Below, in pieces: positions 1 through 25,302 of a stretch of DNA of 25,302 nucleotides. The DNA is taken from IMG/VR virus record IMGVR_UViG_3300024999_000005; one strand, 5' to 3'. The notes under the pieces were generated by a model. It worked only from the letters and a program-made list of their open reading frames with translations, was not told the DNA's origin and made no database searches. The translations under genes were made by a program, and so were the position numbers. The stretch is from an uncultured virus (IMG/VR IMGVR_UViG_3300024999_000005). Its lineage: Duplodnaviria; Heunggongvirae; Uroviricota; Caudoviricetes. Position 1 is the first letter of the stretch; every line of letters begins with the position of its first letter.

Positions 1-616
1 ATGACGTATCGTCTGTATTTTCAATGGGTATCACCAGCTCCATGCCAGGATATATCATGCTTGGATTTTTAATCTTATCCGTGTTGGCTTCGTATATTGC
101 CTGCCATGTCACACCAAATTTATTTGCTATTTTGGATAGCGAGTCTCTGTATTGTACTACATATGTTACAGTTTGCTTTTCAGGCGGGTTAGTCTGCACC
201 ACTGCATTTGCCGCTACAGCTAGTGCATCTAGTGATAACGTCGTCCCGATCGGAGGTTCCTGGCACACCTCCAACTTGATTGTATACGGCACGCTGTACT
301 TGTTTTGTGGCTGATAAGTAAAACTTGCTATCACAACAGGCAGTGATATTGGTCCCCATGACAGAGTTAATTGTTTGCCCGCCCTGCGCATAGAGTCTAG
401 CTCCGCCGCCCTGTCCATAGCGTCCTCATACAAAAATTCTCCCGGCCATTCGACAACTTCATCGAACGCTCCTAGCGCCTGAATTGACTTATAACCGCCA
501 GGGAATTTGTGCACTGCCAGTAGTTGCTCTCCTCCAAGTGGTATCTGCTCGGGCAGTTCATGTATATCGAAGGTGATCGTCTTGGATCCGCCTTTTAGCT
601 TCAGCTTGTAGCCCAA
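1..616 (-). CDS. LysM-domain tail/baseplate protein (XkdP-like tube initiator), 3' end runs off the window
   Basis: Not in the ORF track; translated by hand from TTG at 616, directly after the tape-measure stop: MGYKLKLKGGSKTITFDIHELPEQIPLGGEQLLAVHKFPGG...TYVVQYRDSLSKIANKFGVTWQAIYEANTDKIKNPSMIYPGMELVIP. The C-terminal part is a textbook LysM motif, and the frame is open to base 2. Confidence 0.85.
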   Translation of the reverse strand, partial: MGYKLKLKGGSKTITFDIHELPEQIPLGGEQLLAVHKFPGGYKSIQALGAFDEVVEWPGEFLYEDAMDRAAELDSMRRAGKQLTLSWGPISLPVVIASFTYQPQNKYSVPYTIKLEVCQEPPIGTTLSLDALAVAANAVVQTNPPEKQTVTYVVQYRDSLSKIANKFGVTWQAIYEANTDKIKNPSMIYPGMELVIPIENTDDTS

Positions 617-3600
617 TTAGACCACCCCCACAGACATTTTACCGGTATTGCGCCTCTTATCACGGATCATTTGCTCATATTTATGAGCTATAAGGGGCAT
701 GGCTTTTTTGACTACCGCTTGCGCTATGTCATCTGCACTTTGTTCAGGACTTGCTTGTATGACTATTGCTCCTGACTCGATCTTAATTGAAGGTACACTA
801 CCACCATTGCCATGGGAATTTACTGTAATGGTTTGCGCTGTCTGTGTCATTTCCTGAGCTATTGGCATATTCCCTTGATTTGCGCCCAAGATGTTTCTAA
901 TGCTTCTTATCGGAGAGAGAGCGCCAAGAATATGACCTGTCTTCTCCCAAAGAGACAGTGCCCTGTTTCTGTTATTTGACAGTGGTATAATAGACTCAGG
1001 GCCTTCCTCACCGACATATGCCAGGTGCTTTTGATTGATTATGCCCCCGGTTGCATATCCGACGTATTTCCCACCACTCCGGAACAAGGGCGTATTATAA
1101 ACACTGCCATAACGGCCTTTGATGTAATTTATAGCAGCTGCAGCATTATGCACCGGGTTATTGATGTCACCCATGCCTGGTGCAGCGTTTGCTCTAAAAG
1201 TACTGGGCAATGTCTGCAGTAATCCTGTAGCGTGCTCCTTCCCAACAGGCGTAGAGTTGACAACAGTAGGATTTCCGCCTGATTCTGCAGCAACCAATCT
1301 TTGCAGGCCTGGCAACCATGACTGAGATGTTCCTGTTAAAGCTAGTGCCGCTGATAGCCACTGCGTAACGTTACCGCTGACTGCGCCACCACCACTAAGC
1401 ACACCGCCCAAGGCACTTGGAATATCGCCAAAAATATCAGTTGCCATGCCCTTTAAGTCATTTGCCTTTAGTCCGTTAATCAGGCCCTGAATCATATTAA
1501 TGCCGATGCCATGAAAAACGGTTGAAGGCGATTGAATACCAAACGATGCCTTAACCGTGCCGATAACCTTGTCTGCCAGACTCTTTGCTGCCGAAGTCAC
1601 ACCTTCTGAGCCACTACTTATTCCTGCTGCCAAGTTATGCGCCACACCAAGTCCAAGAGTATTCATCTGCTCCGCTGTCGGCAGGTTACTCTTAACTGTC
1701 TCTGTCACTCTTTTGACCGCGTCAGCAACCTTAGGCAGTCCACTGTCTATTCCCTTAGCGTATTCGGCAGATGTATTATTGCCAAGCTCCGGCATTTGCT
1801 TGTTGACCTGGTTAGTTAGCCCGTTAACATCAAGGTTGGCAGGAACGTTTAGGTCGGGCACTTTAGTTCCGCCTATTGCCGCTACCTGCTTATTTAACTC
1901 TTCTGTGTTAACATTTGCCGGTACCGATAAATCTGGCACACCACCGGCATTCAGTGCCGCTACTTGCTTTTCAATGTCTCCAACGTCAAGACTTGTGGGT
2001 ATTTCTAGTCCCTGCATTCCCTGAGTGCCTAGCATTTTTGTTATATCGTCAAGATTTTGTGGCATCTCTAAGGATGTCGGTATCTTGACTTCCGCACCCT
2101 TCGGCACTTCTGGTGGTTTGGGTGGTTGCTTCTCTGCCTCCGCCTTAATGCCTAAGAATTTCTTTACTGCATCTACTGCTTTATCCCAATACTTTGCTAT
2201 TAAAAGAGGTATCCCGATAATTGGTACAAATACCGCCAATACAACAACTGCCCAACCCGGTATTTTTGCGGCAAAGCCTTTTAAAGCAGTCCACCAAGTA
2301 TCCCAATACTTTATAATTAAAATAACAACTCCGATTAAAGCCACAATAAGCAGAATTACAGCACCAATAGGGTTAGCATCCATAGCAATATTTAGAGCCC
2401 ACTGCGCCGCCGTCCATATCAGCATCAATCCCCGCATTGTTAATATTACGGGTGCAAGTAAGACCAACGCTATTCTTTGTGCCGTGGTGGTAATGACAAC
2501 TGCTCCTGTAGCTGCTGCATATAGCCATTGGGCGACAGTAACAATTAGTAAAATACTCCTATATGCGCCTGTTATTATTGCTGCAGATCTCGTATATATT
2601 GCAAGTGCCAGCGTCTTTGCTGCCGCGTAACTTGTCGCAATAGCCATTCTAGCAGTATTATACGCTGCTAGTATCATTGCAGGCACATAAGCCAAGATAA
2701 GCAACCCTGCTACCACTTTTATGACAATGCCATACCTCTCCCATAGACCTTTCACTGTATCCCAATTCTTATAGACGAGATAAGCAATACCTGCCACCAA
2801 AGCAAACGCACCAAAGGCAAGTAGAGTCTTAGTTGCTACCATGGTCCAGGTTATCCCCGACGCTACCATGATAATTCTAAGAATGCCCATGATTCCGACA
2901 AGCATCATAATAACGCCAACAACGGTAAGCGTTACAGACGTTGCTAACAGTGCCGCACCTATATATTTAATCATTTGCGGATGTGCTTTAGCCCAGACAA
3001 CAACGTTATCTCCCAAATATTTGTTTAGCCCACGGAAGGCCGTTTTAAGTGGATCAAGAAACGGCTCCCCAATAACGCGCTTCGCTATCTTCCACGTTTC
3101 CATCATGGTTTCCATGAGGTTTTTGGTGCCGGACATTTGAATCTCGATCTGCTGATACATGTCCAACTGGTTGGCAATGTTCTTACTGACCTGAGTATAT
3201 ATATTTGAATCTGACGCCAAAGCTAAAGCGGTTACCTTGCCCTGCTCCAGGAAAACCTTAGACATAAGCGACTGAAAGGCGGCAGGATTGTTAATTTTCT
3301 TCCGCGTTTCCTGTAATATTTGAGTTATGTAATCAGCGCCTTTTGTCTGCCCTTTGTCGTCGAAAAATATGCTTGTACCGTCTTGCTTAAGCCAACCGAG
3401 TTGATCCATAGCACCTTTTTGTTTTTTAGTTTTCGGGATAAGCCTATCAAGAAAGTCTTTGGTAAACGTTCCTGCCGAAGCACCATCTTTTGTGTAAGTG
3501 CCAGTTGCGGCAAGTATTTTAACAGCGTCCTCTGGTGTCATGCCAAGCGTTCCGGCAACACCTGAGGAAGTCAACATACCTGACATAACTTGTGCATAAT

Positions 3601-4240
3601 CCATTGTTGAAGCAGCGGCGGTTTTGGCGTAAAAGTTTGCCGCTTGCAGGGTACGATCTCCGCTCATATTAAAGGCAGCTTTCTGTTTGGCGATAAAGTC
3701 GCCGGCCTCTTGGGTACCAACCCCGCCCAACTGTGCTGAGTAGATAGCTGCGGTAAGTCCTGAGTAGTTATACCCGTCCTTACCTTTCATGCCAAGCAAA
3801 AACTCTTTACTCACGCCACCCTTAAGCATCCCCAGCGCTGCCTCTGCAACCCCGGTATCACTAAACTTTGTAGCAATACCGATTTTCTCGAAGCCATGCT
3901 CCAGTTCCTTGAGGGTTTGCTTTATCTCTCCCGCTTTACTCATATTTAAAAGATCCTTACCAAAGGCAGCTATTTTGACGTTATTCATAACGTCCTCGAA
4001 TTCCATAGCCTCCTTAGTCACATCTTTTAGTGCCGACGTCACCGCAATAATTCCAGCGACACCGACACCTGCCAAAAGCCCTCCGGCGAAGGTAAATTTC
4101 TTTAATCTGTCAAGCCTTCTTAGGGTGTCTTCACTAGCATTTCCAAGCAGTCTAAACCTTGCTGCAACTCTATCAATGTAAGCGGAGGCGTGATCCACTG
4201 CTGAAATTATGACCGCTAACTTAAAAACTGTATCCATCAA
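617..4240 (-). CDS. Tail tape measure protein with C-terminal lytic transglycosylase (SLT) domain
   Basis: 1207 aa, Ala/Gly-rich helical with a hydrophobic central region; SLT motifs AESGGNP, ATGLLQ and NPVHNAAAAINYIKGRYG (~1085-1365); YATGG..GEEGPESIIPL motif; lies after the tube and chaperone genes. Confidence 0.93.
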   Translation of the reverse strand: MMDTVFKLAVIISAVDHASAYIDRVAARFRLLGNASEDTLRRLDRLKKFTFAGGLLAGVGVAGIIAVTSALKDVTKEAMEFEDVMNNVKIAAFGKDLLNMSKAGEIKQTLKELEHGFEKIGIATKFSDTGVAEAALGMLKGGVSKEFLLGMKGKDGYNYSGLTAAIYSAQLGGVGTQEAGDFIAKQKAAFNMSGDRTLQAANFYAKTAAASTMDYAQVMSGMLTSSGVAGTLGMTPEDAVKILAATGTYTKDGASAGTFTKDFLDRLIPKTKKQKGAMDQLGWLKQDGTSIFFDDKGQTKGADYITQILQETRKKINNPAAFQSLMSKVFLEQGKVTALALASDSNIYTQVSKNIANQLDMYQQIEIQMSGTKNLMETMMETWKIAKRVIGEPFLDPLKTAFRGLNKYLGDNVVVWAKAHPQMIKYIGAALLATSVTLTVVGVIMMLVGIMGILRIIMVASGITWTMVATKTLLAFGAFALVAGIAYLVYKNWDTVKGLWERYGIVIKVVAGLLILAYVPAMILAAYNTARMAIATSYAAAKTLALAIYTRSAAIITGAYRSILLIVTVAQWLYAAATGAVVITTTAQRIALVLLAPVILTMRGLMLIWTAAQWALNIAMDANPIGAVILLIVALIGVVILIIKYWDTWWTALKGFAAKIPGWAVVVLAVFVPIIGIPLLIAKYWDKAVDAVKKFLGIKAEAEKQPPKPPEVPKGAEVKIPTSLEMPQNLDDITKMLGTQGMQGLEIPTSLDVGDIEKQVAALNAGGVPDLSVPANVNTEELNKQVAAIGGTKVPDLNVPANLDVNGLTNQVNKQMPELGNNTSAEYAKGIDSGLPKVADAVKRVTETVKSNLPTAEQMNTLGLGVAHNLAAGISSGSEGVTSAAKSLADKVIGTVKASFGIQSPSTVFHGIGINMIQGLINGLKANDLKGMATDIFGDIPSALGGVLSGGGAVSGNVTQWLSAALALTGTSQSWLPGLQRLVAAESGGNPTVVNSTPVGKEHATGLLQTLPSTFRANAAPGMGDINNPVHNAAAAINYIKGRYGSVYNTPLFRSGGKYVGYATGGIINQKHLAYVGEEGPESIIPLSNNRNRALSLWEKTGHILGALSPIRSIRNILGANQGNMPIAQEMTQTAQTITVNSHGNGGSVPSIKIESGAIVIQASPEQSADDIAQAVVKKAMPLIAHKYEQMIRDKRRNTGKMSVGVV

Positions 4241-4249
4241 TCACGCCTC

Positions 4250-4390
4250 CTAACTTTTTGGATTGTTGAACTTATTGATTATTTTTATTGCTGCATATCT
4301 TTCACGCCTAGTAAACCCTACCGCCACGTCCCAGGGTATGCCGTTCATGGCGCACCCAATTAGTTCTTGGTAGGTAGGGTTATCAGTCAT
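4250..4390 (-). CDS. Small tail assembly chaperone partner (gpT/E'-like position), 46 aa
   Basis: Not in the track. MTDNPTYQELIGCAMNGIPWDVAVGFTRRERYAAIKIINKFNNPKS*; its ATG overlaps the upstream TGA (ATGA) and it fills the gap before the tape measure gene. Confidence 0.7.
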   Translation of the reverse strand: MTDNPTYQELIGCAMNGIPWDVAVGFTRRERYAAIKIINKFNNPKS

Positions 4391-4767
4391 TCCGAGAGCT
4401 GTTCATCATCTTCCTTGAACTCATTTAAGGCTGAATATTTCTTATCAATCTGCGCCTTTTCTTTAGATGTGAAAGTAGCCCAGAACAGGTCAATGTCCTC
4501 GGCTTTTCTGATTGGATTAGGCTTTTCACCGTCAATACTGACGACGGACCGAGCCATCAAGCCTGCGCGGTATGACATAGCACCGGCAGAGTCAGGAGTA
4601 AATTTTTTACCCAAGAGTTTTGTAACGATGGTTTCGTCAAGGCCGGTTGTTTCTCTAAGAACAATAACCCTGCCCTTGTAAGTGGTTACGGAAGTTGCCT
4701 CAATGGTGGTCCCTCCCTCCGGCATATCCTCAGCCATTTCCTTGAGTAATTCTTTTAAAGTCGGCAT
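4387..4767 (-). CDS. Tail assembly chaperone
   Basis: 126 aa, acidic, between tube and tape measure; RBS AAGGGAG. Confidence 0.7.
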   Translation of the reverse strand: MPTLKELLKEMAEDMPEGGTTIEATSVTTYKGRVIVLRETTGLDETIVTKLLGKKFTPDSAGAMSYRAGLMARSVVSIDGEKPNPIRKAEDIDLFWATFTSKEKAQIDKKYSALNEFKEDDEQLSE

Positions 4768-4796
4768 AATAATCTCCCTTCGATGTGCAAATTTAA

Positions 4797-4818
4797 GACC
4801 TCAGATTTCTCCGAGGTC
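4797..4818 (-). terminator. Hairpin (weak terminator or stabilising stem) after the tube gene
   Basis: Minus strand GACCTCGGA-GAAA-TCTGAGGTC: 9 bp with one G.U pair and a GNRA loop, followed by TTAAATTT. Confidence 0.55.
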
Positions 4819-4822
4819 ATTT

Positions 4823-5251
4823 TTACTCAGCAGTTCTGCGCGGCGAGAAGCCTTTAGCTTGTTCTTTGATCGCTTCTGCAGCTTTGTCCTGACTAAATTG
4901 ATAGTCGTAAATGGTGACGTCCTCAAACTTGTACTTCTCTTGAGTGCCGTCATAGTGGTCGATCACCTGATTAAATTCAAATCGCGGCATAGGTTTGCCG
5001 TCATGGTAATTGTCTTCCAGTGAGGCGATCAGGTTTGCTAATTCCCTGTCAATCTTCTCCCCGTCCCAGTCGAGGGACCAACCCTGAGGCACAAATTGAG
5101 CATGAACCTTGGTTTCACCGAGAGGCTGTTTTTTCTTTAAGTCGCCCTCTTGCTTGGCTGAGAATTTTAACACCTCACCGACACTTTGCGGGCCACTGGA
5201 GGTAGTTACTGAGACATACGCCATACTTCCTAAAACACTGTCTTTAGCCAA
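4823..5251 (-). CDS. Tail tube protein
   Basis: 142 aa, beta-rich, directly after the sheath; TTG start with GGAGGTG RBS. Confidence 0.8.
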   Translation of the reverse strand: MAKDSVLGSMAYVSVTTSSGPQSVGEVLKFSAKQEGDLKKKQPLGETKVHAQFVPQGWSLDWDGEKIDRELANLIASLEDNYHDGKPMPRFEFNQVIDHYDGTQEKYKFEDVTIYDYQFSQDKAAEAIKEQAKGFSPRRTAE

Positions 5252-5254
5252 TTC

Positions 5255-6715
5255 CTACACCTCCACATTGGAACCAGACTCAAGCCTGATAACAATAAAG
5301 TCAGCGATATTCCACAACTTGATCTTCGGATCAGCGATCAGCATTTTAGCTGCCATTGTATCAGCAGTGTTATTTGTTGCATCAGCTGTCACCGAGTAAC
5401 CTTCAATCATCTCAAGCTTTTGGTATGAACCAAAATATGACTTAATCTGATTGCCTACCTTATCACGTAACCCGTTCTTAACCTTAGGCGCATAGGTATG
5501 GGGTTTTGATTTCGACCACCTAAGAGCAATCGGCAATTCCCTCTCAAACAACGAAGTCATACGGCGACGAAAGATTTGCTCTAACTCCGAATCAGTAGAA
5601 AGAGTGATTCCATTGAGCACTTCCCAGCCTGCTCCGAAATTGATAATAGCGTTCATTCTGGCTGTAGTCAGCTTTATTGCCTCGTTGCGGTCAATCGGTA
5701 TGGCACTACCTACTATACCGTTAACGGTCACACCTGCAGGGCTTTCGTGCGGACTAATAACCGATAGAACGCCACACAGGTAACCACCACCTGCTATCAC
5801 AATACCGCTGTCGTCTTGATACCAACCATAGGCCATAGTTGCAAAGTCAGTGTTATAGTTAGGCACTGCGGCAATTGCTTGGTCAACCGTTTGACCACTC
5901 GGAGTATTGCAGACAGCAAAGCGGTTAAAGGTTTCTGCTTGTGTAATGAGTGATGTATTAACTGCCTGCGTCCCATAATCAGCGACATGAATAATCTCAA
6001 CATCTGGCACCGCCTCAAGAGCTTTCAGACCTGTACGGTTGCCGCTTACATCAATAGCGCCCTGGTAACTGGCATCATTTAGAGCAGCGCCATCACTACC
6101 ACCTAACATGGCAGTTGTCGATTTAACTGCAGGATTAGCTAAAGCTCCAACTGATGTGCTGGCTAAATCTTCGAGTATCACGTTTTTAGATTTACCGTTG
6201 ATAATGGTTAAAGCGTACTGTTTGCTTGTTGCGTCCATCACCAAGTTGTCGTAAATCTCAGTTGCGCCATTACCGGAAATTGTGAGCTTGAAGGTGCTCG
6301 CTGTGCTGCCATCGGCAACTGTCACATTAAAGTCGTTGCCATATGCGCCCGGATAAATTGCTGAGACTTTTAATGTCTGATCTACCGGATCGCCTCGGTC
6401 ATTAAGCGTAATACTTGCGGTACCGTAACCAGCACCAAGAACGCGTATTAACCTAAAGTTTGACGCTCCCTGCTTCCTTGCTGCAAGATAGGCATTAGCA
6501 CCAGAGAACTGCCCTACGCCGACATTGCCCATTTTTAATACAAAGTCTTTTTCATCACCAACAGTAATCGGCATTCCTACCGCTCCGCGCTCAAAAATAC
6601 CTACGATGCCAACAACTCCAGAAGGTAGCATCTTAAAGCCTTTTGGTGTAGGCGGTACCTCATAAATATAAACATCGGGAATAACCAACCCGGACAAATT
6701 TTTAACAATGGTCAA
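5255..6715 (-). CDS. Contractile tail sheath protein
   Basis: 486 aa; N-terminal PDVYIYEV..GVVGIVGIFERG, SAIYPGAYGN, GGSDG, RTGLKALE and C-terminal IFRRR are typical sheath motifs. Confidence 0.92.
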   Translation of the reverse strand: MTIVKNLSGLVIPDVYIYEVPPTPKGFKMLPSGVVGIVGIFERGAVGMPITVGDEKDFVLKMGNVGVGQFSGANAYLAARKQGASNFRLIRVLGAGYGTASITLNDRGDPVDQTLKVSAIYPGAYGNDFNVTVADGSTASTFKLTISGNGATEIYDNLVMDATSKQYALTIINGKSKNVILEDLASTSVGALANPAVKSTTAMLGGSDGAALNDASYQGAIDVSGNRTGLKALEAVPDVEIIHVADYGTQAVNTSLITQAETFNRFAVCNTPSGQTVDQAIAAVPNYNTDFATMAYGWYQDDSGIVIAGGGYLCGVLSVISPHESPAGVTVNGIVGSAIPIDRNEAIKLTTARMNAIINFGAGWEVLNGITLSTDSELEQIFRRRMTSLFERELPIALRWSKSKPHTYAPKVKNGLRDKVGNQIKSYFGSYQKLEMIEGYSVTADATNNTADTMAAKMLIADPKIKLWNIADFIVIRLESGSNVEV

Positions 6716-6727
6716 TCTTATCCCCCC

Positions 6728-7255
6728 TTATGTAACTTGATTATTGACTACTAACTCGTCGGCAGGCTGGAAGGTGTCCGCTATCAGAAGTTTTCCGCTG
6801 CACTTAAGCGTATAATCTCGCTGATAGAACCCCACCTCGCCTTTGCTGTCGTGTGGTACGCCTTGAACCAAAATAACAGTATGATCGTCAAAAGGATCGC
6901 CTGGTAAATCGTGATAGCGTTTTTTCTGCAGGTATTCCTCAATTTTCTGCCCTTGTTCTGAGCGTTCACGCTTGGTCTCGGTGAATACTGACAACTGCAG
7001 CAGGAACCAGTACCTTTTCCATTCACCAACTACCGGCAGAGTGCCATCAGGATTTACAGGCAAGGTAACGTGTGAGTCGCCCGGCGTTACAAAATCCCTT
7101 GCTGTACCACTTATCTTTAATAACCCCACGGCAGGCGTTTTAAACTTAAAATGGGACGGGTCAGGATAATCTGCTTTAACTGTCATTTGCGTTCCTGTTG
7201 CTGCTCTTACAGCTACCTTTAAGGCTTCATAAATCAGCAATACCGGGTCCCTCAC
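6728..7255 (-). CDS. Tail terminator / neck protein
   Basis: 175 aa immediately upstream of the sheath; alpha/beta pattern (YWFLLQLSVF...FYQRDYTL); assigned mainly by synteny. Confidence 0.6.
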   Translation of the reverse strand: MRDPVLLIYEALKVAVRAATGTQMTVKADYPDPSHFKFKTPAVGLLKISGTARDFVTPGDSHVTLPVNPDGTLPVVGEWKRYWFLLQLSVFTETKRERSEQGQKIEEYLQKKRYHDLPGDPFDDHTVILVQGVPHDSKGEVGFYQRDYTLKCSGKLLIADTFQPADELVVNNQVT

Positions 7256-7259
7256 ATGA

Positions 7260-7790
7260 TCACCTCCTGAAAGTTTTCATAACTGCCTCGGCAAATTCAC
7301 GTTTTACTTCTTCTTCGCTCTCGTGTAGCGAAGGTCTTGCGTGGGCTCTTTCTGGCACTGGTACTCTATGCCCTCTCCCTGCCCTACCGCCGAATTCGTG
7401 AATAGCGGCATACTCCTTGTCGGTACCCACAACTGCAGTCATGCCATTATCGCGGATTTCCATGGTGTAACTACCGCGTAGTAATCCCATGTCAAGCAAA
7501 GGTGCATCTGCATCAGTACCGGTTGCCCATGTGCCATGTTCGGCTAGATGCTTGACTCCCGAACGCATTAGTTTACCTTTTCTGGCTCCACGCTTAACGG
7601 TGAATTTGCGCTTGACGGTTGAGGCTTTTAGTTTCGGCCAACCTGCTTGATATTTACCAAGTTTGGCTTTTATTCTGCCCATCACCAGCACACCAGAGCG
7701 CTTAACCGCTGTCTCGAGATTACCTGATAGATTAGCGGGCAGGGTAGATAGAGTTCTTATTAAGTCATCAAAGCCGCTCATACTACTCAT
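7260..7790 (-). CDS. Virion morphogenesis / tail-completion protein (P2 gpS, HK97 gp10-like)
   Basis: WPKLKAST, PLLDMGLLRGS, VGTDKEYAAIHEFG and VPERAH motifs. ATG at 7790 preferred over the track start at 7808. Confidence 0.85.
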   Translation of the reverse strand: MSSMSGFDDLIRTLSTLPANLSGNLETAVKRSGVLVMGRIKAKLGKYQAGWPKLKASTVKRKFTVKRGARKGKLMRSGVKHLAEHGTWATGTDADAPLLDMGLLRGSYTMEIRDNGMTAVVGTDKEYAAIHEFGGRAGRGHRVPVPERAHARPSLHESEEEVKREFAEAVMKTFRR

Positions 7791-8181
7791 TGTCCACCAA
7801 CCCTTCATCCATCAACCTTTCGGCGATGCAGTGCAGCGCCTGCAAGGATCCCCACGCTCTTTCAGGGAACACAGAGTTTATTTTGTACCTCTCACCATCA
7901 ACGATCAAGAAGTAACTTGTCTTTATGTCGGCGTCGGGTTGTGCTACGAATTCAAAAACCCCTGCCGGTTTGCCGCCTACAGGAGTTTCGTCCTCGCTTT
8001 GCTTTTGCTCAGCTTCGATAATTTTAATTGTAGTAGAGATAGGTGGTCCTTCTGGCTCAGCTAAAATGTCCTCAGGATCTGCAACTGGTGGTTTTTCGAT
8101 GATAGCATCAAAGCCCTGAGCTGCGAATATGGCGGCAATGTGTCGCTGAGTACGTGAGGATCTACTGTCACCTAAAGCCAT
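7783..8181 (-). CDS. Head-closure / head-tail joining protein
   Basis: 132 aa with DIKTSYFLIVDGERYKINSV, resembling head-closure beta-barrels; synteny. Confidence 0.65.
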   Translation of the reverse strand: MALGDSRSSRTQRHIAAIFAAQGFDAIIEKPPVADPEDILAEPEGPPISTTIKIIEAEQKQSEDETPVGGKPAGVFEFVAQPDADIKTSYFLIVDGERYKINSVFPERAWGSLQALHCIAERLMDEGLVDNE

Positions 8182-8718
8182 TTACCCTACACTCCCATAT
8201 GCTACGAAGTAAACTTGATCCTCATACTGTTGCCGTGCTACTGCAGCTAGTTTAATCAAGTAATCGGGTAGCTTAGAGTTATCTACCTCGAAGGATTTGC
8301 CGATTTTGTACTTGGCCAGCATAGCTTCGTCCCCGGCAAGTGCGTTATAAGCTTTATCTTTCGCGAATAATACCAGGGGGTTTGAATCTACCTTCTCCCA
8401 GGGCCATGTTGCGCGGTAATCAAAGGACCACTCGTAACTTGACGACGGTATAGGGCTTAATCTTAACTTACTGTCAACAATGCGGTATTCCCATTCTTCC
8501 AGTTCTTCGAAAAAACCCAAAAAGTCATCTGGCAACAGGTATTTACTGACCCCCGCCACAAGATTTATACTTCCTTCGCGGAGGTATGGCTTATTGCCCG
8601 AATAATCCCTTAGAGCCGACGTGAGGTAGGACTGCAGATCGTCGTCGGTAAATACCTTCTCTTCCCCGTTATCTCTAATTTCTTTGCGGAGTATTTCAGT
8701 TATAGTTGCCAGGGTCAT
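8182..8718 (-). CDS. Head-tail adaptor (connector) protein
   Basis: VFTDDDLQSYL and INLVAGVSKYLLPDDF motifs typical of adaptors; ATG at 8718 overlaps the upstream TGA. Confidence 0.7.
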   Translation of the reverse strand: MTLATITEILRKEIRDNGEEKVFTDDDLQSYLTSALRDYSGNKPYLREGSINLVAGVSKYLLPDDFLGFFEELEEWEYRIVDSKLRLSPIPSSSYEWSFDYRATWPWEKVDSNPLVLFAKDKAYNALAGDEAMLAKYKIGKSFEVDNSKLPDYLIKLAAVARQQYEDQVYFVAYGSVG

Positions 8719-8939
8719 TTCCTGCACCCCTTTTTATTGATTAAATCAACCAGTTTTTCAGCGATACCCTGAGATAATTTCTCACGATACTCTTCTCCAT
8801 CTTTAAGCAAAGTCATTTTAAGTTCTTCTAACTGCTTTATTACTTCATCAACAATATTATTGACTCGGTATTTCAATCGGATTATAGATATCAATAAAGT
8901 GACATTAAGAAGAATTGAGCATATAAGCAATTTGTTCAT
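8715..8939 (-). CDS. Hypothetical small membrane-anchored protein
   Basis: 74 aa; hydrophobic N-terminus LLICSILLNVTLLISII then coiled-coil-like; AT-rich; coupled by TAATG and ATGA overlaps. Confidence 0.65.
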   Translation of the reverse strand: MNKLLICSILLNVTLLISIIRLKYRVNNIVDEVIKQLEELKMTLLKDGEEYREKLSQGIAEKLVDLINKKGCRK

Positions 8940-9091
8940 TACCTATTACCACGTTTCTTAATGTCCTTTTCCGGTTCGGCAACTTTTACCTTTTCCGGTA
9001 CCGGGTCCGGAACATGATAGACTTGACCGGGAGCGATTAACTGCCCGGTCGCTGGATTAAAAAATGGTGAATCTCCGTTTACCTTAATCAT
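8939..9091 (-). CDS. Small head-associated hypothetical protein, 50 aa
   Basis: Not in the track. MIKVNGDSPFFNPATGQLIAPGQVYHVPDPVPEKVKVAEPEKDIKKRGNR*; GGAG RBS; follows the capsid gene; stop overlaps the next ATG. Confidence 0.7.
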   Translation of the reverse strand: MIKVNGDSPFFNPATGQLIAPGQVYHVPDPVPEKVKVAEPEKDIKKRGNR

Positions 9092-9108
9092 TCTCAGCAC
9101 TCCAATCT

Positions 9109-12100
9109 TTAACCGTTATAAAGTTTAATTGTGCGGTAAGGCGGATTAAAAGTTACCCCGTTATCGTCAGTCAACAGCGGAGTCGTGACACAAAGCTGCT
9201 GTGATGCAAAATACTGTTTGGCAGAAGTAATTTTCATATTTGCATCATAATGCGGATGCGGTCCCTCAATGGTGAACGGACTGCCAACACCAAGGCGAGT
9301 TTTGTTCATTGCGCCAAGTAGGAGGCGCTTGTCACCTGCTGCCCACGGAGAGTTGACTTCTCCAAGCTGCACACCGTTTCTGGTGGCAATGTACGGTCTA
9401 CCACTTAACAGGTTAGTGCCTGCAGGCAAGCGAGAGTTATAAAACAGTTCAGCAGAAGTAATATTCACCATGGCATTTAGCGAACCGAGCGCAAAGTTAG
9501 GAGTAACGTATCTCGGAGCACTGCCCATGTAAGCCTTTTCATAATCGAACTGCTCAACCAAGCGGTTAAAATACTTAGCACGGTCAACGCCGGGCGGTAC
9601 GGTGATATTAAAGAAACTCACGTTAGTTGTATAGGCATAAGAGATTGTCGGAAGGTGCGTTCCATCAACACCAGAAGCGGCAGTAAAATACACAAGTGCA
9701 TTCTCAAAGTCTACCGCATAATGTGGGGTCGTCCTGGTTTGTCTTGCAGGGTCAAATTTAGCTTTAATTTGTCCCGCAATAGGATCCCAGACACCTTCCA
9801 CTAGGGTATTAAGGCCAAGTACAACAGTTATCGGGTTGGTTGTGGTATATACCTTTTTGCCGGTGTGGTCGATGTAGTGCTTTTTCCTTGGTCTCACGAC
9901 AGGAGGAACCATTGCACCAATTGCGGTTGTAGCGTATCCGACAAGTAGAGACACAACAAAAGCGGCATTTGTACCAAGAGGAGCGTTTATGCCAGATCTA
10001 ACCGCTGTGATCTCGTCTGCAGTTACTACCTCGTCAATTACCGATACAGCCAAGTATTCATCGGCAGTCATCAACATTTCAGTGCTCATCTTCTGGTCAG
10101 TCAAGCGAGTGAAGCGCTTAGTCAGGTTTGCAAGGTTACGGGCTAATACGTCATAGTTAAACGGACCGCTCATTAGCTCTACCACTGATTCCCTAGAAAC
10201 AACAGTGCCGCGCTTCAGCCATTCAGCACCGAATTCTAGGGTTGAAGTTGCAGTTCCTTCGGTTTCAATACCTTCATATTCGCCTGTCGCAAAGTCATCT
10301 TGCGAATATAGATCAGCGCTTTCAATTTCCATCAGCACCTTCATGGTTGTGCCACTGAATGGTTCAGTCATAACAAGTTGCAGGAAATGTAAGTCTTGCC
10401 ATACCTGCTGCAAAATTGCGCTGGAAATAATTGACGCTTGCGAAAAGTCACCGGTTGCACTAAGAGCAGAGTCGGTAATAGCACCCTCATCATTAATTGC
10501 CTGGGCACTGTCAGTCAGGGATTTCATATGCTTAATAAAATCTGGGTGGTTTTCATTTTCCATGCGTTGCAGTAGTCGGTCAAGGATAGCTTTATTAGCT
10601 TTTCTCAACTCAGGATCGGGTAATACGCCGGTTTTGATTCTAAGATGATCGTCAAAAGCTAACATCAACTTATCGACAATCGGTTGCCACGGTTGAGCTG
10701 CGGCACCTGGCACCACATCAACAACAGTCGTAGTTTTTGCCTGAGTCTGGAAGCCAAGGTTTTCTAGCCTTGCGCCTACCTGCAGGGAGTCAACGAACGC
10801 TTGCTCCTGTGCGATAAAGCCGAGTACCTGTGTAGCGTCGGTGATAACAGCCTCACCTTTTTTAATTAGAGCATCCTTAATCTTTTGGTCATAAGGCAAA
10901 ACTGCCACGGCGTCAGTCAGGGCCTGTGTTGCTGCTTCCTTGGCCTGCGCTGCAACCTCTTGGGCTCTACGGGTTTCATCTGCCTGTCTAAGGACATTTA
11001 ATTCATCGGTAACGGCACTACTGTTTTCGGCAATTTCTTTGAGTCTAATAGCCTCATCACATAATGCCATTTCCTTGTGGCCGGCGTTGACATTCTTCCA
11101 ATTTTTCAATTCATTAAGAGACATTGAGAGAAAATTCATCTGGTTATCGTCCTCCTTTAGAGAATCGCATATTTCTTTTATTGCAGCGTCGGCCAGGGGA
11201 ACTGGTGCGGAAAATGCTAGGGATTCCCCGGGATTCATAACAACATCCCAGCCGTATAAAGTTAGACTAACCGGCACTTCCACATTGCGGTTATTAACTT
11301 TTCTGGTTACCAAGGGGCCTGTCATGCGATTTGAAAGACCGACTGGTTTACCTGCGTCAATTAACGCTTGAACCATTCGGCCTCTAGGGAATTCAGCCAA
11401 TGGCTTATACTCAACCATTACAATGCCATCGTCCGTGATATATGCGTCACGGTAAACTACCGCTTGATTTTCAAGTACCGATTCAAACATCACAGCACCA
11501 GTTTTAGTCCTATATGATTTAGGATGTGGATTTTCCCCTGCATAAGGAAAATTTGCTTGTTTTAATTCTGCTAGTGCAGGAGCATATATGGGACGCGGAT
11601 AGAGTCGCAAATTGTCATTGATTGCGTCCACCTTACTGGCAGGTTGACGATACCATCCGGACGGTTTGCCTGTGGCATCAACTATCGGCTGTGCCATCGA
11701 CAGGCAAATATCTCGGGTCTCTCCCGTTGAATCGGTAATAGTGGCGTGCTGCGCGTCAGTCATCGGTCCAGCGGTTACGGTTACTGTGGCGTTTTCCATC
11801 TGAAAACCAACACGATTAGCTTCTGCCAGTGCTTCCGCTTCCTTTTCTGCTGCCCGTTCCACTGACCACGCCCCGTTAATCATCCGTGCTTTCATGTCTA
11901 GCGCCTCGTAGTATATCCTCCGGTCCATTTCTGTCAGAGGTGCTACAGTCAACTTCTTTTTAATCACCAACAAGGCCATAGCAGAAGTGCAGTTGATTAT
12001 TTCAGCCATCTGAGGGTCATCAGCCAAAGCGTCGGTTACGGTTGTTTCCTCTGTCGCTGCGTCATTAGCGTTATCGACTATTACCTGATCCTCGCCGGAC

Positions 12101-12183
12101 TTAAATCCGATTTTATTTCTATTTTCACCAGGCTCCAGGCTATCCAAAATAGCCACTTCCCAGTCGTTATCTGGTATTTTCAT
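9109..12183 (-). CDS. Prohead protease-scaffold-major capsid polyprotein
   Basis: 1024 aa. T4 gp21-type protease motifs DAINDNLRLYP, GENPHP, VGLSNR and WDVVMNPG (~11215-11680); Ala/Glu-rich coiled-coil scaffold; C-terminal HK97-fold capsid-like region (LVMTEPFSGTT, AEWLKRGTVVSRESVVEL). No other capsid gene lies between the portal and neck genes. Confidence 0.88.
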   Translation of the reverse strand: MKIPDNDWEVAILDSLEPGENRNKIGFKSGEDQVIVDNANDAATEETTVTDALADDPQMAEIINCTSAMALLVIKKKLTVAPLTEMDRRIYYEALDMKARMINGAWSVERAAEKEAEALAEANRVGFQMENATVTVTAGPMTDAQHATITDSTGETRDICLSMAQPIVDATGKPSGWYRQPASKVDAINDNLRLYPRPIYAPALAELKQANFPYAGENPHPKSYRTKTGAVMFESVLENQAVVYRDAYITDDGIVMVEYKPLAEFPRGRMVQALIDAGKPVGLSNRMTGPLVTRKVNNRNVEVPVSLTLYGWDVVMNPGESLAFSAPVPLADAAIKEICDSLKEDDNQMNFLSMSLNELKNWKNVNAGHKEMALCDEAIRLKEIAENSSAVTDELNVLRQADETRRAQEVAAQAKEAATQALTDAVAVLPYDQKIKDALIKKGEAVITDATQVLGFIAQEQAFVDSLQVGARLENLGFQTQAKTTTVVDVVPGAAAQPWQPIVDKLMLAFDDHLRIKTGVLPDPELRKANKAILDRLLQRMENENHPDFIKHMKSLTDSAQAINDEGAITDSALSATGDFSQASIISSAILQQVWQDLHFLQLVMTEPFSGTTMKVLMEIESADLYSQDDFATGEYEGIETEGTATSTLEFGAEWLKRGTVVSRESVVELMSGPFNYDVLARNLANLTKRFTRLTDQKMSTEMLMTADEYLAVSVIDEVVTADEITAVRSGINAPLGTNAAFVVSLLVGYATTAIGAMVPPVVRPRKKHYIDHTGKKVYTTTNPITVVLGLNTLVEGVWDPIAGQIKAKFDPARQTRTTPHYAVDFENALVYFTAASGVDGTHLPTISYAYTTNVSFFNITVPPGVDRAKYFNRLVEQFDYEKAYMGSAPRYVTPNFALGSLNAMVNITSAELFYNSRLPAGTNLLSGRPYIATRNGVQLGEVNSPWAAGDKRLLLGAMNKTRLGVGSPFTIEGPHPHYDANMKITSAKQYFASQQLCVTTPLLTDDNGVTFNPPYRTIKLYNG
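11137..11157 (-). promoter_or_regulatory. Internal in-frame RBS plus ATG in the capsid polyprotein gene
   Basis: AAGGAGG (11157-11151), 11-nt spacer, ATG at 11139 = codon 349, right after the protease domain. Confidence 0.6.
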
Positions 12184-12211
12184 AATATCCCCCTTTCGTA
12201 GTTTCTGGTTG

Positions 12212-12244
12212 TTAGTTATTAGTCGGCGCCCTTACCTGCTTCAA
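12212..12244 (-). CDS. Putative 10-aa leader uORF MKQVRAPTNN
   Basis: GGAGGTG, 6-nt spacer, then TTG AAG CAG GTA AGG GCG CCG ACT AAT AAC TAA; ends 28 nt before the capsid ATG. Confidence 0.5.
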   Translation of the reverse strand: MKQVRAPTNN

Positions 12245-12261
12245 TTCAATCACCTCCGGAC

Positions 12262-12295
12262 AAAATAAAAAGCCCGCCACCGAAGTGAAGGCTTT
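12262..12295 (-). terminator. Rho-independent terminator
   Basis: AAAGCC-TT-CAC-TTCG-GTG-GCG-GGCTTT-TTATTTT: UUCG-capped stem followed by a U-tract. Confidence 0.75.
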
Positions 12296-12312
12296 GATTA
12301 ACTAACTAAATG

Positions 12313-12573
12313 CTATTTCTTTTTAAACTTCTCTGCCATCTTCTCTCTGCCTGCGGCTATCTCGTCTGCCGCTTTAGCGAATCCCTGAGCTATCTCATAA
12401 AATGCGGAGGCCATAATTCTTGCCTCATATTCCATCTCGTCAAGGCCAAGTCCCAGCCGAAAATTAAGCTTGTCCATGCCCAAAACCTGCGGATGATCTG
12501 ATCTGCTTTTCTTCTGTGTTGCTTCGTTTTCGGCTTTTATTTTCTTAAATTTTTCATGTATATTGTCCGGCAA
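12313..12573 (-). CDS. Hypothetical protein (moron-like) between portal and capsid genes
   Basis: 86 aa, TTG start with AAGGGGG RBS; has its own extended -10 upstream and a terminator downstream. Confidence 0.75.
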   Translation of the reverse strand: MPDNIHEKFKKIKAENEATQKKSRSDHPQVLGMDKLNFRLGLGLDEMEYEARIMASAFYEIAQGFAKAADEIAAGREKMAEKFKKK

Positions 12574-12605
12574 TAACTTCTCCCCCTTATGCCCAACATA
12601 CCGTC

Positions 12606-12614
12606 ATTATACCA
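12606..12614 (-). promoter_or_regulatory. Extended -10 SigA-type promoter element
   Basis: TGGTATAAT matches TGnTATAAT, ~32 nt upstream of the 86-aa ORF; no good -35 seen. Confidence 0.6.
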
Positions 12615-12619
12615 CAAAT

Positions 12620-14863
12620 TTATGACATAATGGGTAGAAGTGTACAGCGACATTGCGGATGTTTTGGTATGTCGGGAGCATCGTCGATATCATAGATATT
12701 ACCGTCAAGTGCCCGACATATTGGACACGTCCTCGCGTCTCTTGCGGCACTCCATTCTACCCGTTCAACCCCTGCACCTTTATAATGCGCCTTTGTTGAC
12801 TGATTATAGGCCCACATCATCTCTGTTCTTGCTATTACCACCGCCCTGACAGATTGAGCAGTATTAAATACTTTGTCTATGCGTGCAGCTATCTTTAAAG
12901 CACCTTCACCAGCCATATAGCCTTCGACTAAAGCGACTCTTATCTGCTCCCGTGTTGTGTCACCAATACCTTTTATCCGCTCGCCTGTCTCGTTATAGAC
13001 GCGGTTAAAGATATCTTCAGTCAGCAGCTTAAACTCTAAACCTAACTGAATGTAGGCATATTCACCGCCAAGAGTTGACGCTGTTTTATAAAAAGGTGAC
13101 ATAGCGTTTAAGTATAGTGCAGTCTCGTCAATCCATGCACTATCGAAGCTATCAATAATCTTTTGCGTAGCTTTGTACGCTGCGTCTTCGTCGGTAGTGC
13201 TATCTTCAGCAGCGTCAGCTACTTCCTGCTCCTGCTCCTGCTCAGCTATCTTTTTTTTTAGCTTTTTATGAACGTCGGCAAATAGTTTTTTGGTTTGTTT
13301 TAAAACCTTAGCCTCAAGCTTGTTTATTTTATCCTCTTGAAACCCATCTGCCCACTCCTGAGCATCAGTGATGTAACTATGACCACAACCGTCAGCTAAA
13401 TGCTCCTCCCTTGGTTCCAATATCGGAGGCATGCCTGCCAGTAAAGCCAGTGCTGCTTTATTCTCCTCGTCAATCGCTGCTAACTCCTCGTCCACGCTCT
13501 CAACATCGAAGTCGTTAGCGATAGACTGCAGTGCTGTCCTTCTGCTCAACAACTTGCCCCTCATAACCTTAAGAACACGGTCTATCCTGTCCTTTGTCGG
13601 TTCATTACTCTTATCACTCCAGCGTATGTTATAGCTCACTGAGTCAGGGTTAATGCCCTGCAATAGTAGCGCAAAGTCGAATATATCCCGGAGCCCTGAA
13701 AAAGCTCCAGAATCTCCATACTCCAGAGAGTCGGTTAACTGCTCAAGGCTTTTCTCATATTCTTTGTACTGATCTTCTAGTACATCGCGGTTAATATCCT
13801 CCGCAAAGCCCAGTAGACCCTTAGGAACGCCTAGACGCAAAAAAGCCATGTTGAGCAGATAAATAATATCCGCTATCTCATGTAGCTTGGCGTCACCGTC
13901 CAAGTTCTTGATGTCCGTTAGACCATTGCCGTAGTAGTCAGTTGTAACTTTAAACTTACTACTACCAAGGGAATTTTTCTTTTTATATTCCTCCACCGCG
14001 TCCCAATTCTGGGGCTTATCCTTATTCCCTACTGTATGAAGTCTTCTCTGTGGCGCTCTTGTTCTGCGCCTAACAACCAAGTCCTCTTCCGTCATCTGCA
14101 GCTTTTTAACCAGGCTTCGGATCTGCTTATATTGGCTATTTCCGTAAACATCACCGTCAGTATGGTCCCACCTGATATGGTTCATCTGCCATAGTGCAAA
14201 ATGTCTTGATGCACTGTCCGGTATGCCAGCAAACAATGAAGCAACATGCATGGCAGGGTCTAGCTGGCTAAATGCTTGGTTAATATCGATAAACTGCCCA
14301 CGGTCATCAACGTTGCGCTTCATTGTGACTGGCGGCACTCTGCGAATATCGACAATAGTATTATCCCTCATATCAACAATGACGTTGAGCATAAGATCGC
14401 CGTCTGACACTAACCGCTTAGCCCAGCCGTTAACTTTAGCATTAACCTTTGCGGTTTTCACCAGGTCGTTAAGTATCTGCTGCGCTCGATTTGCCGTAGC
14501 GTTGGATCGTGCTTTTGTCGCACCGGGTCGCGCTTTTTTGTTTTTGGCCTGTATATCAGCAGATGCACCCGACACGACTACCGTTATGCCTCCCCGCGTT
14601 GCAGCGTTAGCCATACGCTTATTGGCCTCAGCGACTCGCGGATCCTCGTCAAGCAGTCTTTGCACATCAGCAAGCACAGATCGTCTGTCGTTTTCAACCT
14701 TGAAAATGTCGTAGTTGAACAGACTTTCCGATTGTGCCTGACTAGCTACCTCGGAGTAGCGATCTGATTGTATTGGCTCAACTTCTGCGGTTGGCTTTGA
14801 TTTCTTAAATAATGAGGTTATGGCAGAAGTAAACTTATCTATAATCATCATAGTAATCATCAT
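12620..14863 (-). CDS. Portal protein (T4 gp20-like) fused to SPP1 gp7/MuF-like minor head domain
   Basis: Follows TerL. LQMTEEDLVVRRRTRAPQRR resembles the T4 gp20 EDAVVIYRITRAPERR motif; C-terminal RAVVIARTE, DARTCPICRALDG and PKHPQCRC are canonical gp7/MuF motifs. Confidence 0.88.
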   Translation of the reverse strand: MMITMMIIDKFTSAITSLFKKSKPTAEVEPIQSDRYSEVASQAQSESLFNYDIFKVENDRRSVLADVQRLLDEDPRVAEANKRMANAATRGGITVVVSGASADIQAKNKKARPGATKARSNATANRAQQILNDLVKTAKVNAKVNGWAKRLVSDGDLMLNVIVDMRDNTIVDIRRVPPVTMKRNVDDRGQFIDINQAFSQLDPAMHVASLFAGIPDSASRHFALWQMNHIRWDHTDGDVYGNSQYKQIRSLVKKLQMTEEDLVVRRRTRAPQRRLHTVGNKDKPQNWDAVEEYKKKNSLGSSKFKVTTDYYGNGLTDIKNLDGDAKLHEIADIIYLLNMAFLRLGVPKGLLGFAEDINRDVLEDQYKEYEKSLEQLTDSLEYGDSGAFSGLRDIFDFALLLQGINPDSVSYNIRWSDKSNEPTKDRIDRVLKVMRGKLLSRRTALQSIANDFDVESVDEELAAIDEENKAALALLAGMPPILEPREEHLADGCGHSYITDAQEWADGFQEDKINKLEAKVLKQTKKLFADVHKKLKKKIAEQEQEQEVADAAEDSTTDEDAAYKATQKIIDSFDSAWIDETALYLNAMSPFYKTASTLGGEYAYIQLGLEFKLLTEDIFNRVYNETGERIKGIGDTTREQIRVALVEGYMAGEGALKIAARIDKVFNTAQSVRAVVIARTEMMWAYNQSTKAHYKGAGVERVEWSAARDARTCPICRALDGNIYDIDDAPDIPKHPQCRCTLLPIMS

Positions 14864-16367
14864 CCTCTAACTCGTCGTAGCTGTGCTCTTCTGATTCACC
14901 AATTGGAACGGCAAAATTACCAGCCGCTCTGGTCAGATAGCCTAAGGCCTTCATAAAGTCGTCATGTCCTTCTGTTTCCGACACGAAAAACTTTAACTTC
15001 TGGTGGGCCTTAATCTCGTACTTGCATTGCCCTGCTTGCTCCCAAAACTCTTTGTATTCCTCGCTGCCATCGTCGGCAAACATTTTCAAGAGTCCGGTGT
15101 TGGCTTTTGCAAGTATCGCAAAGCCGTCGTCACTGTTGGTTATGTCTGTTGACTGGTGCTCTTCTACTGCATTGTACTTTTTGGCTAACCACGATGTTAT
15201 GTCAGCACCAATGCCGCGCGCATCAGATACAACAAATTCTGGTTTCCATAGATTTAGATCGGCCAATAGTTCTAATTTCTGAGTGTCGAAGTCATGACCA
15301 GTTCTGTAAGTAATCTCAACAATCTTAATTAGCGGGTCCTGATTAATTTCGTCACATACCGAAAAATCTAGCTCTCCGATAATATGTACTGTACTGTCTT
15401 TTTTGGGCTTTAGTCCTCTTAGTACCGCATCCTGAGCCTCTTCATCCTTACCGGCTATGTCAATGGCCGATATGTAACGTCTACCCGGCTTTGGTTTGTG
15501 GTATCGCTCATGCTCGCCCTGTAATTTTGCCTTTTGCTGTTCGTTTAGAAACTTACCTGCAGCGGCAATAGCTTTGAGTAGGTACTGGGTTTGTATGATT
15601 GGGTGACCTAACCCAAGACGCTCAACCTCACGGTTAAAATACGTCTTATAATCCGGGTTATGCTTGGATACCTCGTGAGCGTCATACTCGAAGTGGTACC
15701 GCTCCTGCGCTGGCAAGTCTTCTACTCTGCAGTTTAGTTCCTTTGCTCGCTTTTTGTCCTTCTTAATATTTATCTGCCGCTGCTTTTCAAGCATATTATC
15801 AGTGTCCCAAGCAGTTCCCCAAAACACTGTAGTAACAGCTTTGTTGGCGCCCATCGGAGCAAAGTCCTTATCGTACTTCTGTTGATTGACGTCCTGAGCT
15901 TCGTCAATCTCAAGAAGCAAATCGGCGGTGGCACCCACAACCTTAGCATTTGGTTCAGCTGAGAAGAAAGCAACCCTAGACTTGCCAAGGACAATCATAA
16001 AACCAAATTCGCCTTTAAAAGCTTTTTTCGTAAGAGAATTGTCCAAGACATCTTTGACACGGATTATACTGTTTACGATCTGCGGCTTCCAGGTCGGGGC
16101 TGCTTTAACGATAATACTGCTGCGACGCTTGTTTTTGGTCAACAAAAAACCCTCTAGCTGTGCTGAGGATTCGTTTTTACCGCTCTGGCGAGACATCATA
16201 ACTGTGATGATTTTGGCCTTTTTATTTTCTACTGAGTCAATAATGCAGAGTAACGGGTCAACTTGGTACGGCCTTAGGGGCTTGGTTTTCCTTAATCTGC
16301 GGGAGTAGTTGCGAATGTCTTTTATGACGTGTTTAACGAATTGCCGCTTCTTTTCCCGCTCATCCAT
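14835..16367 (-). CDS. terL: Terminase large subunit
   Basis: RPYQ motif, Walker A MSRQSGKN, Walker B LLLEIDEAQ, nuclease motifs ISAIDIAG, DARGIG and HDD. Confidence 0.95.
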   Translation of the reverse strand: MDEREKKRQFVKHVIKDIRNYSRRLRKTKPLRPYQVDPLLCIIDSVENKKAKIITVMMSRQSGKNESSAQLEGFLLTKNKRRSSIIVKAAPTWKPQIVNSIIRVKDVLDNSLTKKAFKGEFGFMIVLGKSRVAFFSAEPNAKVVGATADLLLEIDEAQDVNQQKYDKDFAPMGANKAVTTVFWGTAWDTDNMLEKQRQINIKKDKKRAKELNCRVEDLPAQERYHFEYDAHEVSKHNPDYKTYFNREVERLGLGHPIIQTQYLLKAIAAAGKFLNEQQKAKLQGEHERYHKPKPGRRYISAIDIAGKDEEAQDAVLRGLKPKKDSTVHIIGELDFSVCDEINQDPLIKIVEITYRTGHDFDTQKLELLADLNLWKPEFVVSDARGIGADITSWLAKKYNAVEEHQSTDITNSDDGFAILAKANTGLLKMFADDGSEEYKEFWEQAGQCKYEIKAHQKLKFFVSETEGHDDFMKALGYLTRAAGNFAVPIGESEEHSYDELEDDDYYDDYR

Positions 16368-17442
16368 CAGTCAAACCCTCTTCTTCTAGAACTTCGTCTA
16401 GAATATCCCCTAGCTCGCCTCCGCCACCTTGCGCCTTTGCAACGTCTGCTTTCAGTTTTTCAACACGTAACCGATGCTCTTCAACCACCAGGCCCTTAAG
16501 CTCATGACGATCTACCATGTCCTCATAACGCAAAATAAGACCGTCTATGGTCTTAATAGCTGCGCTTTGCGCTTTAAGGAAACTTGCGTGCTTGTCCCAG
16601 GCGTATTGGAATTCCCATTCCCGCTCGTTAATCACTTCAATGCTCTCACCGTTTTTACTAACTTTTCCAAGATTACTACCCTTGACTTGTTTCAAGTGTT
16701 TTGTTATGTCCTCCTGGTTTCGGACAAACATAATCTTCTGCGCTCTGGCTATAGCTGTATACTGAATTACTATCTGATCCCAAAGTATATCCATCGGGCT
16801 TTTAGTGTTTATAGCCTCATATATCTCCCTGGTTTCCTCGTCATCGGGAAATATTTTTGCAAAGAAGCCATGTTTAACGGCATTCTGATTTCCCTTCTGC
16901 CCTCCTGCTCCCGGAGCTCCGCCGTGCATCCAACAAACCCTCTTGCCTCGTTCTACTGGATTTTTGCATTGACTACCGTCCCGGTTATGGCCGGAACATG
17001 TTTGAGACGAATCAGGATCAGAAAGAATAGCTCGTCGCTCTCTCCGAACCTTGCCTAATTCTTTATATTCTTCCGGAGTCACTTCCTCGGGTGGGATACT
17101 CTCCAACTCTTCTTTTCTCAGTTCGAGTTGCTTTAAGTAGGCCTTCAGTTTGTCGTCTGGCCAGTCAGTAAACTGCTGCTTTATCTTCTCCCAGGCATGA
17201 AGGTCCTTTTGTTTCGTTTCACTTTTTTGTTCTTTTTTCTGTTGCGTTTTGTTGCGTTTTTCTGTTGCATTTTGTTGCGTTTCTGGCTGGTCTTCGGACT
17301 CCTTTTTGAGCTTTCCAAACTCTCGCCTAACCGCTACAGGGTGAAGACCTTTTTTCTCCGCAAACTCAGCAACGTTTTTATATCTACCCTGGTTGTACTC
17401 CAGGAATAACTTTCTCCAGTTGTGCTTTGCTACGCGTCCCAC
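16360..17442 (-). CDS. terS: Terminase small subunit
   Basis: N-terminal HTH; C-x9-C-x10-C-x2-HGG segment (HGGxSTG-like); GGQKGNQNAVKHGFF; EREWEFQYAWDKHASFLKAQS typical of Firmicute TerS; overlaps the TerL start. Confidence 0.9.
   Translation of the reverse strand: MGRVAKHNWRKLFLEYNQGRYKNVAEFAEKKGLHPVAVRREFGKLKKESEDQPETQQNATEKRNKTQQKKEQKSETKQKDLHAWEKIKQQFTDWPDDKLKAYLKQLELRKEELESIPPEEVTPEEYKELGKVRRERRAILSDPDSSQTCSGHNRDGSQCKNPVERGKRVCWMHGGAPGAGGQKGNQNAVKHGFFAKIFPDDEETREIYEAINTKSPMDILWDQIVIQYTAIARAQKIMFVRNQEDITKHLKQVKGSNLGKVSKNGESIEVINEREWEFQYAWDKHASFLKAQSAAIKTIDGLILRYEDMVDRHELKGLVVEEHRLRVEKLKADVAKAQGGGGELGDILDEVLEEEGLTDG
17240..17282. repeat. Four copies of TGTTGC(G/A)TTT inside terS (candidate pac boxes)
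   Basis: Copies at 17240, 17250, 17263 and 17273; degenerate copy TGTTTCGTTT at 17210. Confidence 0.8.
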
Positions 17443-17483
17443 ATCACCTCACCTTCAATTCTTCTGTTGTGTTATCTTTTTTT

Positions 17484-17555
17484 TGGCGCCAATGGTGGGT
17501 ATCGAACCCACGAGTATGCTTATAGGCACTGTTTTACCGTCTAAACTACACTGGC
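17484..17555 (-). tRNA. tRNA-like gene with encoded CCA and aberrant anticodon arm (isotype undetermined)
   Basis: GCCAGTG-TA-GTTT-AGACGGTA-AAAC-A-GTGC-CTATAA-GCAT-ACTC-GTGGG-TTCGATA-CCCAC-CATTGGC-G-CCA. Acceptor, D and T arms are intact; the anticodon stem is 4 bp with a 6-nt loop. Confidence 0.8.
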
Positions 17556-17663
17556 GTAAAATATCAAGCACAAGACGAATATTTGCTTGCGCTTGATTGT
17601 AAGGTAGGTTGGAAGTGCAGTAGCGGTTACATAATGATCGCTCCCTTAGATTATTTTATGGGG

Positions 17664-17689
17664 AATAAGAAAAGAGCCCGGAGGCCCTC
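17664..17689 (-). terminator. Rho-independent terminator
   Basis: GAGGGCC-TCCG-GGCTCTT-TTCTTATT immediately after the 17692 stop. Confidence 0.7.
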
Positions 17690-17691
17690 AG

Positions 17692-17907
17692 TTATTTCCT
17701 TAATCTTATATATTTCGGGTCCCCCTGATGCGGATGGGGAGTACCGTCCGGTAATTTTGTTTTTAACCACTCAACAAATATAGTTTTTTCTTGTTCCATT
17801 TCCTTCAATGTTTCTAAAAACTCTTCCCTACTTACTCCATATCTTCGGTATCCTGGCACTATACCAGATTCTAAATCTTTAATAATCTTTTCTTTCAAGC
17901 TCATCAC
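17692..17907 (-). CDS. Hypothetical protein, possibly winged-helix-like
   Basis: 70-71 aa with GAGAGGGG RBS, own promoter and terminator; helix-helix-beta pattern (GVSREEFLETLKEMEQEKTI). Confidence 0.75.
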   Translation of the reverse strand: MMSLKEKIIKDLESGIVPGYRRYGVSREEFLETLKEMEQEKTIFVEWLKTKLPDGTPHPHQGDPKYIRLRK

Positions 17908-17924
17908 CCCCTCTCACCAACAAC

Positions 17925-17951
17925 ATTCGGCAAAAAGAGGTCATCTCCTTT
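17925..17951 (-). promoter_or_regulatory. SigH-type promoter with overlapping Spo0A box
   Basis: AAAGGAGAT-N11-GCCGAAT; TGCCGAA (TGNCGAA) at 17932-17926 overlaps the -10. Confidence 0.6.
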
Positions 17952-18048
17952 AATAAATTTCCGACAAATTCCAACAAAAATACATGAAGTAATTTTAATT
18001 TATTTAATGTTATTCGATTAATGCAGTCATTTTCCAATATTATTAGAT

Positions 18049-18075
18049 AAAGGAATTAGTCTGCTTTTAGAGAAT
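18049..18075 (+). promoter_or_regulatory. SigH-type promoter
   Basis: AAAGGAATT-N11-AGAGAAT matches the SigH consensus RNAGGAWWW-N11/12-RNNGAAT; 35 nt before ATG 18110. Confidence 0.7.
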
Positions 18076-18109
18076 ATAGTCAAAATAAAACAATGTAGGA
18101 GGCGATTCC

Positions 18110-18514
18110 ATGACGGATGATTTATCAAAAGCTAAAGAATTAAAACAGATTATGATTGATAATAATGATGAGTTCTTAGATTTTACTAGAGATGAACTTA
18201 AGGATCATTTTGAAATTAAAAAATTGGAGGATATCAGAGTTCCTAAAATTGTCGATGCTTGTACTTCGGCTGGTCTAATTATGTATCCTGTGCCAATTCA
18301 AGGTATTACTGTTACTAGGATTTATTTAGCTGGTTCAACTATCGGAAAGTTTTTATACTCAATTCTTAATCCTAGAGTTGATGTAAGCTGTGATAGTGCT
18401 TTTGATATCTGCATAAAACGCATTGAAGGTGCAAGCCCTGCCGAAGTTTATAAAAAAATACAAGGTTTGTTTGTGCAAGAAGGTTGGGCTAAACTTAAAA
18501 AAGTAAAAGATTAA
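18110..18514 (+). CDS. Hypothetical protein (AT-rich moron, antisense to the phage operons)
   Basis: 134 aa; strong AGGAGG RBS, own promoter and terminator; the only credible plus-strand CDS in the window. Confidence 0.85.
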   Translation: MTDDLSKAKELKQIMIDNNDEFLDFTRDELKDHFEIKKLEDIRVPKIVDACTSAGLIMYPVPIQGITVTRIYLAGSTIGKFLYSILNPRVDVSCDSAFDICIKRIEGASPAEVYKKIQGLFVQEGWAKLKKVKD

Positions 18515-18516
18515 TC

Positions 18517-18545
18517 TTAAAGCCGCCCTCACCAGGCGGCTTTAA
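18517..18545. terminator. Bidirectional terminator-like hairpin
   Basis: TTAAAGCCGCC-CTCACCA-GGCGGCTTTAA, a perfect 11-bp inverted repeat between convergent genes. Confidence 0.75.
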
Positions 18546-19003
18546 ATTGCCCCTCTACTAATATGTTGCGATCGTACGACAACCTGAATCTTTTTTTCTG
18601 CTCTTTGTACAAAATTTTGAACGCTACCCTTATTGCACCCCATCAGCATTCCGGCCTGCGAAAAAGAATAGCCACGCCCCCTGACCAAATCAAAGGCATG
18701 TTTTTCCCGTTCGGTCAGCGTCGACATTAAATTGTCCAGCATATCGAGCACGTTTTCAGGGGCAGACTCGGCAGAAATTGTATGAGTGATATATTTAGAC
18801 ATTTCAGCAGGATCAACGGATATTTCCCGCTTAGTTTTGGGCAGTCGCCCAACCTGCCAGTTGGTGCCTGGGATCCTGCCTGTCTGCATTATTTCGATAG
18901 AAAAATTAGCATCTGAGATCATGCTACTGGCCTGCACGGGAACCACTTTAGCATCTCGCAACTCCTTTATAGACTGCTTATATTCCTTAATCAGTTCCTG
19001 CAA
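18542..19003 (-). CDS. xpf: Xpf-like positive control factor (sigma-70 region-4 late activator)
   Basis: MQELIKEYK...MISDANFSIEIMQTGRIPG...LTEREKHAFDLVRGRGYSFSQAGMLMGCNKGSVQNFVQRAEKKI resembles PBSX Xpf along its length; last core gene before the packaging module. Confidence 0.8.
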   Translation of the reverse strand: MQELIKEYKQSIKELRDAKVVPVQASSMISDANFSIEIMQTGRIPGTNWQVGRLPKTKREISVDPAEMSKYITHTISAESAPENVLDMLDNLMSTLTEREKHAFDLVRGRGYSFSQAGMLMGCNKGSVQNFVQRAEKKIQVVVRSQHISRGAI

Positions 19004-19019
19004 TTTTATCCACCCCCTG

Positions 19020-19059
19020 AAAATGATAAAGAGGCCTAAGCTTTACGCTCAGACCTCTC
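19020..19059 (-). terminator. Terminator-like hairpin between the DUF2292-like gene and xpf
   Basis: GAGAGGTCTGAGC-GTAAA-GCTTAGGCCTCTT (13 bp, three G.U pairs) followed by TATCATTTT. Confidence 0.6.
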
Positions 19060-19231
19060 GTTTATTCGAGTCAGCCTTCCAAACTATTTTTATTTCTCCC
19101 CAGGTAATCTTGCCATCAGATACCTTTAGGACCACTTCACCATACCTCAACTGGTTTAATTCTGCTGATTGTTTACGGATTTCTGATATTATCTGTTCAG
19201 ACAAAGGTGTCTGCTTCAACCCTGCCACCAT
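19049..19231 (-). CDS. Small DUF2292/YezD-like (XtrA-position) protein
   Basis: 60 aa with LRYGEVVLKVSDGKIT; sits directly before xpf, as xtrA does in PBSX. Confidence 0.65.
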   Translation of the reverse strand: MVAGLKQTPLSEQIISEIRKQSAELNQLRYGEVVLKVSDGKITWGEIKIVWKADSNKREV

Positions 19232-19382
19232 CTCACCTTCCCCGTAAATTATGTATTAGCCAGGGGTTAACCTGGCTTGTGTTACTTATTATCTGTTCTC
19301 AAAGTTGTTCTGACTTAGATGATCGATATATAAGCAATCCCCGTCCTGCACTTCAATCTCTATTTCCTGCTCCGGTTCAAGA

Positions 19383-19571
19383 TTAACAGTAAGAAGGTTT
19401 TTTATCATTGCACTTATGTAAATGCAATGATTCGGTATTCCATGGTGCATATGGTGGCGTTCCGTCACACTCAATGCAGGGGTTCTCCAAACATTCAGTC
19501 TTTGGGCATGAATGGTTTTTTAAACATGACTGGCATTCACAATCCCCACAGGTCACAAATTCCTGCAACAT
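19383..19571 (-). CDS. Cys-rich hypothetical protein
   Basis: 62 aa; CGDCECQSC...C...C...CIEC; GGAGGT RBS. Confidence 0.7.
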   Translation of the reverse strand: MLQEFVTCGDCECQSCLKNHSCPKTECLENPCIECDGTPPYAPWNTESLHLHKCNDKKPSYC

Positions 19572-19574
19572 ATC

Positions 19575-19802
19575 TTACCTCCGATTCCTCACCTTGGACG
19601 CTTTAGCCATCTTTTTCTTATGCTTCTTCTTTCTGTCCGGCTTCGGCTTCTCAGCCTTTTCCCTAGGCATTATCTTGGTAGTAGCTTGCAACGGGTTAGA
19701 CTTTACTGCCCCCTTTTCCTTTGGCCTATTAAAATCCACCCCAACGGAACCATGAATACCTCTACTAAGTCCCGAAAATAAAACGTCTAAATAACTATTC
19801 AT
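19575..19802 (-). CDS. Hypothetical basic protein
   Basis: 75 aa with a Lys/Arg-rich tail; ATGA coupling. Confidence 0.7.
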   Translation of the reverse strand: MNSYLDVLFSGLSRGIHGSVGVDFNRPKEKGAVKSNPLQATTKIMPREKAEKPKPDRKKKHKKKMAKASKVRNRR

Positions 19803-20044
19803 TTAGTTCCCCTCTTCCGCTTTTTCTTCTTCCCTGGAACATAACCGACTACTTCCGGTACCAGCTTCATAGCTTCGACCATTTTAGCTTCTGCCTCCGC
19901 TCTGGCACGTATCCGCTTCGCATCTTTATTTATCGCCCATGCTCCCCAAATAGCAACTGCAAGCACGATAGCACAGCAACCGATATATTTTATATTGGCA
20001 ATAATAATTACGGCCAACACATCATAGTTAATTTTCGTCTTCAC
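19799..20044 (-). CDS. Hypothetical membrane protein
   Basis: Hydrophobic stretch VLAVIII...AIVLAVAIWGAWAI; GTG at 20044 preferred over the track start at 20101. Confidence 0.6.
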   Translation of the reverse strand: MKTKINYDVLAVIIIANIKYIGCCAIVLAVAIWGAWAINKDAKRIRARAEAEAKMVEAMKLVPEVVGYVPGKKKKRKRGTK

Positions 20045-20255
20045 TACCTCTTTCCTCATAATCAGGATACCAAACTTCATTGCCAAAACTATTTTCGACA
20101 TAGCACCGGCGTCCTGATTCAGTTAACTCCTTCGCCCATCCAATGGCCTGTTGTTCACTATTAGTCTGAAATGCCTCACTGCCGCCAACCGTGCAATCGT
20201 CAATGTCCTTCTCATCAATCCAGAGACCGATATATTTTACTGGTTCTTCGTACAT
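20028..20255 (-). CDS. Hypothetical acidic protein
   Basis: 75 aa; GAGGTG RBS; TAATG coupling. Confidence 0.7.
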   Translation of the reverse strand: MYEEPVKYIGLWIDEKDIDDCTVGGSEAFQTNSEQQAIGWAKELTESGRRCYVENSFGNEVWYPDYEERGSEDEN

Positions 20256-20431
20256 TATTTACATTTCACCTCACACGATTCCCAGCAGTGCCAGCAGGGG
20301 CAAGAAGCACCTTTGCAGTCTTTGCAGTCAAAGCGGCAGTTTTTATCAGTTTCTTCATGTCTCGGGCAGTAGTCGAAGCCTATACACTCTTCGCCCGTGC
20401 ATCCTTTGCACCATTCAGCTTGTTTAGTCAT
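20255..20431 (-). CDS. Cys-rich small protein, 58 aa with 12 Cys
   Basis: Not in the track. MTKQAEWCKGCTGEECIGFDYCPRHEETDKNCRFDCKDCKGASCPCWHCWESCEVKCK*; AGGTGA RBS; stop overlaps the next ATG. Confidence 0.8.
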   Translation of the reverse strand: MTKQAEWCKGCTGEECIGFDYCPRHEETDKNCRFDCKDCKGASCPCWHCWESCEVKCK

Positions 20432-20789
20432 TACTTATCACCTGCCTTTTTCTCTGCCCGCTCCAAAGATTTCTCCTTATCCTGCTTCGGTGGCTCCGGT
20501 ATTTCTTGCCACTGCAAACCATTACGCCTACGTAACTAAATTTATGTTGTCTCCACAGCGGTGGATTTTTAATTGCCAGTGTTTCCGGATCTACAGAGCA
20601 ATAACTTGACTCATTAAAAGCTTCCATCATTCTTGCTTCGCGTTCTGCCATTCGACGCAAAAGCTCTTCGTGCCAATTTACAATATCCTGCAATTCTCTA
20701 GGCATATCCTCAAACTTTATATCTGCGGGCAACCTACCTATGCCTGAAATAGAGATAACAGCGATCATTTTCTTTGGTTCGCACTGCAA
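20424..20789 (-). CDS. Hypothetical protein
   Basis: 121 aa; TTG start with AAGGGGG RBS; fills the operon gap. Confidence 0.6.
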   Translation of the reverse strand: MQCEPKKMIAVISISGIGRLPADIKFEDMPRELQDIVNWHEELLRRMAEREARMMEAFNESSYCSVDPETLAIKNPPLWRQHKFSYVGVMVCSGKKYRSHRSRIRRNLWSGQRKRQVISND

Positions 20790-20801
20790 ATTTAAACCCC
20801 C

Positions 20802-21587
20802 TTAATTGAGCTTTTTAAGTAACCTGTTAACTTCCCGGCTAATCAATTCAATACTATTTGCAAAACCTGGAGGCATATTATGACTCAGGGCCTCTTCTAG
20901 TTTTTCTTCTAATTCCCATCGGTAAAAACTAATTCCGTGTTTTTGCAAAATATTTTTAACGGCCTCAAGTTGTTTAAGTTTTTCTTCCTTGGATTTAATG
21001 TTTGATTCGAGGGATTTTACTTGCTGCCTCAAATCCTCATTTTCCCTAGCCATTTTACTTCCAACCAGACTTCCCAACGATCTGCCTTCGTTCTTATTTT
21101 GCACCCAAGCCTCTAGGTATTCTTTTTGGTCTGAAAAGAACGGGTGTCTGTCCGGATCCGTCCGGGAAATAACCAAGTAGTAGAACATATCCAGAGACAT
21201 TTCAATCATCCTGTGCAGCGCTTTTCGCTTGGTTGACAGACAATCTTTGTCTGGGTTGTAATAGATCAGGCCAACCTCTGGCGGCAGTTCTTCCGGCTTG
21301 ATCATGTCGGCAGGACAAACAAAGTTGAACTGATGGCAGTATTTCAGGTAGCCGTGCCACTTTTCGTCTCGCATAAAGTCCCCGCGTGAAACCTTTATCT
21401 CATAGCCGGTTATGCAAGGATTTTTCCAGCTTTTCTTGATGGCTACTGCATCCATTATGAGCAGGTTATTGCCTAGCATTGTTGGTCCGTTCTTGACATT
21501 AGCAAAGAATACATCAGGCAATTGCCTGTCAAGGTGCTTTTTCTGCAGCTGCCGCAATAACATATCTGACCTTATTTTTTCCGCCAC
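20802..21587 (-). CDS. MmcB-like PD-(D/E)XK nuclease-fold protein with C-terminal coiled coil
   Basis: IMDAVAI...GYEIKVSRGDF..DEKWHGYLKYCHQFNFVCP; GTG at 21587 preferred as start. Confidence 0.8.
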   Translation of the reverse strand: MAEKIRSDMLLRQLQKKHLDRQLPDVFFANVKNGPTMLGNNLLIMDAVAIKKSWKNPCITGYEIKVSRGDFMRDEKWHGYLKYCHQFNFVCPADMIKPEELPPEVGLIYYNPDKDCLSTKRKALHRMIEMSLDMFYYLVISRTDPDRHPFFSDQKEYLEAWVQNKNEGRSLGSLVGSKMARENEDLRQQVKSLESNIKSKEEKLKQLEAVKNILQKHGISFYRWELEEKLEEALSHNMPPGFANSIELISREVNRLLKKLN

Positions 21588-21591
21588 ATTA

Positions 21592-21996
21592 TCAGCCCTT
21601 ACAAACCGCAATAGCGGCAAATGCTCCTACATATTTAGTTCTAAAAAATTTAATTTCCTTAAGCAGTTTCATGTATGCTTCCAGATGCGTCCTGATAGTT
21701 TTATGAATTCTATTCTCTGGCTCAAGCACCTCAACGGCCTTCTCAAAATTCGGCAAATCAGATTCATCAAAGGTTGATTCATTGTTCATAAAAAGATGCA
21801 GTATAATCAAGTCCTCTGGTGTTCCGTTACTAAAAGCAGGTTCTAATTGCTCATTTATGTCCTTTACGGAAAACATATTATAGTCTGGATTATACTTTTT
21901 AACTATATCGTTAACGTAAAATCCACACGCCATGCCATGCGTTGAGCGACCTATTAAGTTACCTTCTTTGTTGAAAATATCAATACAATTACCCAC
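21592..21996 (-). CDS. Hypothetical protein
   Basis: 134 aa, in operon, AT-rich. Confidence 0.65.
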   Translation of the reverse strand: MGNCIDIFNKEGNLIGRSTHGMACGFYVNDIVKKYNPDYNMFSVKDINEQLEPAFSNGTPEDLIILHLFMNNESTFDESDLPNFEKAVEVLEPENRIHKTIRTHLEAYMKLLKEIKFFRTKYVGAFAAIAVCKG

Positions 21997-22001
21997 TTAT
22001 C

Positions 22002-22193
22002 CTAAACCCCCTTAGTCATATAATGTCTGACCTTCCGCAAAATCAAGTACTGCGGTATATGTGGCAATTCCAGCATCATAAAATTCATCCTTGTTGAGTT
22101 ATCCTTCATTTTAGCCAACTTTTCACGGTGAAGTTCGCAAAATTCGACGAATTCACCAGTTAGTTGACTTTCTTGGTCGGGGGTTAGCCGCAT
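22002..22193 (-). CDS. Hypothetical protein
   Basis: 63 aa; GGAGGG RBS. Confidence 0.7.
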   Translation of the reverse strand: MRLTPDQESQLTGEFVEFCELHREKLAKMKDNSTRMNFMMLELPHIPQYLILRKVRHYMTKGV

Positions 22194-22195
22194 AT

Positions 22196-22672
22196 TTAAC
22201 CCTCCACAGCATATATAAAAATCTCACTTCGCTGTCTTTCACGGTCTAATTCAAATCTTGGCGGCGCTAGCTCCAATACCTGGCTGTTGTCCTCAGCTAT
22301 AATTCCGCCGTATCTCAAAGCATCCAGAAGTAGTTTTGGTGTGTAGTTGTCGGTGTCTCTCCTTCTGTTTGTGCTGAAATAGTAAACTACTTCCACCCGT
22401 GCCATTTCAAGTTTAGGCAGTTTAAATGCTAATTTCAGTGAACCAATAGCCTCAGACAGTTCCTTGATTTTATCTTGGTATAACTTCCAATGCCACTTAC
22501 TCCAGACATTCAAACTCGGTAGCACTTCCGGTATCTGTATCCAAATCCCGTTTGGGAGTAGTTTAGCATCCCATTGGACCAAGGGAAGGGTGGCGGGCTT
22601 GGCGTCCCGCTTCCCTTTCTTTTCATCATACAGTCTGAGGTTCCGGAGGACTGCCGCGCTAAGCCTGGTCAT
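22196..22672 (-). CDS. rusA: RusA-like Holliday junction resolvase
   Basis: LPSLN, YFSTNRRRDTDNYTPKLLLDAL and GIIAEDNSQV motifs; start uncertain (22672 vs 22708). Confidence 0.85.
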   Translation of the reverse strand: MTRLSAAVLRNLRLYDEKKGKRDAKPATLPLVQWDAKLLPNGIWIQIPEVLPSLNVWSKWHWKLYQDKIKELSEAIGSLKLAFKLPKLEMARVEVVYYFSTNRRRDTDNYTPKLLLDALRYGGIIAEDNSQVLELAPPRFELDRERQRSEIFIYAVEG

Positions 22673-22931
22673 ACAGTGTTTGTGGCAGTTTGTCCGTAAC
22701 AACATCAAGGCATTTCGGACAAATATCGCCGTTCAGGCTTGAGGGAAGTGAGTTGATTTCGTCAAGAAGATTAAAGAATCCGGCAGCCTCCAAAAACAAT
22801 TCTGCGTCTTTCCTGAGAAAATCTTTAGATCCCTCGGAAACCCTTTCCCAAGGTCTATCTCCCTGGTTATACAGCCTCCAATATTCCTTGGTTACCTGCT
22901 CGATGATTTTCTTCTTTTTATCTGGCTTCAT
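22659..22931 (-). CDS. Hypothetical protein
   Basis: 90 aa; AAGGAGGT RBS; CPKC motif. Confidence 0.75.
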   Translation of the reverse strand: MKPDKKKKIIEQVTKEYWRLYNQGDRPWERVSEGSKDFLRKDAELFLEAAGFFNLLDEINSLPSSLNGDICPKCLDVVTDKLPQTLYDQA

Positions 22932-22948
22932 GGTCTACCTCCTTAACA

Positions 22949-23176
22949 CTAAGCCCGGTCATTGACTGCAGCTTTTTTCTCTTTCACCTTTGCCAAATAC
23001 TCCTTGCCTTCGACAATTGACAGATCCATATGGTGATGATTATTTAGAGTGTATCTGAGATCCCTTGTAGCGTATTGAATCAAAGCCCTGAACTGGTGAT
23101 ATGCCCTCTGCTCAGCCACATCCAAGTGTGCATCTCCTGTCCCGGCTCTTATAACTTTTTCAGCTATAGACAGCAT
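22949..23176 (-). CDS. Hypothetical protein; possibly the C-terminal part of the upstream gene beyond an in-frame TAG
   Basis: 75 aa; no RBS before its ATG; in frame with 23222..23698. Confidence 0.55.
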   Translation of the reverse strand: MLSIAEKVIRAGTGDAHLDVAEQRAYHQFRALIQYATRDLRYTLNNHHHMDLSIVEGKEYLAKVKEKKAAVNDRA

Positions 23177-23221
23177 TGTGCTTATAAATGGGTTAACCGA
23201 CTGGTCTGCCGACGTTTTACC

Positions 23222-23698
23222 CTAAGGTTCCGCTACCTGCCTAAATATTTCTTCTACCCTTGCAGTAAGATCGTCCTTAAAGTGCAGCCTGGCTTTGCGT
23301 TCTGCAACTAACTCCCCTTTAAGTTGAATCACGGTAGTACTTAAAGAGTCGATCAGTGCATAAAGCTCCTTTTCGGCTGATACCGGAAGGTTTTCTATTT
23401 TTTCAAATACCTGAGGTTGTTTGGTTTTTATCAGGTGGCCGATTGTGCCAAATGCTTCTTGCTCCGCTGCAGTTAATTCGCGTCTTTCAGACCTAACTGG
23501 TGTCGCTATAGGCTCTAAGTCCTGCACTAGCTCCGTCTTAATGGGTTGCACTCCGGGCTTTTCTATGCCAGCAGTCTTACACCAAACCTTTGCTGTTTTT
23601 GCAGTTACTCCCCACTGTTTGCCCAGTGCTACAAAAGTAGCTCCTGGTTTTACTGCCTCAAAAACAATGCTGTCCTCACTCGGTTTTGGTTTAGCCAT
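23222..23698 (-). CDS. Hypothetical protein with N-terminal HTH and coiled coil
   Basis: ATFVALGKQWGVTAKTAKVWCKTAGI resembles an HTH; AGGAGGTG RBS. Confidence 0.75.
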   Translation of the reverse strand: MAKPKPSEDSIVFEAVKPGATFVALGKQWGVTAKTAKVWCKTAGIEKPGVQPIKTELVQDLEPIATPVRSERRELTAAEQEAFGTIGHLIKTKQPQVFEKIENLPVSAEKELYALIDSLSTTVIQLKGELVAERKARLHFKDDLTARVEEIFRQVAEP

Positions 23699-23722
23699 AC
23701 TGCACCTCCTAAAAATTAAACG

Positions 23723-23992
23723 CTATTCATTTTTAGCTTCTTTCTCCTTGTCAAGCACCATTGACCAACAACAAAAGCAACAACTTTCCATAAAACCAGG
23801 GGTTTCACATACATTTTTAACGGCAGGACAGATTTTATTACTTACTAAATAGTCAATTATCCGATTACGCTCTACTAGTGCCGCGTCCTGCTGTACTTTT
23901 CCGATAATCTCAAATATTTTGTCGTGATCGTGTGTTGATCCTATAATGCCGGCAGCGACATTCAAAAAATATTCCTTGCTATTATTAGACAT
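23723..23992 (-). CDS. Hypothetical protein with Cys-rich C-terminus
   Basis: 89 aa; AGGAGG RBS; ICP..VC...CCFCCW. Confidence 0.75.
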   Translation of the reverse strand: MSNNSKEYFLNVAAGIIGSTHDHDKIFEIIGKVQQDAALVERNRIIDYLVSNKICPAVKNVCETPGFMESCCFCCWSMVLDKEKEAKNE

Positions 23993-24002
23993 CAGAAACC
24001 TC

Positions 24003-24713
24003 CTAGAAATTAAAAGCTATTTGCTTTCCTCTTAATTCCTCTCGATACAAAAATAAGTTATGGCGTTTCCTAATTTCGTCTTTCCGCTTAGCTAGTTCCG
24101 CGAGAGGCAAACCCTGTATCCATGTGTATTTCTGATTTTCAAATCCTGCAGCTTTCCAAAACATTTCCGGGTGACGCTCTAGCAGTTCTACCCACTCGAT
24201 CCTTTTCTGGAACGGGCAACAGTAGCAACCTGAGCGAGAACGCCACTGATAGAATTTTGGAAGTCCTATGCCTGCCAACTCCAATATTCTGACTATATCT
24301 GACCTTACTATTCCCTGCTCTTGGAAGGTGTATTTTGTTGTTATATTTTTAGGCCACTTCCACCCTCGGTTAGATTTTGTTTCGTCCGCAGTCAATCCAA
24401 CATGCATCAGAACTTCATCTTGTCCGAGGTATTGGGATAGTGGCTCTATCTTTGTTTTCCTTGTGCACCATCTGGCTTTTGCGCTTGGAAGATACCCACC
24501 CCACCTGATTAGTAAATCCTCAAAACTACTCTGAATAACGGTGATTCTCCCGATTACGCTCTCTAGCTTTGGCAGGTAGGCGTATGCTTCGGGTAACTCT
24601 GCCCCGTTATCGACAAAGACAAATTCAAACTTTCTGTTTGGGTATTTATTTCTTAAATAGACAGCTAAAGCACTGCTATCTTTACCCATACTCAGACTTA
24701 CAATTTCTCGCAC
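24003..24713 (-). CDS. PAPS reductase-family (PP-loop) protein
   Basis: SLSMGKDSSAL PP-loop, FVDNGAELPE, RWCTRKTKIEP and RSGCYCCPFQ. Confidence 0.9.
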   Translation of the reverse strand: MREIVSLSMGKDSSALAVYLRNKYPNRKFEFVFVDNGAELPEAYAYLPKLESVIGRITVIQSSFEDLLIRWGGYLPSAKARWCTRKTKIEPLSQYLGQDEVLMHVGLTADETKSNRGWKWPKNITTKYTFQEQGIVRSDIVRILELAGIGLPKFYQWRSRSGCYCCPFQKRIEWVELLERHPEMFWKAAGFENQKYTWIQGLPLAELAKRKDEIRKRHNLFLYREELRGKQIAFNF

Positions 24714-24805
24714 ACCCGCACCACTTTAGCCAATTTAATCAGCTATGTGGGATTGGGAACCGTATTGACATCCTACGGCAACTAACCGCTATAGATAACC
24801 CTAAC

Positions 24806-24957
24806 CATGCTCAGTTTTACGTCTAGTTTACATATGGCGCCCGGGGTCGTTCTCCGGAACTTCTACGGGCATCCGCTCGACAGCGGGTAGTTACCTATTG
24901 GTGATTACCTCAATGCCCGATTTCGACAACCCGATTTAACGGGATAACTGAGTTATG
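24806..24957 (+). ncRNA. Candidate multi-helix structured RNA (or ssDNA structure), family unknown
   Basis: Six nested helices; non-Watson-Crick positions are G.U on the plus strand (see findings). Confidence 0.5.
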
Positions 24958-24983
24958 CGAGAGATTGGATTTTTGTTTTCCAT
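24936..24983 (-). CDS. Putative 15-aa ORF MENKNPISRITQLSR (leader peptide or disrupted gene start)
   Basis: GAGGTG RBS plus ATG; terminates inside the structured element. Confidence 0.35.
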   Translation of the reverse strand: MENKNPISRITQLSR

Positions 24984-25003
24984 TCTACACCTCTAAATCT
25001 TAC

Positions 25004-25213
25004 TTATAACTTACCAAAAACATTATCAATGTGCTTTTCCCTGTTATCCCTGATCCATTCTAACCATTCTTCGCGTTCTACAAGTTTTCCGCGACATTTG
25101 AAGCAAACTGCAAAAGTAGCTCCTGGAAGTTTTAAATCTTTACAGCGGTCATTTACAAATCCACAATTAAGACACAAAAACCTTTTAGGAGTCTTTTTCT
25201 TTTGTTCTACCAT
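25004..25213 (-). CDS. Small zinc-ribbon protein
   Basis: CLNCG...CFKCRG; GAGGTGGGG RBS. Confidence 0.8.
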   Translation of the reverse strand: MVEQKKKTPKRFLCLNCGFVNDRCKDLKLPGATFAVCFKCRGKLVEREEWLEWIRDNREKHIDNVFGKL

Positions 25214-25302
25214 TGCCCCACCTCATCCAATCGCTTTTTATAAATCCATGTTTCTCGTAATCCTGTTGGTATTGCTCGGCTAACTTTGGATCTAATTCAA
25301 GC
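25185..25302 (-). CDS. 3' end of a hypothetical protein entering from the window edge
   Basis: Open frame LELDPKLAEQYQQDYEKHGFIKSDWMRWGNGRTKEKDS*. Confidence 0.55.
   Translation of the reverse strand, partial: LELDPKLAEQYQQDYEKHGFIKSDWMRWGNGRTKEKDS

Follow-up and report, generated by a model that had tools for sequence, protein, structure and literature searches.

In leader-peptide attenuators, such as those of ermC, cat/cmlA and secM-secA, the next gene has its ribosome-binding site sequestered in a structure, one strand of which is overlapped by a short leader ORF; they need a particular stalling peptide and a hairpin that is small and local. In ribosome shunting on the 35S leader of cauliflower mosaic virus, a large structure has a short ORF ending at its base, and the closing helix of this structure puts the downstream start beside the terminating ribosome. 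In the coat/replicase pair of the RNA phage MS2 a translated segment further upstream pairs with the downstream start and conceals it, and the ribosomes melt this structure, according to the available part of PMC9894550; the bypassing of T4 gene 60 is named in the available part of PMC11194080. For phage anti-defence operons, the accessible portion of PMC13551039 reports Aca-bound RNA motifs, structured and sited within the 5' UTRs, which consist of one or two short hairpins located within 100 nt of the start and bound by HTH proteins. The same portion describes phage PAPS reductases as DndC/SspD-like and as candidates for anti-defence roles, and it links this type of gene neighbourhood to anti-defence genes.

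The element described here comes from an uncultured groundwater phage, which is a dsDNA tailed phage. The sequencing runs listed for this sequence are five groundwater metagenomes of DNA, four of which may be sources of it, and none is of RNA. The window, i.e., the whole stretch of 25,302 nucleotides that was analysed, is a fragment of its genome coding for a portal/Mu-F protein, tail sheath, tape measure, RusA, a sigma factor and other phage proteins, and all its long ORFs are carried by the minus strand. The element fills a gap of 290 nt between an ORF of 69 aa (25004-25213, minus strand) and a gene with a PAPS_reduct domain (24003-24713, minus strand), which matches PF01507 (1.2e-8) and phrog_424 (2.4e-31), starts with a GTG codon at 24713-24711 and is called here the PAPS-reductase-like gene. 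The 69-aa ORF has two CxxC pairs and is zinc-ribbon-like, and searches of Pfam, PHROG and NCBIfam gave no match for it; the upstream neighbour of the element is different in each homologous locus. Elsewhere in the window there is a gene for a phage sigma-70 region-4 protein (18542-19003, minus strand; phrog_1190, 7.4e-28), which adjoins the only plus-strand ORF of note (18110-18514). Since the phage encodes its own protein of this kind, later genes may have promoters for which the host consensus does not hold. A tRNA-like gene is also present on the minus strand (17484-17555; 46.8 bits against the Rfam tRNA); ARAGORN reports it as 'tRNA-???', giving an anticodon of two letters at position 33, and its anticodon loop looks unusual.

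A sequence-only reading of the window had placed an unclassified multi-junction element at 24806-24957. The fold that it described coincides with the minimum free energy structure given by RNAfold for the plus strand (-56.9 kcal/mol, z -4.69, none of 200 dinucleotide shuffles as good), and it is more than chance, since it beats the shuffles, is conserved in nine other contigs and has pairs that covary. The core is thus real, although the conserved unit turned out to be about twice as long as that interval. Exact and degenerate DNA patterns located the element in seven IMG/VR contigs and in two other metagenome contigs, and further pattern scans of viral sequences found the same seven contigs again and added none. 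With the window included there are ten instances, which comprise seven distinct leaders (the window, L011, L023, L010, L013, L012 and L029) from about four to five lineages, and in every instance the element is directly upstream of the PAPS-reductase-like gene. The whole module spans ~285 nt (24695-24985 on the minus strand, with approximate boundaries), as delimited by conservation between diverged flanks. The leaders of the six other variants are 78–93% identical to that of the window, compared to 53–81% nucleotide identity for the PAPS-reductase CDS and 47–53%, which is background, for the 150 nt upstream of the leader. Such a conserved block between diverged flanks makes the leader a discrete module. 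Moreover, because it moves between phages independently of the protein (L029 has 82% nucleotide identity to the window in the leader, 53% in the CDS and 33% amino acid identity in the protein), the leader behaves as a portable regulatory cassette. Mosaic joints were observed at both edges of the leader, at ~24690 and ~24985 of the window, in comparisons of L029/L030 and of L012/L024 with L013.

A covariance model built from the core (R1) was run on 67 sources, i.e., the window and 66 PAPS-reductase loci. It matches eight of these sources, which are the window and seven of the loci, and gives no match in the other 59; the copy is single in the window, in each carrier locus and in all four phage records of 60–70 kb. 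In three relatives with 41–44% protein identity (L043, L044 and L066) the PAPS-reductase gene abuts the previous ORF without any leader, and in a fourth one, with 31% protein identity, a gap of ~30 nt precedes the PAPS-reductase-like gene. The start of the gene in the first three (~1450-1500) lies at, or overlaps, the end of an upstream ORF of ~480–490 aa. Relatives devoid of the module, which had been proposed as empty sites worth searching for, do exist, but they are not syntenic.

In Rfam 15, the whole window at gathering thresholds gave a tRNA (17487-17555) alone, the region 24600-25150 at E≤10 gave only a chance-level match to sobemo_FSE outside the element, and the homologues L029, L013 and L010 at E≤1 gave no match in the leader. 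The element had no match by blastn among 50,697 phage records, nor did the nearest virus record (G001) match it, and pattern scans of 185,579 species genomes gave 0 matches and thus, at that stringency, no prophage copy or host clue. In the literature searched, on PAPS reductase and phage RNA motifs and on phage translational coupling and leader peptides, the element is undescribed. The initial description of an unclassified, RNA-type structured element therefore stands, with no known Rfam family to remove its novelty and with real covariation. We classify the leader as a new RNA family and as a new form of structure-mediated translational coupling or attenuation.

The helices are described here in gene orientation, i.e., on the minus strand. 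A model of 51 pairs (P1, P2, P3, P4, P5a, P6, P7, P11 and P12) was evaluated on an alignment of the seven distinct sequences (A5), in which 96.6% of 354 cells are paired, versus 30.6–45.9% when the partners are slid by one to three columns. Nine pairs are altered on both sides, which was matched by one of 500 shuffles, and the covariation score, 0.217, exceeds the average of the shuffles (0.132) and is reached by none of the 500; this control ignores relatedness, and with only about four to five lineages we take the figures as supportive of the model rather than as proof.

The closing helix that had been noticed on the plus strand, CTCAGTT (24810-16) with AACTGAG (24946-52), is present and corresponds on the minus strand to P2 (5' strand CTCAGTT, 24946-24952; 3' strand AACTGAG, 24810-24816), in which a G-C pair becomes A-U in L029 and one mismatch each is found in L010 and L029. 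The hairpin CCCG-ATTTAA-CGGG is likewise found in the sequence; it is P3 (24930-24943, minus strand), the stem of which, CCCG-loop-CGGG, is kept in the seven variants. A sequence check agrees as well with CGGGCAT (24866-72) pairing with ATGCCCG (24913-19) around CCGCT-CGAC-AGCGG and GTAGTTACC-TATT-GGTGATTAC. This helix is P4 (24866-24919, minus strand), which forms a three-way junction by enclosing P5a and P6 and has 49 of 49 cells paired; two of its pairs are changed on both sides (GC/CG, and AU/UA and AU/CG), giving the variants CGGGCAU/AUGCCCG, CGGAUAU/AUAUCCG and CGGACAU/AUGUCCG. The long 10-bp helix GTAGTTACC/GGTGATTAC was supported in part: it is complete in the window and in L011 only, whereas its outer part keeps 6–7 of nine pairs in the remaining four of six variants. 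Its substitute in the consensus is the hairpin P5a (GGT-AATC-ACC, 24900-24909, minus strand), formed in the 3' half of the long helix, which is the part that covaries, with stems GGT/ACC, GTT/AAC, GAC/GTC or GACT/AGTC depending on the variant (read from the alignments; two pairs counted). P6 (24873-24886, minus strand) reads CCGCT-GTCG-AGCGG in the minus sense; a G-C pair is U-A in four of seven variants, and for the fifth pair the variants have U-A, U·G or A·A. A kissing contact between GTCG in the loop of another hairpin and the CGAC loop had also been suggested, but that GTCG loop occurs in the window alone and is not conserved. The hairpin in question, CCGGGG-TCGTT-CTCCGG, is indeed found at 24841-57 and corresponds to P7 (24840-24858, minus strand; (U/C)CCGG-loop-CCGGG), in which the loop varies and the outer pair is U·G in six variants and C-G in one, a change that is valid on the minus strand alone.

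Two further hairpins, P9 and P11, lie outside the span initially proposed, and in both the stems vary while the loops stay. P9 (24773-24794, minus strand) conserves the loop UUAGUU on a stem that is wholly different between lineages, and P12 (CCAC/GUGG) is capped by P11 with the loop GAUUAAU (24721-24750, minus strand; local folds). The leader of L012/L024 is exactly that of L013 as far as the 5' strand of P12, after which come another P11 stem and another 5' end of the gene. The unpaired junctions of the core are invariant in all variants (UUGUCGAAA, CAAYAGRUAACUACCC, GCCAUAUG and UAGACGUAAAA). Tertiary partners were sought for the invariant stretch UAACUACCC, and no candidate was conserved in all lineages. 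RNAalifold on the minus strand also predicts the pairing GCGCCAU/GUGGUGC, which competes with P12, and the pairing GACGU/AUGUC, which would be a pseudoknot with P2; both have one-sided changes only, and they could be switch states or tertiary contacts. Since the minus-strand consensus of RNAalifold puts other pairings in place of P2, the minus topology given here is provisional.

A small minus-strand ORF had been seen to end within the element, and this was confirmed. In the window this upstream ORF (uORF; 24936-24983, minus strand) has 15 codons and a TAA stop, coding for MENKNPISRITQLSR, and an SD-like GAGGTG (24991-24996, minus strand) lies 4 nt upstream of its ATG. A uORF with an ATG and 15–19 codons is found in the seven variants, even though the sequences upstream are mutually unrelated; six independent in-frame ATGs would arise by chance with a probability of ~1e-5 or less, which is a rough estimate and not a computed value. 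Purine-rich boxes precede the uORF in most variants (GAGGTG, AAGGAG, GGGTG and GAGGAA), those of L023 and L011 being weaker or more distant. The stop codon, which may be TAA, TGA or TAG, occupies positions 2–4 of the P3 loop in seven of seven variants, and the loop sequence varies. The leader thus has a short ORF with its own initiation signals, the frame and the end of which are conserved. The peptide varies (ISRITQLSR, SLTSQFTR, ISHITQYPY) by changes that preserve the RNA pairing; because the one varies while the other is kept, it is probably uORF translation itself that matters, and not the peptide. In L013/L012, the uORF is separated from the ORF before it by 55 nt that contain a GC-rich hairpin, GACCGG-TGCCGAG-CCGGTC, just upstream of the ribosome-binding site of the uORF and with no T-run behind it.

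The translated segment pairs with the downstream initiation region through P1. The 5' strand of this helix (CAATCTCTCGCATA, 24954-24967, minus strand) is inside the uORF, and its partner (TGTGCGAGAAATTG, 24701-24714, minus strand) holds the GTG start and the first codons of the PAPS-reductase-like gene; the start codon (GTG, or ATG in L029) is within the 3' strand of P1 in every variant. Over ten columns P1 is 95.7% paired, with three pairs changed on both sides. The energy of the duplex is between -15.5 and -22.4 kcal/mol in the seven variants, compared to averages from -7.7 to -10.7 for shuffled initiation regions, 0–23 of 500 of which equal the real duplex. Reading of the sequence also gives an SD-like GUGGUG (24719-24724, minus strand) 5 nt upstream of the start codon, which we take as a putative SD because it resembles GAGGTG and GGGTG, two of the boxes that precede the uORF; four of its six bases, GUGG (24721-24724), are the 3' strand of P12.

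From the conservation, the covarying helices, the uORF and its pairing with the start codon, we infer a sense-strand leader of ~285 nt in which uORF translation unmasks the start of the PAPS-reductase-like gene and the fold flagged at the outset is the central domain; we give this reading an even chance of being correct. The leader would be part of a polycistronic mRNA of the phage, just upstream of the PAPS-reductase-like (DndC/SspD-type) gene. The initiation region would be masked twice, by the presence of the SD-like GUGGUG in P12 and of the start and first codons in P1, a long-range helix of 10–14 bp with its 5' strand ~250 nt upstream, within the uORF. Ribosomes on the uORF would open P1 and then P2, and would terminate in the P3 loop; the unwinding would briefly free the downstream start, so that translation of the PAPS-reductase-like gene would depend on that of the uORF. 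The multi-junction core (P2-P7, with its invariant junction nucleotides) probably sets the re-forming of P1 and P2 by binding a protein or a small ligand. The invariance of the junctions suggests that the core binds something or takes a specific tertiary shape, and this also counts against the proposal, as a simple coupling device fails to explain a core of ~140 nt with invariant junctions.

The core could instead be the active part, as a stand-alone functional RNA carried by the sense transcript, for which the uORF and P1 are secondary; it might cleave itself as a ribozyme, be processed into a small RNA or serve as a decoy against a host defence. We consider this explanation possible, at well below an even chance. 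The core junctions are more invariant than a mere spacer needs, the module is far better conserved than its flanks and accompanies PAPS-reductase genes that are only 33% identical, and the neighbourhood is linked to anti-defence genes in the available part of PMC13551039. However, no match to a ribozyme or RNA family was obtained at E≤10 for the window or at E≤1 for three homologues, and the distance between the element and the start codon of the same gene, with which it pairs, is fixed in all cases.

The sequence-only reading had proposed an RNA antisense to the operon. In its extended form, this explanation is a plus-strand ncRNA of ~150–270 nt, antisense to the early operon and expressed from TTGACA, that acts as an immunity RNA or as an antisense regulator of the uORF and of the PAPS-reductase start. 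Compared with shuffles, the window fold of the plus strand is very stable (core, z -4.69; stretch of 305 nt, z -4.84), and the shuffle z is more negative on this strand in the seven variants (in the window, -4.34 versus -3.29). The core alone folds 5–10 kcal/mol better on the plus strand in the window, L011, L023 and L029; on the minus strand of the window it reaches -46.3 kcal/mol with z -2.38, and 3 of 200 shuffles are as good. Besides, some invariant G·U pairs exist only on the plus strand (AGTTA/TGATT, CGTC/GGCG and the CATG extension), the outer P2 pair of L010 is U·G on the plus strand and C·A on the minus, and in the window P1 is a 12-bp helix on the plus strand followed by a T-run.

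The comparison of the variants points in the other direction. In the shared helices, the cells that are not Watson-Crick amount to 26 G·U and 12 mismatches on the minus strand versus 5 G·U and 33 mismatches on the plus strand, a count in which the helices were chosen while reading the minus strand and ~25 plus-only G·U cells in invariant columns are left uncounted. These uncounted cells belong to the plus-only pairs of the earlier description, which gave the imperfect positions as G·U on plus and A·C on minus. The switches between G·U and Watson-Crick pairs in P1, P3, P6, P7 and P11 are valid on the minus strand only, their intermediates being A·C on the plus strand. P11 alone has 10 G·U cells on the minus strand and 3 on the plus strand. 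No covariation occurs in the helices whose G·U pairs exist on the plus strand alone, and four of six variants break the long helix. With RNAalifold, the full leader gives -65.3 kcal/mol and an SCI of 0.73 on the minus strand versus -50.0 and 0.60 on the plus strand, so that the consensus is 15 kcal/mol worse on the latter; an earlier alignment gave -67.5 versus -49.6, and for the core only both strands are equal (-38.0 versus -38.4). Local folds are better on the minus strand for P9 in seven of seven variants (sums of -51.4 versus -33.0 kcal/mol) and for P11-12 in six of seven (-92.9 versus -63.6). The minus strand is also the better one for P1 in six of seven variants, the window being the exception (-18.4 on plus versus -16.6 on minus), and in absolute MFE it is again better in six of seven.

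Expression of the plus strand is also poorly supported by the sequence. TTGACA is indeed present at 24765, but as a promoter it is weak and not conserved: L013/L012 lack it, and no variant has a good -10 box. A consensus scan of 24500-25302 gave neither a promoter-like site at the element nor any terminator. Moreover, a plus-strand RNA leaves the conserved start, frame and stop of the uORF unexplained. We therefore think that an antisense RNA is unlikely, and that the sense (minus) strand probably carries the functional structure, with a confidence of about two-thirds, as judged from the uORF, P1, the G·U cells and consensus folding. The locus is a case in which inspection of G·U pairs in a single sequence and shuffle z pointed to one strand and comparative evidence to the other.

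Marginally less probable still is a core that acts as a sensor or catalytic RNA of a new class, such as a riboswitch-like aptamer or a ribozyme, within a device that hands over ribosomes from the mini-ORF to a start ~250 nt away held near by the closing helix; this would be a bacterial counterpart of shunting that gates a DndC-like, possibly anti-defence, gene. Taken by itself, a sensor or catalytic core has a minority chance. A bypass of the T4 gene-60 type, from the uORF into the PAPS-reductase frame, was considered and rejected, as a matching landing codon is found in some variants only: reading of the alignment gives CGU/CGA in the window and UAC/UAU in L029, and none in L012, L010 and L023.

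Very improbable, finally, is an element acting as DNA, which might be an origin of replication or a signal for single-strand initiation, a joint by which mosaic modules recombined, or a MITE, the last in line with the small non-autonomous insertion initially suggested. In its favour, mosaic breakpoints coincide with both module edges, P2 resembles terminal inverted repeats and PAPS-reductase relatives without the module exist (R1 finds none in 59 of 66 loci, and the gene abuts the previous ORF in three). Against it, the window and each of four phage records of 60–70 kb have a single copy, pattern scans found none in 185,579 species genomes, the ATGC repeats proposed as a target duplication are only 4 nt long and are altered in L010, the P2 inverted repeat covaries like an RNA helix, and the covariation through G·U intermediates together with the conserved frame and stop points to RNA and translation.

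If the unmasking mechanism is true, uncultured groundwater phages provide a new and well-delimited structured RNA family, in which a translated mini-ORF, a long-range helix spanning 250 nt and a conserved multi-junction domain form one unit. It may also reveal a way of silencing a DndC-like, possibly anti-defence, gene as long as there is no translation upstream, and the core would be a candidate RNA of a new kind that binds a ligand or a protein.

Translational riboswitches resemble the leader in that the masked SD and start are preceded by a junction of several stems, the unpaired nucleotides of which are invariant, and mutually exclusive pairings may exist here too (GCGCCAU/GUGGUGC versus P12). 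Unlike them, the leader has no match to an Rfam riboswitch and its association with the gene family is limited (8 of 67 sources); to our knowledge, riboswitches are normally devoid of a translated uORF. With the 35S shunt and T4 gene 60 it shares a short ORF ending at the base of a structure that brings the downstream start near, whereas, in contrast to T4 gene 60, a codon-matched pair of take-off and landing sites is limited to some variants. We know of no bacterial shunt of such size. As in attenuators of the ermC type, the uORF overlaps one strand of the masking structure, but here its peptide is variable, with changes that track the pairing, and the masking acts over a distance of 250 nt. 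The Aca-bound motifs are also structures in phage mRNA leaders, and PAPS reductases (DndC/SspD-like) are listed as anti-defence cargo in the accessible portion of PMC13551039; compared to the motifs described there, the present element is much larger, with ~285 nt, about ten helices and a uORF. The parallel with MS2 is that P1 pairs codons of the uORF with the downstream start codon. MS2 is an RNA phage and its upstream frame is a real gene, whereas in this dsDNA tailed phage the frame is a dedicated uORF of 15–19 codons, the strands of P1 are separated by a conserved multi-junction domain of ~230 nt, and the dependence on translation is deduced. If our reading is true, structural coupling of the MS2 type would extend to an operon of a dsDNA phage.
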